From: a virus
Reading direction: 5' to 3' (one strand)
IMG/VR virus record: IMGVR_UViG_3300042516_003202
Length of the DNA: 64,000 bases
Part shown: piece after piece, positions 1 through 64,000 of the stretch
How positions within the stretch are numbered: position 1 is the first letter of the stretch
Layout: each line of letters starts with the position of its first letter
The notes under the pieces: generated by a model
The model's input: the letters and a program-made list of their open reading frames with translations, nothing else
What the model was told of the DNA's origin: nothing
Databases searched by the model: none
Translations under genes and position numbers: made by a program

Positions 1-8
1 TGTTAGTT

Positions 9-239
9 TCATTTTGTCAAAAAATCTCCAAGTTTAGGAATTTCACCACAATAAGAAGTTACTTCTGATGGACTTCTACCTTTGAAAGCAATTCTACACT
101 CCATAGATTTGACATAAGTTTGTTTATACAGATTTTGCTTCTGCATATCAGTATAGAAATACCCAAACACCAAACTAATGATGACGGTAAAACCAAACAT
201 AACACACAGAGCAATCAGTGCTTCATCATTAAATTTCAT
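9..239 (-). CDS. hypothetical protein with N-terminal transmembrane segment
   Basis: 76-aa ORF; hydrophobic LIALCVMFGFTVIISLVFGYF; part of a coupled minus-strand ORF array. Confidence 0.7.
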   Translation of the reverse strand: MKFNDEALIALCVMFGFTVIISLVFGYFYTDMQKQNLYKQTYVKSMECRIAFKGRSPSEVTSYCGEIPKLGDFLTK

Positions 240-252
240 TTGTCAGTCCTCA

Positions 253-453
253 TTAGTTGTTCCATTTATCGTGGGCAATAATCTTACGATAAGTTGTCTC
301 ACTCACAATATCCTTCTCTAACTCAACAACAGAAGCATATTGGAGATAGAGTGCGTATTCATCCTCGTTGAAATTGATTGATGGAATGAGACCTTTGTAT
401 GATAGAAGTGATTTGGTAATCAGTTTTTCTAATTGATAATGGTCGTCAGGCAT
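253..453 (-). CDS. hypothetical protein
   Basis: Start moved from the ORF track (537) to ATG at 453, which follows a GGAGG RBS and overlaps the upstream TGA. Confidence 0.65.
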   Translation of the reverse strand: MPDDHYQLEKLITKSLLSYKGLIPSINFNEDEYALYLQYASVVELEKDIVSETTYRKIIAHDKWNN

Positions 454-722
454 CAGTCCTCCACAATCAAACAATACTTTGACTGAAAGATAAAAACATC
501 CTTTTCGTGAATAAATTTCTCTCCATTTAGTTCCCAAGAATACACAACTTCAATCCAAGGGTCTGTATCTCCATAAGTATTGAAACCTTCAACGGTTACA
601 TAACCTTTGGAACCATCTGCTCGTGCCCAACGAGAACCAACTTGGATTTCGTGTGCCTTGAAGAAATGACGGACAATTGCTCTGCGTCCATCTATGATTT
701 CAGTTTCGTAGTTCATTACCAT
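453..722 (-). CDS. hypothetical protein
   Basis: 89-aa ORF overlapping neighbours by a few nt. Confidence 0.7.
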   Translation of the reverse strand: MVMNYETEIIDGRRAIVRHFFKAHEIQVGSRWARADGSKGYVTVEGFNTYGDTDPWIEVVYSWELNGEKFIHEKDVFIFQSKYCLIVED

Positions 723-1069
723 TGCTCCACAGGGATATAACCTACACTATGGCAGGTATCACATTCATAAAGATGACACTCACCCCAAGAGTATTCTGGG
801 GGTAGATTGTCTTCATCAAAGTCGGCAGCATACTGGGCACTTACTTGCTTGAACTGTTCATTACTTTGGTCTGAATCATCTTTCAGAACATAATGAAGTG
901 TCCAACTTTCACCATCACCTTGACAATCGGGACACTTACGAAATCCCATCTCACCTCTGATAATGGCACGGAGTTCTGCTGCCTCCAAAAGAAGGTCGTT
1001 GCCGTAGGAAGAAACTTGCATCGGTTGGTTGCTTACAAGGTTATTATACTGCAAAACCACCGACCACAA
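716..1069 (-). CDS. hypothetical protein with two CxxCxxxG motifs (DnaJ-type zinc-finger-like)
   Basis: CPDCQGDG and CDTCHSVG motifs. Confidence 0.6.
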   Translation of the reverse strand: MWSVVLQYNNLVSNQPMQVSSYGNDLLLEAAELRAIIRGEMGFRKCPDCQGDGESWTLHYVLKDDSDQSNEQFKQVSAQYAADFDEDNLPPEYSWGECHLYECDTCHSVGYIPVEQW

Positions 1070-1090
1070 GAGGGTCGGTGTGCCAGTTCT

Positions 1091-1414
1091 TCAAGTGTCC
1101 AACATCTTACGAATTCTATCTCCAATCAATTCAAGAATACTTTTTTGTCTTGGAGACCAAGCACCATAATTCATACAAATGTGATTGTATAGTTGTGGAA
1201 ACTGATGAACAAGATTACAATAATCACCACCAGATTTCAAACATTTATCAAATTCAATACCATTAGAACTTCTGTGGCAGTGAATACAATTCCGACAGTT
1301 GATAGCAAGACCAGAAGTGGGGTCAATTTGAGTATTGACCATTCCTTCCAGTTGTGCTCGTTTTTGTTCAAGATTGTTCATAAATCGTAAGGATGTTGAG
1401 GGTCTCGGGTCCAA
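1091..1414 (-). CDS. cysteine-rich hypothetical protein
   Basis: CRNCIHC...C...C...C; true start may be MNNLEQK at 1381. Confidence 0.6.
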   Translation of the reverse strand: MDPRPSTSLRFMNNLEQKRAQLEGMVNTQIDPTSGLAINCRNCIHCHRSSNGIEFDKCLKSGGDYCNLVHQFPQLYNHICMNYGAWSPRQKSILELIGDRIRKMLDT

Positions 1415-1563
1415 AGTTTAGTATATACTAACCATTTCTCTTGTTTGTTATCCATTTCAGCAGTCCAGTGAATTCCATTCTCATCAATAGCATCAAGATA
1501 ATGAATACCTTTGCGGTCATCAATCACACGAGTGACAGTTACAAACTTTACTTTTTCAACCAT
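1378..1563 (-). CDS. hypothetical protein
   Basis: Start MVEKVK at 1563 follows a GGAG RBS; the ORF-track 5' extension is probably spurious. Confidence 0.65.
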   Translation of the reverse strand: MVEKVKFVTVTRVIDDRKGIHYLDAIDENGIHWTAEMDNKQEKWLVYTKLWTRDPQHPYDL

Positions 1564-1665
1564 AATCAAACTCCGTCTGGTAGATTTCCTGTTAAAGCAA
1601 GAATAAGAGAAATAATCATAATAAGAACAAGTCCTATTGGTAGTGGCCATTCTGGTTTTTCTGGA

Positions 1666-1959
1666 TCATTCATTTTTCACAACCTCAAATGTGGGAACAC
1701 CTTTCTCATCAAACTCTACAGCAAGATTTACTGTATAACCACCTGAAATCCTCCAAGAAGCATTTTTGAACTCTTGTGTTTCTTTCTCTGGATATTTTGG
1801 AACAAAAAGACCATCTACAAGTTCATTAGCATCCTCATCACCAAGATAATGGAGGTTGATGAATTTACGCAATCTTATTTCATCTTCTGGTGGGAGATGA
1901 AAACTTACGGGAACAACAAACTTATTCGTTGGTTCAAACATTTTATCATAATCAATCAT
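1666..1959 (-). CDS. hypothetical protein
   Basis: 97-aa ORF, ATGA overlap with upstream ORF. Confidence 0.7.
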   Translation of the reverse strand: MIDYDKMFEPTNKFVVPVSFHLPPEDEIRLRKFINLHYLGDEDANELVDGLFVPKYPEKETQEFKNASWRISGGYTVNLAVEFDEKGVPTFEVVKNE

Positions 1960-2150
1960 AATGCTTCTACTTCATCGGCAAGTTGATATAATACATCAGC
2001 AGGATGTTGAAGTTCTCCCCAATCAGTACAAAGTCGTGCTGCTGCTTCGTTGATGATAAAAGCAATCAGTTTCTTGCGGTCATTCTTCTGTGGTCGCAGT
2101 GTGAGTTCCATAGAAGCATCTAGGAGTTCTTGCGCTCTATTGGTCATCAC
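1956..2150 (-). CDS. hypothetical protein
   Basis: 64-aa ORF preceded by GGAG RBS. Confidence 0.7.
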   Translation of the reverse strand: MMTNRAQELLDASMELTLRPQKNDRKKLIAFIINEAAARLCTDWGELQHPADVLYQLADEVEAL

Positions 2151-2409
2151 GATTTCTCCTATACCAAGAAAGGTCTCTTGGACGTGCAGTAACTACATCC
2201 AAATAAAATTGAAATCGTTTGTATTGAATAAAAAATCCAAGCAAAAAACCAGAACTGATACACAAAGAAAATTCTGGAAGGATAGAATCGCAACCATAAT
2301 CATCCCATTGAACTGTAATATCAAGTAGAGCAAACTTTTGGAATCTAAGGACTTGGAAAAACCACTCCTTCCCAAAGTCCTCATAAGTTTCATAATCAAA
2401 GAGTTTCAT
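2137..2409 (-). CDS. aromatic-rich hypothetical protein, apparent paralog of 4489-4767
   Basis: EDFGKEW...ALLDITVQWDDYG aligns with EDYGKEY...ALLQVAFDIGEYG. Confidence 0.65.
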   Translation of the reverse strand: MKLFDYETYEDFGKEWFFQVLRFQKFALLDITVQWDDYGCDSILPEFSLCISSGFLLGFFIQYKRFQFYLDVVTARPRDLSWYRRNRDDQ

Positions 2410-2744
2410 ACTCCATCTCCAGTTTCATTCCATTCATCCATACGAGTAGCAAGGTCTTCACACTCTTTCCAGTGTTTCTCTACTTCTTTTACACGCACCA
2501 TAAAACTATCTTCACCATGATCACCTGAATACAGATAATCAATATGCCTCATGATTTCTGCCATTTTACGCATCTTGAGAAGTTGTTTTCTCAAATACTT
2601 GATAGTTTCTGGCGAAAAATTGGGAGCATACTCATACTCATCTAGTTTTTTGTTGTTGTTTTGGATTTCTACTTCCAACTCATCAGCAAACTGTGCTACC
2701 TTGTAGTAATCGTAACCGCAGTCACCAAAATGTCCGCCACTCAT
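2406..2744 (-). CDS. hypothetical protein
   Basis: 112-aa ORF, MSGGHF...DYLYSGDHGEDSF, coupled to neighbours. Confidence 0.75.
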   Translation of the reverse strand: MSGGHFGDCGYDYYKVAQFADELEVEIQNNNKKLDEYEYAPNFSPETIKYLRKQLLKMRKMAEIMRHIDYLYSGDHGEDSFMVRVKEVEKHWKECEDLATRMDEWNETGDGV

Positions 2745-3043
2745 GGTTGTGTCTCCGTTGTTACTTGGGGTGGTGGGGGAGGTGCTACAGGAGGTAGCAC
2801 TGTTTGTTGGGGTGCTGGAGGCAACGTGGTTGCCGTTGGAGGAGTCTCTGGCACCACTACAGGTGCTGGTTCTAATGCTGGTTTAGAGAGATCTTCCAGT
2901 TTTTTGTCCAGTTCATTCAGTTTTTGATCTAATACTGTTGGTGGTTGTGGTGAGTTAGACTCTGCAAGTTTCCATCCAGCAGCAGCAGCACCGAAAATAC
3001 TTGCAAGGGCAGCAACAGTTGAAATGGTCTTGGTGAAACTCAT
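2741..3043 (-). CDS. membrane-anchored proline-rich protein
   Basis: N-terminal hydrophobic helix, short coiled coil, Pro/Thr-rich tail. Confidence 0.7.
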   Translation of the reverse strand: MSFTKTISTVAALASIFGAAAAGWKLAESNSPQPPTVLDQKLNELDKKLEDLSKPALEPAPVVVPETPPTATTLPPAPQQTVLPPVAPPPPPQVTTETQP

Positions 3044-3222
3044 TTTGCCTCCAGTTCTTCATCTACAGGGAACATTTGATCATACTCTTCATCAGTCAGA
3101 GTAAGAAACTGAACATCAGCATCACGATGTTCTTCGGCATACATTAGATGGTAATGTACAAAGGCAGCAGGATCAGTGCTTCCATATTCTACCACACCAT
3201 CAACCAAACAAAGGTAGTTCAT
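3040..3222 (-). CDS. hypothetical protein
   Basis: Start MNYLCLVDG lies just downstream of the promoter at 3244-3289. Confidence 0.65.
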   Translation of the reverse strand: MNYLCLVDGVVEYGSTDPAAFVHYHLMYAEEHRDADVQFLTLTDEEYDQMFPVDEELEAK

Positions 3223-3243
3223 CGGTTTGTTGTGTACTAAAGT

Positions 3244-3289
3244 ATCATAAAGCAAAACACTACCCATGTAAAGAGGTAGTGTGCCAGTT
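3244..3289 (-). promoter_or_regulatory. early promoter cassette: AACTGGCAC motif, hairpin, -10 box TATGAT
   Basis: AACTGGCAC, then ACACTACC/GGTAGTGT inverted repeat with T-run, then TATGAT; motif lies 31 nt upstream of the -10. Confidence 0.65.
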
Positions 3290-3291
3290 GG

Positions 3292-3537
3292 TCAGGTGTC
3301 TTGTTCTTGTTCTAGTTTGCCATAAAGTCCTCGTTCGTAACCCGCACAATATGCCGAATGTATCCATTTATACATCAAATCTTTACGGGTCTTTTCGTCC
3401 CCTACTTCACAGTCTCCATAGAAATACTCACATCTCCAAGTATAAGGACCATAGTTATCATTAAACCAATCTACAAAACCTTCTTCGGCATCATCTACCC
3501 ATTCAAAATCATTTGCTGGATGGTTTTTCATTTTCAA
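3292..3537 (-). CDS. hypothetical protein
   Basis: 81-aa acidic/aromatic ORF. Confidence 0.7.
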   Translation of the reverse strand: MKMKNHPANDFEWVDDAEEGFVDWFNDNYGPYTWRCEYFYGDCEVGDEKTRKDLMYKWIHSAYCAGYERGLYGKLEQEQDT

Positions 3538-3748
3538 TTTCTTGTTTTAGTTTGCGAATTCCAGTAATGAAGTAAGCAAAGTCACGAGTTTCTGTGATGG
3601 GTTTGGTTTCACCACACACATCACAGGTTGATGTATAAACAGAAGAACAACCTACAGAATATACTCCATAAGTTCGTCCGCAATCCATACAGGTTTTGTA
3701 GGCAGTCTCAAGTTTCTTGAGAAGTGCTTTCTTTTCTTTGAGGTTCAT
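3509..3748 (-). CDS. zinc-ribbon-like hypothetical protein
   Basis: CMDCG and CDVCG; start MNLKEKK chosen to limit overlap. Confidence 0.6.
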   Translation of the reverse strand: MNLKEKKALLKKLETAYKTCMDCGRTYGVYSVGCSSVYTSTCDVCGETKPITETRDFAYFITGIRKLKQEIENEKPSSK

Positions 3749-3929
3749 AAGGTCCAAGTTCAACTCCGTATTTGTTTTTGAGGTTGTCTGTAAGGTAATC
3801 ATACAGCAGATCGGCAAACCCGTAATGGGGTCTTGTGCCAGTTTCAATACTGGACGAAGTAGCAACCGTCCACATAATATCAAGTTCTCTTTTATCAGGA
3901 AGTTCTTTCATCAATCCCACCACCAACAA
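3708..3929 (-). CDS. hypothetical protein
   Basis: 73-aa ORF; likely start MKELPDK at 3911. Confidence 0.6.
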   Translation of the reverse strand: MLVVGLMKELPDKRELDIMWTVATSSSIETGTRPHYGFADLLYDYLTDNLKNKYGVELGPYEPQRKESTSQET

Positions 3930-4492
3930 AGATTTTCAAGTGTGTTAATAAACTGTTCATGATAAACCGTTCTACTAGGATTTGGTTTACCATCTTTCAT
4001 GTCTTGTAGATACTGCATTATACCACGAACCACTGGAGTGTCTTGAAAGTATTCGTGCATTCTGTAACAATCAAACTTTTCATTATATTGAATAAAGTCA
4101 TGGAGCGGTGCCATATTGCGACGGTATGCACGGATGAATACATCTTCATCCTTAATACCATTCTTGTTTAGAATCTGAAGTGGTGTATACTTTTCACCAT
4201 CATTTTCTTCATCAAGTTCTTCTGGTTCACCAAAGACGAAATGAAGGTCATCATAATACTTTTCCATCAACTCTAGGTCTGGTGCTACACGAAGTTCTTC
4301 ATTCTCCTGCATGTAGTAGTCCATTCTACGTTTTGCATCTGGATCGGTCAGGCGAAATACAATATTACCGATGTAGTAGTTTACTGGACCTCCATACATG
4401 CTTTCGGATAGTTTTTTGCGAAACGAAAGATGAATAATTTCAAATCCAGGATCTTCATTTTCTTCCATTACTAAACCTTGAGTGAAACTCAT
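3911..4492 (-). CDS. acidic hypothetical protein
   Basis: 193-aa ORF, stop overlaps the next start. Confidence 0.75.
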   Translation of the reverse strand: MSFTQGLVMEENEDPGFEIIHLSFRKKLSESMYGGPVNYYIGNIVFRLTDPDAKRRMDYYMQENEELRVAPDLELMEKYYDDLHFVFGEPEELDEENDGEKYTPLQILNKNGIKDEDVFIRAYRRNMAPLHDFIQYNEKFDCYRMHEYFQDTPVVRGIMQYLQDMKDGKPNPSRTVYHEQFINTLENLCWWWD

Positions 4493-4767
4493 TCTTTTAC
4501 CTCTTGAACATAAAAAGACTCATCACGCCAATTACGACCAGCAATATCAAAAGTAAAACCTAACTTGCCAACAGTGAAGAAAAAAGAAAATAGTCGTCCA
4601 TATCCCATATTAATTTGGAGATAAGGCCATTCAATCCAGGAACCATACTCACCAATATCAAATGCAACTTGGAGAAGTGCATGATGTTCATTAAAGAAAA
4701 GAGTTAGGCAATATTCTTTACCATAATCCTCTCTTACATACCATTTTGCAATTTGAAAGATTTTCAT
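4489..4767 (-). CDS. aromatic-rich hypothetical protein, apparent paralog of 2137-2409
   Basis: Shared ED(F/Y)GKE and ALL...YG blocks. Confidence 0.65.
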   Translation of the reverse strand: MKIFQIAKWYVREDYGKEYCLTLFFNEHHALLQVAFDIGEYGSWIEWPYLQINMGYGRLFSFFFTVGKLGFTFDIAGRNWRDESFYVQEVKE

Positions 4768-4991
4768 TCTTCTAGTTCCTGTGCTAGTTGAAGCATATCA
4801 TTTTTATCTAGAACAATCAAGTTATTTTGAGCATTATAAAACTGAACGTTTTCTGCAGTAATCTTCAAAATTGCGGCAACTAGTTTCTCTTCGGTATCAG
4901 CACCAGCATTTCGTGCCTCCCAAATAGCATTCATAAATGCTTGCGATCTTTCAGTCAATTGTCTTCTCCTCAGGAAAATCAAACCATTCAT
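4764..4991 (-). CDS. hypothetical protein
   Basis: 75-aa ORF; start may be further downstream. Confidence 0.6.
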   Translation of the reverse strand: MNGLIFLRRRQLTERSQAFMNAIWEARNAGADTEEKLVAAILKITAENVQFYNAQNNLIVLDKNDMLQLAQELEE

Positions 4992-5136
4992 ATAGAGAGT
5001 TCATCACATTTTCAACAATACAATCAACCACAGCATCTGGATGTGGGTTCTCTACATGTTTATGTGCTCTATTATAACCGAAACGAACACCTTCTTCAAG
5101 TGCCATTCCCAATACTTTATGAAAGTTCGGTTTCAT
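4951..5136 (-). CDS. hypothetical protein
   Basis: 61-aa ORF. Confidence 0.65.
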   Translation of the reverse strand: MKPNFHKVLGMALEEGVRFGYNRAHKHVENPHPDAVVDCIVENVMNSLYEWFDFPEEKTID

Positions 5137-5140
5137 AATT

Positions 5141-5614
5141 TTAATAAGTATAAGATTTCCATTCTTGAATATTAGAGTTATTCAAAACAAACTGCATTTT
5201 ATTTAATGGAGCCTTTGGTTTTTTTCTTAACTTCATCCCAGTTTGCTCTAATAACGTATTACCTTTTTTTGTGTTACAAGAACAACAAGCAACCACAAGA
5301 TTTTCCCAAGTATCTTGTCCACCACGACATTTTGGAATTACATGATCTATAGTTAGATTGTGTGTAGATCCACAATATTGGCAAGAATTATTATCACGCT
5401 TATAAATCATCGTTTTAGATGGCCTATGTGACATAATTTTAGAAAGAGGAACCTTTACATAATCTAACAATCTAATTACTTGGGTTGAAAGAATTTGTGC
5501 TTTTTCTTTAAGTAATAAAACAATTGCTCTTTTCCAACTCGTGATGTTAAGAGGTTCATAACTGGAATTTAAAACTAAAACAGATCTTCCAGGTTGAATT
5601 TTTAAGTAGTCCAT
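5141..5614 (-). CDS. HNH endonuclease (McrA-like, zinc-binding)
   Basis: VLVLNSSYEPL N-terminus; CQYCG...LTIDHVIPKCRGG...WENLVVACCSCNTKKGN. Confidence 0.9.
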   Translation of the reverse strand: MDYLKIQPGRSVLVLNSSYEPLNITSWKRAIVLLLKEKAQILSTQVIRLLDYVKVPLSKIMSHRPSKTMIYKRDNNSCQYCGSTHNLTIDHVIPKCRGGQDTWENLVVACCSCNTKKGNTLLEQTGMKLRKKPKAPLNKMQFVLNNSNIQEWKSYTY

Positions 5615-5618
5615 CGGA

Positions 5619-6008
5619 TTAGTCAGGCTCTACACTTTTATCTATAAATTTATCTAAAGCATCTAAATCGTCTTTAAGTTCTTGCTCTCTTTTCTTGTCA
5701 TGGTAATAAGACCAAAGTGCATTATGAACATCCATAAGATGATCAACCCAGAAACCCGTAGGATAAATGCCAAGAGCATCTTGAAGTCCACGGTGAGAGG
5801 TTCCTTCACTTTCTGCCTTACACATGATGTATGTGATTGCTTCTACCATATCAACCTTGTCTTCTTCAGAAAGCATAAAATACTTTCCCACAGCACGTTG
5901 CCTTGCCTCTTCATTTGCCTTCTGAAGTTCTTTACAAGCATCAGAATTCCACCACTCTTGGAGTGCTTTGCCAAGATCGTTAGGTTGCTTTTCAGTCATT
6001 ACCTTCAC
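5619..6008 (-). CDS. hypothetical protein
   Basis: 129-aa ORF with an upstream TG-n-TAGGAT -10-like element. Confidence 0.75.
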   Translation of the reverse strand: MKVMTEKQPNDLGKALQEWWNSDACKELQKANEEARQRAVGKYFMLSEEDKVDMVEAITYIMCKAESEGTSHRGLQDALGIYPTGFWVDHLMDVHNALWSYYHDKKREQELKDDLDALDKFIDKSVEPD

Positions 6009-6091
6009 TTTTACCTACAATATATCCTAGCACAAGACCACACATAAAAGCAACAAATAAGTAAAGTTCATGAGATACAAATTGTATCAAG

Positions 6092-6412
6092 TCAATCACG
6101 TTGTCTCCAATCTTCTGGTTTTTCTTCTGTGAAAAAATCAACAATCTCATCTACACTGTTAAATCTAGAAATTCCTTTTCTTTCATGTCCTATTCCACCA
6201 ATGTCAAGTTGATTTAAAAAATCATCTAAATCTCCTTCTTGCATATTAGGATTTTCTGCTTTTCGGCGTGCTTGGCGAAGAATTGTGGCAGCGGAACGAT
6301 TTACTTTTGCTAATTTTTCCGCCCAAATCATATCTCCTAAAGAAACCTCTTCATGCTTGACAATCTTTTGGCAGATTTCTTCAAGACGAAGACGATATTG
6401 TGTAGAGAGCAT
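6092..6412 (-). CDS. conserved cyanomyovirus hypothetical protein
   Basis: MLSTQYRLRLEEIC... recognised as a common cyanophage family; ATAAATA late promoter at 6433-6439. Confidence 0.75.
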   Translation of the reverse strand: MLSTQYRLRLEEICQKIVKHEEVSLGDMIWAEKLAKVNRSAATILRQARRKAENPNMQEGDLDDFLNQLDIGGIGHERKGISRFNSVDEIVDFFTEEKPEDWRQRD

Positions 6413-6435
6413 AATTTACTCCAAGTATGGTTTAT

Positions 6436-6972
6436 TTATTTTACATCAATGTTTAGAGATAATATTTTTCTACTAATATTACTCTTGTTTTGATGTGTGT
6501 AATGCAAAATAGATGATGGAAAAAATATCATAGTTCCAGATTCAACATCTTCTGGTGAAAATTCAGAATAAATTCCAGTTAGAGGATCAACAAATGGAGA
6601 AATAAAAACAGTTGGAGTATGAACTTCAGAATCAAATTCCAAATAACAAACTGAACTTACAGTTCCTATCCCATGATTGTGAGCACCATGAAACATATAT
6701 TTTTTTTCTTCTTGAAACCATGAGTGAACAACCTCACAGTAATTAAATCCAAAATTTTCTTTTAAGGTATTAATTTCAGTTTCTAATAAAGATTGAATTT
6801 TTTTATTTCTTTGAGATGAAGCATAATCATATGAACTCATTACGGTTATGTAATATTCTAAATTTTCACCTTCAGCGTCCATCATATCGTTTAGTATTTC
6901 TTTTTTTACATCCCAATTATCAACTTTAAGTTGTAAATATGGGATTTGAAACATGTTTTCAATTTTTATCAT
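6436..6972 (-). CDS. 2OG-Fe(II) oxygenase (TIGR02466-like)
   Basis: HGAHNHG (HxH), IFFPSSILHY distal His, SRKILSLN Arg motif. Confidence 0.8.
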   Translation of the reverse strand: MIKIENMFQIPYLQLKVDNWDVKKEILNDMMDAEGENLEYYITVMSSYDYASSQRNKKIQSLLETEINTLKENFGFNYCEVVHSWFQEEKKYMFHGAHNHGIGTVSSVCYLEFDSEVHTPTVFISPFVDPLTGIYSEFSPEDVESGTMIFFPSSILHYTHQNKSNISRKILSLNIDVK

Positions 6973-7201
6973 TATTGTTTATCTCTTTTTCAAATTCTTT
7001 AGCGAGTTTATAAGCTCGTCTCCACATCATCCATTTTACTACAGGATTTGCTGGATTGTGTAGAATCCACCACTTGGTTTTTTCATATTGAACTCTTGCA
7101 AGTTGAGTAAGCATATAAAATGCCCTCGCTACGGAATTGTCTGTAACTATAAGATACGCAGCAATTGCAAAGAGAGCAAACCAAATGTAGTATAAATTCA
7201 T
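6959..7201 (-). CDS. hypothetical membrane protein
   Basis: N-terminal hydrophobic helix; ATGA-coupled. Confidence 0.7.
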   Translation of the reverse strand: MNLYYIWFALFAIAAYLIVTDNSVARAFYMLTQLARVQYEKTKWWILHNPANPVVKWMMWRRAYKLAKEFEKEINNNDKN

Positions 7202-7374
7202 TTTCTGATTGTTTTAAGGTATTCTATTACATGCTCACGAACCTGCATGAGTTCGTTATAGCATTTTTGGTTGTGAGCACACTGACGAAGTTCGTGATCT
7301 GGTTTGTGAACACTTTCTATAAAGAGATCAAGACCACGATTCCATTTGTCAATTTGCGATTCATTTTCTGACAT
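7198..7374 (-). CDS. small conserved cyanophage protein (58 aa)
   Basis: Manual translation MSENESQIDKWNRGLDLFIESVHKPDHELRQCAHNQKCYNELMQVREHVIEYLKTIRK; below the ORF-track cutoff. Confidence 0.75.
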   Translation of the reverse strand: MSENESQIDKWNRGLDLFIESVHKPDHELRQCAHNQKCYNELMQVREHVIEYLKTIRK

Positions 7375-7534
7375 TTGGTTTAATAATCAAAGGACAAGAA
7401 GGAACTACTTTTTTAAGTTCCCAAAGAATTTCTGTTTTTTGTTCAGATGTCAATAGTTTAACATTCACTAACCTATTGGCAATCATAGCAATATCAGAAC
7501 AAGATAAAATGGTCGTGAGAAACAAAGGAATCAT
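7361..7534 (-). CDS. small hypothetical protein (57 aa)
   Basis: Manual translation MIPLFLTTILSCSDIAMIANRL...CPLIIKPNVRK; GGAG RBS; ATAAATA at 7557-7563. Confidence 0.7.
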   Translation of the reverse strand: MIPLFLTTILSCSDIAMIANRLVNVKLLTSEQKTEILWELKKVVPSCPLIIKPNVRK

Positions 7535-7559
7535 GAGTTTCTCCCCATATTGAAATTAT

Positions 7560-7778
7560 TTATTGGGCAAATCCACCACCCTTTACTTTTTCTTTACTTT
7601 TCTTTTTATCCTTTACGATTATAAGATCTAAAAAATCGGGAACACGACTGTGCTCGAACCAATACCTCTGTGCGTCCTCCCAATGATCAAAAAATCTGTT
7701 TTTACCACTTTTCAGAACAACTTCATAGGTGTGTCTATCATAAAGAGCATCAGATGTACAAGTAAAGAGTTGAGTCAT
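7560..7778 (-). CDS. hypothetical protein
   Basis: 72-aa ORF ending in the GGGFAQ tail common in cyanophage small proteins. Confidence 0.7.
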   Translation of the reverse strand: MTQLFTCTSDALYDRHTYEVVLKSGKNRFFDHWEDAQRYWFEHSRVPDFLDLIIVKDKKKSKEKVKGGGFAQ

Positions 7779-8008
7779 AGAAATTGATCCAGAGGTCCTT
7801 TAGTGTTTCTTTTAAGTGCTTTTGATTCTTTTTCAATATAAGATACTGCAGTTTTGTAGTTGTTTGCAGTATGCACTTGCTGCCCCTTGTAGACAATAAT
7901 GAACTTTTTCCCCCAAGGAATTGCTGCCCACTCCATGTTTTTGGTTACATATCCGTTTGGACTTCCTGGAGTGGGATCTAGAATGCCTTCGTTTTGAACG
8001 TTAGACAT
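7775..8008 (-). CDS. hypothetical protein
   Basis: 77-aa ORF coupled to neighbours. Confidence 0.7.
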   Translation of the reverse strand: MSNVQNEGILDPTPGSPNGYVTKNMEWAAIPWGKKFIIVYKGQQVHTANNYKTAVSYIEKESKALKRNTKGPLDQFL

Positions 8009-8148
8009 CAGAATTTAACGGTCACACTAACAACCTTTGCCTTAGGGTTGCGAGCAAGAGCAGTTTCACGAGCATCTTGTGGATTGGATGCCTGAACCTC
8101 TTCATTAAAGATTTTACCGGCGACATAAAGTTGAACAACGTACTTCAT
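8008..8148 (-). CDS. small conserved cyanophage protein (46 aa)
   Basis: Manual translation MKYVVQLYVAGKIFNEEVQASNPQDARETALARNPKAKVVSVTVKF. Confidence 0.7.
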   Translation of the reverse strand: MKYVVQLYVAGKIFNEEVQASNPQDARETALARNPKAKVVSVTVKF

Positions 8149-8183
8149 TTGAAAATTTCCTTTGTGAATTGAATAGAAAGAAA

Positions 8184-9410
8184 TCAGCGTCGGATGACGC
8201 TAACGGCAACATCACCTTTTACAAAGATGGTGTCAACCACGTTTTGTACTGCCCGTGCAGTAGCGCCAGATGCCTTGTCAAAGGTGGGGCAGATCACCAG
8301 TCCATAGGATTTGGTGTATGCCTCCAGATTGCCCGCCTGGAGCGCCCCAGAGCGGATTCCAGCGGCATCCTGGGGGTGTAGGCGCAGAGTACGCCCAACC
8401 GTCTGTCCGATCCCCACAACATCCATAGAGCGCATGAATACTACTGCCTCCAGAGCAGAGATGTTGATGCCTTCTGCCAGAATGCTGTGGTGCAGAACCA
8501 CAAACTTCTTATCGGCATCCTTACCCCACTTGTTGATGGTGTCAAAGAAAACCTCACGGTTCACTTGCTGCCCATCAATAAAGGCACCATGCTTGGAAGT
8601 AATGTGCATCACAGAGTAACCCTGCTCTGCCAATTGATCTGCAAAATCAGTTTCAGAAAGCAAACCGATAATGTGCTTGGTTGCTTTGGCACAGATCAGG
8701 ATCTTGTTGACAGGGTGATCTGCAATCGTTTGAAGCAGATACTCGCAATCACGTTGAGCAATATCCTCACCCTTGATGGAGAGGCGCATCTCCTTCATCA
8801 TCACCTTGGGAGGGATGATGTAACCACCTTCTACCAGTTGAGGAGCAGGAACCTTGGCGATGATCTGCCCGTAGACATCAACATCGTTCATGCCAGGTTT
8901 GCCAACCACAGAAGAGTACTTGGGAGTGGCAGTAAAGAAGTAGCAACGCTTTGCCTCTGAAGAGAAATGCTCTACAGCAGGAAAGAAGTGCCGCTTTACA
9001 GAGTTGTGTGCCTCGTCAAAGTAGATCGTATCTACAGCAATATCTGCCTTGGCAAGTTGCTGCAGAGAGTTGTAGGTGGTGAAGATCAGTTTGTGACCCT
9101 CAACATTCTCACACCAGGCACGAATCATGTTCGGGCGAGTGCTGCTGAAGTGATGAGTTTCACCTGTGTGAATGTGCATCACATGAGCATTTGTGATAAA
9201 CTCAAGATACTCACTGGACAACTGCTCTGCCAGAAGGATGCGGGGTGCCACCACTACGATGGTTTGAGGAGTCTCTTTGAGAAACTCCCGAATAGCATCA
9301 AAAATACCAACGTTGGTTTTACCACCGCCAGTAGGGAAAACACAGATGCCCTTGGCAACCTGGCGCAGGGCATCAAGAGCAATCTGTTGATGAGGGCGAA
9401 GTTGGAACAA
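8184..9410 (-). CDS. superfamily 2 DEAH helicase (ResIII-like)
   Basis: LRPHQ Q-motif, PTGGGKT (I), DEAH (II), TAT (III), QTVGRTLR (VI). TTG start at 9410 after a GGAG RBS; the ORF-track ATG at 9467 lies inside the promoter. Confidence 0.9.
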   Translation of the reverse strand: MFQLRPHQQIALDALRQVAKGICVFPTGGGKTNVGIFDAIREFLKETPQTIVVVAPRILLAEQLSSEYLEFITNAHVMHIHTGETHHFSSTRPNMIRAWCENVEGHKLIFTTYNSLQQLAKADIAVDTIYFDEAHNSVKRHFFPAVEHFSSEAKRCYFFTATPKYSSVVGKPGMNDVDVYGQIIAKVPAPQLVEGGYIIPPKVMMKEMRLSIKGEDIAQRDCEYLLQTIADHPVNKILICAKATKHIIGLLSETDFADQLAEQGYSVMHITSKHGAFIDGQQVNREVFFDTINKWGKDADKKFVVLHHSILAEGINISALEAVVFMRSMDVVGIGQTVGRTLRLHPQDAAGIRSGALQAGNLEAYTKSYGLVICPTFDKASGATARAVQNVVDTIFVKGDVAVSVIRR

Positions 9411-9432
9411 GGTCTCCGTTGCGTATGGGACT

Positions 9433-9476
9433 ATTATAGCAGAAAGGGGTCCCCGAAGGAACCCCATGTGCCAGTT
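9433..9476 (-). promoter_or_regulatory. early promoter cassette: AACTGGCAC motif, UUCG hairpin, extended -10 TGcTATAAT
   Basis: AACTGGCAC atGGGGTTCC-TTCG-GGGACCCC tttc TGC TATAAT; motif 29 nt upstream of the -10. Confidence 0.75.
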
Positions 9477-9491
9477 ATGAAATTGGTCTAA

Positions 9492-10805
9492 TCACTGAAA
9501 CTCATTGTGCTGCTCAATCATGTTTGCTTGTGGCAACCATTTGAAGTCAATAGGCTTCAAAGTTCCCTCATCATGTGCTTTGAGAACACGACGATAGTGT
9601 TTGAGCATACGCTTACGTTCACCTTCCATCAACACTCGGAGTTCATCAATGTTGTTTTCTGTAGGAGTAATACTAACACCCTGACCCTGCTCCAAGAAAG
9701 AATAAGCAGTATAGTTGTTGTTAGGATACTCAAGCTGCTTTTCAAAGATGAAATACCACTTACGGTAGTGATCTGGTTTACGCCCCCAACCAACAGCAAA
9801 AGAAGTTTGAGTTTCGTTCATAGAACTAATACGCTCACCGCAAACACCATTGATGCTAAAAACATCTTTCAAAGTTTTTTGTGCTTTTGAAATGTCGTAT
9901 GGTTCAATAGATACTTTGACACCTTCTTCGCCAAGAATTTCAGCAGCAAAAATCCTTCGGTTGTTTTTGCGAACTTCTTTGTATCGGGTTTTCAGTACAT
10001 CAATCACAACGTCAATGTCTTTTGCAATTTTTCCGTATTGAAAACCTTTTTGGATCATGTACTTTACATCATCCTCTGTACAATCATTCTTTTTTTCCCT
10101 GTTGGGAGCATTGGCGATTGCACCATATTGAAGAAGAGAATATTCATCTTCACCAGAAATGATGGCACACGGAAAATACTTCCAAGGAAGTTCAAAGCGA
10201 TTGTTGCCATCACGAACAATGTACTTAAAAGTAAATTCAGAACCATCTTCGTCAACATAATGAATTGGTTCAGAAAGAACTGATACTGCAGGTTGATAAC
10301 AGCGATAATCGTATTCGCCATCAGCAACTTCTTCAGTGATCTGGTCAATTGTTTGCTGAAAAAGTGCCTGACCAACACGAGTTTGGCATTCAATGTTAAG
10401 TTTTCGAGCAATGCTGTGAGACATTACTTCATCTTTGTGAAGAATTGCCCATTTTTCAAAGGTAATTCCAGGAGATTTGTCATAATATCGCCCGTGCTTT
10501 TCCAACTCTTCCAAATCAAAGATATTTTGGTTTGGATCAATGTATCCTTTAGTTTCAATCAAACAATATGTACCTTCAAGATCCATAGAGTCCCTACAGA
10601 ACATCCGTAAAAGTTGATCTGCCTCAAGTCGTTGAATTGCTGCACGAACAGTTGATCGCTCATCAACTACCTCATTGTAAATTTCATCAATCCTGTTTTG
10701 AACAAGAACTAAATCATAAATTTCTTGAAGAGTAAAAACAACTCCAGGAACAAAATTTTCGCGGAGAGTAAGTAGAACGTGTTCTTTGGTTGAAATCATA
10801 ATCAA
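9492..10805 (-). CDS. winged-helix plus ParB/Srx-like domain protein
   Basis: N-terminal FTLQEIY...TVRAAIQRL...GTY resembles the DpnI-type wH; central QTR...QPAV...YIVRDGNNR resembles ParB/Srx boxes. Confidence 0.55.
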   Translation of the reverse strand: MIMISTKEHVLLTLRENFVPGVVFTLQEIYDLVLVQNRIDEIYNEVVDERSTVRAAIQRLEADQLLRMFCRDSMDLEGTYCLIETKGYIDPNQNIFDLEELEKHGRYYDKSPGITFEKWAILHKDEVMSHSIARKLNIECQTRVGQALFQQTIDQITEEVADGEYDYRCYQPAVSVLSEPIHYVDEDGSEFTFKYIVRDGNNRFELPWKYFPCAIISGEDEYSLLQYGAIANAPNREKKNDCTEDDVKYMIQKGFQYGKIAKDIDVVIDVLKTRYKEVRKNNRRIFAAEILGEEGVKVSIEPYDISKAQKTLKDVFSINGVCGERISSMNETQTSFAVGWGRKPDHYRKWYFIFEKQLEYPNNNYTAYSFLEQGQGVSITPTENNIDELRVLMEGERKRMLKHYRRVLKAHDEGTLKPIDFKWLPQANMIEQHNEFQ

Positions 10806-10821
10806 TTTCGTTTACCTGCTT

Positions 10822-10850
10822 AATGTACGATGAATTCACCGCCATGTCAA
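10822..10850 (-). promoter_or_regulatory. sigma70-type promoter
   Basis: TTGACA-N17-TACATT upstream of 9492-10805. Confidence 0.75.
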
Positions 10851-10862
10851 CCCCCCAACCCA

Positions 10863-11264
10863 TTAGAAAAACTTTTCAATACCGATAAGTTCCCCAAATG
10901 AGTAGTCATACTCCAAGGCATCCGCACACACGTAATGGGGGTGGTCTACAGGAACACCAAGACGAGAGCACAATTCCTTATGATTATCTTCCATCATTTC
11001 AACGGCATAGATCATATGATTCAAAACATGTTCTTCTGTATGATATTCACAAAGCCGATTCTTAAGAGCAATCAAAAAATTACCACATCCAGCAGAATTA
11101 TCAATAAAAGTACTGTTCGGATCTTTTAGTATATCAACAGAAATATCATCAATCATACTCTCAACTAGATCCATAGGAGTAAAGACTTCTTGAGTTTCTT
11201 TAATCCTTTCATCAGATCTTTCAATCTCAGATCCAGTTTCAATATTATGCTTGTTCTTTTTCAT
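10863..11264 (-). CDS. amino-methyltransferase, SAM-binding half (motifs X-I-II-III)
   Basis: QEVFTP (X), FIDNSAGCGNFL (I), YAVE (II), ADAL (III); no NPPY motif. Confidence 0.8.
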   Translation of the reverse strand: MKKNKHNIETGSEIERSDERIKETQEVFTPMDLVESMIDDISVDILKDPNSTFIDNSAGCGNFLIALKNRLCEYHTEEHVLNHMIYAVEMMEDNHKELCSRLGVPVDHPHYVCADALEYDYSFGELIGIEKFF

Positions 11265-11835
11265 TCTTCTCTTTCAAACAATTAGTATAAGTTGAAATTA
11301 GATCGTTTTTACCGAAATGCCTTCTACCATTACAACTAGAAGCAACCTCTCTAAATCTCGTAGCAAATTCTAACAGATTTTCTATCACACTAGAATCTCT
11401 AACCTTTAGAAAATGATGTCCTTTAGCGTAATGTGTAAAGTTTTCTGTTTTAACTCTACCACTGGGTCCAGAACCATATTCACCTACAAAAACATCTGCC
11501 TCAAATCTCCTCTCATAAGGAAGAAATTCAAAGTCAGGATGTTCCCTCATCATAGGAATTTCACCTACACCAATTTGAAATCTTGATGTATTTCTAACTT
11601 CCCAGTATTGTTTAACAGCACTAATACCATTTGGGAAAGTAGAAGGATCTAGATCATCATCTACAACACAGTGAAGGTGTGCCTTAATCTTATTTAAAGA
11701 TGATGGTTTACGAACTGATGTAGGTAAGACTGCACGAATATCATCAGTGATCTCGGCAGTCTTATTAAGAAATTTTATAGCAAGGTTTCCACCCACCCCA
11801 TAAGGTGGATTAATAATAGCTAAAGTAAACTTCAT
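11245..11835 (-). CDS. amino-methyltransferase, catalytic/TRD half (motif IV)
   Basis: Starts with LAIINPPY, later AVLP; no SAM-binding motif I. Confidence 0.75.
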   Translation of the reverse strand: MKFTLAIINPPYGVGGNLAIKFLNKTAEITDDIRAVLPTSVRKPSSLNKIKAHLHCVVDDDLDPSTFPNGISAVKQYWEVRNTSRFQIGVGEIPMMREHPDFEFLPYERRFEADVFVGEYGSGPSGRVKTENFTHYAKGHHFLKVRDSSVIENLLEFATRFREVASSCNGRRHFGKNDLISTYTNCLKEKNEKEQA

Positions 11836-11861
11836 ACATGTCCTTCAAACCTAGCAAAGGT

Positions 11862-11890
11862 ATTCTACTGGGATTTGAGGTTCTTGTCAA
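11862..11890 (-). promoter_or_regulatory. sigma70-type promoter
   Basis: TTGACA-N17-TAGAAT upstream of the methyltransferase pair. Confidence 0.8.
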
Positions 11891-11893
11891 GAC

Positions 11894-14800
11894 CTAGTAC
11901 ATATCATACCAAGTAGTTCCATTGTACATTTGGTGTTTATTTACCGTAGTGTTAAATATGAAAGCTCCGGGACGAGTATGTAATCCTACTCTTTGATCAG
12001 AAGTTATTCCTGGTGGAAGCATAAATGCATATTTTGCAGATTCTCCAGTAGATCCTATGCCAACTCCAGCATAGAAAAAGTCAGCTTTACACGTAGGTTC
12101 ATCAGTTCCTATACCAATAGAACCAGAAGAATCAATTTCAATAGTTGATTCATCTACTATACGTATAGAACCTCCGGAAACGACTTGACCCGATTGGTAT
12201 AAAACTATTCCACCATTTCCAACATCATTAGTATTAACTCCAACAGCAATTGCTGGACTAATAATTCCTCCAGCAAGTCCTCCTCCTTGTGTTATAATAT
12301 GTATTGATGCGTTTGGTGAGGTTGTCCCAATTCCAATACCAGATGCTTCTGTTATACTAACAATACCAGTAATAGATAGTTCGTTAAATGTTGATATTCC
12401 AACTTCGGTGAATACATTTCCGTTTAATTGGGTTCCTTCCGCGAGTCTAAGGGTTGTAATTCCAGTAATAACTGTATTCCCATTAACTCTTAAATTACTA
12501 AATGTGGATACTCCTGATGCAAATAATCCATTACCAACATATAAATCTCGAGAAATTGTTACTCCAGTGCCAGTTGCTCCAATTTTTCCATTTACATATA
12601 AATCATTTCCAATATAGGTATCTGAAGTAATTGTGGATGTTCCAACAACATGCAAATTATGCTGCGGTTCATCTTGATTAATTCCCAGTTTTCCATCATA
12701 AGTTAAAGTCATTATCTCGTTACTGAGATAACTATTATTCCATTTAAATGAACCAGTATTAATACCAGCAACTCCACCACTATGAAGATTAAAATTAAAA
12801 CTTCCTACAGTTCTATTTTCAAAAGTAAAATCAGATCCACCAAAAATTAAACGTCCTTGATTAGATAAACTTGAGAGTATTAATGAAGAATTAGAAGTCT
12901 TAGAATCTATTTTAATAGAAACTGTTGATTGATCAACAACTTCCAATTTACTGGATAAAGATGTTGTAGTTCCAATACCAACGTAACTAGAATCAACATA
13001 TAAAGGTCCAGAATATATTTCATTATCAACTATAAGTTGATCTGATATTCTAACTAAACTGGATGTAGATTGTAATATTAATTCTCCTGCGGCGGTATCA
13101 ATTATATTACCACTACCAGAAACTCCTAATCTAATTTTATTAAAATATGCAGATCCAAAAGCTTTTGAAGAACTACCTACTGATCCATTATTATTGGAGA
13201 TTGGTAAAATAGCAGATCCGACAGTTGCTATACCAATTATATTTAAATTATTTGATTCTAAATTACTATTTACAAATAAAGAATTTGTTACAGTTACAAT
13301 ACCAGAAGAAGATGTTAATTGTAATGTATTAGAATTTCTAGTCCCTATTGAATTTGTTCCGGCAACACCTATTGTAACCTCATTAATGTATGCGTTTTCG
13401 AATGCTGTTGCAGCATATCCAATAGATGATCCTTTATCGGAATCTGGAGAAATATTAATATTTACTATAGAATAATCACTATAAAGATTGGGTGCAGTTA
13501 ATATACCAGAAACATTTAAATTACGCTCAGAAATTAAATCTTTAGAAACTAATACTCTTCCAGTAATTGAGTCTAATGTAAGATTTCCAGATCTAGTGCT
13601 TATAATTCCGGCACCAAATGCTCCAATATTAATATTTGCAATATGGGCATTTGCAAATGAAGTTCCAGCAGATCCTAAGTATGATCCACCATCACTATCT
13701 GGAACAACTGAATCATTGATGATAAGATCAGTTAGTGTAGAGATGCCAGTTACTGATAAATTCCTGTTTACAATAAAGTCTTTTACGACAGATACTTTTC
13801 CAGTATTTGAATCAAGACTTAAATCACCAGATCTCGTACTTACAATTCCTGCAGCGTTTGCGACTCCAATTTGAACTTCATCAATATAAGCTTCTGCCAA
13901 TGATTTAGAACTGGAACCCAAATATCCACTATTATCGTTCGTTGGAATAATACCTGTAGTAATATTAACAAGACCAGATAATGTAGAAATTCCAGTTACC
14001 GAAACATTTCTATTTACGATAAAGTCTTTTACGACAGATACTTTTCCAGTATTGGCATCAAGACTTAAATCACCAGATCTTGTGCTGACAATACCAGCAG
14101 CATTTGTGACTCCAATTTGAACTTCATCAATATATGCTTCGGCAAATGATTTTGTAGAAGACCCTAGATAACCATTATTATCATTTGACGGGATAATTCC
14201 GGTAGTTATATTGACAAGACCAGATAAAGTAGAAATACCAGTTACTGAAAGATTTTGCCCTATGCTAAAATCTCTTACAACAGATACTCTTCTGCTGTTA
14301 GCATCAAGACTTAAATCACCAGATCTTGTACTAACAATACCAGCAGCATTTGCAACACCAATTTGGACTTCATCAATATATGCTTCGGCAAATGATTTTG
14401 TAGAAGATCCTAAACTTGCAGAAAGATCAGTGTTTGGATTTAAACTTCCACTAATATTAATTGAACTGTTAAAGGTAGAAATACCACTAAATGTAGAGTT
14501 TCTAGATACTGAAAGATCTTTAGAAATTGAAACAGTTCCAGTATTTGAATCAAGACTTAAAGCTCCAGATCTTGTACTTACAATTCCTGCGGCGTTTGCA
14601 ACTCCAATTTGGACTTCATCAATATACGCTTCAGCAAATGATTTTGCAGAAGATCCTAGATAACCACTATTATTAGAATCTGGAACTATACCAGTTGCAG
14701 ATGTTACTATGCCTGCTAGATAAGAATTGCCAGAAACATAAAGATTATTTGATACTTCTATTTTTGTTCCTGCAGAACCTAAAAATAAATCTCCAGAATT

Positions 14801-15982
14801 TGTTTCTATTTTATTAGAAACATCATTTATTCTAATATTTCCTGAATGTAGTTTGGAAATAGTTCCAACACCAGAAGCGTTAATATTTGTAGAATTTACA
14901 AATCCTGCGGTAGTTACACCAATATTCGAATATGTTGAATTTAAAGAATTTGTTGTAATAATACCAGAATTAACTTGCGTTAATTGTGATGCGAAAGAAT
15001 TTGTTCTAAAAACATTTAATGTAGTAACAATTCCAGTATTAGTAACTCTAAGATTTGATGTTGTTGTGAATCCAGATGAAAAAATATCATTAGCAGTAAG
15101 AATACCAACAGTAACAATTCCTGATACTGAAATATCACTAGACCAATTAACTCCATTAGATCCATTTGAAACTAAAAACTGACCAGGATTTCCATTACTA
15201 CCTGCAATGGAAACTCTTGCTCCTCCAGAAAATGTTAAATCACTTGAATTAATTTCGAATCCATTTGATGCATAGAATGACCCACCAGTAAATGATGATC
15301 CCGTAACATTTCTGCTGAATAAACCATTACTATTAAAAGTAACTACACCAATATATGCTCTAGTTGCTGTCAGGGTTCCTACTGTTGCGATGCCTGATGG
15401 CAAATTAATGTTATTTGGTAATCTTGCATTATCTAAAGTTCCTGAAGAAATATTAGATGCATTTATGTTGGTAATATTTGTACCACTTCCATCAAAAGAA
15501 CCTGCGGTTATAATTCCAGATGCTCTAATATTTCCAGTAGAATTAATACCAACACCAATTTGTCCAAGTTCAGTTCTTCCCCCTATTTGCAAAGTTTGAG
15601 TTGGAATATTGGTTGCAATTCCAACTCTATTTCTAAGAATATAAGAACTTGTAATTCCAGGCTGATTATAGTCTACCCATTGATTGGTTGGTATTCCATC
15701 TAAATACGAACCGTCTCCATAATATCTCGTCGCACTTATTATTCCAGAGTCGGTCATCGTAATATATGAACCAACCCTCAAATCAACAAAAGAAGCGATT
15801 CCTGAGATAATCATCGCTTTCATGGTTGATAAACCAGAAACAGAGATATCTCCGTATACGTCAAGATTAGTTCTAGGAATAGTCGTTCCTATACCAACAA
15901 GTCCATTAGCATTTACGAAAAAGTTATCCTCATCAACTTGAACACCATTCCTAAAACTAAATGACTTATTATAATTTGCCAT
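11894..15982 (-). CDS. tail fibre / virion structural protein with internal 82-aa repeats
   Basis: 1362 aa; recurring GLVGIGTT and TGISTL fibre motifs; tandem YLGSS.KSFAEAYIDEVQIG repeats. Confidence 0.8.
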   Translation of the reverse strand: MANYNKSFSFRNGVQVDEDNFFVNANGLVGIGTTIPRTNLDVYGDISVSGLSTMKAMIISGIASFVDLRVGSYITMTDSGIISATRYYGDGSYLDGIPTNQWVDYNQPGITSSYILRNRVGIATNIPTQTLQIGGRTELGQIGVGINSTGNIRASGIITAGSFDGSGTNITNINASNISSGTLDNARLPNNINLPSGIATVGTLTATRAYIGVVTFNSNGLFSRNVTGSSFTGGSFYASNGFEINSSDLTFSGGARVSIAGSNGNPGQFLVSNGSNGVNWSSDISVSGIVTVGILTANDIFSSGFTTTSNLRVTNTGIVTTLNVFRTNSFASQLTQVNSGIITTNSLNSTYSNIGVTTAGFVNSTNINASGVGTISKLHSGNIRINDVSNKIETNSGDLFLGSAGTKIEVSNNLYVSGNSYLAGIVTSATGIVPDSNNSGYLGSSAKSFAEAYIDEVQIGVANAAGIVSTRSGALSLDSNTGTVSISKDLSVSRNSTFSGISTFNSSINISGSLNPNTDLSASLGSSTKSFAEAYIDEVQIGVANAAGIVSTRSGDLSLDANSRRVSVVRDFSIGQNLSVTGISTLSGLVNITTGIIPSNDNNGYLGSSTKSFAEAYIDEVQIGVTNAAGIVSTRSGDLSLDANTGKVSVVKDFIVNRNVSVTGISTLSGLVNITTGIIPTNDNSGYLGSSSKSLAEAYIDEVQIGVANAAGIVSTRSGDLSLDSNTGKVSVVKDFIVNRNLSVTGISTLTDLIINDSVVPDSDGGSYLGSAGTSFANAHIANINIGAFGAGIISTRSGNLTLDSITGRVLVSKDLISERNLNVSGILTAPNLYSDYSIVNINISPDSDKGSSIGYAATAFENAYINEVTIGVAGTNSIGTRNSNTLQLTSSSGIVTVTNSLFVNSNLESNNLNIIGIATVGSAILPISNNNGSVGSSSKAFGSAYFNKIRLGVSGSGNIIDTAAGELILQSTSSLVRISDQLIVDNEIYSGPLYVDSSYVGIGTTTSLSSKLEVVDQSTVSIKIDSKTSNSSLILSSLSNQGRLIFGGSDFTFENRTVGSFNFNLHSGGVAGINTGSFKWNNSYLSNEIMTLTYDGKLGINQDEPQHNLHVVGTSTITSDTYIGNDLYVNGKIGATGTGVTISRDLYVGNGLFASGVSTFSNLRVNGNTVITGITTLRLAEGTQLNGNVFTEVGISTFNELSITGIVSITEASGIGIGTTSPNASIHIITQGGGLAGGIISPAIAVGVNTNDVGNGGIVLYQSGQVVSGGSIRIVDESTIEIDSSGSIGIGTDEPTCKADFFYAGVGIGSTGESAKYAFMLPPGITSDQRVGLHTRPGAFIFNTTVNKHQMYNGTTWYDMY
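13130..14720 (-). repeat. about seven tandem 81-85-codon repeats, four spaced exactly 246 nt apart
   Basis: Anchor positions 14638, 14392, 14146, 13900 (246-nt steps), then 13657, 13402 and about 13159. Confidence 0.85.
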
Positions 15983-15999
15983 TTCTTACAGCTTTTTAG

Positions 16000-18900
16000 T
16001 TATTTATCTGATAACTTTTGCTCAAGTTTTTCTACCTTATCTGCAAGTTCTTTAATAGCTTCAATAAGTAAAGGAACTATTTTTTCATACTTAACAGTTA
16101 AGTAATCATTATTTGCTGGAGCAGGAGAAACTGCCTCTGGAAGAACTGCTTGAATCTGCTGTGCCGAAACACCAACATGTGTTGTTTCAGTGCTGAAACC
16201 AAGTGTAGCACCAATCTCATTAAAGTTATATGTAAATCCACTGAGAGACAGAACTTTTTCAAGAGCATTTTCAAGTGGTTTGATATTGGTTTTAAGTCTT
16301 TCATCAGAAGCAAATGCAACAATATCTCCAGTAACAGACAACTCGTTTGAAGAAGCATCAAAGTACAAACCACTGTCGCTATAGAAAGACTTATTTCCAC
16401 CATTTGTAGTTTCTGTTAATGCAATACGATATGTTCCACTATCTGAGGAAGAATTCACATAAAGTTTAGTCGCAGTATCAGCATTACCAGTTACATTACC
16501 AGTTACATTACCAGTTAGGTTTCCAGTAACACCTCCACTAGCAGTAATTCTTCCACTAACATTAAGAGTTGATGCTAAAACAACTGCTCCTGCAAGATTT
16601 AAATTTCCACCAACATAAAGATTTTTAGCAACTCCTAAACCACCAGAAACTGTTAATGCACCTGTTGATGTGCTAGATGATTCTGTAGTATTTGAAATTG
16701 CAAGAGTTCCAGATACTGCCAAGTTAGCAATAGTTGTAGTTCCAAGTACAGTAAGATTTCCTGTAGTATAAATTGCACCATCAGTGGTCTGGATATAAGC
16801 TTTTTCAGTATTGTCTGCTCTACGAATAGATAATTTTTGACTATCCCCTCTCAAAATTATAGAAGAATCATATACTGTAGTGGTTCCAGTAACATCCAAA
16901 GCAGATTCAATTCTAACCAAATTGGTAGAAGAATCTAAAATTAAGTTTTGACTATTGTAAGTTGTAATTCTATTATCTTGAGTATCGTCTGCAATTCTAA
17001 TATATCCAATAAATGCTTCAGCAAAAGGTCTTGTAGAAGATCCTAACTTAGTGCCTAAAGAAGCGTATGGTAGAATGTCACTTTCAACGGTTGTTACTCC
17101 TTTAAGATATGATGTTCCATCAACGTTTAAAGTCCCATCAACATCTAAATTATCCTGAACATTTACAGTTCCTGATGTTGAATCAAGTAGTAAGTTTCCA
17201 CTTGAAGTATCAATCTTATTATCTGCAGCAACTCCAATACGAACATCATCAATTGTTGCTCCACCATTAGCATCAAGAAGACCTGTTAATGTTGTTTGGC
17301 CAGTAACAGATAAGGTAGATCCTAAAGTTGTTGCTCCATCAGAATTTAACGTTCCATCAACATCTAAATTATCTTGAACGTTTACAGTTCCTGATGCAGA
17401 ATCTAAAATTAAAGATGTTGAATTTTTTGTATCAATTACGTTTGTTCCAGTAACACCAATTCTAACATTCTTTAATGATCCTCCAGAAACAGAATCAATT
17501 ACTGCATTGAATGTAGCAGTATCTAGTGAAGAATCTCCTAAAACTATGTCACCTTTTAGATTGGTAATTGCATTAACTGTTAAATTAGATTCGAATGTTG
17601 CAGCATCTTTTACTTTTAGAGAATCATAGATATAAACTTCATCTACACCACTGATAAGACGTAATTGAGTTGATGCAGTATCAATTGTATTATCATCAGA
17701 AACTCCAATACGTATATTTTTAATAATTGCACCGCCATTAATGTCTAACAATCCAGCAACTGTTAAGTCGCCGTCAACATTAGCATTAAAATCTATATCT
17801 ATGTTTGCTGCAACTCTAACATTATTGGTATTAGAATCTAAAACTAAATCTCCAGATGCAGTGTCTATAGTTGTTGCTGCAGTAGCACCTATTCTAATTT
17901 CATCAATATATGCTGCAGAGAATTTCTTAGTTGAAGATCCAATAGTAGAGTTTGATGAAGTTGTTGTTGTATGTGGAACCAAGTTTGACTGAATAGCAGT
18001 TTCTCCAGTCAAATATGTTGTTCCATCTACGTTTAGATTATTATTAACATCTAAATCGTCATCAACTATAACAGTACCTGCTGAAGAATCTAGAACTAAA
18101 CTTCCAGATGCAGTATCTATTGTTCTTTCACCAATAACAGCAATTTTAATTTCATCAATATATGCTGCAGAAAATTTCTTAGATGAAGTTCCAATAGTTG
18201 AGTTTAATGAAGATGTTGTTGTATGTGGAACCAAATTTGATTGAAGTGTAGTTTCTCCAGTCAAATATGTTGTTCCGTCTACATTTAAATTGTTGTTAAT
18301 ATCTAAATCATCATCAACTACTACAGTACCTGCAGAAGAGTCTAATGTTAAATTGCCAGATCTAGTATCAATTTCACCTCCTCCACTTGCACCTATTCTA
18401 ATTTCATCAATATATGCTTCGGAGAATGATTTATCTAATGAACCAATGTATGCACCTTCATTTTCATCAGGAAGTAATCCAGTTACAACTGTAGTAATTC
18501 CAAGTAAATTAGTTTGCCCATTAATAGTTAATGCCTGATTAACTATTAAATGATCGTCTACAATAACATTTGTTGATGCGGTTTGTGTTTTTAAAATTAA
18601 ATCACCAGTCCAAGAATTTATTGTTCTATCTTGTATTTCAGTTCCTCCGGGAGTACCTTCAGTTGCAATTCCAATTCCACCGAACCATCCAGATGCCCAA
18701 GGTCTCTCAGCAGATCCAATATAAGCATCTTCAATAGAATCTGGAACAAGACCAGTATTAAATTGAACTTGTCCATTAAATGTTGCGGTTCCTGAAATAC
18801 TTACATTACCACCAATATTAACATTCTTTGCAATACCAAAACCACCTCTAGCAATAACAGATCCTGTAGTAGTGCTTGTCGAATCTGTAGTATTATTTAA

Positions 18901-21900
18901 TTTTAAGATGCTGGAAAGAATTAACTCACCATTCATCTTAGTTTGTCTATTATTAATAATGATATTTTCGTTGAATGTAACAGGACCATCAAATTGAGAA
19001 AGAATTTGTTTTGATTTTCCACCTTCTACAAGAATTCTTTCTTTAATAATTGCTTCATCAAATACCACACTCAATCTAGAAGGATCTTGTCCAGTAACTG
19101 TTGGGATTGGAATATCAAAAGTTAATTGTTCACCCGAAGATGAAGCATATTTCGTATTTCCAATGAAGAAATCACCATCACTATTCATTCCGGTATAAAG
19201 TGCGGATCCTCCAGATCTTTCTTGTGATTGTGCAAGAAAATCTTCTCTTTCTGTTAAAGTTTTAACTTGAATTTGTGGAAGACCAGTTGAGTAGTTACCA
19301 GGACCATATCCAAGGTATTCAAACGTATGACCAGATGCTCTTAAAATAGATGGTCTTCTAATTTCAATTGGAATTGGAGATATTTTCTTAATTATTGCAC
19401 CTGCATAGTGATTTTCTTTTGCGGTTCCAAAATATCCCCTAATTGCTGTGATTTTATTATTTCCAGATCCAGTTAAAGTGCTACTGGAAACTCTCATAAT
19501 TTCACTATCTATTTGAATATAAGAACCTAATTCAAATCTAGTGGTAGTAGAAATACCAGAATTTCTAACAGTTATTGCAAAAGTTGAAGTTTCTGAAGTA
19601 TCTGTAATAATATTTTCTTCAAGAGTTGCTTGTTCATTTGCATAGAAATGCATTCCTCTTGATCCTACATTTTCCGATCCAGCATCTGATGTTAAATCAT
19701 TAGAATTAAATCCGTGCTTAAGAACTCTAACAGTTCCAGAAAATGTTCTATTTGTTAATGCTGTAAATGTATTGACACCTACAACATCTCTAACTAAATA
19801 ATCTCCAAAATTATTAGATGCTGAGAAAGAATCATTTAAAACTCTAAATTTATTTCCTGCAACTAATCCATGACCGTGTTGGAATGTAAATGTGCATATT
19901 CCAGTAGCACTGGAATACTGAATATTAGATGTTGACGTTGATGGGCCAACATTCATAACATACTGTCCAATAATTATATTTGGATCTCCAGAAGTTTTTG
20001 CAATAGCAATTTGATTCTTGGCAGGAATATCATATACTCTTAATAAATTATCGGATGCAGTTCCAATACCAGTAATTTGTACAGAGTTGTTTCTGCAAAT
20101 AGATATTGATCTTTCAGAAATTGTAATAGATGCACCAGAAAATCCTTCTAAATCTAAGGTTTGACCAGATACATATCCAGATCCACCATCCATAATTTTT
20201 AAGGATGATATTGATCCCGATGAAACTGTTACTTGAGCCGTTGCTCCATTCCAAGATGTATTTGCGTTTAACAATCTAACATTATAATAAGTTCCATTTG
20301 GTAGACCAGATCCTGCAGTTAAAGTGTCATATCCAACAATAGAATTTAATCCGTGCTCAGTATTAAGAGTTATAGTACAAATTCCAGCAGATATGGCAGA
20401 AACGGTATCAATTTTGAAACCTTTACCAAAATCTTTAATGAATGTGTCCATAGCTTCCCTGGTCACACTCTTCTTCAAATCATTTGTTATAACTTCTCCA
20501 AGTGGAGAAACTTTTGCATATGAATATGAGGAACTTGGGTTATCGTCAATATTATCTCTATCTTGTTGAGGATATAAATCAACTACGTTTTGATTATATT
20601 TGTAATCATTGAAATGATTAGGAACAGAAACATCAGATTTTAATACATAAGCATGATATATTCCATCTTGCGCATTAAAGATATATGGTGATATTGTTTC
20701 TACGCGATAGATGTAAAAATTAGATTGTAAATCATTTCTTTCAAATCTAGGCAAATAAATGTCTCTAGTTGTTGGACCAGAGAAGATACCTACATTATGA
20801 TAATTACCGTTATAGTCTGTTCTAGAATAGGTAAATGACTTATTATTAACAATACTTGATACTATAAAATCACCATTAAATCCTGTTAAACCGACTCCTG
20901 TTAAATTAGTTGAAGATTTGACATTTTTTACTAAAACTCTATCACCAACTTTAAGATTATGAGGACGCTCTGAAACTACTGTTACTGAAGAAGAATCAAA
21001 AGAACATGTACTAATAAATCTTGGATTTCTATTATAATCAAAATTATTTGCAGTAATATTTGTCAAATTAAAATCAGAATTGTTTATTTGACCTGTTTTA
21101 CTACTTTCTTGAATTACAAATCCTTCCGAAGGATTTCTTGCATTTGGACACTCTTTAGGTATAGCAATTCTTACTTTATATAATCTTTCGTCCAAACTTC
21201 TGTTGTCTGGATAACGTTTAATATATGTTACATCAGTTCTAGGTTCATCAAATCCAACCACTCCTAAAGACCAAAGGCTTTGGTATATTGTATTATTTGG
21301 TTGTACATGGACAAACCAATTTGAACGATTTGGATCATATTGTATAGGAGATCCTAAATCTCCACTTTCTTTATCAGAAACTCTACTTAAAACTTTAAGT
21401 GAAGATCCTCCATACATTTTAATACCAACACCATTTACAGCGTTAGTAAAAGATGTTGCAACTTTAAGACCAGTTATAAAATTACCACTACCAACACGAA
21501 TTGCATAATATATTTTATTTGGAGTAATATTTTCTGGTAAATCTCCAACATTACTTAAAATAAGAATTTTTTCACCAGTTTGTATTTCATGATTTGTATC
21601 AGTGTACATGGTATCATATAGGGGCGCAGAAGTTATCTGTGCAATTCTATATTCTTTTAATCCTGTGTCAGATCCATCAATATATGTTAAACCAGAACCA
21701 ACTGTGTTGTTGGTCATCAAAATTCTAGCATCTTTTTCAGTGCCATCTGGTAATGTCAGATATAATACATCATCTACTTTTGCTCCAACTCTATATCCTT
21801 GAATTAGACCTGGTGGAACGTTATCTACACTATTAAAACCAAACAAATAAAGGTGACTGGATATGCCAACAGCGGTAGTTAAACCAACATCAATGGAAAT

Positions 21901-23589
21901 CCAATCAACGTTTTGCTCATTAGTTGTAATTGATTTTGGTGTAATTAAAGAAGTTATATAACCATAATTATCTTTAGAGAATGCTTCTTTTTTAAATCCT
22001 TCAGCATTTAGTGAAAATTGACCAAAATTAGAGTTTGAGTTTGTGATTGACTGGTCTCCGCCAGATTGTGCATCAAAATGCTTGTTAAATCCAATCGCAA
22101 AAACAGAAACTACCTGGATGATAGAATCATTTGAACATTTGATGTGAGTAGTTTCCCATCCTCTTCTATAAACGGCATCACTATCTAAGTGATATACTGT
22201 ATCACTATTTGTCGATGATGCTCCAGATGATAAAGAAGAACCGTATACTTTTTCAATAGGTATTCCTGTATACGATCTAGTTACTGGATTGTATTTTACA
22301 AATGCACGATCATCTTTTTGGAGAGAAACTGCAGTGTATTGTGCAACAACCATTGAACGGAATCCAGATGCTTTTGCACCATCCGCGTGCATTCCATTCA
22401 ATCCCCAAACCGATCTTAAAGAGCAGTTGAAAATATAAGGAGATGCTCCTCTAACTGTATCAGTATCAATAGTAACAGTAGCAGATCCTCCAGGATCTGC
22501 AGGAAGATCATTTCTTACTGCTCTAAGAGTATATGTAAACGTAGTTGGTGTTGGAACTGATTGAACTACTGTAGAAACATTATAATCACTTACATTGACC
22601 CCTTTAATCTTAATTGGAGTATCAACTGTGAGATTGTGTGGAACTAATGTGGTTACGGTGACAACAGAGTTTGGAGTTGCACCATCTCCAGAATAGATTG
22701 AAGTAATTTGTACTGGGTCAGTTCCAAATGCACCAACTATTTCCCATTCACTTCTTTCTTTTGCAAAACCTTCAGGTAATAATGGGAATTTTTGTGCTGC
22801 TGGAACTTGACGAGTTGATCCTTCATTAAAGGCATTTGATAATTTGGCATAATACATGTCCAAATCAGTTAGTTCATAATTATTTGGAACATTTACACCA
22901 TCTACATATTCAAATACTGTTAATTTATGGTGTGAAAATGTAGGAATTGCTTGGTTGCCTGATCCAAGATCAAAAATAGAATTATCTGTATATACTAATT
23001 GATTTTGATCTGCATCAAATAAGGAAAAATTCCAGAAAAAACAATTACCAGTAATTCTGAAAAATGAAGATGAAGGGACGTTATTATCAGTTGGATTTGG
23101 AACATATTTTGGTCTTATTTTTGTCTTTCTTAAATCCAATCCAATTAGTGATGTTCCTCTTGGCAGAATAACTCCACCATTTATACTATTAAATTTGTAT
23201 AGAATATTATCTTCTTGAGTTAAATCAAAATTACTCTGTAAATTTAAATTAAATACATCAGATGCTGGAGTCGTAACTGTACCTGATGGTGATACTGCTT
23301 GGGCAAGAGCGGTGCCAACTTTACGAATTCCAAAACCAGGTCTGTTATCAATAAGATGTTCCCCTGGATATACTAAGATAGTGGTTCTGTCATTCCTATC
23401 ATTATTTTCTCCAGGAACAAAAGAAAATCTTGCTGCTTCTAAAAGAGCTCTTTGAATAGTTTTAAATGGTTTAGTAAGAGAATTACCTTGATTGGTAATG
23501 CTATCTGTTGCATCTAAATCGTTTGAATTTACATATAGAATTCTACCTTCATAATTCTTGATAAAATTCTCTAACTTATTAAGAGGCAT
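16000..23589 (-). CDS. giant tail fibre/virion structural protein with C-terminal peptidase S74 chaperone
   Basis: 2529 aa; cyanophage-type N-terminus MPLNKLENFIKN...PFKTIQRAL; C-terminal SDERLKTNI...GVSAQ...VKYEKIVPLLIEAIKEL. Confidence 0.85.
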   Translation of the reverse strand: MPLNKLENFIKNYEGRILYVNSNDLDATDSITNQGNSLTKPFKTIQRALLEAARFSFVPGENNDRNDRTTILVYPGEHLIDNRPGFGIRKVGTALAQAVSPSGTVTTPASDVFNLNLQSNFDLTQEDNILYKFNSINGGVILPRGTSLIGLDLRKTKIRPKYVPNPTDNNVPSSSFFRITGNCFFWNFSLFDADQNQLVYTDNSIFDLGSGNQAIPTFSHHKLTVFEYVDGVNVPNNYELTDLDMYYAKLSNAFNEGSTRQVPAAQKFPLLPEGFAKERSEWEIVGAFGTDPVQITSIYSGDGATPNSVVTVTTLVPHNLTVDTPIKIKGVNVSDYNVSTVVQSVPTPTTFTYTLRAVRNDLPADPGGSATVTIDTDTVRGASPYIFNCSLRSVWGLNGMHADGAKASGFRSMVVAQYTAVSLQKDDRAFVKYNPVTRSYTGIPIEKVYGSSLSSGASSTNSDTVYHLDSDAVYRRGWETTHIKCSNDSIIQVVSVFAIGFNKHFDAQSGGDQSITNSNSNFGQFSLNAEGFKKEAFSKDNYGYITSLITPKSITTNEQNVDWISIDVGLTTAVGISSHLYLFGFNSVDNVPPGLIQGYRVGAKVDDVLYLTLPDGTEKDARILMTNNTVGSGLTYIDGSDTGLKEYRIAQITSAPLYDTMYTDTNHEIQTGEKILILSNVGDLPENITPNKIYYAIRVGSGNFITGLKVATSFTNAVNGVGIKMYGGSSLKVLSRVSDKESGDLGSPIQYDPNRSNWFVHVQPNNTIYQSLWSLGVVGFDEPRTDVTYIKRYPDNRSLDERLYKVRIAIPKECPNARNPSEGFVIQESSKTGQINNSDFNLTNITANNFDYNRNPRFISTCSFDSSSVTVVSERPHNLKVGDRVLVKNVKSSTNLTGVGLTGFNGDFIVSSIVNNKSFTYSRTDYNGNYHNVGIFSGPTTRDIYLPRFERNDLQSNFYIYRVETISPYIFNAQDGIYHAYVLKSDVSVPNHFNDYKYNQNVVDLYPQQDRDNIDDNPSSSYSYAKVSPLGEVITNDLKKSVTREAMDTFIKDFGKGFKIDTVSAISAGICTITLNTEHGLNSIVGYDTLTAGSGLPNGTYYNVRLLNANTSWNGATAQVTVSSGSISSLKIMDGGSGYVSGQTLDLEGFSGASITISERSISICRNNSVQITGIGTASDNLLRVYDIPAKNQIAIAKTSGDPNIIIGQYVMNVGPSTSTSNIQYSSATGICTFTFQHGHGLVAGNKFRVLNDSFSASNNFGDYLVRDVVGVNTFTALTNRTFSGTVRVLKHGFNSNDLTSDAGSENVGSRGMHFYANEQATLEENIITDTSETSTFAITVRNSGISTTTRFELGSYIQIDSEIMRVSSSTLTGSGNNKITAIRGYFGTAKENHYAGAIIKKISPIPIEIRRPSILRASGHTFEYLGYGPGNYSTGLPQIQVKTLTEREDFLAQSQERSGGSALYTGMNSDGDFFIGNTKYASSSGEQLTFDIPIPTVTGQDPSRLSVVFDEAIIKERILVEGGKSKQILSQFDGPVTFNENIIINNRQTKMNGELILSSILKLNNTTDSTSTTTGSVIARGGFGIAKNVNIGGNVSISGTATFNGQVQFNTGLVPDSIEDAYIGSAERPWASGWFGGIGIATEGTPGGTEIQDRTINSWTGDLILKTQTASTNVIVDDHLIVNQALTINGQTNLLGITTVVTGLLPDENEGAYIGSLDKSFSEAYIDEIRIGASGGGEIDTRSGNLTLDSSAGTVVVDDDLDINNNLNVDGTTYLTGETTLQSNLVPHTTTSSLNSTIGTSSKKFSAAYIDEIKIAVIGERTIDTASGSLVLDSSAGTVIVDDDLDVNNNLNVDGTTYLTGETAIQSNLVPHTTTTSSNSTIGSSTKKFSAAYIDEIRIGATAATTIDTASGDLVLDSNTNNVRVAANIDIDFNANVDGDLTVAGLLDINGGAIIKNIRIGVSDDNTIDTASTQLRLISGVDEVYIYDSLKVKDAATFESNLTVNAITNLKGDIVLGDSSLDTATFNAVIDSVSGGSLKNVRIGVTGTNVIDTKNSTSLILDSASGTVNVQDNLDVDGTLNSDGATTLGSTLSVTGQTTLTGLLDANGGATIDDVRIGVAADNKIDTSSGNLLLDSTSGTVNVQDNLDVDGTLNVDGTSYLKGVTTVESDILPYASLGTKLGSSTRPFAEAFIGYIRIADDTQDNRITTYNSQNLILDSSTNLVRIESALDVTGTTTVYDSSIILRGDSQKLSIRRADNTEKAYIQTTDGAIYTTGNLTVLGTTTIANLAVSGTLAISNTTESSSTSTGALTVSGGLGVAKNLYVGGNLNLAGAVVLASTLNVSGRITASGGVTGNLTGNVTGNVTGNADTATKLYVNSSSDSGTYRIALTETTNGGNKSFYSDSGLYFDASSNELSVTGDIVAFASDERLKTNIKPLENALEKVLSLSGFTYNFNEIGATLGFSTETTHVGVSAQQIQAVLPEAVSPAPANNDYLTVKYEKIVPLLIEAIKELADKVEKLEQKLSDK
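16001..16007 (-). promoter_or_regulatory. T4-type late promoter
   Basis: ATAAATA about 19 nt upstream of the ATG at 15982. Confidence 0.65.
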
Positions 23590-23621
23590 CGGATTATATG
23601 AACCAAAATATTTCTATGTTT

Positions 23622-23628
23622 TATTTAG
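23622..23628 (-). promoter_or_regulatory. T4-type late promoter
   Basis: CTAAATA upstream of the 2529-aa gene. Confidence 0.6.
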
Positions 23629-23930
23629 TTCAGTAAATCCTCTTCGTCAAAAATATAATAATCATCGTCTGGCATATCTTCAGGGTTTTCTAACTCAATC
23701 GGAAACAAGCATGGATGACATTCTTCATCAATTAAATAAAATGAAGAATAGTATAAATCTTCTGGTTCAAATGTACGATTTTTATCTGCTTCTCTACAAA
23801 GATCTTGATCATACAAATGACCATCTGGTAATTCATCAAACGTAAAAGGTACGTGGTTGATAAAATACATCTTCACAATCATACTACCATTATTATACCA
23901 GCAGTATGCGTGATCAATACGATAAGACAT
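23625..23930 (-). CDS. conserved cyanomyovirus hypothetical protein
   Basis: 101 aa, YCWY...KMYFI..VPFTFDEL; ATAAATA at 23952-23958. Confidence 0.75.
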   Translation of the reverse strand: MSYRIDHAYCWYNNGSMIVKMYFINHVPFTFDELPDGHLYDQDLCREADKNRTFEPEDLYYSSFYLIDEECHPCLFPIELENPEDMPDDDYYIFDEEDLLN

Positions 23931-23962
23931 AGGATTTACTCCCGTATCTTATATTTATTTTA

Positions 23963-24035
23963 TGCTCCTTGCGTGGATCGAACACGCCTCAGGCGAATTA
24001 TGAGTTCGCTGCATTCACCAGATTGCTAAAGGAGC
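23963..24035 (-). tRNA. tRNA with CAU anticodon (probably Ile2/lysidine type; elongator Met not excluded)
   Basis: GCTCCTT/AAGGAGC acceptor, GCGAA-CTCATAA-TTCGC anticodon arm, TTCGATC T-loop; no initiator features; no encoded CCA. Confidence 0.9.
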
Positions 24036-24037
24036 GA

Positions 24038-24109
24038 TGGGAATACTGGGAGTTGAACCCAGACTAAGCCCTTATAAGGAGCCCGCTCTAACCATTAAGC
24101 TATACTCCC
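24038..24109 (-). tRNA. tRNA-Ile(UAU)
   Basis: GGGAGTA/TATTCCC acceptor, GGCTC-CTTATAA-GGGCT anticodon arm, TTCAACT T-loop; 2 nt upstream of the CAU tRNA. Confidence 0.9.
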
Positions 24110-24123
24110 ATAAACCCAGATCC

Positions 24124-24152
24124 ATTATAGAGGATCTGGAACTTTTTGTCAA
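24124..24152 (-). promoter_or_regulatory. consensus sigma70 promoter for the tRNA pair
   Basis: TTGACA-N17-TATAAT; the -10 lies in the loop of a CCAGATCC/GGATCTGG inverted repeat. Confidence 0.85.
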
Positions 24153-24340
24153 CTAGCTTCTTCGTGTTCTGTATGGATTCTTGTTAGATCATCTTTTTCT
24201 TCTGAATAATCATAAATTTTATACTTCATGAGAAGAACATTTCCAGATTTACCTTCTATGAGGAATTGATAACCTTTTTCAACTTGTTCCATAACGGAAT
24301 CAAAGTCTTTTTGCAGTTCTTCTACCGTGATAATCTTCAT
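24149..24340 (-). CDS. Phd/YefM antitoxin-like small protein
   Basis: MKIITVEELQKDFDSVMEQVEKG-FLI matches the Phd N-terminal beta-alpha-beta pattern. Confidence 0.5.
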   Translation of the reverse strand: MKIITVEELQKDFDSVMEQVEKGYQFLIEGKSGNVLLMKYKIYDYSEEKDDLTRIHTEHEEAS

Positions 24341-24343
24341 GTC

Positions 24344-24535
24344 TTAAAAAGGATTAGAGTACACAAGAGTTTCTTCATCGACTTGAGTGCGAACTACTTC
24401 CAGAACATTCATGAATTGCTCAACAGTTTCACACTCTACAATTTTTTCACCACCTTCACTCGAGTAAAGATAAAATTTACGGGCAAGAGTATCAACAACA
24501 CAACGTGTCAGATATTCTTCAGTGTTAGAAGGCAT
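24344..24535 (-). CDS. conserved small hypothetical protein
   Basis: 63 aa directly downstream of a consensus promoter. Confidence 0.75.
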   Translation of the reverse strand: MPSNTEEYLTRCVVDTLARKFYLYSSEGGEKIVECETVEQFMNVLEVVRTQVDEETLVYSNPF

Positions 24536-24561
24536 TCGGGATTTGTTTTGATTACCTATGT

Positions 24562-24606
24562 ATTATATGGGGATTTTGGGAGAATGTCAACCCTCCTGTG
24601 CCAGTT
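24562..24606 (-). promoter_or_regulatory. consensus sigma70 promoter with upstream AACTGGCAC motif
   Basis: AACTGGCAC-aggaggg-TTGACA-N17-TATAAT; motif 30 nt upstream of the -10. Confidence 0.85.
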
Positions 24607-24615
24607 TTGAGAGTG

Positions 24616-26277
24616 TCACACAAATCTATCCACATGCGCTTCATAATTTTGTTTTACTTCTGTATTTGATAGAGCTTTGGAATAAAATCTAACAGCAGAA
24701 ATTTTTCCTGGAAAATATTGGCGAATGTATGTGGAAGTGCAAAATCCTATTCTCATTGATGCAGATGAAGACAATACTGATAAGTCGGAAATATTTGAAG
24801 AATTTTCCATAATGCCATTTATGTATATTTTATTATCTTTTCCAACTTCTCTAACAAATGCAACATGATACCATGTGTTAATTGAAAGGTTTGATGTATT
24901 TTCTAAACTTCCATTTCCCCTAGAACCAGAATTAACTCTAATACCACTTGGTTTATATACTTGTAATCCAATTCCTCTAGTTGAACTAATTCCAATTATA
25001 CTTGCGCCGCCAGTATCTATGTTTGAAGTTAAGTTAGTATCATCTGTAATTTTAAACCATGCTTCTAAAGAATAAGAAACATCTCCAGAAGAAATTCCTG
25101 ATCCATCACCGTCAATATAAGATTTATTAAATTCTAAGTACTTATTAGTAGATCCATATTGATTAAACCAAATAGAAGACCCATCTGATCTATCAAAGGT
25201 TGGACTATTTGCTGGCGCAGTTGCATATACACCATCATCAGATAAATTTGATAATGATAATACTTGATTTATTCCTGTTGTATTTTCTATAGAAGTTGAT
25301 ATTCCATAAGTTTTATCGGCATCAGAATATATAACAAGTTTATCGATTACAATTGGATCGACAAAAGTAGAAAGATTTGATATAGATTTTTTTAATTTTT
25401 TCTTTCTAGAGTCTAACGCTTTTTTTATATCTTTATCGCCCCAGATTTGTATTTCTTCTTGAGTTTTATCCTCTTTTATCACATTAACAACTGATAAATA
25501 TTTTTCTCTCAATTTTCTTAGGTTTGGAATTCCTTGTACAACCTGAGAAATTGAAGACGCATATCCAGCACAAGTTGGACTTGAAATTAATATTGGTACA
25601 GTTCCTGCAAATCCAACTGTATATGGATTTATTATTTTATATACTCCAAGTGAATCACCATCATTATTTTCAATAGTATTTTCAAACCCATTACCAAATC
25701 TTGCTGGAGTCAACCTATTTTGAGATTCTTCAAAAACATTATCATCTCTCAATTCTTCCATATTTTCATATCTTTTTATTTTAACCAAATCTTCAAAAAT
25801 TTCTTCACCTCTACCAACACCAATATTATCAATTTTAAGAACTGGTAACTTTTTTGGTATAATTGCAAATCCAGTTGTAGGATTTATTGCTGGTACATAA
25901 GAAGGAGATGTAGAACATCCATATCCAACCGCAGTATTAACTATAGTAATTATTTGTTGTTTTATAGAATTAATCTGCACATTATAATCATACATTTGAT
26001 TATCATATGGCTTCGCTAATTTTTTATAGTCATCAACATTTCTTTCTTGTTTATCATAATCTATTTGTTGAAGTTCAAGAGGTGTTTTAATTGAATCTAC
26101 TAATTCTACAGGATTATCTGACCAAGTTCCATCTGGATTTTGAGATACATTTCTAGTTCTAATAGTCTTTGGAGTTTTTCCTATTTCACTAGGTTCAGAC
26201 CCAAAAGAATTAGCAGCATCTAATTGCTCCGTTAAATTTTGAGTTATTTTGAATGCAAAAAATTCTTGAGTTGACAT
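24616..26277 (-). CDS. virion-associated protein with C-terminal LamG/ConA-like domain
   Basis: YSLEAWFK...TWYHVAFV...KIYING...FPGKISAVRFYSKALS. Confidence 0.8.
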   Translation of the reverse strand: MSTQEFFAFKITQNLTEQLDAANSFGSEPSEIGKTPKTIRTRNVSQNPDGTWSDNPVELVDSIKTPLELQQIDYDKQERNVDDYKKLAKPYDNQMYDYNVQINSIKQQIITIVNTAVGYGCSTSPSYVPAINPTTGFAIIPKKLPVLKIDNIGVGRGEEIFEDLVKIKRYENMEELRDDNVFEESQNRLTPARFGNGFENTIENNDGDSLGVYKIINPYTVGFAGTVPILISSPTCAGYASSISQVVQGIPNLRKLREKYLSVVNVIKEDKTQEEIQIWGDKDIKKALDSRKKKLKKSISNLSTFVDPIVIDKLVIYSDADKTYGISTSIENTTGINQVLSLSNLSDDGVYATAPANSPTFDRSDGSSIWFNQYGSTNKYLEFNKSYIDGDGSGISSGDVSYSLEAWFKITDDTNLTSNIDTGGASIIGISSTRGIGLQVYKPSGIRVNSGSRGNGSLENTSNLSINTWYHVAFVREVGKDNKIYINGIMENSSNISDLSVLSSSASMRIGFCTSTYIRQYFPGKISAVRFYSKALSNTEVKQNYEAHVDRFV

Positions 26278-26328
26278 GTTAAATTTTTATCAATTAATTC
26301 TTAGTTTTATATTGTGCATTTAAAAAAA

Positions 26329-26682
26329 TCAAGTACTTAAATTTTGAATTTGTAATTTTAGATCATCAATAATTTGTTGTTGTTCTTTTACTGCTGCAAT
26401 TAACAGAACAACCAATCTATCATATTTAACTGCATAATAATCATTATTTACGGGCAATTTACCTACAGATTCTGGAGCAACTTCGAGCAATTCTTGGGCT
26501 GAAAGACCAAGATGCTTCTCTTCAATAGATCTAAATCCAATAGACTCTGCGACAGTATTTAAATTATATGTAAATGTGCTTAAAGATTTAACTTTATCTA
26601 AAGCATTAGTAATTGGTTCAATATTAGTTTTTAGCCTCATGTCAGAAGCTGTTAATTCATCTTCGTGATTTTTAAATTCCAT
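26329..26682 (-). CDS. stand-alone peptidase S74 intramolecular-chaperone domain
   Basis: SDMRLKTNIEPITNALDKV...GLSAQ...VKYDRL...AAVKEQ; in-frame TAG 7 codons upstream of the ATG. Confidence 0.85.
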   Translation of the reverse strand: MEFKNHEDELTASDMRLKTNIEPITNALDKVKSLSTFTYNLNTVAESIGFRSIEEKHLGLSAQELLEVAPESVGKLPVNNDYYAVKYDRLVVLLIAAVKEQQQIIDDLKLQIQNLST

Positions 26683-26731
26683 AATTTTGAATCTAATTTT
26701 CTATATTCTTATATAGTAAAGATATTGTGTT

Positions 26732-27673
26732 TTAATTTTTAGTTATAGTCAAATATCCATGTCCTCGGTTATATCCAATTACTGTGATTGCTGATTGAGA
26801 GTAACTTCCGCCGCCGCCGCCAGTATTAGTATTACTGTTTTGATTACTTCCACCTCCACCAGAATATCCTCCTCCTCCTCCACCACCACCAGTGTTTCCA
26901 TGAGTTCCCGCACCACCACCAAAACCACCAAAAGCAGATGTTGCGGTGTTCCCTCCCGTTCCACCTGCTGCAAAAGAAAGACCTAATCCACTATAACCAT
27001 ATGATCCAGCTTGCCCTGCTGCAGTTCCATTTCCATATAATCCACCACCACCTCCACCCCATCCATTAGATGATCCAGTTCCACCATTTCCGTTAGAACC
27101 ACCAGTTCCAGTAAAATCTGAATAACTAGAACCACCAGTTGTTCCAGATAATCCATCAGAATATGCACCATATATTGCCGAATCAAATGAAGCAAAACTA
27201 TACGTTGCTCCTCCTCCACCTCCAGCAATTATAACTGGAGTGTTAAAAAATTCTGTCATAAAAGTTCCCCCACCACCGCCACCAGATCCTGTACTAAAAA
27301 CAACTCCTTTTTGACCAACAAGTATTTTATACAACATTCCTTTAGTTAAAGTCACTACAGACTCAATAATAATTCCTCTAGAATAATTTGCATAATAACC
27401 ATCTTGACCAGCGGCACCTGCAGCACGAATTGTATAACTACCTGTTGTTGGGGCATACCAATACTGAATTCCAGAACTTACTGAAAAATAAGTTGAGTAC
27501 CAAGGTTGCGAGGTATAACTTGAAACTGATGCAAATGAAGTTGGACCAAATCTTCCAGTTGCTCCTCCATTTGTGAATGTAAAGGATGTGAAAGAAAATA
27601 AATCTCCCACTTGATCCATATATGGAGAATAATATGTATTTGGACCAAGTAAAGTTTGTTGAATTGTAGTCAT
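26732..27673 (-). CDS. glycine-rich tail adhesin-like protein
   Basis: AAGAAG...GGGGGGTF...IAGGGGG...GFGGGAG...GGGGGGYSGG...GGGGS; FSFTSFTFTNGGATG N-domain. Confidence 0.75.
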   Translation of the reverse strand: MTTIQQTLLGPNTYYSPYMDQVGDLFSFTSFTFTNGGATGRFGPTSFASVSSYTSQPWYSTYFSVSSGIQYWYAPTTGSYTIRAAGAAGQDGYYANYSRGIIIESVVTLTKGMLYKILVGQKGVVFSTGSGGGGGGTFMTEFFNTPVIIAGGGGGATYSFASFDSAIYGAYSDGLSGTTGGSSYSDFTGTGGSNGNGGTGSSNGWGGGGGGLYGNGTAAGQAGSYGYSGLGLSFAAGGTGGNTATSAFGGFGGGAGTHGNTGGGGGGGGYSGGGGSNQNSNTNTGGGGGSYSQSAITVIGYNRGHGYLTITKN

Positions 27674-27677
27674 AATA

Positions 27678-30600
27678 TCAACTTAATCCAGATCCAGATA
27701 TAACAAATTCATTAGGTGTGACGACACATAGAACAGTACAAAGTCCTCTTCCTGCTAATGTTCTATTTCCAGTTGTTGCTGTTCCAGCAATATACATTGT
27801 AGTTGAAGCACCTTGTGTAATTGTTTGTGCTGATGAAGAGTTATTATAAATCGTAATTGCATCTCCAGCACTGAAAACGCCAGAAGGGACAGTTACGCCA
27901 CCTGTTGTGATATTAACTAAATCGCCAACATCTCCTATTGCAAGAGTGTATGAAGTTGTTTTAGCAAGATTTATTAATTTTCTAAGATTTCCTCCGGAAT
28001 CAGAAACTATAGTAGAAGTTAAGTTACCTGTTGATGGATTATAAGTTAATTTTGATGATGATACGTTTAATGTTGGTGACCCAGATGCCACCGATGAAAG
28101 CATTGGATATCTCGTTGCGTTTGTTGATGTGTCATCAGACACGCTAATAGAACCAAATGGTGCAAATATTGATGTAAATGCCCAATTATCAGTACCATAA
28201 TAATAGAAAACTTGTGCAATTCTTAAATAAACTCCATTTACAGTTTGTGCTGCTGCAGGTATAGAAGCACTGATTAATTGCCAAGTATTATAGTTTAAAG
28301 CACTAGGTGTAATAAGCTCTATTGTAGTATAAGAAGATCCATTAAGACTATATTGAAATAATAAAACATCTGATTGATAGTCTTCTGGTTGATCCCCCCA
28401 AGTTCCATTAGCAGCATTCACATAAAATTGAACTGTGCTAATACCATTTAAATATACCTTATTAAAAGTAGAGACATATCTCGTTCCATTTTGGTATTCT
28501 GAAAGATAACCATCAAAAATTGCTATCGGAGTTCCTGTGGGAACTGCAGTTGATGTTGCCATAGTTCCATAAACTGAACCAAGTGTTGCCAATCTAGTTC
28601 CATTAGAAACATCAAGATTTTCTGGTTCTCTTAAATTTAATAAAACATTATCAAGTGATCCAGTATGATTTTGATCACCTCCAACTTGACCAAATGCTGG
28701 CATCAAAGTTGTAAATGCCCAGTTATCAGTGCCGTAATAAAATGAAGTTTGGGTGATTTTTAAATAAACTCCACCAAAAGTTTTTGCCCCAGATGGAACT
28801 CTAATAGTTCTTAACGTCCAAACATTACTACTAGCAATATCAATGGGATTTATTATGTCAATATTAGTCCAAAAAGTTCCATCAGTACTATATTGAACAA
28901 GTAAATTATCATTTTCATAATATTCTGGTAGATCGCCCCAACCAGTTCCACCTCTATTAACGTAATAATTTAAGAAGTCTACATTTGTTAAATGAACTTT
29001 TTCTCTATTTTGAACAAATCTTGTTCCATTTAAATTTAAAGACAAATATCCATCAAAAACTACAATTGGTGTTCCGACTGGAACCGCTGAAATATTTGAT
29101 ATGCCGGAATAATTTCCAACTGATGTTAATCTAGTTCCATTTCCTACCGTAAGAGTGTTTAAATTATAAAAATTAAGTAAGAATAAAGAAAGATTTCCAG
29201 AAGAAGATGATGAATCTGATTCTGGTTGACCAAATCCACCAACTAAGGTTGTAAATGCCCAGTTATCAGTGCCGTAATAAAATGAAGTTTGAACAATTCT
29301 TAAATAAACTCCAGAAAAATCTTTTACCGCATCTGGAATAGTTATAGTTCTTAAAGTCCAAACATTACTACTAGCAATATCAATTGGATTTACTGTATCA
29401 AGAGTAACCCATCCTGTAGATGCGGTTGGGGAAGTTGGGTGATATTGAACAAGTAAATTATCATTTTCGTAATATTCTGGCAAATCTCCCCAACCAGTTC
29501 CACCTCTATTAACATAATATAAAATATAGTCTAATGTTGTTAAATAAACTTTTGTTTTGTTTGTAAGTACTCTAGTGCCATTTTGATATTCTGCAAGATA
29601 TCCATCAAATATTCCAATTAAAGTTCCAGAAGGAACTTTATTTGTTAAAGTAGACATACCTCCATAATATGCTCCCACACTACTCATTCTAACGCCGTCA
29701 CCTAAATTTAATGTTAAAGTATTGGCAAAATTCATTAAAGAAACTGTAAGATTTCCTGCACTAGATGGATCATTTACATTTGTACTATCTCCAGTAGATG
29801 CTATAAGAGAAGTTATTGCCCAATTGTCAGTGTCTTGATAGTATGAAGTCTGAGCAATTCTTAGATATACACCATTATAATATTTTGCACCATCTGGAAT
29901 TTGAACTGTCCTTAAAGTCCATACATTAACACTAGCAATATCAATAGGTCTTATAGTATCGAAAGTAACATAAGTAGATCCATCTGTACTGTATTGTAAA
30001 TATAAAAAGTCACTTTGATAATTCTCGGGTTCTTCGCCACCAGCACCTTTGTTAACATAATATGATAAGTATGATATTGTAGTTAAATAAATTCTATTAA
30101 AATTAGTAATTACTCTATTTGAAGTTCCCCCAAAAAATGCAATGTTTGTAGTTCCAGGAACTTCTGTTCTAGTTGAAGTTCCCCTTGCTGAACAAGTTGT
30201 TAACTGTACACCACTTCCAATAGTAAATAAATTTGGATCTGCAAAATTCATGGCAGCAATCATAATGTTGCCATTTCCGGAAGATGTAGTCGAAGAACCA
30301 GCAGATCCTAATTCTGGTATTACTGAAGTAAATGCCCAGTTATCAGTTTCTTGATAATAAGCTCCTTGTACAATTCTCAAATAAACTCCATTATAATACT
30401 TAGCAGCTGCTGGAACTCTTTCTGATATTAAAGTCCAAGTATTTGCTGCAACATCATCAGGACCAACTGTTTTTATAGCAGTCCATCCACTAGTTCCAGT
30501 GTAACTATATTCAAGAATTAAATTGTCTAAATTAAATCCCTCTGGAGAATCTCCCCAACTACCAGCTTTATTGACGTAAAAATATACAAATTCTACAGAA

Positions 30601-32282
30601 GTTAAATAAACTTTAAATCTATTTTGAACAAATCTAGTTCCAGATGGTGTTGGAGCACTATTTGTTCCAAAAACTCCAATACTTGTAGTCGTGGAAGGAA
30701 CTTGAGTTAATGAAGACATATTAAGAATTGAACTAGGAAATGTAAGAAAAGTTCCAGTTCCCAAAGTTAAACCATTTGGAGTTGCAAGATCTATAAGTGA
30801 ATATGAAGAATTTCCTCCCCCAGTTCCAGATGCACCTTGAGTACCTTGTCCTCCTGGACCTTGAATTCCTTGTCTTCCTTGAAGACCTTGAGCTCCTTGA
30901 CCACCAATTCCACCAGTAAATCCCTGAACTCCCTGGTGTCCTTGAATACCTTGTCGTCCCTGAGTTCCTTGATTTCCTTGTGTACCTACACCATCTGTTC
31001 CTTGAGAACCTTGTATTCCCTGAATACCTTGCGATCCTTGAATACCAGATCCTTGGAGACCTTGAAAACCTTGAGATCCTATAGTTCCTTGATTTCCTTG
31101 AACACCTTGATTACTTAAACCTTGAGTTCCCTGCCTTCCTTGAATTCCTTGAGAACCTTGAGAACCTTGATTACCAAGAAGACCAGATATTCCTTGCGTT
31201 CCTTGAACACCCTGAGTTGTTCCATCACGTCCCTGAAGTCCTTGAGATCCTTGTAAAGATGCACCCTGAAGTCCTTGAGATCCTTGAAAACCTATTCCCT
31301 GAGTTCCTTGAGCACCTTGATTTCCACTATATCCTTGAAGTCCTTGAGATCCTTGGAAAGATTGTCCCTGAACACCTTGGGTTCCTTGCGCTGTTCCTGC
31401 TCGACCTTGAATACCTTGAACACCTTGAATCCCTTGTCTTCCTTGAATTCCTTGAGAACCCTGAAATCCACTATAACCTTGAGTACCTTGTGCTCCTTGT
31501 GATCCAAGACCTTGAGTTCCTTGGAATCCTTGAGATCCATATTCTCCCTGAATTCCTTGAGATCCTTGGAAAGATTGTCCCTGAACACCTTGGGTTCCTT
31601 GACTGCCTTGAGTACCTTGAACTCCTTGAATACCTTGAGTTCCTTGAGTACCTTGAGTACCTTGAACACCCTGTGTTCCTTGAGTTGCTTGAACACCTTG
31701 AGTGCCTTGATTACTTAAACCTTGAACACCTTGTGTTCCTTGAAAATTACTTATTGTTCCCTGAGCACCTTGTCTACCTTGTGTTCCATGAATTCCCTGA
31801 ACACCTTGAAATCCTTGAACACCCTGAGATCCTTGAATACCTTGTCTACCTTGTGTTCCTTGATTTCCTTGAACGCCTTGATTGCTTACACCTTGAATAC
31901 CTTGGGTTCCTTGAGTTCCTTGAAAGTTACTTATTTGACCTTGAAGACCTTGCAATCCTTGCAGTCCTTGAGATCCTTGTCTTCCTTGCGAACCTTGAGT
32001 TCCCTGAAAATTACTTAAAGAACCTTGAAGACCTTGAATACCCTGAGTTAAAAGTGCCCGAGAATGAATCCAATACCTAGATCCAGTTTGAGCACCTACT
32101 GAAATTGGTACGTAATGATCATATTCAGTTCCAGCAGGAACTGGTTTTGCGCCAATAGAAGATACTCCAACTAATGGATCTCCAAGATCTGGTTCTGCTT
32201 GTTCTAATCCAAGAAACTCATAACGATCTGAAGTAATTCCAGTTTGGTCAAACTTTTTAACTCTGCCTGAATTATATTTCAT
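27678..32282 (-). CDS. tail fibre: Gly-X-Gln tract plus five Reelin-like beta-sandwich repeats
   Basis: 1534 aa; N-terminus SDRYEFLGLEQAEPDLGDP; GXQ tract about 30830-32050; five ~170-aa repeats ending TDNWAFT/IT. Confidence 0.8.
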   Translation of the reverse strand: MKYNSGRVKKFDQTGITSDRYEFLGLEQAEPDLGDPLVGVSSIGAKPVPAGTEYDHYVPISVGAQTGSRYWIHSRALLTQGIQGLQGSLSNFQGTQGSQGRQGSQGLQGLQGLQGQISNFQGTQGTQGIQGVSNQGVQGNQGTQGRQGIQGSQGVQGFQGVQGIHGTQGRQGAQGTISNFQGTQGVQGLSNQGTQGVQATQGTQGVQGTQGTQGTQGIQGVQGTQGSQGTQGVQGQSFQGSQGIQGEYGSQGFQGTQGLGSQGAQGTQGYSGFQGSQGIQGRQGIQGVQGIQGRAGTAQGTQGVQGQSFQGSQGLQGYSGNQGAQGTQGIGFQGSQGLQGASLQGSQGLQGRDGTTQGVQGTQGISGLLGNQGSQGSQGIQGRQGTQGLSNQGVQGNQGTIGSQGFQGLQGSGIQGSQGIQGIQGSQGTDGVGTQGNQGTQGRQGIQGHQGVQGFTGGIGGQGAQGLQGRQGIQGPGGQGTQGASGTGGGNSSYSLIDLATPNGLTLGTGTFLTFPSSILNMSSLTQVPSTTTSIGVFGTNSAPTPSGTRFVQNRFKVYLTSVEFVYFYVNKAGSWGDSPEGFNLDNLILEYSYTGTSGWTAIKTVGPDDVAANTWTLISERVPAAAKYYNGVYLRIVQGAYYQETDNWAFTSVIPELGSAGSSTTSSGNGNIMIAAMNFADPNLFTIGSGVQLTTCSARGTSTRTEVPGTTNIAFFGGTSNRVITNFNRIYLTTISYLSYYVNKGAGGEEPENYQSDFLYLQYSTDGSTYVTFDTIRPIDIASVNVWTLRTVQIPDGAKYYNGVYLRIAQTSYYQDTDNWAITSLIASTGDSTNVNDPSSAGNLTVSLMNFANTLTLNLGDGVRMSSVGAYYGGMSTLTNKVPSGTLIGIFDGYLAEYQNGTRVLTNKTKVYLTTLDYILYYVNRGGTGWGDLPEYYENDNLLVQYHPTSPTASTGWVTLDTVNPIDIASSNVWTLRTITIPDAVKDFSGVYLRIVQTSFYYGTDNWAFTTLVGGFGQPESDSSSSSGNLSLFLLNFYNLNTLTVGNGTRLTSVGNYSGISNISAVPVGTPIVVFDGYLSLNLNGTRFVQNREKVHLTNVDFLNYYVNRGGTGWGDLPEYYENDNLLVQYSTDGTFWTNIDIINPIDIASSNVWTLRTIRVPSGAKTFGGVYLKITQTSFYYGTDNWAFTTLMPAFGQVGGDQNHTGSLDNVLLNLREPENLDVSNGTRLATLGSVYGTMATSTAVPTGTPIAIFDGYLSEYQNGTRYVSTFNKVYLNGISTVQFYVNAANGTWGDQPEDYQSDVLLFQYSLNGSSYTTIELITPSALNYNTWQLISASIPAAAQTVNGVYLRIAQVFYYYGTDNWAFTSIFAPFGSISVSDDTSTNATRYPMLSSVASGSPTLNVSSSKLTYNPSTGNLTSTIVSDSGGNLRKLINLAKTTSYTLAIGDVGDLVNITTGGVTVPSGVFSAGDAITIYNNSSSAQTITQGASTTMYIAGTATTGNRTLAGRGLCTVLCVVTPNEFVISGSGLS
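28150..30810 (-). repeat. five tandem ~170-aa domain repeats
   Basis: Recurring YVN.G..GD.PE....D.L..QYS..G..W...W.L....P..A....GVYLRI.Q....TDNWA; repeats 3 and 4 share long exact DNA blocks. Confidence 0.85.
30830..32050 (-). repeat. Gly-X-Gln collagen-like tandem repeat
   Basis: 9-nt periodic CAAGG(A/T)-type repeats, read as ccttg/ccctg on the + strand. Confidence 0.9.
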
Positions 32283-32290
32283 AATTTATA

Positions 32291-32650
32291 TTATTGCTTT
32301 GCAGTTTCTAAAACACTGAGAATAAGGTTTAAAACCCCATTAGTATTAGATTGAATTTTAATAACATCATTAGTTTCCAAAGCCAATCTTCCATCAGAAA
32401 CTAGATTAACTGAATCATTTGGTGGTACATATACTGAATTTGCAAATATATAATCGTTTGGAGATTCACTTGTTCTTGAATGTATTGCAGTTACAGTATA
32501 GGTGCTTTTAGCAGCACCTGATGATACATTTGCCACTTGTGATAAAATTACAATAGATGATACGCCAATGGGGCAAGTATATATTCCAACATTATTTGTT
32601 GTAATACCAACTCTAATTGTTCGGAATTTATTAAGTGCAATTGCTGCCAT
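32291..32650 (-). CDS. small virion structural protein
   Basis: 119 aa, IYTCPIGVSSIVILSQVANV...LALETNDVIKI; sits between fibre genes. Confidence 0.7.
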   Translation of the reverse strand: MAAIALNKFRTIRVGITTNNVGIYTCPIGVSSIVILSQVANVSSGAAKSTYTVTAIHSRTSESPNDYIFANSVYVPPNDSVNLVSDGRLALETNDVIKIQSNTNGVLNLILSVLETAKQ

Positions 32651-32654
32651 GTTT

Positions 32655-35600
32655 CTAACTTAATGCAATAATTAGAGGGGTTACTGTATTTAACAGACTT
32701 TGACTGAATGATCTTCCAGTAATTGTTCCAGTTAATTGATTAATCACAACGCCATCGCCAATTTGGAAGTTTCCTGCCTGATTTGTGCTCGTATATACAA
32801 CTTGTCCACCATTACGCTTATCAACTTCATTTGCCTGAATTGTGACACCACCTAAAGCAGGTTTTGCTGTATTAATATTTGTTCCAGATCCAACCCACTC
32901 TAATGAAATTGAAGTTGCAATTTGTAAACTCAATCTTGAGAAATAAACTGTTGTCCCAGCACCTACTGTATTATTTAGATTTTGAGTCAGAACCAATGTT
33001 GAAGTTCCATTAACTGGTAATGTTGCCGTTGTAATAGTATAATAAAGAGGATACAAAACTGCTTCTGCAGTTGCATTTACTCCAGATCCTCCAGGAAAAT
33101 CAGTAATTGTAACGCTTGGGGAATTTAAGTATTGACTTCCATTACTGATTACGTCTATTGAAGTTATAACACCATTTTCATCAACGTTGGCAGAAGCTTC
33201 TGCACGAATTCCGCTAGGACCTTCTGGGAATCCAATTGTTACGTTTGGTGGATTTGTGGGATTGTAACCATTTCCACCATTTGTAACTTTAATAGCATTG
33301 ACTTGATAGTACAATTCGCCAAAATAAATTGCCTGACCGTCATAAGGTCTTTGTGTCCCCAATCCAGAAATTGTAACAGTATCAGTTTCAATTTCTGCAG
33401 TTCCTACGGTTTCTCCAGTGTAACGATAAATTGATTTTGAAGTATAATCACCAACTCCATCGGAAACAAGACCATAATTACCAAACGAACAGTTTGAGTT
33501 TGTAATATCACACTGACCACCAGATTTTGTAAAGATTCCAATATCGTCGCAAATTGTAAAGATAGAAACCAATTGTGTATATGCACCATTTGTGATAGAA
33601 ACACCAATACCATTTTGATTATATTGAGTATAAGAATCAACACTCATGGTTCCAGTTACACCAATATCTTCTTTATCACCAGGCTCTGCCGCAAATCCAT
33701 CCACTTTCATTCCGATACTATCACCAATAAAGTTAGTGCAGTTTCTTACATAAGGACCTTGAGTAATTGGACCAACTCCTTTGGAGTATGGTGGGATTAC
33801 AATTCCACCAACAACATAAGTATGACCTATTCCAGTTTTACCAACATTTACTGTAAATGTATTTCTTTCATTAGTTGTAGAAAGAACCTCAAATGCATAT
33901 CCATTATTTCCAGATGGGAATAATGTAGTTGTAGCTGCTCCACTAGAACATGCAAATTCAAGATCCCGTAATGTTACGATATCACCAGTTCTTACTGAAA
34001 TGCCAGGAGCAGTAATTGTAACAATACCAGTATTATTGTCATATTTTGCTTCAGTAACTTCTAATGAACGATTAACTACATAACCACCAGAAACATAACT
34101 ATGGGGAATAGTTGAAATTCCAGTATAAACATCAAAAGAGTCGTCTGAATTAATTTTAGTTACATAAAATTCATATCCATAATATCCAGATGGGAATAAT
34201 TGAGTTGAAACAGGTCCTCCAGAGGAGCATGAGAACTTAAGGTTTCTAACCTCAATTAAATCTCCAACCTTGACTAACAATCCTGGTGCTTTGATAGTAG
34301 TTTTTCCTGAAGTTTCTTCATAAAGAGCACTCGTAACACCGACAATAGAATCAAACCCTTTTCCTCTATTTCCTGGATATGTGGTATTAAATCCAACATA
34401 TGAGAATGCAGTTGATCCTATTCCTATAATTGAAGTAACAATTCCAACACAAACTTTCATCGCTGAAGTTACGTCAGCACATGAATTAATTACATTATTA
34501 AATCCAGTTGCAGGATCAACTTGCATCGCAAGGTCTTTAATTTGAGTGAATTCATTCTGGAAATTGGTATATTTTTGAACTGTTCCACCAGAAACATAGG
34601 TGTGTGGAAGAACAGTTTTTCCACCAACAAACTCAAATGTATTTGGTCCAACTACCGATTTAACTGGGAAAATATAATTAAAAGTTCCATCTGGGAAAGT
34701 TGTGGTTGTATAGTTAGAAGTTAAAGTACCTCCATACATGTAACGATGATCTAATGTAGAAGTTCCTACATTTACCTTAACTTTATTTGAAACATAAAGT
34801 GCTGGGTAAGATCCTAGATTACCTGCAGATATAACTGTGGTTAGTATTGAAATTAAATTATCAATATTTGTTTTAACATCGGCGCAAGAATTTTCACTAG
34901 TATTAGATCCTGTAGCAGGATCTGCACTTATTGTTAAATCCTTAACATTTAGTTGATTTGTAATTGCTTTCTTAGCATAATCACGAACCGCATTAAATGC
35001 AGTTACACTTTGCGTTTCTTCACCAACTAAACCATTAGAAATTGGTGCTCCATTCTTATTAAAATATGCTCTAGTTGCTTCACGAATGTGCTTATTAGTT
35101 CCATACTTAACATCCTTAACCAAAGCATCAACAATATATCCAATATCTCTACGACACTTATTTTCACCAGAAACAAATATTCCTGGATTGTTTCTAATTG
35201 TATTAAGAGAAGTTAGTGAACCAGCAGAAACAACAGTTGTAATTAGAGAAGTTAAAGTGTCTAATGCACTTTGGACATTTGCACAAGATGATGATGAAGT
35301 ATTAGATCCAGTTACAGGATCTGCAGTTAGTGTTAGATCTTTTGTGGTAAGTTGATTTGTAATTGCCTGCTTCATCAGGTTTCTTGCCTGATTAAAAGCA
35401 TAAACAGATTCTGTTTCTTCACCAACTAAACCATTAGAAATTGGTGCTCCATTATTGAAATATTGTCTTACAAATGCAATAGAATAAGAATTTCCACCAG
35501 TAAATATGTCTGTAGAAACCGCATCAATAAAATATCCAAGATCTCTCTTACATTTGGTTTGCGTTCCGGAAATTCCAGGATATTGTGCAACTGTTGCCGA

Positions 35601-38600
35601 CCAAGCACTGTTGACAATTTCTGTTCTGTTTTGTTGAATTAATCTGTAAGAATCTTTAAATCTTGAGAATCTTGTGGTTTGAACGTCATTTGGATAGTAG
35701 AAATCTGGATGTGAAATTGCAATTGCAGCAAGAGACTTATCAATAATTTCCGTTCTATTCTTTTGAATTAAGTTAGCAGCATCTATGTAACGGTTATCTG
35801 CAGTTGCAATTATGGTAAATTCATATCCAAGATTTCCTGATGGATAGTATGCAGTAGAAGGACCACCACCACTATCACATTCCCAAACAAGATTTTCTAA
35901 CTTAATTTTTTTACCAGGTTCAATATATAAATGTGCTCCAGCAGTTGTTCCTAAACCAACCGCAGTTACTGTGGCAATACCAGTTGTACGATCATAAGAT
36001 GCTGTTGAGATACCGAAAATAGGAGTATAGAGTTTTGATACTTCTCCACCATATTGGTAAATGTGATCTAAAGTGGATTTTCCTACATTAACAACAAATG
36101 TTTTTGTATCAAGTATATCTTGAACTGTAAATTCATATCCATAATTACCTGATGGATAAATTGCAGTTGATGGACCACCACCACTATTACATTCAAATAC
36201 GAGATTCTGAAGTTTTACTCTATCTCCAGATGTAATTTTTAATGCTGTTGAAGTTTCTATAGTTGAAATTCCAGTTAATCTATCGTAAGAAGCAGTTACA
36301 ACACCAACAGGGAATCCAGAAGATCCTGGAGTGCATGAATAAGTTAATCCTTGAACTTTTACTGGATCTTTTGTACTTAATCCATGATTAATTGCTGTTA
36401 CTGTAGTAATACCAGTATTGGCATCATAAACAGCATTCACAACTGTTGTTCCTAATCCTACTGGATATCCACCCCAAGAACAATTATTGATAACTGCTCT
36501 TGCAACATTGAATGAATAATCTAGAGTTGCTATAGTTTGCTTAACTTCTTCTGGATTTTTTAGAATTCCCGATTTTAAACTCCAATCATTATTATAATAT
36601 GCTTTACCAGCATCAATAGATCTAGAGTTTCCACCTCTAGTAATATCATGTATAATGCACTTCCAAATATCCGATACATCATCTGCACAATCATTACTTT
36701 CTAAATTAACACCATATCTAACAGCAGGTGCATTTGATGTTGTTCCTGCACCAATCATATTAGTTACAATACCAACTAATTGTTTGATTGTTGTACCTAC
36801 ACCTACACATCCACCATTTACTTGAATAACGGAAAGATCCTTAACTTGAGAAACGCTATTTCCAATACCTTGATATGATATTGGTGGTGTTGTGTTATTA
36901 ATCACATGAGTTGCAATTCCAGCAGCATAATCAAGTGCTGCGATTGTCGCTTCCGAAACACCAACACCTGTAATATGAATTAAACCACCAGAACTATTAA
37001 AATATGAATATCCAGCACCAATTGATTTACGATTACTATTTGCTTTTAAATCATAAGAAATTGCTTGCATAATACTAACAACATCTTCTTTACAATTAGT
37101 GTAACTACTAATTCCAAGAGTAAAATTATATCCAGATGGTGATGTTAAGAAACCAACTGCTTCTGCTGAAATATAATTTAAGTTCTTATCAATTAATCTT
37201 GCGGCATCTTGTTCCCTATGACTTCCAGCAAATCCACTAAATCCACTGGTTAAGAACCCAACAGACTCTTTTGCAATATATCTTAAGTTAAATCGAATCA
37301 TTCTTGCAGCATCAAAGAATCTATCAGTAGCAACACCAAGTAAGGGTTGAAGAGCAACAACAGCAGCTCCATTTTTCATTGCTGGACCAATAAAACTTGC
37401 ATCTGTAATATGACATCCATTATTTACATGGAACATATCTTGATTTAAGTTTTTCGGTGTAATTACACAGTTTCTAAGTTCTGTTCCTTCAACAGAAACC
37501 GTTTTGGCAAGAATAATCGGGTTGTCTTCAATATAAGTTCCTGGGAATACTTTAATAGTGTCTCCAAATACTGCAACAGATGCGGCCGATTTAATTGTTT
37601 TCTTTGGATAATTTTCTGCAAGGCCAGTATTATCATCATTACCGTTCATAGAAACATAAATCGTCCTTCCAACTGGTTTGTAAGATTGAATTTTAACCTT
37701 TCCTTTTCCAGGAATTTGTGATTCAAAAATGTCAATTCCAATTCCAGGAACAATTTGAGTTACAATTCCTACTAATGTTTCTCCATTACCATAATAATTT
37801 GTAGCAGTTGCAGTTCCAACAACCGTCAAAGTATTAGTAATTGCACTTGTTCCAATACCAATACTTCCGGATGAAGGGTTGAATACTAATTTTTCAGAAG
37901 AAACAAATACTGTTGAAATGGATCCTGATTTTTCTGTTGAAAAACCTATGTAAGAAACAAAATTGTCTTCAGTATCTTTTAATTCTATAGAAACTGAAGA
38001 ACCCTGAATCCCTTGCATTCCTTGAACACCTTGGGATGCTTGAACACCTTGGGTTCCTTGTGTCCCCTGAGATCCTTGAAGACCTCTAGTTCCTTGTGTT
38101 CCCTGAGTGCCTTGTGTTCCCTGGACGCCAGTTCCTTGCAATCCTTGGAATCCTTGTGTTCCTTGGATACCCTGATTACCTTGAACACCTTGAGTTCCTG
38201 TTCCCTGAAGACCCTGAAGACCTTGGAATCCTTGTGTTCCTTGAATACCCTGTTTTCCTTGAGAACCTTGAGTTCCTTGTGTTGCTTGAACACCTTGATT
38301 ACCTTGAGTTCCTTGGAAATTACTTATAGGGCCTTGAATACCCTGTCTTCCTTGAGCACCTTGAGTTCCTTGAGCACCTTGAGTTCCTTGAGTACCTTGT
38401 GTTGCTTGTGTTCCTTGTGTTGCTTGAACACCTTGAACACCTTGATCACCTTGAAGACCTTGTGTTCCTTGGAAGTTACTTATTTGCCCCTGGAGACCTT
38501 GGAGACCTTGGAGACCTTGGAATCCTTGTGTTCCTTGAGTTCCTTGAGTTCCTTGATTACCTTGAGTTCCTTGGAAATTACTTAGAGATCCTTGAAGTCC

Positions 38601-41600
38601 TTGATTACCTTGTGTTGCCTGAACACCTTGAGTTCCCTGAAGACCTTGATTACCTTGGAATCCTTGTGTTCCTTGAATACCCTGTCTTCCTTGAGAACCT
38701 TGTGTACCTTGAGTACCTTGAGTTCCTTGAGTTCCTTGAGTACCTTGTGTGCCTTGAGTTCCTTGTGTTGCTTGAACACCTTGATTTCCTTGAGTACCTT
38801 GGAAATTACTTATAGGACCTTGAACACCTTGAATACCTTGAACACCTTGAGTACCTTGGAAATTACTTAGAGATCCTTGAAGTCCTTGATGACCCTGATT
38901 ACCTTGAGCACCTTGGACTCCCTGATTACCTTGAGTCCCTTGGAAATTACTTATAGGACCTTGAACACCTTGAGTACCCTGAACACCTTGAGTACCTTGA
39001 GTTCCTTGAACACCTTGATTACCTTGAGTCCCTTGGAAATTACTTATAGGACCTTGAACACCTTGAGTACCCTGAACACCTTGATTTCCTTGAATTCCTT
39101 GATTGCCTTGTGTTCCTTGGGTTCCTTGGAAATTACTTATTGTTCCTTGAACACCTTGATCACCCTGAACACCTTGGAAACCTTGTGATCCCTGGTGTCC
39201 AACACCTTGAACACCTTGAGATCCTTGCGTTCCTTGGAATCCTTGTGTTCCTTGAACACCTTGATTACTTAAACCCTGAACACCTTGTGTTCCTTGGGAT
39301 CCTTGGAATCCCTGTGTTCCCTGAATGCCTTGATTTCCTTGAGTTCCCTGAACACCCTGAACACCTTGATCACCTTGAAGACCTTGAACACCCTGGTTAC
39401 TTAAACCTTGGACACCTTGAGTTCCTTGAGTTCCTTGATTTCCTTGTACTCCAGTTCCCTGCAATCCCTGCAATCCTTGGAATCCTTGTGTTCCTTGAAT
39501 ACCCTGTCTTCCTTGCGAACCTTGTGTACCTTGAGTTCCTTGAGTTCCTTGAGTTCCTTGTGTTCCTTGAATACCTTGTGTTCCTTGAATACCTTGAACA
39601 CCCTGATTACCAGTTCTAGAAAATGTAAAACCAATTATTTCATTATTTGTTGGTGCTAGTCCACTAACCAACTCAACTGAAACAGTAGCAAAATTAATAC
39701 CTGAACTAACTGATAAAACTCTTAAAATTATTGTTCTTTGAACTAATGAAATAGCAGTAGAAGTTTGAAGTATGAGATACCCCTTAAAAGTATCAGAAGA
39801 ATCATCCCAAGTATCGTACCAATCAGAATTGTCATTTCCAAAAATATCTTCATTATCTATCCATAAAGTGGATAATCCTTCACTTAATGGATTCGCATTA
39901 AATCTAAATTTTCCGGTATTTAAAGTAGTTGAAGTAGGAGTGGATGTTAAAGAATCGTATTGATAAGATACTCCTCCACGACTACCAGTTAGACCTTGAA
40001 TACCTTGATTACCTTGGACTCCCTGATTACCTTGGGTTCCTTGGACTCCCTGTCTACCCTGCGTTCCTTGAGTTCCTTGTGTTGCTTGAACACCTTGATT
40101 ACCTTGAGTTCCTTGGAATCCTTGTGTTCCTTGCCTACCTTGAGTACCTTGTGTTGCTTGAACACCTTGATTACCTTGAGTTCCTTGGAATCCTTGTGTT
40201 CCTTGTCTACCCTGTGCCCCTTGAGAACCTTGGAATCCCTGAGATCCTCTAACTCCTTGGAAATTACTTATAGGACCTTGAGTACCTTGGACTCCCTGAT
40301 TACCTTGTGTACCTTGAGTTCCTTGAGTACCTTGAGTTCCTTGAGTTCCTTGAGTTCCTTGAGTTCCTTGAGTTCCTTGAACACCCTGATTACCTTGAGT
40401 TCCTTGGAAATTACTTAGAGATCCCTGAAGACCTTGAAACCCTTGAGTACCTTGTCTTCCTTGAGATCCTTGTGATCCTTGTGATCCTTGTGATCCTTGA
40501 GCACCTTGATTACTTAATCCCTGAACACCTTGGGATCCTTGGGATCCTTGGGATCCTTGAGTTCCTTGGAAATTGCTTAGAGATCCCTGAAGACCTTGAG
40601 AGCCTTGAGAACCTTGAGTTCCCTGCGATCCTTGTGATCCTTGAATACCTTGTCTTCCTTGTGAACCTTGAACACCTTGATTACTTAATCCTTGAACACC
40701 TTGAGTTCCTTGAGTTCCTTGATTACCTTGAGTTCCTTGGAAATTACTTAGAGATCCTTGAAGTCCTTGATTACCTTGTGTTGCCTGGACACCTTGGGTT
40801 CCTTGAATACCTTGCCTTCCTTGTGAACCTTGAACACCTTGATTGCCTTGAACACCTTGTCTTCCTTGTATTCCTTGAGTTCCTTGAATAGACTCTCCTT
40901 GAAGTCCTTGTGTACCTTGAAAATTACTTATTGGGCCTTGAACACCCTGCAAACCCTGAGCACCTTGAAATCCTGGTATTCCCTGAACACCCTGTCTTCC
41001 TTGGATACCTTGTCTTCCTTGAGTTCCTTGGAAATTACTTATAGGACCTTGTGTACCTTGAAAATTACTTAATGTTCCTTGAATACCTTGATTACTTAAT
41101 CCCTGAGAACCTTGAGATCCTTGAGAACCTTGATTTCCCTGCGTTCCTTGCGTTCCTTGCGTTCCTTGAAATCCTACAGTACCTTGAGCACCTTGACCAA
41201 CATAAAGTCCCGATAGACCTTGATTTCCTTGAGTTCCTTGGAAATTACTTATAGATCCTTGAATGCCTTGTCTACCTTGAGTTCCTTGAGATCCTTGAGA
41301 TCCTTGAGATCCTTGAAGTCCTTGAATGCCTATAGAACCTTGTGTACCCTGATTTCCTTGAATTCCTATAGATCCTTGAGTTCCTTGAAATCCAATTTGC
41401 CCCTGAAGTCCTTGATTTCCCTGAGTTCCTTGGAAATTACTTATAGGACCTTGAGTTCCTTGGAAATTACTTATTTGTCCTTGGAGACCCTGAGTTCCTT
41501 GAGTAGAACCTATATAGGGCAATCCTGCCCAAGGAGTAGTGCCATTGCCAATTTTTAATCTACTAGTATCAACTTCAAGACCAACTTCACCTTCTAATAA

Positions 41601-41801
41601 AACTGGATTTTCGGCATTCCACTCAGATTGATTAGCATATTTTAATATAATATGCCCACCACTAAGTATACCATTTGAGATAGAAATTCCCGAACCTACC
41701 CCACCACCACCTAATTGGCCAGTAACTATTAAATTTTCAACCTCAAGATCTGTTATATCTTCAGGTGGTCTATCTGCGTAGTAAATTTTAATTTTTGTCA
41801 T
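32655..41801 (-). CDS. giant tail fibre: MTD-N-like domain, two Gly-X-Gln tracts, beta-helix-like entry domain, conserved C-terminus
   Basis: 3048 aa; EWNAENPVLLEGEVGLEVDTSRLKIGNGTTPWAGLPY; YVSMNGNDDNTG...PKKTIKSA; internally repeated helical blocks. Confidence 0.85.
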   Translation of the reverse strand: MTKIKIYYADRPPEDITDLEVENLIVTGQLGGGGVGSGISISNGILSGGHIILKYANQSEWNAENPVLLEGEVGLEVDTSRLKIGNGTTPWAGLPYIGSTQGTQGLQGQISNFQGTQGPISNFQGTQGNQGLQGQIGFQGTQGSIGIQGNQGTQGSIGIQGLQGSQGSQGSQGTQGRQGIQGSISNFQGTQGNQGLSGLYVGQGAQGTVGFQGTQGTQGTQGNQGSQGSQGSQGLSNQGIQGTLSNFQGTQGPISNFQGTQGRQGIQGRQGVQGIPGFQGAQGLQGVQGPISNFQGTQGLQGESIQGTQGIQGRQGVQGNQGVQGSQGRQGIQGTQGVQATQGNQGLQGSLSNFQGTQGNQGTQGTQGVQGLSNQGVQGSQGRQGIQGSQGSQGTQGSQGSQGLQGSLSNFQGTQGSQGSQGSQGVQGLSNQGAQGSQGSQGSQGSQGRQGTQGFQGLQGSLSNFQGTQGNQGVQGTQGTQGTQGTQGTQGTQGTQGTQGNQGVQGTQGPISNFQGVRGSQGFQGSQGAQGRQGTQGFQGTQGNQGVQATQGTQGRQGTQGFQGTQGNQGVQATQGTQGTQGRQGVQGTQGNQGVQGNQGIQGLTGSRGGVSYQYDSLTSTPTSTTLNTGKFRFNANPLSEGLSTLWIDNEDIFGNDNSDWYDTWDDSSDTFKGYLILQTSTAISLVQRTIILRVLSVSSGINFATVSVELVSGLAPTNNEIIGFTFSRTGNQGVQGIQGTQGIQGTQGTQGTQGTQGTQGSQGRQGIQGTQGFQGLQGLQGTGVQGNQGTQGTQGVQGLSNQGVQGLQGDQGVQGVQGTQGNQGIQGTQGFQGSQGTQGVQGLSNQGVQGTQGFQGTQGSQGVQGVGHQGSQGFQGVQGDQGVQGTISNFQGTQGTQGNQGIQGNQGVQGTQGVQGPISNFQGTQGNQGVQGTQGTQGVQGTQGVQGPISNFQGTQGNQGVQGAQGNQGHQGLQGSLSNFQGTQGVQGIQGVQGPISNFQGTQGNQGVQATQGTQGTQGTQGTQGTQGTQGTQGSQGRQGIQGTQGFQGNQGLQGTQGVQATQGNQGLQGSLSNFQGTQGNQGTQGTQGTQGFQGLQGLQGLQGQISNFQGTQGLQGDQGVQGVQATQGTQATQGTQGTQGAQGTQGAQGRQGIQGPISNFQGTQGNQGVQATQGTQGSQGKQGIQGTQGFQGLQGLQGTGTQGVQGNQGIQGTQGFQGLQGTGVQGTQGTQGTQGTRGLQGSQGTQGTQGVQASQGVQGMQGIQGSSVSIELKDTEDNFVSYIGFSTEKSGSISTVFVSSEKLVFNPSSGSIGIGTSAITNTLTVVGTATATNYYGNGETLVGIVTQIVPGIGIDIFESQIPGKGKVKIQSYKPVGRTIYVSMNGNDDNTGLAENYPKKTIKSAASVAVFGDTIKVFPGTYIEDNPIILAKTVSVEGTELRNCVITPKNLNQDMFHVNNGCHITDASFIGPAMKNGAAVVALQPLLGVATDRFFDAARMIRFNLRYIAKESVGFLTSGFSGFAGSHREQDAARLIDKNLNYISAEAVGFLTSPSGYNFTLGISSYTNCKEDVVSIMQAISYDLKANSNRKSIGAGYSYFNSSGGLIHITGVGVSEATIAALDYAAGIATHVINNTTPPISYQGIGNSVSQVKDLSVIQVNGGCVGVGTTIKQLVGIVTNMIGAGTTSNAPAVRYGVNLESNDCADDVSDIWKCIIHDITRGGNSRSIDAGKAYYNNDWSLKSGILKNPEEVKQTIATLDYSFNVARAVINNCSWGGYPVGLGTTVVNAVYDANTGITTVTAINHGLSTKDPVKVQGLTYSCTPGSSGFPVGVVTASYDRLTGISTIETSTALKITSGDRVKLQNLVFECNSGGGPSTAIYPSGNYGYEFTVQDILDTKTFVVNVGKSTLDHIYQYGGEVSKLYTPIFGISTASYDRTTGIATVTAVGLGTTAGAHLYIEPGKKIKLENLVWECDSGGGPSTAYYPSGNLGYEFTIIATADNRYIDAANLIQKNRTEIIDKSLAAIAISHPDFYYPNDVQTTRFSRFKDSYRLIQQNRTEIVNSAWSATVAQYPGISGTQTKCKRDLGYFIDAVSTDIFTGGNSYSIAFVRQYFNNGAPISNGLVGEETESVYAFNQARNLMKQAITNQLTTKDLTLTADPVTGSNTSSSSCANVQSALDTLTSLITTVVSAGSLTSLNTIRNNPGIFVSGENKCRRDIGYIVDALVKDVKYGTNKHIREATRAYFNKNGAPISNGLVGEETQSVTAFNAVRDYAKKAITNQLNVKDLTISADPATGSNTSENSCADVKTNIDNLISILTTVISAGNLGSYPALYVSNKVKVNVGTSTLDHRYMYGGTLTSNYTTTTFPDGTFNYIFPVKSVVGPNTFEFVGGKTVLPHTYVSGGTVQKYTNFQNEFTQIKDLAMQVDPATGFNNVINSCADVTSAMKVCVGIVTSIIGIGSTAFSYVGFNTTYPGNRGKGFDSIVGVTSALYEETSGKTTIKAPGLLVKVGDLIEVRNLKFSCSSGGPVSTQLFPSGYYGYEFYVTKINSDDSFDVYTGISTIPHSYVSGGYVVNRSLEVTEAKYDNNTGIVTITAPGISVRTGDIVTLRDLEFACSSGAATTTLFPSGNNGYAFEVLSTTNERNTFTVNVGKTGIGHTYVVGGIVIPPYSKGVGPITQGPYVRNCTNFIGDSIGMKVDGFAAEPGDKEDIGVTGTMSVDSYTQYNQNGIGVSITNGAYTQLVSIFTICDDIGIFTKSGGQCDITNSNCSFGNYGLVSDGVGDYTSKSIYRYTGETVGTAEIETDTVTISGLGTQRPYDGQAIYFGELYYQVNAIKVTNGGNGYNPTNPPNVTIGFPEGPSGIRAEASANVDENGVITSIDVISNGSQYLNSPSVTITDFPGGSGVNATAEAVLYPLYYTITTATLPVNGTSTLVLTQNLNNTVGAGTTVYFSRLSLQIATSISLEWVGSGTNINTAKPALGGVTIQANEVDKRNGGQVVYTSTNQAGNFQIGDGVVINQLTGTITGRSFSQSLLNTVTPLIIALS
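38000..39615 (-). repeat. Gly-X-Gln collagen-like tract 2
   Basis: QGTQGVQG runs punctuated by ISNFQG and LSNQG. Confidence 0.9.
39985..41510 (-). repeat. Gly-X-Gln collagen-like tract 1
   Basis: Same repeat grammar; separated from tract 2 by a ~120-aa globular spacer. Confidence 0.9.
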
Positions 41802-41804
41802 TTT

Positions 41805-42692
41805 TTATGACCTGTTGTCGTAGTCCCAACCAGCAATTGAATATTCCGAATTGTCACCTGGATAATCTTTAGGAGTGTTTCCTTCATATTCAACAATTAA
41901 TTTTTCACCTAAACGATCAGCCCAGATTTGATAAAAACAATCTATAGATGTCCCATTTCCAGATTTAACAACTATTTGTTTACCCCATTGTATTTTTTCA
42001 ACAAATAAATCTTGACTATGCCCAATTTGTGTTAAATTTACACTAATAGTTTCTAAATCAACAAGACCATCCCAATAATCTGGAAGTTCAATAATATTAC
42101 TATTTACCAATCTTCCGCGAACATAAACTGCAGATTCTGGTCCTTCTACACAAATATGTCGTAAACGATGATTAGGTTTATTTGGGTGAGGAATATCAAA
42201 TCCTTTTTTGGAATTCACTACTGTTTGTAGGTTTCCTAGACCATCAACCATAACGACTCCTTTCAATCTAGTAACTGCACTATCAACAATTGTTACTGGA
42301 GAAACAATTTTATTGGCAGTTCCTGCGGTAAAAGTATTTTTACCTCCACTATTAATTGAAAGAGTTGCACCTTTAAAAGAAGTTACTGGTGAAGTGCAAA
42401 AAAATCCACTTCCTTTAATTTTACAATAACCATTAACAACTAATCCTCCAGTTTGAGTATGTAATCCTTTAAAGTTAGTAAATCCTTTACTTTCTATGGT
42501 AACAGGATTTGTTATATTAGGACCAACTGTTAATGCTGCTCCATCTATTCCAGATGCTGATCCAATGTAACATTCGTATATATTTGCTACTCCGCTTTTA
42601 AAAAAATTCGTTGGAATGTTTACGGCAGCACCGAATGTTCCACTCAAACATTCCAACATACCAAAAGCGTTACTATCTGCGTAATGTGTCAT
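41805..42692 (-). CDS. virion structural protein
   Basis: KGFDIPHPNKPNHRLRHICVEGPESAVYVRG motif typical of cyanophage structural proteins. Confidence 0.7.
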   Translation of the reverse strand: MTHYADSNAFGMLECLSGTFGAAVNIPTNFFKSGVANIYECYIGSASGIDGAALTVGPNITNPVTIESKGFTNFKGLHTQTGGLVVNGYCKIKGSGFFCTSPVTSFKGATLSINSGGKNTFTAGTANKIVSPVTIVDSAVTRLKGVVMVDGLGNLQTVVNSKKGFDIPHPNKPNHRLRHICVEGPESAVYVRGRLVNSNIIELPDYWDGLVDLETISVNLTQIGHSQDLFVEKIQWGKQIVVKSGNGTSIDCFYQIWADRLGEKLIVEYEGNTPKDYPGDNSEYSIAGWDYDNRS

Positions 42693-43288
42693 AATGGAGC
42701 TCCAGTTTTACCACAAGATTTTGTTAATCCTTCAATTAAATTTCCCCAATTTCCTGCAAGAAGATTCTTTATAGTAGATAATGCACTAACAGGACCAAAA
42801 TATTTTATATCACCAGACATATTAATAAAATTTCCACTGATTACATTTACACCAGAAGTTCCGTTAATACATATTCTTGACCCAGCAAGTCTAACTTCTT
42901 CGGATGATGCAAAAATAATATGCCCGTTTGATCCTACTAAAAAATTTCCTTCACCTTTTTCACCCATAGATTCAATGTGTATATTTTTTGCTTTTAATGA
43001 TATAGTTCCTCTCTCTGCAGATATAATAATATCCCCATTCTTTGCTACAATTGATCTTGCAATTGCTTCTTTTTCATCGGGAGGTATACTGTGCCCACTA
43101 ACCTCATGATATGTTCCCTGAATATGTTCTACTTTATTTCCATTACTACCATAAACGACATGGTTATTTGCCGAAGTTATGATTGTAAGATCTCTTCCAT
43201 CATCAGTAGATTCTGGGCCAATTGGTCCAGCATGAATAAAACAATATGGATTGTTTGATATTGTAATGTCTGGTGCTCTATCTGCCAT
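42689..43288 (-). CDS. baseplate spike/gp5 C-terminal-like protein
   Basis: Beta-strand repeats (GDIIISAERGTISLKAKNIHIES); follows gp5-like genes. Confidence 0.45.
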   Translation of the reverse strand: MADRAPDITISNNPYCFIHAGPIGPESTDDGRDLTIITSANNHVVYGSNGNKVEHIQGTYHEVSGHSIPPDEKEAIARSIVAKNGDIIISAERGTISLKAKNIHIESMGEKGEGNFLVGSNGHIIFASSEEVRLAGSRICINGTSGVNVISGNFINMSGDIKYFGPVSALSTIKNLLAGNWGNLIEGLTKSCGKTGAPL

Positions 43289-45837
43289 TATCTAAGTACA
43301 CAATCTATAACTTTAATTAATTTATCTGAAGTTATGGCATCAATTTGTCCTTGACCAACTAATTCATCAACTGGTGTAAATTTAAGAACAGATCTAAATT
43401 TTGCCCCAACTCCTGTTCTACTATTTATCCTAATCACAGGAAGAACTAAAAATCCAACTCCTGGATTTACAATTTCAATTCCAACAATTTGACCTGTAGG
43501 TGTTAATTGTAAATTAAATTCTGCACCATTATTACCACCTTCTATTTCAACAGTATCATTTGGACTATAACCACTGCCAGTATTCAAAATCTTAATATCT
43601 TTAATTTGAGATACTGTGTTTTTATATGGAATAGGTAAGTTAACTGTTGTTGAAATTGGAGGTGTAGTTCCCCCACCAGGAATACGTGTTCCGGGATCAG
43701 AAGGATCAGAAGAAGGTGTACCATTTACTGAAGTATTATATTTGCCACCATTGATAAATCCAGGTGTGTTGTTGTTAGCATTAAAATTTCCTTGACCATT
43801 TTTAGTTACACCACCCGAAGATCCAGATCCTACTAAAGTATTGGAATTTATTAAATTATTGGGTAAAGATGTGTTTCCAGTTCCAACATTACCTATCGTT
43901 GTTCTTCCTGTACCAATCGGAGGAACAAAAAGTTGACTTGTAGATCCTATTCCAGCGATACTTGACAATGGAGGTAAAACTTCTATAGTTACACTACTAG
44001 TAACAGTATTATTTCCTATAGGTGCATTTTTATTAGTTGCAGTTAAAGTATAAGTGAAAAATGTACTAACACCGGAAAGATTTAAATTTTGAGGAACAAC
44101 TAAAGATGCAGATCCATCTTCGGGGACATTATTATATCCAACAATATTCAACCCAACTTGATTAGCATCGGTAGTTTCCCATTCAAATTTATACACCTCT
44201 CCCTGATATAATTTTGTTGGTTTGACTGTAAATTTATCAATGGAAGGTTTATTGGAATTTGTTTGAGTAGGAGAGGTTGTTGCACTATTATTTAAATCTA
44301 CTATTTCAACTTCCAAGTCTTGATATATCTCTATTGGAGCAGAATTTGCAATATTTTTTGTAGCTTTAAGTGTATATTTTTTCTTAGTTTTTTTACTTCC
44401 TGCAGGAAATAAAATATTTGAAGAATTAATGGATAAATTTGCTTTAGAAGAAATTGGAAGTTTATTGTATCCAGGTTCTTTTAAAATTGTAACATAATCG
44501 GCATTTTCAACTTCCCATGATAATGTCAATACATTGTTTATCTGAACTGGACTTGGAGATCCAGTAAAACTTTTTATAATTGGCGGTATAATACCAGAAG
44601 TTATATTATCAGTATATCCAATTCCAGGATTTATAATTATTATGTCTTTAACTTTTAAGTTTCCATTTTCATCTTCTTCCATTTCTGCATAAGCATGAGC
44701 ATTTTTCCCACAATTTCCAGGATCAGCAATAGTAACAAAAGGAGTTGACTTATAACCTTTTCCATTGGATAAAAGATTTGCGCCTATAACTTGTCCTATC
44801 TCATTAACAACTGCATTTGCAACTGCTCCAGATCCACCACCACCAAAAATGGATACTTGAGGCAAACCACACTGGAAAGTTCCGCTATAACATCCCCCAG
44901 GAGAAACATATGAACCATCAGAGGGTCCAAAGAAATCATTCATCCATCCCGTAATTGTTTTATCTACAGATCCAGATAAATCAAAGTTTGCAAAATTATC
45001 AAATCCAGGACTTTTTAAACCGCCATCAAGAGATGCTGTAAATTCTTTTATTTCTGGACAATTTGGTCTGTCGCATAAAAATCCCTCAAATCCTAAAATA
45101 AAATCTATAGCTTCAAAAACAGAACCTGCAACTTTAGTAATTCCACCGAGAATATCATTTATTTGAGCAAATATTGGTTCTAATGCTTTATCTAAATCAT
45201 TGGCTAATTTATTTAATAAAGCATTTAAAAAGTTTTCTGCTGCACATAAAGGAGTATTAATAACTTGCCCAACTAATGAGTATAAAAATTCGGCAACCAT
45301 TTTGGCAAGACCGGCAATAATGTCTTCAAATTTGCAAAAAATTTGATCAATAACTTCTTTTAACAAACCACTTTTAATTTGCTTCATAAGTGGTGGTAAA
45401 ACAGAATTCAGTAAATCTTCTATACCTCTTCTTATTTTATTTAAAATCCATTCGCGTATTCTTTGAATAAACGTTCTTAATCCTGCAGATATTGCTGATA
45501 TAGTTTCTTTTATTTCTCCTTGTAAATTTTGAATAAAATTTAACGCTCCATTTACGTACTTATCATAATACTTTTGTACGCTTTTCAGAACAGCAAAAAA
45601 CTTTTTAAGAGCTCTCCATATACCTCCCATCTTATCATCACCACAAGGATCTGCTTTTCCTATTGGAACAGCGCACATTTCCTCAAAAGTTTTTCCAGCA
45701 ACAGTTCTAGCAACATAAATTCTATTATTTGCTAAAGTTTCTTGGGGTATTTTTGCACCACTACCATCTATTTTAATATCTTTCCAAGATTGACCTAAAT
45801 CATCATTACAGGCGTCAGATACATTAGTTGTTGCCAT
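43288..45837 (-). CDS. baseplate hub (cyanophage gp5-associated) protein with Ig-like inserts
   Basis: 849 aa; CAAENF...LC, GGGGSGAVANAV...GKGY..TP, final KVIDCV; two SFT...LSWE...YTL.AT domains. Confidence 0.6.
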   Translation of the reverse strand: MATTNVSDACNDDLGQSWKDIKIDGSGAKIPQETLANNRIYVARTVAGKTFEEMCAVPIGKADPCGDDKMGGIWRALKKFFAVLKSVQKYYDKYVNGALNFIQNLQGEIKETISAISAGLRTFIQRIREWILNKIRRGIEDLLNSVLPPLMKQIKSGLLKEVIDQIFCKFEDIIAGLAKMVAEFLYSLVGQVINTPLCAAENFLNALLNKLANDLDKALEPIFAQINDILGGITKVAGSVFEAIDFILGFEGFLCDRPNCPEIKEFTASLDGGLKSPGFDNFANFDLSGSVDKTITGWMNDFFGPSDGSYVSPGGCYSGTFQCGLPQVSIFGGGGSGAVANAVVNEIGQVIGANLLSNGKGYKSTPFVTIADPGNCGKNAHAYAEMEEDENGNLKVKDIIIINPGIGYTDNITSGIIPPIIKSFTGSPSPVQINNVLTLSWEVENADYVTILKEPGYNKLPISSKANLSINSSNILFPAGSKKTKKKYTLKATKNIANSAPIEIYQDLEVEIVDLNNSATTSPTQTNSNKPSIDKFTVKPTKLYQGEVYKFEWETTDANQVGLNIVGYNNVPEDGSASLVVPQNLNLSGVSTFFTYTLTATNKNAPIGNNTVTSSVTIEVLPPLSSIAGIGSTSQLFVPPIGTGRTTIGNVGTGNTSLPNNLINSNTLVGSGSSGGVTKNGQGNFNANNNTPGFINGGKYNTSVNGTPSSDPSDPGTRIPGGGTTPPISTTVNLPIPYKNTVSQIKDIKILNTGSGYSPNDTVEIEGGNNGAEFNLQLTPTGQIVGIEIVNPGVGFLVLPVIRINSRTGVGAKFRSVLKFTPVDELVGQGQIDAITSDKLIKVIDCVLR

Positions 45838-45843
45838 ATTTTT

Positions 45844-46344
45844 TTACTTTTCCTTTATTCCAAACTCTTTTTTTGTTGGTAATGTCGGTTTTGAGGATGA
45901 GGATCCTTTAGATAAAACATGATAAACTTGCGGTGTTACTGTTTTGTACCAGTTCAGTGTCCTTTTAAATTCAGAGCTTTTTTTAGATTCAACTTCTTTT
46001 CCAGTTATTTCATATGAAGGATCATTTCTGCCAAGGACTCCTAAAATCATGGGTCTTTTTGGAGGGTTTTCATCATCCAAAAATATGCCAAATACCCACT
46101 CTCCACCAGTGATTGCAACTGTTGTTTTATTTAGAGAACCGTGCGTTGATGGTCTTGCAATAATTGCCCATCTCAAATCATCATCAGCGCATAAACTTCC
46201 TTCTGCCGGATCATACCCAGTAATGCGAACTTTAACCCTATCTCCCCATCCGTTTGCATCTTCTTTATTAACAGTTTGCCCAAGTGCAACTTGTCCTAAA
46301 AACCAACGAGGAGGATTTTTTCCAAAAAAACCTGGATTAAACAT
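45844..46344 (-). CDS. gp5: gp5 N-terminal OB-fold (baseplate hub) domain protein
   Basis: WFLGQV...GDRVKVRITGY...LRWA...GEWVFGIFLD...PMILG. Confidence 0.75.
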   Translation of the reverse strand: MFNPGFFGKNPPRWFLGQVALGQTVNKEDANGWGDRVKVRITGYDPAEGSLCADDDLRWAIIARPSTHGSLNKTTVAITGGEWVFGIFLDDENPPKRPMILGVLGRNDPSYEITGKEVESKKSSEFKRTLNWYKTVTPQVYHVLSKGSSSSKPTLPTKKEFGIKEK

Positions 46345-46396
46345 TTAATTGAATATGCCTAATTATGTCTTAATGTATATAGTTGAGGATATACAT

Positions 46397-47689
46397 TTAA
46401 CCATATGTATCCTTAACTAAAGTAAGTGAAGTGTATGAATTTTTTGGATCAAAATCATGACACAAATGCATAATTAAATATTTTCCACTTTGAAAACGAT
46501 CTATTGCACCAACAGATTTATTATCAGGAGTTACTTTATTAAATTCACATTCTATAACATCTCCAGCCTGTAATTCTGCATTACAAGGTATAATCATATT
46601 AACAACTTGTGCAGTTAATGTATTATATCTCATTCTAGATTGTGCTAAATGCAATCTAGGATCATTATTCAAATTTGTCGAGATACCAACTTCCATATTT
46701 CCAGTATCAAATATGTAATTGTAAATTCTACTAAAAGAATCTTTGGCATCAAATTCAGAAGAATAATCTACATTTAAACCTAAAGGTACAATTCCACTAC
46801 TAGTCAATGAAAGATATATTTCTTTATACTCAAATGTAAATGGATCAAAAAATATATTTTTAGTTTTATATACTCCATTTTTCAATGCAGTTAAAAGATT
46901 TTGATTTTTATCTATAGAGTATGAAATAATTCTAAAATCATTATCTTCATCAATACTAGATGTGGAAATTTCTTTATACACATATTTTCTAGGATATGGT
47001 TGTGCGGAAAATAAACTATCAATTGATCTAAAATTAAATCCAGTCCTAGTTTCCCAAAACAAAAATCCAGCAGAGCCTTCTACAGGAACTGCTTGGGGGC
47101 ACAAAGATTTTATTAACGTAAATGGTGAAACTCCAGATCCTGGAAATGCACAAGAATTTTTTGTTTGTTCTATAGTTAATTTATTTAAAGGTATTTTTAA
47201 TTCTTTTTCAAGGATTTCTTTTACGGAATTTGAAAGATTGTTATAATATTTTTTATAAACAGTTGTTGTTTCATTTGTGACAGCAAACTCTGATGTTAAA
47301 ACTAACATCGTTGCATTTCTAAAACTTTCTTGTTTTCCTGCAGGTGGTGCAGCAATTATTGATAATGGATAAGATTTAAAATTTAATTCCCCAAGTTTTG
47401 GTTTTATTATAAACTCAAATTTTTCTTTGCCACTTGAAGTTATTGGTAAAGAATTTACAAGAGTTCCTCTTCTTTCTGTAGGATCAATTGCTTTGTCCGA
47501 TTTTACAGAGTAACCCAAATCCGTGTATACTACATTAGCACTAATAAACGGAGATAATATACTTTCATAATAAGAAAACTTAACAACATCTAGTTTACTA
47601 TCAGGATTTATAAAATCTACTCTAGTTCCCTCTCGTTGAACAACTAAATGTTGATAATTTGATGGACCTCTTGCTATATTTTTTACCAT
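46397..47689 (-). CDS. baseplate hub-type protein (gp27-like)
   Basis: FSYYESILSP...FLFWETRTGFNFRSIDSL...LQAGDVI...SGKYLIMHLCH...LVKDTYG; position in the module. Confidence 0.55.
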   Translation of the reverse strand: MVKNIARGPSNYQHLVVQREGTRVDFINPDSKLDVVKFSYYESILSPFISANVVYTDLGYSVKSDKAIDPTERRGTLVNSLPITSSGKEKFEFIIKPKLGELNFKSYPLSIIAAPPAGKQESFRNATMLVLTSEFAVTNETTTVYKKYYNNLSNSVKEILEKELKIPLNKLTIEQTKNSCAFPGSGVSPFTLIKSLCPQAVPVEGSAGFLFWETRTGFNFRSIDSLFSAQPYPRKYVYKEISTSSIDEDNDFRIISYSIDKNQNLLTALKNGVYKTKNIFFDPFTFEYKEIYLSLTSSGIVPLGLNVDYSSEFDAKDSFSRIYNYIFDTGNMEVGISTNLNNDPRLHLAQSRMRYNTLTAQVVNMIIPCNAELQAGDVIECEFNKVTPDNKSVGAIDRFQSGKYLIMHLCHDFDPKNSYTSLTLVKDTYG

Positions 47690-47690
47690 A

Positions 47691-50141
47691 TTAACTCTCT
47701 AATATGTCTAGTGCTTGTGAAAGAAGTTTATTTGATCTAGGGGTAGACGAAGAAGTATTAGATCCTTGTTTGACTGCATAAGCAACAACTTCAGTATTAT
47801 TAACAATGTATGGTTGTATACTGTTTATGTATACCACATCACGAGATTTGGAAGATTTTATTGAAGCAACATCAAAATTTTTAGCGGTTGTAGGAAAAAA
47901 CGCTTGTGGTTGTGGTTTTATTTGTTGCTGAATTTGCATCAATTCAAGAGATTTATTATAGTCATCTATTAACCATTTGTTTTTCGCGTCAATTTTAATA
48001 ATATCAGGAACTAATCCAGCATTTGTTTTCTTTACAAAAACAATTCCCATTCCAGGAAGATCTTGAACCATATACCTATTTCCATCTCTAGCAGCAAATT
48101 CAAAACCACCTTTAGGTACAGATCCTATTATAGGTTTTGATGTTTTATTGTCAATTTTATTGGATGTAGATACTTGAGTTTTTTGTACTTGATTTTTTCT
48201 GAGATCAAATACTGAATTCACATATCTAGCAGGATTGACATAAGCACCATTTACTATTCGTTCTAAATGTAAATGTGTATTATCATAATTTCCAGATCCT
48301 ACAGTATTGGGAGGCCAATATTTAACTTTTGCAATAACTTGTCCTTGGTTAATATAACTTCCTTTTCTTAATCCAGGAGCAACAATAACATGTCCGTATA
48401 CTACTTTTGTTTTATCTGCATGTTGAACATAAATTGCATCACCCCAATCACCAAATTTTGGTTCTATATGAACGATTGTTCCAGATTCAAATGCAGTAAC
48501 TGGTGAATTTGCATCAACACCAATATCAATTCCCCTGTGATTTGGTCTATCAGTTGTTCTAAACCCACTAGTGAATTGTGGATTTCCTTGAGGAAGAACA
48601 TATTTAAAAGATCCTGAAGTTGGTTTTACATCCAAAGATTTATATTTTTTAAGAGCAGATTGATATCTTTTTAAAAATCCTCTAGTGTGAACATTTTCTT
48701 GAGATCCTCCAGGAAGAGATGGCCACTGCCCAGTTAATCCTTGGGCAACTATCATTGGATCTTTTTGTAAATCTTTCACTATCCCATTTTGTCCTTTACC
48801 ATAAGCAGCAACCGCTAATTTCCAAGCAGCTATATCTTGATTTTCTGGCGTAAATGCTTTTGCTGGTTTATACCGATCCCAAGTAGTAGATAGAAATTGA
48901 TATCTACCAGCAGCATCACTTGTTCTTCCATCAGGAGTTGGTTCTGAAATTCTAGGGTGGTCTTTATATCCATTACTAAAAGTTTTACTTGGATACCGAG
49001 AATTGTACCCAGGAGCTTCAGCACCAGCAATAGCATCTAAAAGTGCTTTACCTTCTGGTGGGATATCAGCAGCAGATCCAGTAAATTGACCACCAAATCC
49101 TTCTGGACCATCCCCTCCTCCTCCACCTCCTCCACCACCTTCTTCATCTTTTACTTTAGTTTTTAAAATTTTAAGTTCGTTAAACTTTTTTAAAACCTCT
49201 TTAAATTTATTATTATTTTCATCACTCAATTTTGTATTTTCTTCTTCTACTAAAGTATTCTTTCTAAAAAACTCAAAATAATTTACTGCTTGATTTGCTT
49301 TTTTGCCTTTTGCACTTCCTCCAGGTTTAGCAAATGGTGTTGTAGTTTTAGTTGCAGATGGTTGAGTAGCAGTTCCTGCTGCAGTTTTTCTTGCTTGAGA
49401 AACTGTTCCACCCTTAGCAAAACCGTAAGGATTTTGTGAAGAAGGAGATGCAGTTGTAGGTAAAGTAAAAGGTGCTAACGGAGTTGAAGTTGGTGGAGGG
49501 GATTGTTGTGTTGCAGATGGAGACTGTGATGGAGATGTAGGTGGAATTGGTCCAGAACTTTGTGGCCTTGGTGGATTAAAAAATGACTTCCAAGATTTTG
49601 ATAAGGATTCAATTCCATATTCTACACCATCATACAAACGTCCTAATTTATCAATTTCCGTTGATATGTTTTTTCTAGCAGATTTAATGACATCATAAGT
49701 ACCACCAGCAAGTTTTGGAAAATTTTGAATTGCCCAAATAATAGCATTTAATCCTTTACCAATGATATCAATAGTAAATTTAATAGTATTTAAAATCCAT
49801 GGATTATTTCCAAAGAATTTTTTTAACTTAGAAATAATTATTGGAAGATTATTAACCAATAAACCTAAAAATATTGTACCCAAAAAATCCATAATTTTGT
49901 CAAAAATACTTTTTGGTCCAGATAATATCGCAGAAGATACTTTTTTTAGGGGAGATGTAATTTTAGATTTGGCAGATTCTATGGACGTTTCTTTCTTTGA
50001 TAAAAAAGATCTTTTTTCTTCTTGAGAATCAAATCTTTCTTTATCTAAACGTATTTTTTTTATTTTCTTATTATAAGAAAATAAAGAACTTTTTATTTTT
50101 GTAACAGTTAGTTTTAATTTTTTAGATTGAGTGTTAATCAT
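47691..50141 (-). CDS. tail-associated protein with lambda-lysozyme-like and M23 peptidase domains
   Basis: ALLDAIAGAE...AAGRYQFLSTTW; HRGIDIG...YGHV...HLHLE. Confidence 0.8.
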   Translation of the reverse strand: MINTQSKKLKLTVTKIKSSLFSYNKKIKKIRLDKERFDSQEEKRSFLSKKETSIESAKSKITSPLKKVSSAILSGPKSIFDKIMDFLGTIFLGLLVNNLPIIISKLKKFFGNNPWILNTIKFTIDIIGKGLNAIIWAIQNFPKLAGGTYDVIKSARKNISTEIDKLGRLYDGVEYGIESLSKSWKSFFNPPRPQSSGPIPPTSPSQSPSATQQSPPPTSTPLAPFTLPTTASPSSQNPYGFAKGGTVSQARKTAAGTATQPSATKTTTPFAKPGGSAKGKKANQAVNYFEFFRKNTLVEEENTKLSDENNNKFKEVLKKFNELKILKTKVKDEEGGGGGGGGGDGPEGFGGQFTGSAADIPPEGKALLDAIAGAEAPGYNSRYPSKTFSNGYKDHPRISEPTPDGRTSDAAGRYQFLSTTWDRYKPAKAFTPENQDIAAWKLAVAAYGKGQNGIVKDLQKDPMIVAQGLTGQWPSLPGGSQENVHTRGFLKRYQSALKKYKSLDVKPTSGSFKYVLPQGNPQFTSGFRTTDRPNHRGIDIGVDANSPVTAFESGTIVHIEPKFGDWGDAIYVQHADKTKVVYGHVIVAPGLRKGSYINQGQVIAKVKYWPPNTVGSGNYDNTHLHLERIVNGAYVNPARYVNSVFDLRKNQVQKTQVSTSNKIDNKTSKPIIGSVPKGGFEFAARDGNRYMVQDLPGMGIVFVKKTNAGLVPDIIKIDAKNKWLIDDYNKSLELMQIQQQIKPQPQAFFPTTAKNFDVASIKSSKSRDVVYINSIQPYIVNNTEVVAYAVKQGSNTSSSTPRSNKLLSQALDILES

Positions 50142-52525
50142 CCTACAATACCTAAAGCAATTGCAGTTCTAGAAATATCATCAGAAAATGCAGGATTTAC
50201 CGATGATACTGATGGAAGAGGAGTTGGATTTCCTTGAGGACCAGGAAGTGATTTGGTTTTAGGTTGGTTATTGATCACTTGTGCCGGTAAAGGCATATTA
50301 ATAAAAGTTGTTTTTGGTGAAGCAGTTCCCAAATCTAAATTTGCGATATTCCATTTTTTAGTATTTTGTATAACTTGAGATAATGTATTATTAATTTTGG
50401 TTGAAGAAGACTCTCCCATACCAAATGTTTCTCTAGTTGGACGTAAGTATTCCTCTTGTGTGACTGGACGTCCAAACCCTTCATATTTTTCTTTTACTCT
50501 ATTAACTTCTTCTATCGGTCTACCAACAGACCAATTTTTAGTCATTGTGGGACTAGGTTCTGGTGCGGATGACGCTACTGTTGGTGTTGGTGTTGGTGTT
50601 ATAGATGATGCTGGTGCTGCTGGCGCTGGAGATGCCGCTGGTGCTGGAGATGCCGCTGGTGCTGGAGATGCCGCTGGTGCTGCTGCCGCTGGCGATGGCG
50701 ATGCTGCTGGCGAAGAATGTGTAGAAGATTTTGGAATTTCAACACTTGATGAAGGACCACTAGAACTAGAACTTGGTGCAGTTTTTAAATATTTTAATTT
50801 TAAACGTCTTGCTTCTTCTTTTAAAGATTTATCATATTCATCAAGTATTTTTCCTTGTTCTAAAATATTTTCAGCATCTAGAGTATTGTTATTTTCTTGC
50901 CTTTTTATAGCCTCAACAAATGCTTGCCACATTTTCGCACCATTATTATTAACATCTTTCAATAAAGGTCTCCAACGTGTTGCTTCACTTGCACGAATAA
51001 CTTCTTCATTTTCATCTAATCTAATTTGTTGTCCACCTCTAGTCATTGCAGGAACCATATCAGTTCCAGGTCGGTCGCCTTTACCTACAGTTCCTCCTAA
51101 AGAGAATCCAGAAGATTTCTCTATAGAACATGCCGTACATTTTTTCTTAGGTGGTTCTTTGATTGTTCCACCTTCTGCTTTTGTTGTAGCAGCACCAAGA
51201 CCAATACCAAAAGATCCAGCACTACCAATCCCAAGTAAAGGAGCAAGTACTGATAATGCTGGTGCTGTCGCTGGAGTTGCAGCACCTCCAGTAGCGCCAG
51301 TTGCAACTACCAATCCAAGTGCAGCCAAACCAGCAGCTAGACTAACCCATCCAGCAGCTTGTTGTTTTGGAGTTAAATTGAGTGGATTTAAAGGATTTTT
51401 TTGAGTTGGTAGATTGCCAACAGGAGGTCTAGTAGGAGCACCAGGAGTAACTGGCGGAACACCAGGAATACCAATCGGAGGTAAAACAGTTCCTCCAGCA
51501 ATACCTTTAATTGTGTTATAAATTCTAGGTTGAGAAGATAAGAAACCAGCAAAAGAAGTTACAACTGCAGGATTTCCAAAACAATTTAAAAATTGATTAC
51601 AAATATTTCCTGGTCCTCCACCAGGTCCACCCCCAGGAGGTTTATTTTTTCTAAAAAGATCTATTAACTTCTTAAGAGATCTTGCTGCACCTACTACCTT
51701 AAGTATAACACCAAGAAGTTTAGCAGTTCCTAAAATAATTAATATTTCTTTCCAGTGATCTGCTAAGAAGTGGAAAAACTTCTTTAACTTTTCTCTATTT
51801 TCAGGTTTAGATAACCATATAAATGCATTATTAAGTATTAATCCAGTTAATATAATTTTAAAAAATTCAATTATTTTTTGAAAAATACTTTTAATTGGAG
51901 AAGTAACTTTATCAAAAGTTTTAGTAATTCCTTCACCTAATTTACCAGCACCTTCAAGAAATTTTTCTTTTCCTTCTGCTCTTGATCTGGATAATCTTTT
52001 TTTACGTTTTTCTAATTCTTTTTTTCTTTCATCAAGTCTAGAATTATAATCTAGTGCTAATTGCTTCTGTATTTCTAAAAGTATTTTATTAGTTTCAAAT
52101 AAAGACTTATCTAATTCACTTTCACCTTTACCTAGATTTTCAGAGTCTTTACCACGAGGTAATAATCGTATAAACTTTTGTTGTATGCCTTCTTTAAAAA
52201 CCTTTACAAAGTTTTCTTTTACAATTCTAATAATATTATTTTTTACTTCTGTCCTAATTAACTTCTCAATAACAGTTTCTTTTATGTTATTGAAAATCTC
52301 ACTTCTTTCTGAAAATAAAGAAGTTAAAAATTCAGGTTTTGGTAAGTTAAGAACTGGTTTAATAAAACTGAAAGAAGTTTTTTTCAGTTCTATTTGAGGT
52401 CTAATCGCACTAGAAAAAACAGAAGACTTGATGTTTCTTCTGTTTATTTTTATTTTTTTGGGTATAGATGGTGCGCTATAACTTTGATTAATTTCCACTT
52501 TGCTGCTTTGCGTTTTCTTCTTCAA
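50138..52525 (-). CDS. baseplate hub/tape-measure-like protein
   Basis: Coiled coils, amphipathic/hydrophobic helices, Ala-Pro linker; start may be GTG at 52498. Confidence 0.55.
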   Translation of the reverse strand: MKKKTQSSKVEINQSYSAPSIPKKIKINRRNIKSSVFSSAIRPQIELKKTSFSFIKPVLNLPKPEFLTSLFSERSEIFNNIKETVIEKLIRTEVKNNIIRIVKENFVKVFKEGIQQKFIRLLPRGKDSENLGKGESELDKSLFETNKILLEIQKQLALDYNSRLDERKKELEKRKKRLSRSRAEGKEKFLEGAGKLGEGITKTFDKVTSPIKSIFQKIIEFFKIILTGLILNNAFIWLSKPENREKLKKFFHFLADHWKEILIILGTAKLLGVILKVVGAARSLKKLIDLFRKNKPPGGGPGGGPGNICNQFLNCFGNPAVVTSFAGFLSSQPRIYNTIKGIAGGTVLPPIGIPGVPPVTPGAPTRPPVGNLPTQKNPLNPLNLTPKQQAAGWVSLAAGLAALGLVVATGATGGAATPATAPALSVLAPLLGIGSAGSFGIGLGAATTKAEGGTIKEPPKKKCTACSIEKSSGFSLGGTVGKGDRPGTDMVPAMTRGGQQIRLDENEEVIRASEATRWRPLLKDVNNNGAKMWQAFVEAIKRQENNNTLDAENILEQGKILDEYDKSLKEEARRLKLKYLKTAPSSSSSGPSSSVEIPKSSTHSSPAASPSPAAAAPAASPAPAASPAPAASPAPAAPASSITPTPTPTVASSAPEPSPTMTKNWSVGRPIEEVNRVKEKYEGFGRPVTQEEYLRPTRETFGMGESSSTKINNTLSQVIQNTKKWNIANLDLGTASPKTTFINMPLPAQVINNQPKTKSLPGPQGNPTPLPSVSSVNPAFSDDISRTAIALGIVG
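50619..50705 (-). repeat. 18-nt tandem repeat encoding PAASPA
   Basis: tggtgctggagatgccgc-type unit repeated three times plus degenerate copies. Confidence 0.8.
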
Positions 52526-52664
52526 TATACTGTTGAAGTAGTGTCACATATATGTCCCTTTCCCAAGGTTGCATATTTTCAATATCCCATAATGAATATT
52601 TATGATGCTGCATCAAAGCAAAATTTACTTTAAAATATGACTCAAGATTTGTATGAGCCATCAT
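52488..52664 (-). CDS. gp51: baseplate hub assembly catalyst
   Basis: Manual translation MMAHTNLESYFKVNFALMQHHKYSLWDIENMQPWERDIYVTLLQQYIEEEN; missing from the ORF track; directly after gp26. Confidence 0.9.
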   Translation of the reverse strand: MMAHTNLESYFKVNFALMQHHKYSLWDIENMQPWERDIYVTLLQQYIEEENAKQQSGN

Positions 52665-53386
52665 CAAGTGAAAAAACTTGCTAATCCCTCCAAAACAATT
52701 TCATTCTTAACACCAGTTTTTGGATTCTTGACCACGACAGTGTGAGAAAGTTTTGGCATTGTTGTAAAGAATTTCTCAATTTCTTTAAACTGCTTAGTAT
52801 TCATTTGCTCAACAAATTCTTTAAGTTCTTCTTTTGAACAATCTGAAGCAGACCAACATTCTTCATTATTGTATACCATATCCACACAAGAAATAATCAT
52901 AGAAAGAGATTTGTCAACATCAGTTTCATCTTCATTAAACTCAAAATTATTTTCTACAAATTGATCTAGAGATGGATATTTCATTTTCATAGATAAATTG
53001 TCATCAAGTTTAACAATATTTGTGTGCTCAGGATCTCTTTGTACTTTAATTAAATCAATATCAATAGATTCGTTAACTTGAGTTACACCATCATCTGGGC
53101 ATGTTATCGTTACATCTACTGCTTCACCAATAGATTTTGCTCTAACATTTAAGAAAATATACTCAATATCAAAGGTTGAAAGATTTGATATTTTAATTCC
53201 TTTAGTTTGAATACATTCTTCTAAAATTTGAACAATGGCATTAGAAATCTGTTTCATGTCCTCAGATTCCAATGCCATTATAAGAATTTTCTCTTCTCTA
53301 ACTAAAAATGGACGATATTTAATTTTTTTTCCTGTAGATGGTATTTCCAAATCATAAGTTGGAACAGAAATCTTTGGTAAAGGCAT
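52664..53386 (-). CDS. gp26: baseplate hub subunit
   Basis: YRPFLVREEKIL...DIEYIFLNVRAKSIGE...CPDD...LEGLASFF. Confidence 0.9.
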   Translation of the reverse strand: MPLPKISVPTYDLEIPSTGKKIKYRPFLVREEKILIMALESEDMKQISNAIVQILEECIQTKGIKISNLSTFDIEYIFLNVRAKSIGEAVDVTITCPDDGVTQVNESIDIDLIKVQRDPEHTNIVKLDDNLSMKMKYPSLDQFVENNFEFNEDETDVDKSLSMIISCVDMVYNNEECWSASDCSKEELKEFVEQMNTKQFKEIEKFFTTMPKLSHTVVVKNPKTGVKNEIVLEGLASFFT

Positions 53387-53412
53387 AATTTTTTAAAAAA
53401 TTCAGTTGTGAT

Positions 53413-53419
53413 TATTTAT
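53413..53419 (-). promoter_or_regulatory. T4-type late promoter
   Basis: ATAAATA upstream of gp26. Confidence 0.65.
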
Positions 53420-54264
53420 TAGTTGGGGGCACCGAATTTTTGTTTGGGTGCATAATCTCTATTATAGGTTGCAGAATCAACTGTAATTTGTGTATATTTT
53501 CCACCTATAATAAGATCTAAAGTATAAGTTCCATCAGAATTTGCATAAACTCCTTGAACAGTTTGTCCAACAGCTCTTTCCCTTCTCATAATATATCTGT
53601 CATAATTCATAGTAACTGTAACTTTCATTAAATCACCTTCTCCATAAGAAACTGGAATTGATGCCATAGATTTTGGGAAGGCATTAATAAGTTGATATGA
53701 AATATTTGCGGCTCCTGCAGACATCCAATTTTTTTCAAATTTTTTAATAAAAACTCCAGAATTTTTATAATAATCTGGATAATTAAATCTCCTGTAATAA
53801 TTTCCAGACTGAATTATATTTTCATCATCTAATGGCAATTCACTACCTCCAGAGATGTAATCCATCCAGGCCTCGAAAAAACCTAGAACTTTATATTCTC
53901 TATCAATATAAAATGTAAAATCAACATCAGTATTAATTCTGGTATGTGCAAATTCTTGGCTTACTCCTATAAAATTATCTTTAACTTCTGAAGTTGCATA
54001 TGTAGATGCTGGCAAAGACGCTTCAGAGCATAATAATCCCAACTCATTCTGAAAATCATTACTAAATCCAACTAAACCATACTTTTCATATCCGTATTTT
54101 GATATGTGATCCAAAAACGGAGATGTAAAATTTTTACCTGTATTATCACTTACCGTTCCCCAGCCAGGGGTTATAAACACTTGATATAAATTTGTTCTTG
54201 CCAAGTTTAAAAAACTTGGCAAAGTATTCATATGAACTTGACCAATATCTGGTACTTGTGCCAT
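53419..54264 (-). CDS. tail tube-like / baseplate tail-tube initiator (gp19/gp54 family)
   Basis: LLCSEASLP...DFTFYID...FFEAWMDYI...YQLINAFPKSM...VTVTMNYDRY. Confidence 0.7.
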   Translation of the reverse strand: MAQVPDIGQVHMNTLPSFLNLARTNLYQVFITPGWGTVSDNTGKNFTSPFLDHISKYGYEKYGLVGFSNDFQNELGLLCSEASLPASTYATSEVKDNFIGVSQEFAHTRINTDVDFTFYIDREYKVLGFFEAWMDYISGGSELPLDDENIIQSGNYYRRFNYPDYYKNSGVFIKKFEKNWMSAGAANISYQLINAFPKSMASIPVSYGEGDLMKVTVTMNYDRYIMRRERAVGQTVQGVYANSDGTYTLDLIIGGKYTQITVDSATYNRDYAPKQKFGAPN

Positions 54265-54266
54265 TT

Positions 54267-54305
54267 CTAAATATTTACAGCAATTCTATGTTATGAAATA
54301 TTTAG
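54267..54305. promoter_or_regulatory. pair of oppositely oriented late promoters
   Basis: CTAAATA on + at 54267-54273 and CTAAATA on - at 54299-54305. Confidence 0.65.
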
Positions 54306-54740
54306 ATGTCATATAAAGGAAAATATAAACCATCATATCCACAAAAATACAAAGGAGATCCTACAAACATTATATACCGATCTCTTTGGGAAAGAAAGTT
54401 TATGGTCTATTGTGATAATAACAATAGAATTTTAGAATGGGGTTCTGAAGAAATTGCATTACCTTATCGGTCTCCTGTAGATAATAGAATTCATAGATAT
54501 TTTCCAGATTTTTATATTAAGGTAAAAGAATCAAACGGAGAAATTAAAAAGTATCTAATTGAAATCAAACCACTAAAACAACTATCACCTCCACAAAAAC
54601 CAAAACGTCAAACCAAGCAATATCTTTATGAAGCATACGAGTATGCAAAAAATCAAGCAAAATGGAAAGCTGCCAGAGAGTTTTGCGAAGATCGTCAGTG
54701 GCAGTTTAAAGTTATTACCGAAAAGGAATTAGATATCTAA
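54306..54740 (+). CDS. gp4: head completion nuclease
   Basis: YKGKYKP..P.KYKGDPTNIIYRSLWE...YFPDF...IEIKP. Confidence 0.95.
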   Translation: MSYKGKYKPSYPQKYKGDPTNIIYRSLWERKFMVYCDNNNRILEWGSEEIALPYRSPVDNRIHRYFPDFYIKVKESNGEIKKYLIEIKPLKQLSPPQKPKRQTKQYLYEAYEYAKNQAKWKAAREFCEDRQWQFKVITEKELDI

Positions 54741-54741
54741 A

Positions 54742-55146
54742 ATGCCAAGAAAATCTATAAAGCAAAGGAAAAAAACAAATACAGATACTGATGATAAAGT
54801 TAATCGTCTTCGTGACATAACTAATAATTTAATTGGAACCGAAGATCCAGATGATTTGATGCTGGAAATTATAACTGCACTAACAGAAAGTGAAAAAGTT
54901 CCAAAAACTGGAAAATATTATGTTTTTGTATACAATCCAAAAACACCAAACATTCAATATGACCAAAATCCTTTAGTGGCAGTTACTGATGTTTTTCCTT
55001 GGGGATTTAGAGGGATCAATTTTCACTGGGGAGAAGTTAGACAGTATACCTGGGATGAAATTCCTGGTGGAATTTATGAAGTGTATCCATCAGAACTAAA
55101 AGATTTACAAACCATTCCATTTGGAAAATTTCGTCTAAATAATTAG
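54742..55146 (+). CDS. gp2: DNA end protector protein
   Basis: GKYYVFVYNPKT...YDQNPLV...GFRGINFHW. Confidence 0.75.
   Translation: MPRKSIKQRKKTNTDTDDKVNRLRDITNNLIGTEDPDDLMLEIITALTESEKVPKTGKYYVFVYNPKTPNIQYDQNPLVAVTDVFPWGFRGINFHWGEVRQYTWDEIPGGIYEVYPSELKDLQTIPFGKFRLNN
55135..55141 (+). promoter_or_regulatory. T4-type late promoter
   Basis: CTAAATA 14 nt upstream of the gp48 ATG. Confidence 0.65.
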
Positions 55147-55155
55147 AAAACGATA

Positions 55156-56079
55156 ATGGCAGAAGTTTTACGTTACCCATACGAAGCCATAACAAAATCT
55201 ACAGATTATCTTCAGATAACTATAAAAAATTACGAAGCGGGAGATATGCTGACCACACCATCAGCAGTGCCAACTAATGCTGCTGATGTGAGCACTACAT
55301 CTTCGGCAAATTTATACAAACAAACTTTAGTAAATGATGGGGGAATAATTTTACTTCCCATGCCGTCAAATATTCAAGATAGTAATTCTGTATCATATGA
55401 AGAGGGTAGTTTAGATGCTTTTAGTGCCATTGGAGTAGAAAGTGCCCAAAAGATGATGATGCAGGATTTTAGTAAACCGGGAGGAGTTGCTAAAGTATTA
55501 GGAAATATTGCGGATACAAGCGTAGATGCAATAAAAAATTTACAAGATGCTGGAATCAAAGAAATAATGCTCAAAGCGTTAGCATCACAAGCAGTTTCTG
55601 TTTTTGGTGGAAATGTCACAGTAAATCAAATATTAGCACGTTCTGAAGGTAAAAGTTTAAACCCAAATATGGAACTCCTTTTTAATGGAGTTACTTTAAG
55701 AAGCTTTAGATTTTCTTTTAAAATGACTCCGAGAAATCAGAACGAATCAACACAAGTTAAAAAAATTATTCGTTCATTTAAAAGAAACATGGCCCCAAAA
55801 AGTGATGGCGCATTTCTTATAGCACCTCACGTATTTCAATTAGAATATAGGAGAGGTGGCGGATCTCATCCTTTTTTACATAGATTCAAACCATGTGCAT
55901 TATCCGATATGTCAGTAAACTATACTGGAGATAATGTTTATGCAGTTTATAGTGATAGTACTCCAGTTTCTATAATTATGGATTTAACATTCAAAGAACT
56001 TGTTCCAGTATATGAAGAAGACTACAATGTAGAACAAGGCGGTCAAATTTTAGAAACAGATGGATCAGTAGGTTACTAA
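55156..56079 (+). CDS. gp48: baseplate tail-tube cap
   Basis: LPMPSNIQDSNSVSY...NPNMELLFNGVTLRSFRFSFKMTPR...V.Y. Confidence 0.9.
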   Translation: MAEVLRYPYEAITKSTDYLQITIKNYEAGDMLTTPSAVPTNAADVSTTSSANLYKQTLVNDGGIILLPMPSNIQDSNSVSYEEGSLDAFSAIGVESAQKMMMQDFSKPGGVAKVLGNIADTSVDAIKNLQDAGIKEIMLKALASQAVSVFGGNVTVNQILARSEGKSLNPNMELLFNGVTLRSFRFSFKMTPRNQNESTQVKKIIRSFKRNMAPKSDGAFLIAPHVFQLEYRRGGGSHPFLHRFKPCALSDMSVNYTGDNVYAVYSDSTPVSIIMDLTFKELVPVYEEDYNVEQGGQILETDGSVGY

Positions 56080-56080
56080 A

Positions 56081-56782
56081 ATGGGTTATTTCAGAGAACT
56101 TCCAAACTTAAAATATATTTCTCCTCTTCCAGATAGAGGTTCTTCTTTAGATTATGTCGAAGCCAAAAATCTTTTCAAAAGAATTAGAGTAAGGCAAGAT
56201 TTTGAAAGCGTATTTACTGCATTTAACAAATATACCATACAAGAAAATATTCGTCCAGATCAAGTTGCTCAAGAACTTTATGGTTCTCCAGAATTAGATT
56301 GGGTTGTATTAATATCTGCAGGAATAGTTAATGTAAGAGATCAATGGCCTTTATCAAATAAAGATCTTGTAAATTACGTGGAAAGACTTTATGGAACGGA
56401 AATAGACTCGCCAAGATATTATGTAACTAAAGAAGTAAAAGATTCTAAAGGAAGAATAATTATTCCAGAAGGAAAAATAGTAGAAAAAAATTATAAACTA
56501 CCTAAACCAACTACAGATAATCAACCATTACAGTCTTATGTAAGATATTATGACAGCCAAAGTCAAACATATGTAACCGTATTTAATATAACAAAACCAG
56601 TTACAAATTATGAATATGAAATTGAAAAAAATGATGCTAAAAGACAAATTTATGTTCTTAAAAGAGGATATCTCCAAGAATTCCTAAACGATACTAGAAC
56701 GATTATGAAATATAAAAAATCTTCACAATACGTCAATGATTACTTGATACAAGGGGAAAACTTAAGAATTACCTCTCCATAA
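56081..56782 (+). CDS. gp53: baseplate wedge subunit
   Basis: YFRELPNL.Y...RPDQVAQELYG...WVVL...WP...NYEYE...KRQI.VLK. Confidence 0.9.
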   Translation: MGYFRELPNLKYISPLPDRGSSLDYVEAKNLFKRIRVRQDFESVFTAFNKYTIQENIRPDQVAQELYGSPELDWVVLISAGIVNVRDQWPLSNKDLVNYVERLYGTEIDSPRYYVTKEVKDSKGRIIIPEGKIVEKNYKLPKPTTDNQPLQSYVRYYDSQSQTYVTVFNITKPVTNYEYEIEKNDAKRQIYVLKRGYLQEFLNDTRTIMKYKKSSQYVNDYLIQGENLRITSP

Positions 56783-56808
56783 AAAAAGGGAAGGTTTAAA
56801 ACCTTCCC
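56781..56808 (-). terminator. rho-independent terminator after gp32
   Basis: GGGAAGGTT/AACCTTCCC stem followed by a T7 run on the minus strand. Confidence 0.75.
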
Positions 56809-56818
56809 CAGATGCTAA

Positions 56819-57745
56819 TCAGTCTTCTGCCAAACGAGCAAAGTAAGAAAGAGCATCGTCATCATCATCTTCCACAGGTGCCACAGCACGGCGGGTAGGT
56901 TGAAGATTGTTCAGTTCAGAACGAAGATCGTCATCAAGTTCTTTTGTAGAACCACGCGAGTTGTCTTCTTCATCAAACTCTTCAGGATCTTGATAACGAG
57001 GAGTGCCTTTAGTTCCGATAACGTAGTCAAGGCGCTTTTTCAGATCATCATAAGATTTGAATTGATCTGCTGCAACAAGTTCTGCAAGAGAATATTGCTT
57101 TTTCCAGATTCCTTCCAGAGCATCATCATCGTCCAGTAGAGGAGAAGGGTTGGCAAACTCGCTAGAGTCATAGTTACGATAACCAGCAACGTTCTTTGCC
57201 TTCAGTTTAAAGTTTGCACCCTGCCAGAAGTCAAACGGATCAATTGCTTCCTCATCTTCAAATTCGGGTTGCATCGCTTCGGTAAGTTTGTCGAAGATTT
57301 TCTTACCGTATTTGAAGAGGAAAACTTTACCTTCGTTTTCGGGATTTGCAGGATCCTTCACCACGTAAATGTTGCTGATGTAAGTCAGTTTACGCTTCTG
57401 CTTACGGGCGAGTTCTTTGCCAGCATCAGTACCGTTGTTCCAAAGAGTGGAATTGAGTTCGGATACAGGATCTTTTTGTCCCAGAGTGGTGAGAGAGTTT
57501 TCGATATACCAACCACCAGGACCTTGGAATGCGTGACTGTAGAGTTTCACAAACGGAAGGTCTTCGCCGTTGGGGGCAGGAAGGAAACGGATTACGGCAT
57601 AACCGTTGCCGCTTTTGTCTACATCCAGTTTCCAGACGCGGTCATCACTAGAACCGCTACTAGTATTCATTTTTTCAACTTCTTTGACCAGTTTGGCGGT
57701 CAGAGAACCAAGTTTAGATTGCTTTTTAAGATCAGCAAAAGACAT
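56819..57745 (-). CDS. gp32: single-stranded DNA-binding protein
   Basis: GNGYAVIRFLPA...HAFQGPGGWYIENSLTTLGQKDPV...YGKKIFDK...acidic C-tail. Confidence 0.97.
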   Translation of the reverse strand: MSFADLKKQSKLGSLTAKLVKEVEKMNTSSGSSDDRVWKLDVDKSGNGYAVIRFLPAPNGEDLPFVKLYSHAFQGPGGWYIENSLTTLGQKDPVSELNSTLWNNGTDAGKELARKQKRKLTYISNIYVVKDPANPENEGKVFLFKYGKKIFDKLTEAMQPEFEDEEAIDPFDFWQGANFKLKAKNVAGYRNYDSSEFANPSPLLDDDDALEGIWKKQYSLAELVAADQFKSYDDLKKRLDYVIGTKGTPRYQDPEEFDEEDNSRGSTKELDDDLRSELNNLQPTRRAVAPVEDDDDDALSYFARLAED

Positions 57746-57788
57746 TAGGATTACCTCGGATAGTTTGGATTTGGAGGATTACTTGGAT

Positions 57789-57817
57789 AGTATAGCAAGG
57801 AAGAGCAGGGAAGTCAA
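57789..57817 (-). promoter_or_regulatory. sigma70-type promoter of gp32
   Basis: TTGACT-N17-TATACT with extended TG. Confidence 0.8.
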
Positions 57818-58152
57818 GGGGTAGGATTGATAAACTTTTTAAGAGACTCAATCGTTTTTGTCATACTAGTAAATAACACCTGCATATCTGTGTCTGGTGG
57901 GAATCCCATCAAAGACACAGATTTGCGCAAATTCTCTTTCATTTCAACTGCCGCTGGATCATCAGACAGAGATAAACGTGTATACATGATACGTTGTTTA
58001 TCTAATAAGTTGCTCAACTTTTCAATATGTTCCAACTTATCTTCATTTGACATCATACCGAAAGTAAGAATACTTCCGTAAATGTCTTCTTGTAGTTTAT
58101 TAATTTCTCTCAATTCTTCCTGAATAATTTCAGAATCAAAAAAGTCACTCAT
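57814..58152 (-). CDS. conserved cyanophage protein (DUF1825-like)
   Basis: FFDSEIIQEEL...RLSLSDDP.A..M; located between gp59 and gp32. Confidence 0.65.
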   Translation of the reverse strand: MSDFFDSEIIQEELREINKLQEDIYGSILTFGMMSNEDKLEHIEKLSNLLDKQRIMYTRLSLSDDPAAVEMKENLRKSVSLMGFPPDTDMQVLFTSMTKTIESLKKFINPTP

Positions 58153-58741
58153 TTAAGATTTCCCTTAATTTCTTTTTATATTGGAACACATCAATATTTA
58201 GGAATGGACTATACTTTTTAAGTTTTAAACTTACGGTTTCCCACACTGGATCGAGCAATTTCTTATCAAAATCGGTTGAGAAACGGAATATTTTGTCGTA
58301 AATTACGAATGTTTCTAGCGATAATTTCCCGCTTAAGAACCTTTTGAGGACTGGTGGATGCCCCTTGGAACAATTCAGCGCATCGTCTAATTTTATCTCC
58401 GAGAACAATTCCTCCGATTGTTCTTTGAACAAGTAAGTTAAACTCTGTTGTCTCCGCATCCAATCTGCGTAGGTCCTTTCTCCAGAATTGATAATTTCTC
58501 CAATCCATAAGTTTTGTGGGTTGTCTGCGGATACAAAGTTTGATACAAGAAAATCTACGACTTCTTTATCAGAATACTTACGTGAGGTTTTTTCAAACCA
58601 GTACTTATCTTTTCGTTTATTAAAAGAAGTTACACTGGCACGTGATTTACCACCATATCTAAAGAAGTCGTATTTTGGATTTGTGAAATGATTTTTAAGT
58701 GACAAATAATGTTGATAAGTTTCAAAGGGGGTCACGATCAT
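58145..58741 (-). CDS. gp59: helicase loader
   Basis: YLSLKNHFT...YDFFRYGGKSRAS...LWIGE...K.KKYSPF. Confidence 0.9.
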   Translation of the reverse strand: MIVTPFETYQHYLSLKNHFTNPKYDFFRYGGKSRASVTSFNKRKDKYWFEKTSRKYSDKEVVDFLVSNFVSADNPQNLWIGEIINSGERTYADWMRRQQSLTYLFKEQSEELFSEIKLDDALNCSKGHPPVLKRFLSGKLSLETFVIYDKIFRFSTDFDKKLLDPVWETVSLKLKKYSPFLNIDVFQYKKKLREILNE

Positions 58742-58998
58742 AGGGGCAGTTTTGCTCTAGAAGTTTTTTTCATAAAATTGAGACGAGTTGCGTCCCATTT
58801 TAATCTTTCTTTTAACGGTTTTGAAACCAGTTTTGATACAGATTCTACATCAATACTATTAACTTCACAATAATGACAAATAGCATCAATGTAGTTCATA
58901 TTTTCAGATACCACTATCTTTTCGATTTCTAATGAAAATTTAGATGGAGTTAAAAATTTATTTTCTATAGCTTGTTCTAATTCTTTATTGTGTTCCAT
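58738..58998 (-). CDS. gp33: late transcription co-activator
   Basis: FSLEIEKIV...NYIDAICHYCE...LVSKPLKERL...LNFMK; start MEHNKEL at 58998. Confidence 0.9.
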   Translation of the reverse strand: MEHNKELEQAIENKFLTPSKFSLEIEKIVVSENMNYIDAICHYCEVNSIDVESVSKLVSKPLKERLKWDATRLNFMKKTSRAKLPL

Positions 58999-59665
58999 AC
59001 AATTCCAGTTTATCTCTAACAAACTCTCTAATGTATTCGGTGAGTAGTTTGATGTACTTTGATTTGTCTCTTTCTTCATAAACGATACATTCTCCATTTT
59101 CGCAAGCCATGATAATTACAAGTTTTTTGACGGGAATACCAGTCAGTTCATAGAACATACAGGCATAAGCAGCACACTGAACAAAATAATGCTCAATCCA
59201 CTCCCGTGGTTTTGGTTTTTTAGATGTTTTAAAGTCGATTATTGCTAATTCGCCATCAAACTCTGCAATACAATCTACTGTTCCCGCTACTCCAAGAACT
59301 TTGCTGTACAGGGAACCTTCAAGAGTATAAATGTTATTTATACGATTTAAATCTGGTTTAGCAATTTTAAATAAAAATTGCGACAAAGGTTGAACTTCTG
59401 GAAGTTCTTCATTTTTAAGGTGATGTTCAGTAAGAGTGTGCATATCAGTTCCACGACTTGTTGATTGTCGTGTAATTCTATCTGCTTCTTCATCACCTAC
59501 TTTTTTACGCCATTTAACAAATACTTGGCGATTTTTATGACTAGTTACTGAAGTGATTGAAAATAGTTTAATAAGATCTTCACCATCAGGAACCTTATAG
59601 TACCTAACTCCATCTATGGTCTCCCTTTCAAGTTTAGGGAGTTCAATATCAACATGTTTAAACAT
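58985..59665 (-). CDS. PD-(D/E)XK exonuclease (cyanophage exonuclease A family)
   Basis: SITSV...RGTDMH...AGTVDCIAEFDG..AIIDFKTS...Q.AAYA. Confidence 0.9.
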   Translation of the reverse strand: MFKHVDIELPKLERETIDGVRYYKVPDGEDLIKLFSITSVTSHKNRQVFVKWRKKVGDEEADRITRQSTSRGTDMHTLTEHHLKNEELPEVQPLSQFLFKIAKPDLNRINNIYTLEGSLYSKVLGVAGTVDCIAEFDGELAIIDFKTSKKPKPREWIEHYFVQCAAYACMFYELTGIPVKKLVIIMACENGECIVYEERDKSKYIKLLTEYIREFVRDKLELYGTQ

Positions 59666-60423
59666 TAAAATCCTGATTCAATTTTTGCAACAATGTATTC
59701 TTTAACAAGACCAGAGCGAACAATATCATTTACCCCAAACTCAATTAAATCAATTGATGGCATGGATCTTAAGATTTTTATGAAATCAATAATTCCATTA
59801 CGATCATTTGTTTTTTGAAGATCAGACTGAGTCGCGTCTCCACAGAACATAATCTTAGAATTTTCACCTATGCGTGTAATTATACTGTCCAATTCATGGA
59901 AAGTTAAATTCTGAAACTCATCAACAATCACAATTGCATTATCTAATGTTGTTCCCCGAAGGAATGATGTACTCCAAAACTTAATAGTTTCTTGCCCCTT
60001 TAGATTACCATAAAGCATTTCAAAATCAGCATCTGTAGGCATCTGGAACATATATTTCACCATATTCTTATAAGGAATTTGGTAAATATCCGCCTTGTCA
60101 TCATGTGTTCCTGGAAGGAATCCAATTTCACGTGTCGCAACAAGAGAGCGAACTAGATAGATTCTTTCATAAGGACTATTTTCATCTAAAACATCACATA
60201 AAGCATTGTAGAGAGTAATAAAAGTTTTACCAGTTCCAGCACATCCATAAGCAACTAAATGTTTCCCTTCAGCATAGGCATCAAAAAACTTTTTCTGATT
60301 ATCTGTAACTGGTTCAATATCTAAAAGATATTCAGAACTTAAGGGTTTTCTACGCTTCATCTGCTTTGCTGTGAGTCCAACCCCAATAGGTTGCTCTGCA
60401 GATCCTCTCTTTCTTCTTGCCAT
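59665..60423 (-). CDS. phoH: PhoH family ATPase
   Basis: GCAGTGKT, GFLPG, FLRGTTL, IVDEFQN, GDATQSD. Confidence 0.95.
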   Translation of the reverse strand: MARRKRGSAEQPIGVGLTAKQMKRRKPLSSEYLLDIEPVTDNQKKFFDAYAEGKHLVAYGCAGTGKTFITLYNALCDVLDENSPYERIYLVRSLVATREIGFLPGTHDDKADIYQIPYKNMVKYMFQMPTDADFEMLYGNLKGQETIKFWSTSFLRGTTLDNAIVIVDEFQNLTFHELDSIITRIGENSKIMFCGDATQSDLQKTNDRNGIIDFIKILRSMPSIDLIEFGVNDIVRSGLVKEYIVAKIESGF

Positions 60424-60424
60424 A

Positions 60425-60667
60425 CTAGATTTTCTTTACGTTAGATCCAGGCATTTTCGCAGCACGTCCTAGAACGTCGTTCCACCCTGGGTTTTTACTA
60501 ATCAATTTGTTCTGCCAATCTCCAACTTCTCCTGGAGTTGCGCATCCTTCAGACCAATCCCGTTTCCATTCAGGATTGTCTTTATACCATTGCATAATGT
60601 CGTTGACACTCATTTCAACAACTTTTTTTTCACCTGTTTCTACGTGAATAACTGGATAAATTGCCAT
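60425..60667 (-). CDS. conserved cyanomyovirus hypothetical protein
   Basis: 80 aa; CTAAATA late promoter at 60691-60697. Confidence 0.75.
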   Translation of the reverse strand: MAIYPVIHVETGEKKVVEMSVNDIMQWYKDNPEWKRDWSEGCATPGEVGDWQNKLISKNPGWNDVLGRAAKMPGSNVKKI

Positions 60668-60693
60668 AAAGTTACGAAATCAAGATAATTTAT

Positions 60694-61329
60694 TTAGACC
60701 CATTCAAGTGCTTCTGATACTGATGGGAACTGCTCTTTGAAAATTTCCTTACATGCAAGTGCAATATCCATATGCTCTTTTTGAGTGCCATTTGCAGAGC
60801 GAAGATTGATATAATGAATCCACGACCTGCATGAGCCAGACATATAAATTTTTGTCGGTGTTGCCAAAGGAAGCACGAACCTTGCACATTCCTTTGCAAT
60901 TCCCTCATCCAGCATTGTTTGATACAGTGCCATAGCATCTCTAAAATGCTCACGAATCAAATATTCATATTTTTCAACTACAGAAGGATCAACATCATCA
61001 ATAGAGTTTTGGCGATTCTTTGTGTCTTGGCGGCGAAGTTCTGGAACAGGAATTGTTTCGCCTAGCAGAGAAGAATCTGCATAACGTTGTGAAAATTCTT
61101 GATATGTAAACGAACGGTGACGCAAAATCTGAGCTGCGATACCACGATTCGTTTCAATCTCAAGAGTCATAAAAGACTGTTCAAAAACAGACCAATGATT
61201 ATGCTTAATGCAATAAGCAAGCAACTTGGCATAGTTTTCGTTGTCTTGATTCGCAGGATTGCTAACTCGTGCAACATACGCCATTGTTTTTTCTGCATCG
61301 GGCGTTACTGAAATAAGTTTTACCGTCAT
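60694..61329 (-). CDS. thyX: flavin-dependent thymidylate synthase
   Basis: HWSVFEQ, RHRSFTYQEFSQRY, ARFVLP, TQKEH. Confidence 0.95.
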   Translation of the reverse strand: MTVKLISVTPDAEKTMAYVARVSNPANQDNENYAKLLAYCIKHNHWSVFEQSFMTLEIETNRGIAAQILRHRSFTYQEFSQRYADSSLLGETIPVPELRRQDTKNRQNSIDDVDPSVVEKYEYLIREHFRDAMALYQTMLDEGIAKECARFVLPLATPTKIYMSGSCRSWIHYINLRSANGTQKEHMDIALACKEIFKEQFPSVSEALEWV

Positions 61330-61493
61330 TTTTTTCCAAATCCTTTTGATGTTTGTGCTTCAATATCTGCAAGTTCTTGTTTTATTACTCGCAATTGTGA
61401 TTTCATTTCTTTTAGTTGCTCATCGGAATAGAGATGATCTTGTTTGACCAACCTTTCCAACAACTTTACTAATTCTCTTGCTCTACTACTCAT
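61326..61493 (-). CDS. small coiled-coil protein (55 aa)
   Basis: Manual translation MSSRARELVKLLERLVKQDHLYSDEQLKEMK...SKGFGKK; ATGA-coupled on both sides. Confidence 0.75.
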   Translation of the reverse strand: MSSRARELVKLLERLVKQDHLYSDEQLKEMKSQLRVIKQELADIEAQTSKGFGKK

Positions 61494-61651
61494 TCAGAAT
61501 CCTCAAAAATTTCGTCGTAATCTAAAATTGGTCTTTTTCCCATCGGTTCTTTAGGTTTATAAGCAGAAACATCAGAATAGATTTCTGCTTTCAAGGAATC
61601 AACCAACAATTCCAGATTGCGAACAATTAATTTTAGTTTTTCTTTGTCCAT
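61490..61651 (-). CDS. small conserved hypothetical protein
   Basis: MDKEKLKLIVRNLELLVDSLKAEIYSD; start downstream of TGgTATGAT at 61674-61682. Confidence 0.7.
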   Translation of the reverse strand: MDKEKLKLIVRNLELLVDSLKAEIYSDVSAYKPKEPMGKRPILDYDEIFEDSE

Positions 61652-61683
61652 TAAAATATTGTTCTCTCGCACCATCATACCAT

Positions 61684-61711
61684 AAAAAAAGGAGGGAATC
61701 AATCCCTCCTT
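61684..61711 (-). terminator. rho-independent terminator of the peptide operon
   Basis: AAGGAGGGA/TCCCTCCTT stem followed by a T run. Confidence 0.8.
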
Positions 61712-61723
61712 AACGTATTTCGT

Positions 61724-61807
61724 TTACCTATAAATCAACTGAATGAACAAAGATAATAGAGTGATAAACGTAACAGATGCAACAGTAATTTGTGCAATAA
61801 CCATCAT
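61724..61807 (-). CDS. 27-aa hydrophobic peptide
   Basis: Manual translation MMVIAQITVASVTFITLLSLFIQLIYR; start overlaps the upstream TAA. Confidence 0.55.
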   Translation of the reverse strand: MMVIAQITVASVTFITLLSLFIQLIYR

Positions 61808-61905
61808 TACCTTGCTCCCGCATTTATAAGAAGTGCTTGATAACGTCTATCTTGTTTTTGCTTTTGTTCTTTAATAAGTTGAAGAAAATTGAGTTTTTTC
61901 ATCAT
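61807..61905 (-). CDS. 32-aa basic peptide
   Basis: Manual translation MMKKLNFLQLIKEQKQKQDRRYQALLINAGAR; AAGGAGG RBS. Confidence 0.65.
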   Translation of the reverse strand: MMKKLNFLQLIKEQKQKQDRRYQALLINAGAR

Positions 61906-62039
61906 TTATGTCCCTCCTTTACAAACTTAACGCCACGATAAGTTTCGTTATATTGTTGAGGTTGTTGCATCATTTGTTGTTGATACTCAAGACGTTTTTG
62001 GGTATCATATTCGACACCACGATATACTACTTTTGACAT
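61902..62039 (-). CDS. DUF4278-like small protein
   Basis: MSKVVYRGVEY...YRGVKF (duplicated YRGV motif); GGAGG RBS at 62048-62052. Confidence 0.75.
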   Translation of the reverse strand: MSKVVYRGVEYDTQKRLEYQQQMMQQPQQYNETYRGVKFVKEGHK

Positions 62040-62072
62040 TAGGATTTCCTCCAGAATGAGATTTTTAGGCCC

Positions 62073-62165
62073 CGTTCCTTCGGGCGGTTTGCGTTCGCTA
62101 TTTGCGAATAGCGAATGAACGTCCCGTTCCGCCGTCCTACTTGCGTCTGGTTTCCCAGATGAACG
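62073..62165 (-). ncRNA. tandem glutamine-riboswitch-like aptamers (glnA / Downstream-peptide class)
   Basis: Two units CGTTCA-hairpin-CGCAA...GGAACG; hairpins TCTGG/CCAGA and TTCGCTATT/AATAGCGAA; upstream of a DUF4278-like gene. Confidence 0.75.
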
Positions 62166-62172
62166 TAAGGTC

Positions 62173-62201
62173 ATTATAGACCCATTGCATTTATATAGCA
62201 A
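62173..62201 (-). promoter_or_regulatory. sigma70-type promoter of the riboswitch operon
   Basis: TTGCTA-N17-TATAAT; predicted +1 near 62166, immediately before the aptamer. Confidence 0.75.
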
Positions 62202-62209
62202 GTTTAAAC

Positions 62210-62225
62210 TGTAACATCTGTTACA
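62210..62225. promoter_or_regulatory. NtcA-like binding box
   Basis: TGTA-ACATCTGT-TACA (GTA-N8-TAC) inside a 10-bp perfect inverted repeat AAACTGTAAC/GTTACAGTTT. Confidence 0.65.
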
Positions 62226-62246
62226 GTTTTATAAAATCTTAAGGGC

Positions 62247-62275
62247 AAAAAAATACCCCAAAATTTTTTCGGGGT
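62247..62275 (-). terminator. rho-independent terminator
   Basis: ACCCCGAA/TTTGGGGT stem followed by a T run, just after the stop at 62286. Confidence 0.7.
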
Positions 62276-62285
62276 TCCAGGGAAA

Positions 62286-62660
62286 TTACTTTCGCTTTTT
62301 CTTTTCGGGTGCTTTGTATCCCCAGAGTTTTGGACTCATTCTTCCATATCCAAAATCAATTTTTTGAATTGCTCCAGGACCAAATTTATCATAGTAAAGA
62401 TCAAAGATTCTAACTCTGGTTCCTCTACAAAGATCCATATGAACTTCTTCACCAATTTTATACCAAATTAAATATGCATCATTAGGCCAAGATGAATCTT
62501 TTACTTGATCAAGAGTTCCATTTTCAACTAAAATTTGGCATCCATACTTAGGAGGAAGATTTTCTTTCTCTTCTTTTGTCCATTCAATCATTTCTTCCTC
62601 CTTACTATGGGACATTTGAACAACATCACGAAGTTTACTACTCATACACGATTTCCCCAT
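62286..62660 (-). CDS. conserved cyanomyovirus hypothetical protein
   Basis: PNDAYLIWY...DLCRG..V.IFDLYYDKFG; start uncertain. Confidence 0.7.
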   Translation of the reverse strand: MGKSCMSSKLRDVVQMSHSKEEEMIEWTKEEKENLPPKYGCQILVENGTLDQVKDSSWPNDAYLIWYKIGEEVHMDLCRGTRVRIFDLYYDKFGPGAIQKIDFGYGRMSPKLWGYKAPEKKKRK

Positions 62661-63250
62661 TTAATATCTGGATATGCTTCTGCAACAATTTCTTTACTAA
62701 CTTTATATTTTGTTTCTAATTTTTTATCTTTAACAAGAATTAAAATTTCTGCCTCAAGTGGATGAAGACCTTGAAGGATATTAATGAACATAGTTTCTCT
62801 ACGAAGAGAGCTCAACCCATCATTACCACCACGGATAAAATTATAGAAACGAGTATACTCTTTACGTATTGTAATTTGTCCTTGATCATTCATTCCTAAT
62901 GAGTTAGATCCCATCTCATTCATTTTATCCACTGCGTCCCGCACCTTATCGCTCACAGTGCCACTGAATGAATTTTGCTCCCCAGTATTAGCATAAGGAA
63001 CATCGCCTTCTGGAAGGGCAGATACAAGGCTCTCATCAAAGTTCCAAATAAAGATTGCTTTCAGAGAAGGATCTCCATATCTTTGGAGAAGTTCAACTTT
63101 TTTAGCATTAGTTCTTTGACTGGAAACTAATTCTAAAACTTCAAAAGCAAAAGGATTTACAGGAAGATCCTCTGATATTTTTTTAGTCGGAGTAGATGTT
63201 GTTTTCGGTTTAGAAGTTCTACTCGTCTTCTTCTGTGTCGTCGTTGTCAT
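62642..63250 (-). CDS. conserved T4-like phage hypothetical protein
   Basis: LKAIFIWNFDES...LPEGDVPY...RRETMFINILQGLHPLEAEIL; likely start MTTTTQ. Confidence 0.75.
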   Translation of the reverse strand: MTTTTQKKTSRTSKPKTTSTPTKKISEDLPVNPFAFEVLELVSSQRTNAKKVELLQRYGDPSLKAIFIWNFDESLVSALPEGDVPYANTGEQNSFSGTVSDKVRDAVDKMNEMGSNSLGMNDQGQITIRKEYTRFYNFIRGGNDGLSSLRRETMFINILQGLHPLEAEILILVKDKKLETKYKVSKEIVAEAYPDIKWGNRV

Positions 63251-63443
63251 AATAGTTCTCAAAATTAAATGCAATTACCTCATCGGGTATAAGATTACCC
63301 TGCGAATCAAACATTTCAGGGTGAGGTCTTGGAATTTCCCTGTAATTCATCATGTATTCCCTAGCGACCCATCCAGATAGCAGTCCAACAATAAAAAACA
63401 AAATGGTCATGAATGAACCAAATACTAAACTTGTTGCTAACAT
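63219..63443 (-). CDS. small membrane protein
   Basis: TM helix followed by HPEMFD..GN.IPDE. Confidence 0.7.
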   Translation of the reverse strand: MLATSLVFGSFMTILFFIVGLLSGWVAREYMMNYREIPRPHPEMFDSQGNLIPDEVIAFNFENYYDNDDTEEDE

Positions 63444-63646
63444 TTTTTTCTTCCTCGGGAACTACTGGATTTCTTTATATCTAAAGAAAATTCAAAATAG
63501 ATGGTCACTTCCCGCTTAAGAAAGCAGACCAACTTTTCAAAAATAATGTGAAAATACTTGGGCTGCTTTCTCTTACCTCCACTTAAGATAAGTTCTAGTC
63601 CACGATTAACGCGAATCTTGGAATTATTTATGTTCGTATCAGACAA
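63437..63646 (-). CDS. conserved small hypothetical protein
   Basis: INRG(V/L)EL-type motif VNRGLELIL; coupled. Confidence 0.7.
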   Translation of the reverse strand: MSDTNINNSKIRVNRGLELILSGGKRKQPKYFHIIFEKLVCFLKREVTIYFEFSLDIKKSSSSRGRKKC

Positions 63647-63875
63647 TTTGTCTCTCTTTTAAAAATTTAACAGTATCAGTACACCCACCCAATTTCTTAT
63701 CATTACAAAGAACTTGTGGAAAGGTAGAACCATCACCAAATTCAGCATAAAACTGGTCTTTGGTAAAGTGTTCACCTAGAGTATACTCTACAAACTTATT
63801 CCCTGTCAACTCCAAAACCTGCTTAACCTTGTAACAGTAAGGACAATCTTGTTTAGTGTAAATTGTAAAATTCAT
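63639..63875 (-). CDS. nrdC: glutaredoxin
   Basis: CPYC active site, TFPQV, LGGCTD; ATAAATA at 63901-63907. Confidence 0.9.
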   Translation of the reverse strand: MNFTIYTKQDCPYCYKVKQVLELTGNKFVEYTLGEHFTKDQFYAEFGDGSTFPQVLCNDKKLGGCTDTVKFLKERQIV

Positions 63876-63906
63876 AATTAGTTAATAGTTTTTTGTTTAA
63901 TATTTA

Positions 63907-64000
63907 TTAATACCCATCTTCATGCCAACATTCATTGTATCCATTTTTTTGATCTTCATATGGATAAAAATTTAATTGTTTTTTGGGCCACATTAAATCA
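63907..64000 (-). CDS. 3' end of a truncated ORF
   Basis: Open frame ...DLMWPKKQLNFYPYEDQKNGYNECWHEDGY* entering from the window edge. Confidence 0.4.
   Translation of the reverse strand, partial: DLMWPKKQLNFYPYEDQKNGYNECWHEDGY

What the first reader, a model, noticed from the sequence alone, without database searches (positions are those of the whole stretch)
8184..11890. Candidate methylation-based system: split MTase, wH-ParB protein and SF2 helicase
Seen: four adjacent co-oriented genes at the junction between the tail module and the early array, with separate promoters (11862-11890, 10822-10850, 9433-9476). A putative writer, reader-effector and ATP motor echo restriction-modification architecture, but no canonical nuclease is visible. 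Inference: a self/non-self DNA discrimination, anti-restriction or phage-versus-phage exclusion module.
Basis: inference. Interest (0 to 1): 0.75.

Follow-up and report, generated by a model that had tools for sequence, protein, structure and literature searches.

The report
Split methylase with swappable ParB-like partner
A marine cyanophage carries a DNA methylase made from two separate genes in swapped order, always followed by a new kind of DNA-binding protein whose N-terminal domain resembles a known methyl-adenine-reading domain; the link between these two looks functional, while the neighbouring helicase is probably only a neighbour.

Summary
The four minus-strand genes are real. The record is a P-SSM2-like cyanomyovirus contig of 178 kb, 83% complete.

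- **g1 + g2 (11835-11245, 11264-10863):** one small gamma-type amino-DNA methylase, cut between motifs III and IV. The motif IV half is encoded first. All 51 related junctions examined are split and none is fused.
- **g3 (10799-9492):** a DpnI-type winged helix, then a ParB/Srx-fold domain, then a C-terminal domain with no fold match.
  - Every g3 relative found sits beside a DNA methylase gene, and these methylases belong to four different families.
  - In other phage contigs g3 lies between a PD-(D/E)XK nuclease gene and a beta-class methylase.
  - In otherwise collinear contigs (77-87% DNA identity) exactly the g3 ORF is replaced by the P-SSM2 gp038 type. That is an unrelated ParB-like protein carrying a homologous winged helix at its other end.
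- **g4 (9410/9467-8184):** an SF2 helicase found in 458 phage records, mostly without these partners. It has its own upstream signals and an anomalous GC content (50% against about 35%).

Verdict: the writer plus ParB-like partner module is well supported by synteny. Membership of the helicase and any self/non-self discrimination remain unproven, and no nuclease is visible in the window. First-reader notes on this same stretch exist in the scan; nothing was found on other DNA.

The parts
11862..11890 (-). Sigma-70-like promoter match (TTGACA-17-TAGAAT) in the gap between the fibre gene and g1
   Evidence: 11 of 12 consensus positions. A consensus match only; function not shown.
11245..11835 (-). 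g1: catalytic/target-recognition half of the split amino-DNA methylase (motif IV NPPY at residues 9-12 through to the C-terminus), 196 aa
   Evidence: phrog_5172, E 3e-61; PADLOC MTase_II, E 1.9e-6; aligns to residues 80-264 of the 264-aa methylase of E. coli phage nieznany, E 9e-16; the only ORF in the 178-kb record with a [DNS]PP[YFW] motif.
10863..11264 (-). g2: AdoMet-binding half (motifs X, I, II, III), 133 aa. Overlaps g1 by 20 nt in the +1 frame.
   Evidence: N6_Mtase, E 0.0028, profile positions 21-89; phrog_4376, E 2e-73; phrog_21201 'DNA methyltransferase', E 2e-14; CamA residues 29-80.
10822..10850 (-). Sigma-70-like promoter match (TTGACA-17-TACATT) upstream of g3. It is also the left boundary of the swappable slot.
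   Evidence: DNA homology to gp038-type contigs ends at 10820-10845.
9492..10799 (-). g3: DpnI-type winged helix (residues 1-85), ParB/Srx-fold domain with helical extension (about 112-297), and a C-terminal alpha/beta domain without a fold match (about 300-437)
   Evidence: pLDDT 87.6; DpnI winged helix Z 9.9; pNOB8 ParB-N Z 8.6; PadC 8.2; KorB 7.3.
9433..9465 (-). GC-rich hairpin (9465-9446) followed by TATAAT (9438-9433): a composite terminator/promoter-like element between g3 and g4, and the right boundary of the slot
   Evidence: -20.6 kcal/mol, z -3.1; homology to gp038-type contigs resumes at 9486-9490. Resembles the PeSL elements of T4-type phages (PMC4122927).
8184..9467 (-). g4: SF2 helicase (ResIII + Helicase_C), 427 aa as listed; the likely start is TTG 9410. 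GC 50%, GC3 54%.
   Evidence: phrog_16, E 5e-56; 51% identity to P-SSM2 gp039.

Best explanation
**The methylase (shown by sequence).** g1 and g2 are the two subunits of one amino (most likely N6-adenine) DNA methylase. It is the phage's only detectable enzyme of this kind. g2 supplies the AdoMet pocket (motifs X to III). g1 supplies the catalytic NPPY loop and target recognition. The 14-20 nt overlap suggests translational coupling (inferred).

**g3 (linkage shown, action inferred).** g3 is a methylation-linked DNA-binding protein. It has a ParB/Srx-type nucleotide-switch domain (RDGNNR, where ParB has its GxxR phosphate motif) and a DpnI-type winged helix, the fold that reads fully methylated ApT sites in DpnI. 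I infer that it acts on phage DNA together with the methylase as a loader/clamp or reader of the mark. The precedents are DpdB, a ParB-like ATPase needed by the DNA-modifying enzyme DpdA, and the many ParB-methylase fusions of phages. I do not think it is a nuclease.

**The slot (shown).** The slot between the methylase and the helicase is bounded by conserved regulatory elements and is exchangeable. The g3 type and the P-SSM2 gp038 type are functional alternatives.

**g4 (inferred).** g4 is a conserved cyanomyovirus helicase that marks this variable region. It is probably a positional neighbour with its own transcription signals.
For: **Split methylase**
- g1 aligns with the whole post-motif-IV part of a 264-aa single-chain phage methylase. 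g2's motif I aligns with that protein's N-terminal motif I.
- 51 of 51 junctions are split, with overlaps of 4-83 nt and varied sequence.
- No other [DNS]PP[YFW] ORF exists in the record.

**g3 fold**
- AF2 model, pLDDT 87.6.
- The DpnI winged helix is the top hit, Z 9.9. ParB-family hits reach Z 7.3-8.6, with Foldseek probabilities of 0.85-0.99.
- Pfam DpnI_C is matched by 10 of 33 family members. A distant member reaches 23.2 bits against a cut-off of 23.
- ParB_N is weakly matched in another member.

**Linkage to methylases**
- g3 relatives are adjacent to the split gamma type, to beta N6_N4, to D12 Dam or to an Eco57I-like methylase in all 17 IMG/VR loci, in ACG-2014i and in AG-345-F15.

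**Analogue in the same slot**
- The gp038 family has a homologous winged helix at the other terminus (hhalign probability 96.9%, E 2e-10).
- Its nearest ESM-Atlas clusters are ParB/Srx-type.
- It sits in the same slot in 52 of 53 loci.
- The swap boundaries are precise.

**Precedents**
- PMC10164549 (DpdB), PMC4117772 and PMC11037411 (DpnI-type winged helices as m6A sensors), PMC3089641 (ParB-methylase fusions in prophage).

**Helicase independence**
-; GC anomaly.
Against: - No biochemical datum exists for any of these proteins.
- The window's own g3 gives no significant Pfam hit. The winged-helix Z of 9.9 is within 1 of generic winged helices.
- Short forms of both slot families lack the winged helix, so reading of methylation cannot be the core function.
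- A methylase helper that works with four unrelated methylase families would need a partner-independent mode of action.
- In other phages g3 lies between a nuclease and a methylase, which fits a restriction role as well.
- The helicase is adjacent (under 1.3 kb) to a slot protein in about 59 of 64 loci. Paralogous ResIII helicases sit beside g2-type methylases and nucleases in S-CAM7, Bellamy and ACG-2014f. A functional tie is therefore not excluded.
- Most loci come from one P-SSM2-like lineage, so the counts are not independent.
Confidence: 0.45

Rival explanations
1. All four genes form one restriction-modification-like system. The split methylase marks phage DNA, g3 reads the mark and acts as effector (its ParB-like domain nicking or clamping), and the ResIII helicase is the ATP motor. 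The system would then resemble Type III or Type ISP enzymes broken into separate proteins and be used against host DNA or co-infecting phages.
For: - The g1-g2-[ParB-like]-helicase order is kept in about 58 contigs, with helicase identity down to 51%.
- g4 carries the ResIII domain.
- Paralogous helicases (30-35% identity) lie next to a methylase, an Mrr-like PD-(D/E)XK protein and g2 in ACG-2014f and Bellamy. A 704-aa weak-ResIII protein precedes a split methylase in S-CAM7.
- g3 relatives sit beside PD-(D/E)XK nuclease genes in other phages.
Against: - No nuclease fold was found in the window. The g3 C-terminal domain has no match (best Z 5.6), and no His-Me or PD-(D/E)XK motif is conserved.
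- The helicase is present in 458 records, mostly without the partners. It follows a terminator-like hairpin, has its own -10 element and has a different base composition.
- g1/g2 occur far from it in four lineages.
Confidence: 0.22
2. This is counter-defence only. The methylase protects phage DNA from host restriction enzymes. g3 binds the resulting m6A sites and shields them from host m6A-dependent (DpnI-like, Type IV) nucleases.
For: - Explains why a DpnI-type winged helix is always linked to a methylase, whereas the nuclease-fused winged helices of bacteria mostly stand alone (87% have no methylase nearby; PMC11037411).
- No nuclease is needed.
- A fast-evolving, swappable slot is typical of arms-race genes.
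Against: - Forms without the winged helix keep the methylase linkage.
- Stoichiometric coating of every site seems costly.
- Nothing is known about Type IV m6A restriction in the hosts.
- Does not explain g3's place between a nuclease and a methylase in other phages.
Confidence: 0.13
3. There is no joint function. Unrelated accessory genes have accumulated in a hyperplastic region next to a conserved helicase, g3 is a transcription regulator or partition-like protein, and the synteny reflects common descent.
For: - The region is bounded by promoter/stem-loop elements of the kind that shuffle genes in T4-type phages (PMC2839356, PMC4122927).
- Most loci belong to one lineage.
- The genes have separate promoter-like sites.
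Against: - g3 relatives at 25-50% identity, in different phage lineages, are still next to methylases of four unrelated families.
- Two unrelated ParB-like families with a homologous winged helix occupy the same slot.
Confidence: 0.12

Closest known systems
Small gamma-type phage N6-adenine methylases (e.g. the 264-aa protein of Escherichia phage nieznany/phAPEC8 group; PHROG 5172)
   Same: Same motif order X-I-II-III-IV once g2 is placed before g1. g1 aligns from motif IV to the end (26% identity, E 9e-16).
   Different: Here the enzyme is cut between motifs III and IV into two ORFs, and the motif IV half is encoded first. This holds at all 51 junctions.
Natural two-subunit cytosine-5 methylases M.AquI and M.EcoHK31I (named in PMC3404938 and PMC2836561; further details from my own knowledge)
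   Same: One methylase fold assembled from two polypeptides encoded by overlapping or adjacent genes.
   Different: Those are C5 enzymes. This is an amino-methylase with a different split point and inverted gene order. Assembly has not been shown here.
DpnI and other winged-helix fusion enzymes that sense m6A (PMC4117772, PMC11037411)
   Same: The N-terminal winged helix of g3 is closest in fold to the DpnI C-terminal domain. Family members match Pfam DpnI_C.
   Different: The partners listed in that survey are PD-(D/E)XK, PUA-HNH, HNH, GIY-YIG, PLD and McrB-like NTPase, and they mostly have no methylase nearby. Here the partner is a ParB/Srx domain and a methylase is always adjacent.
DpdB of the Dpd 7-deazaguanine system, and ParB-methylase fusion proteins of phages and prophages (PMC10164549, PMC3089641)
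   Same: A ParB-fold nucleotide-binding protein coupled to a DNA-modifying enzyme. In most g3 loci the gene overlaps a beta-class PF01555 methylase, the type usually fused to ParB domains.
   Different: g3 is a separate gene with no detectable sequence relation to DpdB. It has an extra winged helix and a C-terminal domain without a fold match. ATPase or CTPase activity is untested.
Type III / Type ISP restriction-modification (Res helicase plus Mod methylase)
   Same: A ResIII-type SF2 helicase next to an amino-methylase.
   Different: No nuclease domain in the helicase or elsewhere in the window. The helicase is distributed independently of the methylase.

Membership tests
Amino (N6-adenine/N4-cytosine) DNA methyltransferase, gamma arrangement | Catalytic motif IV (D/N/S)PP(Y/F/W) | tested here: met
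   NPPY at g1 residues 9-12. Invariant N9, P11 and G13 in the alignment of g1 relatives.
Amino (N6-adenine/N4-cytosine) DNA methyltransferase, gamma arrangement | AdoMet-binding motifs X, I (glycine-rich loop), II and III | tested here: met
   Found in g2, not g1: FTP (motif X), DNSAGCGNF (I), YAVEM (II), CADAL (III). Supported by N6_Mtase profile positions 21-89, the CamA N-terminus and the motif I alignment to the nieznany methylase.
Amino (N6-adenine/N4-cytosine) DNA methyltransferase, gamma arrangement | All motifs on one polypeptide in the order X-I-II-III-IV-... | tested here: not met
   Two ORFs in different frames with the motif IV half upstream. 51 of 51 related junctions are split.
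Amino (N6-adenine/N4-cytosine) DNA methyltransferase, gamma arrangement | Score above a curated family threshold | tested here: not met
   g2 scores 17.5 bits on N6_Mtase against a cut-off of 20.4. g1 has no Pfam or NCBIfam hit. Only PADLOC MTase_II (E 1.9e-6) and PHROG matches were found.
Amino (N6-adenine/N4-cytosine) DNA methyltransferase, gamma arrangement | Methyl transfer to DNA, and the target base and motif | not testable with these tools
   Needs expression and methylome sequencing.
ParB/Srx fold (ParB N-terminal domain superfamily) | Fold similarity over the domain | tested here: met
   pNOB8 ParB-N Z 8.6 (153 residues aligned), PadC Z 8.2, KorB Z 7.3. Foldseek gives Noc, KorB, ParB and Srx at probability 0.85-0.99 but E of 2e-3 or weaker. 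The Z values are moderate.
ParB/Srx fold (ParB N-terminal domain superfamily) | Sequence match to Pfam ParB_N, and the GxxR phosphate motif | tested here: inconclusive
   The window protein has no hit. A distant family member hits ParB_N at E 0.0075, below the cut-off. The motif RDGNNR, with invariant R198, N202 and R203, lies where GxxR is expected; this placement is read by eye.
ParB/Srx fold (ParB N-terminal domain superfamily) | CTP/ATP binding and hydrolysis, clamp formation | not testable with these tools
   Biochemical assay needed.
DpnI_C winged helix (PF17726), m6A-sensing type | Fold and sequence match to the DpnI C-terminal domain | tested here: inconclusive
   Top structural hit is 4esj_A residues 182-254, Z 9.9, rmsd 2.6 over 72 residues, but it is tied within 1 Z unit with generic winged helices. 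10 of 33 family members match below threshold (best E 3e-4). One distant member reaches 23.2 bits against a cut-off of 23. The window protein itself has no hit.
DpnI_C winged helix (PF17726), m6A-sensing type | Preferential binding of fully methylated ApT/GATC DNA | not testable with these tools
   Binding assay needed. The pocket residues were not compared.
SF2 helicase (ResIII + Helicase_C) | Both RecA-like domains above the Pfam thresholds | tested here: met
   ResIII 67.5 bits (cut-off 22.5), DEAD 53.3, Helicase_C 25.0 (cut-off 23.5).
T4 UvsW | Sequence relation to UvsW | tested here: inconclusive
   One record labels a homologue 'UvsW'. The PDB sequence search returns only weak MDA5 and XPB matches and no UvsW chain.
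Type I/III/ISP restriction-modification | A nuclease domain linked to the motor, and co-inheritance of motor and methylase | tested here: not met
   No nuclease family hit for any of the four proteins in Pfam, NCBIfam or PADLOC. The helicase is in 458 records against 66 for g2 and 8 for g3, and it stands alone in five sampled phages.
GmrSD-type Type IV enzymes (DUF262 ParB-like domain + DUF1524 His-Me nuclease) | C-terminal His-Me/HNH nuclease domain | tested here: inconclusive
   The C-terminal domain was modelled alone (pLDDT 78.6) and has no match above Z 5.6. No conserved His or Cys is present among the invariant residues.

The most novel reading that the evidence does not exclude
Abundant marine cyanophages carry a non-destructive epigenetic self-recognition module. 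A two-piece m6A writer marks phage DNA. A nucleotide-gated ParB-like clamp with a DpnI-type methyl reader then loads at those marks. It would either shield them from host m6A-dependent restriction or direct the flanking helicase and phage nucleases away from self DNA. This would be a reader-clamp class not described among restriction-modification or anti-restriction systems.
Probability: 0.2. Interest if true: 0.85.

Novelty: new variant of a known kind. Interest (0 to 1): 0.62.

Why it matters
T4-like cyanophages are among the most abundant viruses in the ocean, and their DNA methylation is usually explained by simple orphan Dam-type enzymes. Three points follow from this locus.

1. A naturally split, order-permuted amino-methylase is conserved at every one of 51 related junctions. 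It offers a natural model for assembling a methylase from two subunits.
2. g3 belongs to a narrow protein family: only 47 clusters among 1.84 billion representative proteins. It joins a methyl-adenine-sensor type of winged helix to a ParB-like nucleotide switch, and it is found only beside methylase genes.
3. The slot holding g3 is exchanged between otherwise near-identical phages. That pattern is typical of genes under conflict-driven selection.

If g3 helps or reads methylation, it would give a function to the many unexplained ParB-methylase pairings in phages.

Tried and rejected
Contexts were taken from IMG/VR loci and phage records instead.
- **Nuclease in g3.** The C-terminal domain was modelled alone and searched with VIA-align and Foldseek. 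Only generic alpha/beta hits came back (best Z 5.6; Foldseek E above 0.5).
- **g4 as UvsW.** The PDB sequence search gives no support.
- **Programmed frameshift fusing g1 and g2.** Considered, because g2 lies in the +1 frame and the overlap is A-rich. The junction sequences and overlap lengths vary (4-83 nt) and no fused form was found in 51 loci. I therefore prefer translational coupling, but a frameshift is not excluded.
- **'Slot hypothesis'.** This was the idea that the gene just upstream of g4 is ParB-like in all cyanomyoviruses (S-T4 gp029, SynMITS9220M01 gp054 with its 'GGDGNHT' motif, S-SM2 gp067). Profile comparisons gave probabilities below 1% and Pfam gave nothing. Unsupported.
- **ParB domains of g3 and gp038.** hhalign finds homology only in the winged helix. 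PDB profile searches with both families were empty.
- **Other amino-methylases in the record.** None was found by motif scan, but the record is only 83% complete.
- **Literature.** Searches on cyanophage restriction-modification and on ParB-methylase pairs turned up no description of this module.
- **Megablast of the region** against phage records found only one 107-nt match, inside the helicase.

Full report
**Setting**

The window lies in an IMG/VR virus record of 178,172 bp, estimated 83% complete. Its closest cultured relatives are Prochlorococcus phages P-SSM2 and P-SSM5 (Kyanoviridae, Salacisavirus), at about 77-79% amino-acid identity for g1 and g2.

All genes in the region run on the minus strand. 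A 1362-aa fibre-like gene (11894-15982) comes first. It is followed by g1 (11835-11245, 196 aa), g2 (11264-10863, 133 aa), g3 (10805/10799-9492, 437/435 aa) and g4 (9467/9410-8184, 427/408 aa). An array of small ORFs comes next.

**Observation**

The ORFs are real. P-SSM2 has the same order in genes 036-037-038-039, and about 58 IMG/VR contigs share it.

- The regional count of promoter-like sites does not exceed shuffles.
- The third 'promoter' is a GC-rich hairpin (9465-9446; -20.6 kcal/mol, z -3.1) followed by TATAAT (9438-9433).
- The listed ATG of g4 lies inside that hairpin, and homologues align only from residue 18-23 onward. TTG 9410, preceded by GGAG, is therefore the likelier start (inference).

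**The methylase**

g1 begins eight residues before NPPY (motif IV) and has no AdoMet loop. g2 carries FTP (motif X), DNSAGCGNF (I), YAVEM (II) and CADAL (III), and then stops.

- Family matches are modest but consistent. g1 matches PADLOC MTase_II at E 1.9e-6, at mid-profile positions. g2 matches the N-terminal part of N6_Mtase (E 0.0028), PHROG 21201 'DNA methyltransferase' (E 2e-14), and CamA residues 29-80.
- A single-chain relative exists, the 264-aa methylase of Escherichia phage nieznany. Its first 79 residues hold motifs X to III, and its motif I aligns with that of g2. g1 aligns with its residues 80-264 (E 9e-16).
- So g2 followed by g1 reproduces a small gamma-type enzyme, cut between motifs III and IV, with the gene order inverted.
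- In 51 related junctions the two ORFs are always separate and never fused. Overlaps range from 4 to 83 nt (33 cases of 14 nt), with g2 in the +1 frame in 50 of them and with varied sequences.
- The split is therefore ancestral and maintained. That argues for a two-subunit enzyme, probably translationally coupled (inference).
- g1 is the only ORF of 60 aa or more in the record with a [DNS]PP[YFW] motif.
- Some relatives (L008, L009, S-SKS1) have a g1 with a 250-aa N-terminal extension and are still followed by g2. This is not explained.

**The third gene**

Pfam, NCBIfam and PDB sequence searches give nothing significant for the window protein.

*Family size.* It is a narrow marine family: 62 clusters at 90% identity, and only 47 representatives at E 1e-3 or better among 1.84 billion.

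*Fold.* An AF2 model built on 33 sequences has pLDDT 87.6.

| Region of g3 | Best matches |
|---|---|
| Residues 1-85 | Winged helix; best match the C-terminal domain of DpnI (Z 9.9, rmsd 2.6, 72 residues), about 1 Z unit above generic winged helices |
| Residues 112-297 | ParB N-domains: pNOB8 ParB Z 8.6, PadC 8.2, KorB 7.3; Foldseek Noc/KorB/ParB/Srx at probability 0.85-0.99 |
| Residues 296-437, modelled alone (pLDDT 78.6) | No fold match (best Z 5.6; Foldseek E above 0.5) |

*Sequence support from relatives.*
- 10 of 33 members match Pfam DpnI_C below threshold.
- A distant member reaches 23.2 bits against a cut-off of 23.
- Another member touches ParB_N at E 0.0075.
- The invariant RDGNNR stretch lies where ParB has its GxxR phosphate motif (placement read by eye).
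- Shorter family members (about 346-370 aa) lack the winged helix.

**Comparative genomics of g3**

The 17 IMG/VR loci with a g3 relative fall into these groups:

| Loci | Arrangement |
|---|---|
| L005, L007, L008, L009 (and L006, which is cut upstream and shows only g2-g3-helicase) | g1-g2-g3-helicase, as in the window |
| L010-L017 and L019-L021 | A conserved 177-aa ORF with a textbook PD...D-I-E-C-K motif, then g3, then an overlapping beta-class PF01555 methylase; in L010-L014 and L016-L017 the g4-type helicase lies about 1 kb upstream |
| L018 | A different small PD-ExK-like ORF, then g3, then a D12 Dam-type methylase |

- In Synechococcus phage ACG-2014i, g3 lies between a gene annotated as a type II restriction endonuclease and an Eco57I-like methylase.
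- Marine virus AG-345-F15 has the same nuclease-g3-methylase triad. Its nuclease and methylase are 74-79% identical to the L010 type, but its g3 is only 27% identical to the window's.
- In one contig (L084) that nuclease and methylase are directly adjacent with no g3 between them. g3 is therefore an optional insert in a conventional pair.
- The one constant partner of g3 across all contexts is a DNA methylase, of four unrelated families.

**A second family in the same slot**

P-SSM2 gp038 occupies the g3 position but is not detectably orthologous (BLASTP E 0.017).

- Profile comparison shows that its C-terminal 75 residues are homologous to the N-terminal winged helix of g3 (probability 96.9%, E 2e-10).
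- 17 of 31 members of the gp038 family match DpnI_C (best E 1.8e-5).
- Its N-terminal part carries the invariant PPIVL...LVNGNHRW signature.
- Its nearest ESM-Atlas clusters are 'ParB/Sulfiredoxin family', ParB_N, DUF6551 and GmrSD_N, at scores of 0.93-0.95 (a lead, not proof).
- Of 53 IMG/VR loci with this family, 52 show g1-g2-gp038-type-helicase wherever the flanks exist.
- DNA comparison of the window with four such contigs shows collinear homology over g1 and g2 (12035 to about 10820, 77-79%) and over the hairpin plus g4 (9490 to 8197, 80-87%). The break falls exactly on the g3 ORF.
- So the slot is bounded by the g3 promoter match on one side and the hairpin/TATAAT element on the other. 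It holds either of two non-orthologous ParB-like proteins with a shared winged helix.
- These composite elements resemble the promoter/stem-loop cassettes that mediate gene shuffling in T4-type phages (PMC2839356, PMC4122927).

**The helicase**

g4 is an SF2 helicase with both domains above the Pfam thresholds and no nuclease domain. It is not recognisably UvsW.

*Evidence that it is independent of the methylase and g3*
- tblastn finds it in 458 phage records. This compares with 66 records for g2, 128 for g1 (100 of them coliphage single-chain methylases), 8 for g3 and 5 for gp038.
- It has no methylase or nuclease neighbours in ACG-2014f, S-SCSM1, Sf-FS3, S-SCSM2R and S-SKS1.
- g1/g2 lie away from it in S-CAM7, S-SKS1, ACG-2014f and Bellamy.
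- Its GC content (50%, GC3 54%) stands far above that of its neighbours (33-38%). The same holds in related contigs, but not in P-SSM2. That suggests a separate history.

*Evidence against dismissing it*
- It is within about 1.3 kb of a slot protein in most loci.
- Paralogues at 30-35% identity sit beside a methylase, an Mrr-like PD-(D/E)XK protein and g2 in ACG-2014f and Bellamy.
- S-CAM7 has a 704-aa weak-ResIII protein, then a methylase half, then a g2 paralogue, all as overlapping genes.
- In S-SM2 an MjaI-type restriction enzyme gene lies two genes upstream of the helicase.

**Mechanism**

*Shown*
- The split methylase architecture.
- The folds of g3.
- The strict methylase linkage of g3.
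- The cassette swap.

*Inferred*
- g1 and g2 assemble into the phage's methylase.
- g3 is a nucleotide-gated DNA-binding partner that acts with, or reads the product of, the methylase. The winged helix would be an optional methyl-sensing add-on.
- Precedents are DpdB, a ParB-like ATPase required for DNA modification by DpdA (PMC10164549); ParB-methylase fusions (PMC3089641); and DpnI-type winged helices as sensors of fully methylated ApT (PMC4117772, PMC11037411).
- The survey in PMC11037411 lists nuclease partners and McrB-like NTPase partners for such winged helices, and 87% of them have no methylase nearby. The ParB partner and the obligate methylase linkage seen here are therefore a different arrangement.
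- A restriction-like role, a shielding role against host m6A-dependent enzymes, and mere co-location remain open. They are listed as rivals.

**Verdict**

On novelty:
- The split, order-permuted amino-methylase and the winged-helix/ParB family are new variants of known kinds.
- I found no description of either in the literature searched.
- Earlier notes in this scan on the same stretch are first-reader notes that say the same thing. They are not independent evidence.

Noticed in passing
window 8184-9467: The helicase gene has 50% GC (GC3 54%) against 33-38% for its neighbours (GC3 13-30%). The same holds in related contigs L005 and L007-L010, but not in P-SSM2 (36%). This suggests a separate origin or repeated allele exchange for this gene.
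   Followed up: partly
L010:3228-5952, L012:5402-8146, L088:3431-6246 and similar: Three-gene cassettes in other cyanophage contigs: a 177-aa protein with a clear PD...DIECK nuclease motif, a g3 relative, and an overlapping beta-class N6_N4 methylase. In L084 the nuclease and methylase are adjacent with no g3 between them.
   Followed up: partly
L008:4187-5545, L009:4194-5561, L004:8659-10038 (S-SKS1): Long forms of g1 (about 455 aa) have a 250-aa N-terminal extension that seems to include an atypical motif I region (DAFGHF). They are nevertheless followed by a g2 gene. Why both are kept is unexplained.
   Followed up: no
L028:6671-10222 (S-CAM7), L025:6513-10208 (Bellamy), L022:5001-8948 (ACG-2014f): Other modules built around a g2 paralogue. 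In S-CAM7: a 704-aa weak-ResIII protein, a methylase half and g2. In Bellamy and ACG-2014f: a helicase paralogue of g4, an Eco57I-like methylase, an Mrr-like PD-(D/E)XK protein and g2. These look like Type III-like systems in pieces.
   Followed up: partly
window 9410-9467: The listed ATG start of the helicase lies inside a terminator-like hairpin. TTG 9410 after GGAG fits the homologue alignments better.
   Followed up: partly
window 11894-15982 and 16891-18678: The 1362-aa fibre-like protein contains several internal repeats of about 90-100 residues. It has a partial paralogue just upstream (33% identity over 650 residues).
   Followed up: no
L033:2358-3383 (SynMITS9220M01 gp054), L026:2938-3978 (S-T4 gp029), L024:2754-3893 (S-SM2 gp067): In phages without g3, the gene just upstream of the helicase is an unrelated 340-380-aa protein of unknown function. 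One family has an invariant GGDGNHT motif reminiscent of ParB, but profile comparisons give no support.
   Followed up: yes

What the first reader, a model, noticed from the sequence alone, without database searches (positions are those of the whole stretch)
9492..10805. DpnI-type winged helix fused to a ParB/Srx-like domain: a possible methyl-adenine reader-effector
Seen: N-terminal FTLQEIY...STVRAAIQRLE...GTY and central QTR...QPAV...VRDGNNR. Known: the DpnI C-terminal winged helix (F(T/S)L...Y...IRQQLQ.LRD...G.Y pattern) binds Gm6ATC, and ParB/Srx folds act as NTPases or nucleases. Inference: a phage protein that distinguishes methylated from unmethylated DNA and acts through the ParB-like domain.
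Basis: inference. Interest (0 to 1): 0.75.

Follow-up and report, generated by a model that had tools for sequence, protein, structure and literature searches.

The report
Methylase-linked winged-helix ParB-like phage protein
A marine cyanophage gene encodes a three-part DNA-binding protein (a DpnI-type winged helix, a ParB-type nucleotide-binding switch and a C-terminal domain with no known relative) that sits beside a DNA adenine methylase in every relative found. This suggests an undescribed accessory that works on methyl-marked DNA; its activity is untested.

Summary

At sequence level both assignments fall below curated thresholds. The DpnI_C link has three kinds of support: recurrent weak Pfam hits in relatives, one outside hit to a true DpnI_C protein, and P-SSM2 gp038.

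The new evidence is context. In all 20 related loci and in the window, the gene adjoins a (D/N)PP(Y/F) DNA methyltransferase, drawn from five unrelated kinds. It is often wedged between a putative PD-(D/E)XK nuclease and the methylase. Close relatives of these methylases also occur without it. The neighbouring helicase is a core cyanophage gene, not a partner.

Most likely reading: an NTP-gated DNA binder acting downstream of the m6A mark. Methyl reading, NTP binding and any nuclease activity remain untested.

The parts
9492..10805 (-). Coding sequence of the three-domain protein. It is 437 aa from the TTG at 10805, but the likely true start is the ATG at 10799 (435 aa). The stop codon is at 9492-9494.
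10545..10799 (-). N-terminal winged helix, residues 3-87. It is DpnI_C-like but below the Pfam threshold. The recognition helix ERSTVRAAIQRLEA lies at 10620-10661.
10095..10472 (-). ParB/Srx-type nucleotide-binding domain, residues 112-237. Invariant motifs are QTR (10377-10385), QPAV, VRDGNNR (DGNNR at 10197-10211), FPC, and N232 followed by P234.
   Evidence: Fold matches to ParB, KorB, Noc and PadC. Invariant columns. Coordinates checked.
9918..10094 (-). Helical domain, residues 238-296. It aligns with the region that follows the nucleotide-binding domain in KorB and pNOB8 ParB, which by my background knowledge is their DNA-binding HTH region.
   Evidence: Model helices at 244-256, 264-274 and 280-293. 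KorB 8qa9_B aligns over 118..295 and 5k5d_B over 112..296.
9495..9917 (-). C-terminal alpha/beta domain, residues 297-437, with no recognisable structural relative. Invariant residues across the broad family are N385, R390, Q426, N428 and E431.
10822..10850 (-). Sigma-70-like promoter directly upstream of the gene: TTGACA, 17 nt spacer, TACATT. A TTGACA/TTGATA element at the same place is kept in most related loci.
   Evidence: consensus match and conservation only; not shown to be functional
10863..11835 (-). Companion split adenine-type DNA methyltransferase, encoded as two overlapping ORFs. ORF 11245-11835 carries NPPY at residue 9. ORF 10863-11264 carries the AdoMet motif DNSAGCG.
   Evidence: earlier scan note e1-5859569
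9437..9465 (-). Terminator-like GC hairpin with a T-rich tail, 27 nt after the stop codon. It overlaps the first codons of the long helicase ORF.
   Evidence: pattern match only

Best explanation
The gene encodes an early-expressed, phage-specific DNA-binding switch made of four parts: (1) an optional DpnI_C-type winged helix; (2) a divergent ParB-type nucleotide-binding domain that keeps counterparts of the ParB phosphate-binding residues (Q141-x-R143, G200-x-x-R203, N232); (3) a ParB/KorB-like helical domain; and (4) a new C-terminal alpha/beta domain.

It works downstream of the m6A mark written by the methyltransferase encoded next to it. It binds DNA through the winged helix and/or the helical domain, in a way that depends on the methylation state. 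It uses NTP binding to switch or clamp on that DNA, and acts through the conserved C-terminal domain.

What is shown: the folds, the conserved residues, the strict methylase adjacency, and the asymmetry (methylases occur without it, it never occurs without a methylase). What is inferred: methyl-dependent binding, NTP binding, clamp or switch behaviour, and the output activity.
For: Folds.

Motifs: the order Q-x-R ... QPxV ... (I/V)xxGxxR ... FPC ... N matches ParB box I/II/III. These residues are invariant even in relatives of only 25-30% identity. In M. xanthus ParB the residues that bind and hydrolyse CTP are Q52, R54, E93, R95 and N127 (PMC13229309).

Context: 20 of 20 related loci, plus the window, have an adjacent (D/N)PP(Y/F) methyltransferase. 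These come from five kinds that are unrelated by BLAST: split Eco57I-like, PF01555 beta-class, Dam-like, small gamma-class, and a 326-aa Eco57I-like form.

Asymmetry: S-SKS1 carries the same putative nuclease and methylase (81% and 72% identical) with nothing between them. The split methylase occurs in 66 phage records, against 8 records for this protein.

DpnI_C link: 8 of 32 relatives hit PF17726 at 14-21 bits, and 4 more do so. The only hit outside the family among 5.8e9 proteins carries a true DpnI_C domain.

Independent recurrence: P-SSM2 gp038 occupies the same slot after the same split methylase. It has a DpnI_C-like winged helix at its C-terminus (hhalign prob 87%, P 3.8e-6) and an N-terminal LPPIVL...LVNGNHRW ParB/Srx-like pattern.

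Precedents: DpnI-type wH domains sense m6A (PMC11037411, PMC3424567). ParB folds are fused to methylases in phages (PMC12704722). A ParB-like protein activates a phage DNA dioxygenase (PMC13229309).

Expression: a conserved early-type promoter lies directly upstream.
Against: No Pfam, NCBIfam or PADLOC model reaches threshold on the window protein.

The winged-helix profile against PDB sequences puts DpnI (E 0.22) level with MntR (E 0.05), which is noise. Structurally, DpnI is tied with histone H1.

Only R54 and Q58 of the five DpnI methyl-pocket residues seem kept. In the L010 group even the arginine is replaced by Leu.

The recognition helix differs between loci whose methylases are 76-81% identical. 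That is not what is expected if it reads that methylase's site.

Short forms lack the winged helix.

The counterpart of ParB's catalytic Glu is Asn (or Arg in distant members), so NTP hydrolysis may be absent.

The box I/II/III equivalences rest on motif order and secondary structure, not on a residue-level superposition.
Confidence: 0.4

Rival explanations
1. It is a transcription regulator of the methylase or R-M cassette, analogous to a C protein, DndB or KorB. It would bind an operator through its winged helix or HTH and use NTP, and perhaps operator methylation, to time methylase expression against nuclease expression.
Against: I saw no obvious conserved operator-like palindrome when reading the upstream regions by eye; this was not a formal search. 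A 140-residue C-terminal domain with invariant polar residues is not explained. There is no HMM match to DndB. Divergence of 29-78% beside methylases that stay 76-81% identical would require rapid regulator-operator turnover.
Confidence: 0.2
2. It is the restriction-like effector of a phage-borne R-M system. A ParB-fold or C-terminal-domain nuclease, or another DNA-damaging activity, acts on unmethylated DNA, and the neighbouring methylase protects the phage's own DNA.
For: The protein never occurs without a methylase, while methylases occur alone. That is the classic dependence of a restriction enzyme on its methylase. In the window, in L004-L008 and in L019 no other nuclease candidate adjoins the methylase.
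Against: In 12 loci a separate PD-(D/E)XK candidate already fills the R role, and the same R-M pair exists without this gene. No nuclease motif or nuclease fold was found in any domain. A DpnI-type winged helix binds methylated, not unmethylated, DNA (PMC3424567).
Confidence: 0.15
3. It is a loader or activator of the methyltransferase: a free-standing version of the phage ParB-methylase fusions, or of the ParB-like activator of phage thymine dioxygenases. It would raise or direct methylation of phage DNA.
For: ParB folds fused to N6_N4 and other methylase families are enriched in phages (PMC12704722). A ParB-like protein is required by one subclass of phage DNA dioxygenases (PMC13229309). The gene is translationally coupled to the PF01555 methylase.
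Against: Close orthologues of the same methylases (72-81% identical) occur without it. Five unrelated methylase families would each need their own protein contact.
Confidence: 0.15

Closest known systems
DpnI C-terminal winged helix (Pfam PF17726 DpnI_C) and the wH-nuclease fusion type IV enzymes (FcyTI, HhiV4I and others; PMC11037411, PMC3424567, PMC4117772)
   Different: Scores fall below the Pfam threshold, and the window protein does not hit at all. Only 2 of the 5 methyl-pocket/GATC residues seem kept. The fusion partner is a ParB-type domain rather than a PD-(D/E)XK, HNH, GIY-YIG or PLD nuclease or a McrB NTPase; 'ParB' does not occur in that survey. The gene always adjoins a methylase, whereas those enzymes rarely do.
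ParB-CTPase fold proteins (chromosomal ParB, Noc, KorB, PadC, pNOB8 ParB)
   Same: The nucleotide-binding-domain fold superposes at 2.2-2.4 A over about 92 residues. The following helical domain aligns with KorB and pNOB8 ParB. Counterparts of box I (QxR), box II (GxxR) and box III (N) are invariant.
   Different: There is no HMM-level similarity. Box II reads DGNNR (GRHR in distant members) instead of GERR, so the catalytic Glu is missing. There is an extra N-terminal winged helix. The C-terminal dimerisation domain is replaced by an unrelated alpha/beta domain. No parA gene was seen among the neighbouring genes examined, and no ParA-binding motif was recognised.
Phage ParB-methyltransferase fusion proteins (ParB_N + N6_N4_Mtase and others; PMC12704722)
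   Same: A ParB fold combined with DNA methylases of several families, in phages.
   Different: Here the two are separate genes, and the ParB-like protein carries two further domains. It was invisible to that Pfam-based survey because PF02195 does not detect it. 'Winged' does not occur in that paper.
ParB-like activators of phage thymine dioxygenases (5mYOX-associated ParB; PMC13229309)
   Same: A phage ParB-fold protein encoded beside a post-replicative DNA-modifying enzyme. It is optional across the enzyme family.
   Different: The partner is a methyltransferase, not a dioxygenase. Those activators keep the ParB C-terminal dimerisation domain and lack a DNA-binding domain. This protein has a winged helix and a helical domain, and a different C-terminus.
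DndB (DGQHR) and GmrSD/DUF262 (DGQQR) branches of the ParB/Srx superfamily
   Same: A D-G-x-x-R box II variant (DGNNR, NGRHR) and a preceding Q-x-R. These proteins are linked to DNA-modification or modification-sensing systems. The DGQHR and DGQQR motif forms are recalled from memory.
   Different: No match to PF14072 or PF03235, even at E 10 in the phage's own genome. The C-terminal domain is different.
Prochlorococcus phage P-SSM2/P-SSM5 gp038 (PSSM2_038, 462 aa, hypothetical)
   Same: It sits in the same slot, between the same split methylase and the core helicase. It carries a DpnI_C-like winged helix and a ParB/Srx-like NGNHR pattern.
   Different: The domain order is reversed, with the winged helix at the C-terminus. 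The middle part has no detectable similarity. It was not folded here.

Membership tests
DpnI_C winged helix (Pfam PF17726) | Winged-helix fold (three helices and a three-stranded sheet) that superposes on DpnI residues 183-254 | tested here: met
DpnI_C winged helix (Pfam PF17726) | Score above the Pfam gathering threshold (23 bits) | tested here: not met
   The window protein has no hit. Relatives score 14-21 bits, with best E 3.1e-4. Supporting but indirect evidence: the only outside hit of the wH profile is a protein with a true DpnI_C domain (E 1.2e-28), and hhalign to it gives P 1.5e-4.
DpnI_C winged helix (Pfam PF17726) | Recognition-helix residues that form the methyl pockets and read Gm6ATC in DpnI (E228, K229, R231, Q232, Q235; PMC3424567) | tested here: not met
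   Mapped through the KIRQQLQ helix of a true DpnI_C domain, the window has S51, T52, R54, A55, Q58, so 2 of 5 are kept. The L010 group has Leu at the R231 position. The mapping is indirect, because DpnI itself was not aligned residue by residue.
DpnI_C winged helix (Pfam PF17726) | Preferential binding of fully m6A-methylated DNA | not testable with these tools
   This needs EMSA or filter binding with methylated and unmethylated duplexes.
ParB/Srx (ParB-CTPase) fold, Pfam PF02195 | [quoted passage not shown] | tested here: met
ParB/Srx (ParB-CTPase) fold, Pfam PF02195 | HMM match to ParB_N | tested here: not met
   No match in Pfam scans of the protein or of its 32 relatives. No match in the phage's own genome at E<=10. 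The family profile finds no ParB among PDB sequences.
ParB/Srx (ParB-CTPase) fold, Pfam PF02195 | Phosphate-binding and hydrolysis residues: box I Q-x-R, box II G-E-R-R, box III N | tested here: inconclusive
   Q141, R143, G200, R203 and N232 are invariant or nearly so, and lie in the right order relative to the strands and helices. The box II Glu is replaced by Asn or Arg. No residue-level superposition was available.
ParB/Srx (ParB-CTPase) fold, Pfam PF02195 | Binding of CTP, ATP or GTP | not testable with these tools
   This needs DRaCALA or ITC with an R203A control.
Canonical partition ParB | C-terminal dimerisation domain, and a parA partner gene with a ParA-binding motif | tested here: not met
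DndB / GmrSD_N (DUF262) | HMM match to PF14072 or PF03235 | tested here: not met
   No match at E<=10 in the phage's own genome. The resemblance is limited to the D-G-x-x-R motif.
Component of a type II-like R-M cassette | Encoded directly beside a DNA methyltransferase, with or without a restriction nuclease gene | tested here: met
   20 of 20 related loci, plus the window. In 12 loci it lies between a PD-(D/E)XK-motif ORF and a PF01555 methylase. The nuclease nature of that ORF is inferred only from the invariant E...PD...DIECK motif.
Component of a type II-like R-M cassette | A recognisable nuclease active site in this protein | tested here: inconclusive
   No nuclease family or fold was detected. 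A new active site in the C-terminal domain cannot be excluded.

The most novel reading that the evidence does not exclude
The methyl marks written by the phage's own adenine methylase may act as loading sites, in effect an 'epigenetic parS', for an NTP-gated ParB-type clamp. A DpnI-type winged helix would read the m6A site, the ParB domain would close on the DNA, and the new C-terminal domain would deliver an output such as shielding methylated DNA from m6A-dependent host nucleases or marking DNA as self. This would be a writer-reader-clamp system, a kind not described before.
Probability: 0.12. Interest if true: 0.85.

Novelty: new variant of a known kind. Interest (0 to 1): 0.6.

Why it matters
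ParB-type nucleotide switches are now known to do far more than segregate chromosomes, and DpnI-type winged helices are known m6A sensors. The two surveys that define these fields mention no combination of them. This family is also invisible to the Pfam models those surveys used.

The family gives a compact test case with culturable relatives (Synechococcus phages ACG-2014i/e; the P-SSM2 analogue). The question it can test is how a ParB-fold switch is coupled to DNA methylation.

The pattern is notable: the gene is always beside an adenine methylase of any family, is often wedged inside a conserved nuclease-methylase pair, and evolves much faster than that pair. This points to a role in phage-host or phage-phage conflict over methyl marks in marine cyanobacteria.

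If methyl-dependent loading were shown, it would be a new way to couple an epigenetic mark to a DNA clamp.

Tried and rejected
**Helicase as a partner: rejected.**
- The SF2 helicase at 8184..9467 has homologues in 458 phage records, mostly cyanomyoviruses that lack this gene.
- It lies up- or downstream at varying distance.
- It is absent from the ACG-2014i locus. The adjacency is therefore synteny with a core gene.

**Complex prediction.**
- The second job (window target with both methylase halves) gave score 0.00, with the verdict 'no answer'. It is not used as evidence either way.

**Sequence searches that found nothing.**
- PDB with the single protein and with the family profile.
- NCBIfam.
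- PADLOC: only BrxA at E 0.011.
- ParB_N, GmrSD_N and DndB HMMs in the phage's own genome.
- PDB with the nuclease-like ORF profile.

**Winged-helix profile against PDB.** DpnI scored E 0.22, no better than MntR at E 0.05.

**C-terminal domain.** No fold match.

**Other negatives.**
- S-CAM4 gp217, at the equivalent position, is not a homologue.
- No relatives were found in 185,579 prokaryote species genomes by the pattern scan.
- P0076 gave none in viral contigs.
- Alignment A5 was too divergent to scan with.
- No paper holds both 'ParB' and 'DpnI-like'.

Full report
**1. What is there**

Homologues begin M(I/V)STKEH, so the ATG at 10799 is the likely start.

The window is part of a 178-kb IMG/VR virus record. 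Its closest named relatives are T4-like cyanomyoviruses.

The protein has no hit above threshold in Pfam or NCBIfam, and only a marginal PADLOC hit (BrxA, E 0.011). It falls in PHROG 33124, a family of unknown function that covers residues 94-433 only.

The family is rare:
- 62 clusters among 5.8e9 proteins;
- 25 of 1.84e9 representative proteins;
- 8 of 50,697 phage records;
- none found in 185,579 prokaryote species genomes by the pattern scan.

The alignment shows that residues 1-90 or so are present only in the long forms (414-451 aa). Short forms of about 342-371 aa lack this part. The core holds 35 invariant columns.

**2. Structure**

AlphaFold2 with the family alignment gives mean pLDDT 87.9.

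*ParB-type domain, residues 112-296.* These match ParB-family proteins:

|---|---|---|---|
| 8qa9_B | KorB | 9.2 | 136 residues aligned |
| 6sdk_B | B. subtilis ParB-CDP | 8.6 | rmsd 2.2 A |
| 7bnk_B | M. xanthus ParB | 8.4 | |
| 5k5d_B | pNOB8 ParB-N | 8.4 | 152 residues aligned |

Noc heads the Foldseek list (E 2.2e-3, prob 1.00).

Read against the model's strands and helices, the family's invariant motifs follow the ParB order:
- Q141-T-R143 corresponds to box I (QPR);
- Q171-P-A-V corresponds to LQPIxV;
- V-R-D-G200-N-N-R203 corresponds to box II (GERR);
- F-P-C;
- N232 corresponds to box III.

Q, R, R and N stay invariant even in relatives of 25-30% identity, where box II reads NGRHR. In M. 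xanthus ParB the counterparts Q52, R54, R95 and N127 bind CTP or help hydrolyse it, together with E93 (PMC13229309). Here the Glu position holds Asn or Arg. I therefore infer a kept nucleotide pocket but uncertain hydrolysis. This mapping is by motif order, not by superposition.

**3. Is the winged helix 'DpnI-type'?**

Evidence for:
- PF17726 DpnI_C is the Pfam family hit by the most relatives: 8 of 32, and 4 of 6 further ones. All score 14-21 bits, below the 23-bit threshold.
- A profile of the winged helix searched against longer proteins found its own family plus one outsider, P0088. This is a kinase with a true DpnI_C domain (E 1.2e-28). hhalign to that domain gives P 1.5e-4.

Evidence against:
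- The window protein itself does not hit the Pfam model.
- Against PDB sequences, DpnI (E 0.22) is no better than MntR.

DpnI's methyl pockets and GATC contacts use E228, K229, R231, Q232 and Q235 (PMC3424567). Mapped through P0088's KIRQQLQ helix, the window has S, T, R, A, Q. Other subgroups vary further.

I conclude that the domain is probably a divergent relative of the DpnI_C clade. Its specificity, and whether it senses methylation, cannot be read from the sequence. The survey of such domains notes that only about 10% carry the GATC/m6A motif (PMC11037411).

**4. Context, the main new evidence**

I examined eighteen loci from viral contigs and two from named phages. In every one, and in the window, the gene adjoins a DNA methyltransferase with a (D/N)PP(Y/F) motif IV. 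By background knowledge this motif is typical of N6-adenine enzymes.

The methylases fall into five groups that are unrelated by BLAST:

| Methylase kind | Position | Loci |
|---|---|---|
| Split Eco57I-like pair | upstream | window, L004-L008 |
| PF01555 beta-class, overlapping the stop codon by about 14 nt | downstream | L002, L009-L016, L018, L023/24 |
| Dam-like | downstream | L017 |
| 210-aa gamma-class | upstream | L019 |
| 326-aa Eco57I-like | downstream | ACG-2014i/e |

In the twelve PF01555 loci the upstream gene is an ORF of about 180 aa with invariant E...PD...DIECK. That is a PD-(D/E)XK signature, inferred from the motif only. In ACG-2014i the upstream gene is annotated as a type II restriction endonuclease.

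Synechococcus phage S-SKS1 has the same nuclease-like gene (81% identical) overlapping the same methylase (72% identical), with nothing between them. The split methylase occurs in 66 phage records. In two of them that I examined, S-CAM7 and ACG-2014f, no such gene follows it.

The dependence is therefore one-way. This protein always has a methylase beside it, but the methylases do not need this protein.

Across the PF01555 loci the flanking genes stay 65-81% identical. The middle gene ranges from 78% down to 29% identity, or is a short form.

**5. An independent recurrence**

In Prochlorococcus phages P-SSM2 and P-SSM5, the slot between the same split methylase and the helicase holds gp038 (462 aa). 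It is not detectable as a homologue by BLAST.

Its C-terminal 60 residues align to this family's winged helix (hhalign prob 87%, P 3.8e-6) and weakly to DpnI_C (E 0.014). Its N-terminus shows LPPIVL...LVNGNHRW, a ParB/Srx-like pattern (hhalign P 0.003).

If confirmed by a fold, the same two modules have been joined twice, in opposite order, beside the same methylase.

**6. What is not part of it**

The SF2 helicase at 8184..9467 was proposed as a 'motor' in other first-stage notes. It is a near-universal cyanomyovirus gene, found in 458 phage records. Its position relative to this gene varies. I treat the adjacency as synteny.

A terminator-like hairpin follows the stop codon. A TTGACA-N17-TAnnnT promoter-like element lies directly upstream and is kept across the different locus layouts. 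This suggests an early gene with its own promoter. In the PF01555 loci that promoter would also drive the methylase.

**7. Explanation and rivals**

The best-supported reading (about 0.4) is an NTP-gated, ParB-type DNA-binding switch that acts downstream of the m6A mark laid by its neighbour. The arguments are:
- the one-way dependence on a methylase;
- indifference to which methylase family writes the mark, which fits a link through the DNA product better than a link through protein contacts;
- a winged helix from the clade known to sense m6A;
- a conserved nucleotide pocket;
- fast evolution, as expected for a conflict gene.

The rivals are:
- a DndB/KorB/C-protein-like regulator of the cassette (0.2);
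- a restriction-like effector protected by the methylase (0.15);
- a methylase loader or activator, as in phage ParB-methylase fusions and the ParB-dependent dioxygenases (0.15; PMC12704722, PMC13229309).

A DpnI-like enzyme that attacks methylated DNA is unlikely, because such enzymes avoid methylase neighbours (PMC11037411).

**8. Novelty**

Both folds are known, and ParB folds in phage DNA-modification loci are known. What is new:
- the combination of a DpnI_C-like winged helix, a ParB switch and an unmatched C-terminal domain;
- its strict pairing with adenine methylases of any family;
- its insertion inside a conserved nuclease-methylase pair.

The two relevant surveys do not mention it. 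I class it as a new variant of a known kind.

All functional statements remain inference until binding, NTP and nuclease assays are done.

Noticed in passing
L025:3544-4929 (Prochlorococcus phage P-SSM2 gp038; also P-SSM5): A 462-aa hypothetical protein sits in the same slot, after the same split methylase and before the helicase. It has a DpnI_C-like winged helix at its C-terminus and a ParB/Srx-like LVNGNHRW pattern at its N-terminus. This looks like a domain-swapped analogue of the finding.
   Followed up: partly
L010:2247-2780 and L010:4078-4971; L021:2501-3932 (Synechococcus phage S-SKS1): A compact R-M-like pair is conserved in several cyanomyoviruses. It consists of an ORF of about 180 aa with invariant E...PD...DIECK (PHROG 18119, unannotated) and a DPPY beta-class PF01555 methylase. 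In S-SKS1 the two genes overlap directly.
   Followed up: partly
window 10863-11835 (-): An adenine methylase is encoded as two overlapping ORFs in permuted order: the NPPY half first, the AdoMet-binding half second. The split is kept in L004-L008, and the small half occurs in 66 phage records, including Aeromonas and Prevotella phages. An earlier scan note (e1-5859569) already covers this.
   Followed up: partly
window 8184-9467 (-): The core SF2 helicase region has about 46% G+C, against 33-36% around it. Homologues align only from residue 18-23 of the 427-aa ORF, and a GC hairpin covers its first codons, so the annotated start may be too far upstream.
   Followed up: no
P0088 (metagenome protein, 674 aa): A Ser/Thr protein kinase with two matched DpnI_C stretches upstream of the kinase domain. 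It may be a methyl-DNA-sensing kinase.
   Followed up: no
window 10822-10850 and 11862-11890 (-); same place in L004-L008, L010-L018: Near-consensus TTGACA-N17-TAnnnT elements lie directly upstream of the gene and of the methylase. The stop codon of the upstream gene is often embedded in the -35 box.
   Followed up: partly
window 11894-15982 and 16000-23589 (-): Two very large ORFs (1362 and 2529 aa). The first has internally repeated segments (recurring 'SFAEAYIDEVQIGV...') and resembles fibre proteins. They lie directly upstream of the methylase cassette.
   Followed up: no

Follow-up and report, generated by a model that had tools for sequence, protein, structure and literature searches.

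The locus described here raises the question of whether two overlapping phage ORFs encode the two halves of a single DNA methyltransferase. The window, namely the whole stretch of 64,000 nucleotides that was analysed, is part of a 178-kb IMG/VR contig of a T4-like cyanomyovirus (83% complete according to CheckV), and the closest isolates to this contig are P-SSM2 and P-SSM5. On the minus strand, a large ORF of 196 aa (11835..11245) is followed by a small ORF of 133 aa (11264..10863), which is in the +1 frame with respect to the large ORF and overlaps its end by exactly 20 nt (11245-11264). An earlier note on this DNA had claimed that the upstream ORF opens at the catalytic motif IV and that the downstream ORF, overlapping by 20 nt, carries motifs X-I-II-III; the ORFs and the motif positions bore out both statements. 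The N-terminus of the large ORF reads MKFTLAIINPPYG, with NPPY at residues 9-12 (11800..11811, minus strand). The small ORF carries the motif X core EVFTP at aa 26-30 (11175..11189, minus strand), motif I FIDNSAGCGNFL at aa 53-64 (11073..11108, minus strand), motif II as IYAVE (E89) and motif III as YVCADAL (D115). The small ORF is present as a single copy in the 178-kb contig, and neither PF07669 nor PF02384 was matched in a profile search of this genome, which leaves the adjacent large ORF as the sole visible partner of the small ORF. The only other methyltransferase found in the contig was an ordinary PF01555 enzyme (112 bits), located 23 kb away.

The large ORF showed no Pfam match at E <= 1 and matched phrog_5172 with an E value of 3e-61 (profile positions 92-288 of 377). 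It is homologous to a 264-aa 'putative N6-adenine methyltransferase' of rV5- and phAPEC8-like coliphages, and these coliphage proteins possess their own X-I-II-III region ahead of NPPF. In the A6 alignment of 123 sequences, the N, the second P, the Y and the following G of the motif were invariant, and the first P was nearly so. The structure was modelled via a relative (P0247, 251 aa, 79% identical in A6), for which AlphaFold2 (AF2) gave a pLDDT of 88.9 and a pTM of 0.80. The first methionine of the window protein corresponds to M63 of this relative, two to four residues ahead of beta4, so that the window protein is predicted to lack beta1-beta3. Past M63, the model contains strands beta4-beta7 and then a roughly 100-residue alpha/beta C-terminal domain, and NPPY follows beta4 as motif IV does in the gamma class. 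The whole model aligned with CamA (54..576, Z 11.8), M.TaqI (39..409, Z 11.6) and M.BseCI (43..536, Z 11.2), and residues 150-251, the putative target recognition domain (TRD), lay inside these whole-length alignments (Z 11.2-11.8, rmsd about 4). The model thus suggests that the large ORF comprises motifs IV-VIII (beta4-beta7), which form the catalytic half, and a small C-terminal DNA-recognition domain. To function, a protein beginning at beta4 would need the module that the small ORF encodes.

The small ORF, whose identity across cyanophages is 63-80%, matched phrog_4376 from end to end (E 2e-73). More distant matches were found with phrog_11371 (positions 273-362, E 4e-15), with residues 283-369 of Aeh1p090 (38% identity, E 1e-13) and with the N-terminus of Clostridioides difficile CamA, in which motif I was aligned to motif I of CamA. 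The Pfam family N6_Mtase (PF02384) was hit at positions 21-89 with an E value of 0.003, and its 17.5 bits lay below the cut-off of 20.4. In motif X, E26, F28 and T29 were invariant in alignment A4, and E26, F28, T29 and P30 were nearly invariant in A7; A58, G59, G61 and N62 of motif I were invariant. The AF2 model (pLDDT 89.8, pTM 0.81, alignment of 82 sequences) consists of helices followed by beta1-alphaA-beta2-alphaB-beta3. Its top structural match was CamA residues 9..158 (Z 11.9; 114 residues aligned at an rmsd of 2.5). BsaXI, MmeI, the EcoKI and StySJI M subunits and M.BseCI came next, and the top matches were all DNA adenine methyltransferases. The small ORF accordingly shows the motif X, glycine-loop motif I and acidic motif II and III residues of the gamma class (EVFTP, NSAGCGNF, E89 and D115), and corresponds to the putative AdoMet-binding half, with N-terminal helices, motif X and beta1-alphaA-beta2-alphaB-beta3.

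Relatives in the canonical order locate the split point exactly. One of them (P0043) runs through it as ...VCGDALKFDYWGGMKFDVVVGNPPY; its '...VCGDALKFDYWGG' continues directly into 'MKFDVVVGNPPY', which is the C-terminus of the small ORF joined to the N-terminus of the large ORF. Another canonical-order relative (P0138) is likewise continuous across this point. The split falls between motifs III and IV, in the loop that connects beta3 with beta4. According to the structural alignments of both halves, the part of CamA before about residue 158 is represented by the small ORF and the part after it by the large ORF. That the joined halves form one gamma-type amino-methyltransferase, as had been proposed, was therefore supported by the homology, by the folds and by the read-through in P0043. 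The pair departs from the gamma class in that the motifs X-I-II-III-IV-...-TRD are not ordered on one polypeptide, being distributed over two ORFs with the IV-TRD gene first, and neither ORF reached the gathering score of PF02384 or PF07669.

The same split is present in isolated phages. P-SSM2 (PSSM2_036/037, annotated only as 'hypothetical') and P-SSM5 carry the same pair with the large ORF first and 20-nt overlaps; the pair is found in S-SKS1 with a 17-nt overlap and in Klebsiella phage PKO111 with a 14-nt overlap, and S-CAM7 has two such pairs, each with a 4-nt ATGA overlap. IMG/VR contained 425 relatives of the small ORF, of which the best 80 loci were examined and 73 could be scored. An intact large ORF was overlapped by the small ORF in 64 of the 73; in these 64 loci the overlaps were 8, 11, 14, 17, 20, 26 or 44 nt, and NPPY stood at residues 9-15, or at residue 70 where an N-terminal extension was present. 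The other scorable loci were either cut by a contig end (5/73) or had a shortened large ORF (4/73; L026, L039, L040 and L046). A fused pair was found in none of the 73 scorable loci, and the search among longer proteins yielded no fused close relative. In comparison with P-SSM5, the large ORF showed a pN of 0.15, a pS of 0.69 and a dN/dS of 0.09, and the small ORF a pN of 0.14 and a pS of 0.83, which is saturated. Both ORFs are under strong purifying selection, with a dN/dS of about 0.09. Since the split is conserved and selected and synonymous sites are saturated, it is poorly explained by sequencing error, by decay of a pseudogene or by a conserved frameshift signal. The suggestion that the pair might be an intermediate of circular permutation calls for amendment; the split is stable and widespread, occurring in hundreds of phage contigs, and is no fleeting state.

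A profile-free search with the small ORF against 1.84 billion representative proteins returned 946 clusters at E <= 1e-3, which were grouped according to where NPPY stands with respect to the small-ORF module. Fused homologs, which the earlier note had advised looking for in both orders, were found in both. Many are canonical gamma-order enzymes (P0043, P0034, P0047, P0052, P0058, P0138 and P0278-P0287), and others are single-chain permutants with NPPY first and the module last (P0022, P0005/6/8, P0100, P0151 and Aeh1p090). Aeh1p090, from Aeromonas phage Aeh1, is a protein of 415 aa that belongs to phrog_11371; for P0022, the homologs cover the C-terminal module only, about 25% of the protein. 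In one chain (P0003), a full canonical methyltransferase is followed by an additional copy of the module; P0003 is a singleton from a contig of 2.3 kb and may itself represent a pair fused by a frameshift. The module clusters also included about 70 small proteins that stand alone, and in one group the module, without NPPY, is fused to a C-terminal domain of no known kind. At one locus (L179) the small ORF precedes an NPPY-first ORF, which could be a canonical-order split or, equally, a frameshifted canonical gene. These relatives preserve canonical, duplicated and permuted-fused arrangements as well as split ones, most of which are swapped, with a single candidate for a split in canonical order.

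A tree of the module was built from 127 columns and is unrooted, with SH-aLRT support only. The cyanophage small ORFs formed a supported clade (95) that held split and stand-alone rows only, and P0003 and the canonical P0034 belonged to the supported clade immediately outside it (97). The permuted fusions did not group together, and at least three changes are required by the supported branches. The Aeh1 fusion was sister to the split pair of Klebsiella phage PKO111 (96), not to the cyanophage clade. Because the tree is unrooted and short, the direction of evolution is not readable from it.

The explanation that we consider the best, at a probability of roughly 60%, is that the pair is a two-subunit N6-adenine DNA methyltransferase that works by fragment complementation and is expressed from a sigma70-like early promoter. 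The 196-aa subunit would supply the NPPY catalytic loop, beta4-beta7 and the small C-terminal DNA-recognition domain, and the 133-aa subunit would supply motif X and the beta1-beta3 AdoMet-binding half. The candidate promoter, TTGACA-17 nt-TAGAAT (11862..11890, minus strand), is a consensus match only; it agrees with 11 of the 12 consensus positions, is the top-scoring site within 8000-12500 and stands in the 58-nt gap between a 1362-aa fibre-like gene and the large ORF. On this sequence match, it is probably an early promoter from which both ORFs would be transcribed together, and translation may be coupled through the 20-nt overlap. In the assembled enzyme, beta1 of the small subunit would pair with beta4 of the large subunit, thereby completing the seven-stranded Rossmann sheet; the two chains would associate physically and AdoMet would be bound in trans. 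The likely role would be methylation of phage DNA against host restriction. Early expression and this anti-restriction role are suggested by the promoter-like site and by the general biology of phage methyltransferases.

One group of relatives fits simple complementation poorly. About 15 of the 120 listed large-ORF clusters (245-261 aa; P0247, P0251, L013 and others) have a 60-aa N-terminal extension with the sequence pattern '..LIVGDPSGLHS..IWVWEND..INIVEDL..'. In the AF2 model of P0247, this extension folds confidently as beta1-alphaA-beta2-alphaB-beta3 and completes a class-I Rossmann core, which matched KsgA and ErmC' with a Z of about 13. The extension is thus assigned to the beta1-beta3 half from the AF2 model and not from sequence; when the N-terminal extensions of the S-SKS1, phrog_3689 and rV5 types were compared with the small ORF by hhalign, nothing significant emerged, the probability being at most 2% with these shallow profiles. 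The dN/dS of the extension is 0.12-0.37 compared with 0.03-0.14 for the core, indicating purifying selection that is two to five times weaker, and the small ORF is nevertheless retained by phages with an extended large ORF. This extension is also found at the N-terminus of the phrog_3689-type cyanophage methyltransferases (S-CAM7 gp056, Bellamy gp86, ACG-2014f gp053 and the MA01 fusion), and in all 22 isolate records with a methyltransferase of this type the small ORF was present, either adjacent or one gene away. Extensions of other lengths were also observed: about 250 aa in S-SKS1, 57 aa in L091/L092, 20 aa in S-CAM7 gp076 and none in the window. One possible interpretation of this series is the stepwise loss of an original N-half that was redundant once the module had been gained. 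Bellamy gp87 and ACG-2014f gp052 were rejected as large partners, as they showed no BLASTP similarity and belong to phrog_7683; by eye, they resemble a small PD-(D/E)xK nuclease. Candidates for interchangeable partners are the two different S-CAM7 pairs, the phrog_5172- and phrog_3689-type proteins, and partners with or without their own N-half.

Retention of the small ORF beside large ORFs with their own beta1-beta3 makes simple complementation incomplete as an explanation and is the main doubt about the two-subunit reading; because the extension is still under selection, the small protein may do more than complete the fold. It might be an auxiliary or regulatory subunit (a second AdoMet-binding, specificity-modulating or shared partner) rather than the missing half, in which case the large protein of the window type would be inactive or would only bind adenine or DNA. 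This is a possibility to which we assign a fairly low probability. It accords with the persistence of the small ORF beside a folded and selected N-half, with its company in all of the phrog_3689-type records, with the extra module behind a complete canonical methyltransferase in P0003, with the higher identity of the small ORF (63-80%) than of its partners (22-43%) and with the two copies in S-CAM7 that have unrelated partners. However, the permuted single chains start at NPPY and have no other N-half, and the module must therefore be the AdoMet half in them. The large ORFs that lack an N-half keep NPPYG invariant or nearly so, with a dN/dS of about 0.09, in more than 100 clusters, which is hard to reconcile with a dead enzyme, and the residues of motifs I, II and III in the small ORF are conserved.

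The two ORFs could also be joined by programmed +1 frameshifting or transcriptional slippage at GAAAAAG, giving a beta-ordered single chain like that of Aeh1. The +1 frame of the small ORF, the A5 run in the overlap, from which the removal of one A fuses the frames, and the existence of fused permuted relatives are compatible with such a product. Nevertheless, the overlaps vary in length and sequence (4, 8, 11, 14, 17, 20, 26 and 44 nt), the S-CAM7 ATGA places the ORFs in a different relative frame with no A run, and no conserved slippery site was found across the overlaps of the relatives. In every small ORF that was compared, a separate start codon is retained and the N-terminus MxKNKHN is conserved, the A5 run is short for slippage, and the overlap contains no known +1 signal. 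Programmed frameshifting is consequently very unlikely, as the overlaps conserve neither length, nor frame, nor slippery site.

As to the substrate, the earlier note had left the choice between m6A and m4C open; the m6A part is favoured over m4C by NPPY and the structural neighbours, and the chemistry is probably m6A formation in DNA. Methylation of RNA or protein by the pair has a similarly slight probability to that of frameshifting. NPPY also occurs in HemK/PrmC, RsmC/D and Trm11-type enzymes, and the Rossmann core of P0247 taken alone scored best with the rRNA/tRNA methyltransferases KsgA, ErmC' and TrmN (Z about 13). However, when the C-terminal domain is included, whole-length matches are obtained solely with the DNA adenine methyltransferases CamA, M.TaqI and M.BseCI; the top structural matches of the small ORF are exclusively DNA m6A enzymes, and relatives carry PF02384 and PF07669 and adjoin restriction-type genes. 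Finally, a frameshift introduced during assembly, which the earlier note had named as a refuting outcome, or during sequencing, or a pseudogene in decay, would give the same picture through one homopolymer indel and would suit the 4/73 loci with a shortened large ORF, but it is effectively refuted by the same arrangement in at least three isolate genomes and 64 independent metagenomic contigs and by two intact frames with saturated synonymous sites and a dN/dS of about 0.09.

The pair was also compared with known systems. With the gamma-class enzymes (M.TaqI, CamA, M.BseCI and the Eco57I type) it has in common motif X, an xxSAGxGNF-type motif I, NPPY, the predicted folds of both halves and a putative C-terminal recognition domain; it differs in that the chain is divided between motifs III and IV into two polypeptides, of which the catalytic/TRD one is encoded first, and in that the putative recognition domain is much smaller than that of CamA or M.TaqI. 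In beta-class enzymes (M.PvuII, M.RsrI and M.MboIIA; PF01555), the order is IV-VIII, TRD, X and I-III. The order IV-TRD-X-I-III is thus common to the beta class and the window, where it appears as a gene order over two ORFs, whereas the motif I type and the nearest structures of the window pair are gamma-type. Neither ORF matched PF01555, with the 112-bit gene of the same genome serving as a positive control; the permutation is therefore independent of that class and belongs to a gamma-type lineage. The permuted gene order described in the earlier note is therefore real as a swap relative to the gamma class, but it is the ordinary beta-class order and not a new one.

The single-chain permutant is already known, since 'a circularly permuted version' of M.EcoKI-like adenine methylases was noted in jumbo phages (Iyer et al. 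2021, PMC7824862). The permutants of the Aeh1p090/phrog_11371 type have the same order as the window pair, with an N-terminal NPPY, the recognition region and X-I-II-III, and differ in being single chains, whereas the window has a stop and a restart between the parts. Among C5-cytosine methyltransferases, M.EcoHK31I is a natural two-polypeptide enzyme. M.AquI is another two-polypeptide C5 methyltransferase of natural origin, as cited in PMC5944983. In both systems, as in the window, adjacent genes each encode part of one methyltransferase, and there activity needs both; unlike these C5-cytosine enzymes, the window pair is an NPPY amino-methyltransferase, is cut inside the Rossmann sheet and has a swapped gene order. 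Our literature searches retrieved no description of the split pair or of a natural amino-methyltransferase cut within the Rossmann sheet and swapped in order. To our knowledge, no earlier natural amino-methyltransferase cut inside the Rossmann sheet has been described, and the window pair would be the first.

Circular permutation is a textbook feature of DNA methyltransferases, exemplified by their alpha, beta and gamma classes. One route, duplication followed by truncation, was reportedly put forward by Jeltsch in 1999, and a second proposed route is fission with subsequent re-fusion; both have been deduced largely from the end states. In one close phage family, canonical, duplicated, split and permuted-fused forms are found side by side. 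Because these forms coexist, and the Aeh1 fusion is sister to the split Klebsiella form, the route of permutation becomes testable with natural proteins. A broader reading, which we offer tentatively, is that one conserved and portable AdoMet subunit serves interchangeable catalytic/recognition subunits in T4-like phages, and that this family preserves most permutation arrangements in living and selected form. The retention of the small subunit beside complete folds raises the question of its role. If the two-subunit reading is true, the small subunit would offer a naturally occurring scaffold on which split-methyltransferase tools could be built, and a function would be provided for the 'hypothetical' PSSM2_036/037 genes of P-SSM2 and P-SSM5 and for several hundred marine phage contigs.

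Within the window, the methyltransferase pair is preceded by a 1362-aa, repeat-rich, fibre-like ORF (11894-15982, minus strand) that terminates 58 nt upstream of it. Since this 58-nt gap holds a sigma70-type promoter-like site, the arrangement suggests a late-to-early transcription boundary between the fibre-like ORF and the pair. Immediately 3′ of the small ORF lies a 437-aa ORF (phrog_33124; 9492-10805, minus strand), in which a ParB/Srx-like motif, 'VRDGNNR', was observed; Pfam returned just a weak hint of a GntR-type winged helix (E 0.034). In IMG/VR locus L092, P-SSM2 and P-SSM5, the pair is likewise followed by a comparable ParB-like ORF, which is missing from that position in S-CAM7 and Bellamy. 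Outside the window, the same phage genome also codes for a standard beta-class N6/N4 methyltransferase (locus L172, G000:C1:78291-78923; PF01555, 112 bits).

Two small-ORF copies, gp057 and gp077 (pN 0.18 between them), were found in S-CAM7 (L004, 42500-52000), and they overlap different kinds of NPPY protein, namely, gp056, a phrog_3689-type protein preceded by a gene for a 'type II restriction subunit', versus the phrog_5172-type protein gp076, the former overlapped by gp057 and the latter by gp077. Between the two pairs lies gp064, an ordinary PF01555 methyltransferase. In a well-supported clade of proteins (P0004, P0036, P0038, P0039, P0048, P0049, P0053, P0063, P0067 and P0103), the AdoMet-half module of the EPSAGDGNF type is joined in one chain to a C-terminal region of 150-350 aa, in which neither an NPPY motif nor a recognised domain was found.

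The large subunit of the split pair in Klebsiella phage PKO111_114 (L009:991-2478) carries an N-terminal, LEM-3-like GIY-YIG nuclease domain (PF22945, E 3e-15), which precedes the NPPF catalytic half in the same chain. A GIY-YIG-like ORF was also observed immediately upstream of the canonical-order split at locus L179. Homing endonucleases may have been involved in the origin of these methyltransferase splits.

In Bellamy and ACG-2014f, the small ORF is separated from the phrog_3689-type methyltransferase by the gene for a phrog_7683 protein of 187-200 aa (gp87, L006:1939-2502, and gp052, L005:2985-3587, respectively). A PD-(D/E)xK-like pattern, 'D...Q(F/I)K', was recognised by eye in both proteins, and on account of this pattern the phrog_7683 protein may be a small Mrr-type nuclease. 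If so, the Bellamy and ACG-2014f cluster would look like a phage-borne restriction-modification unit.
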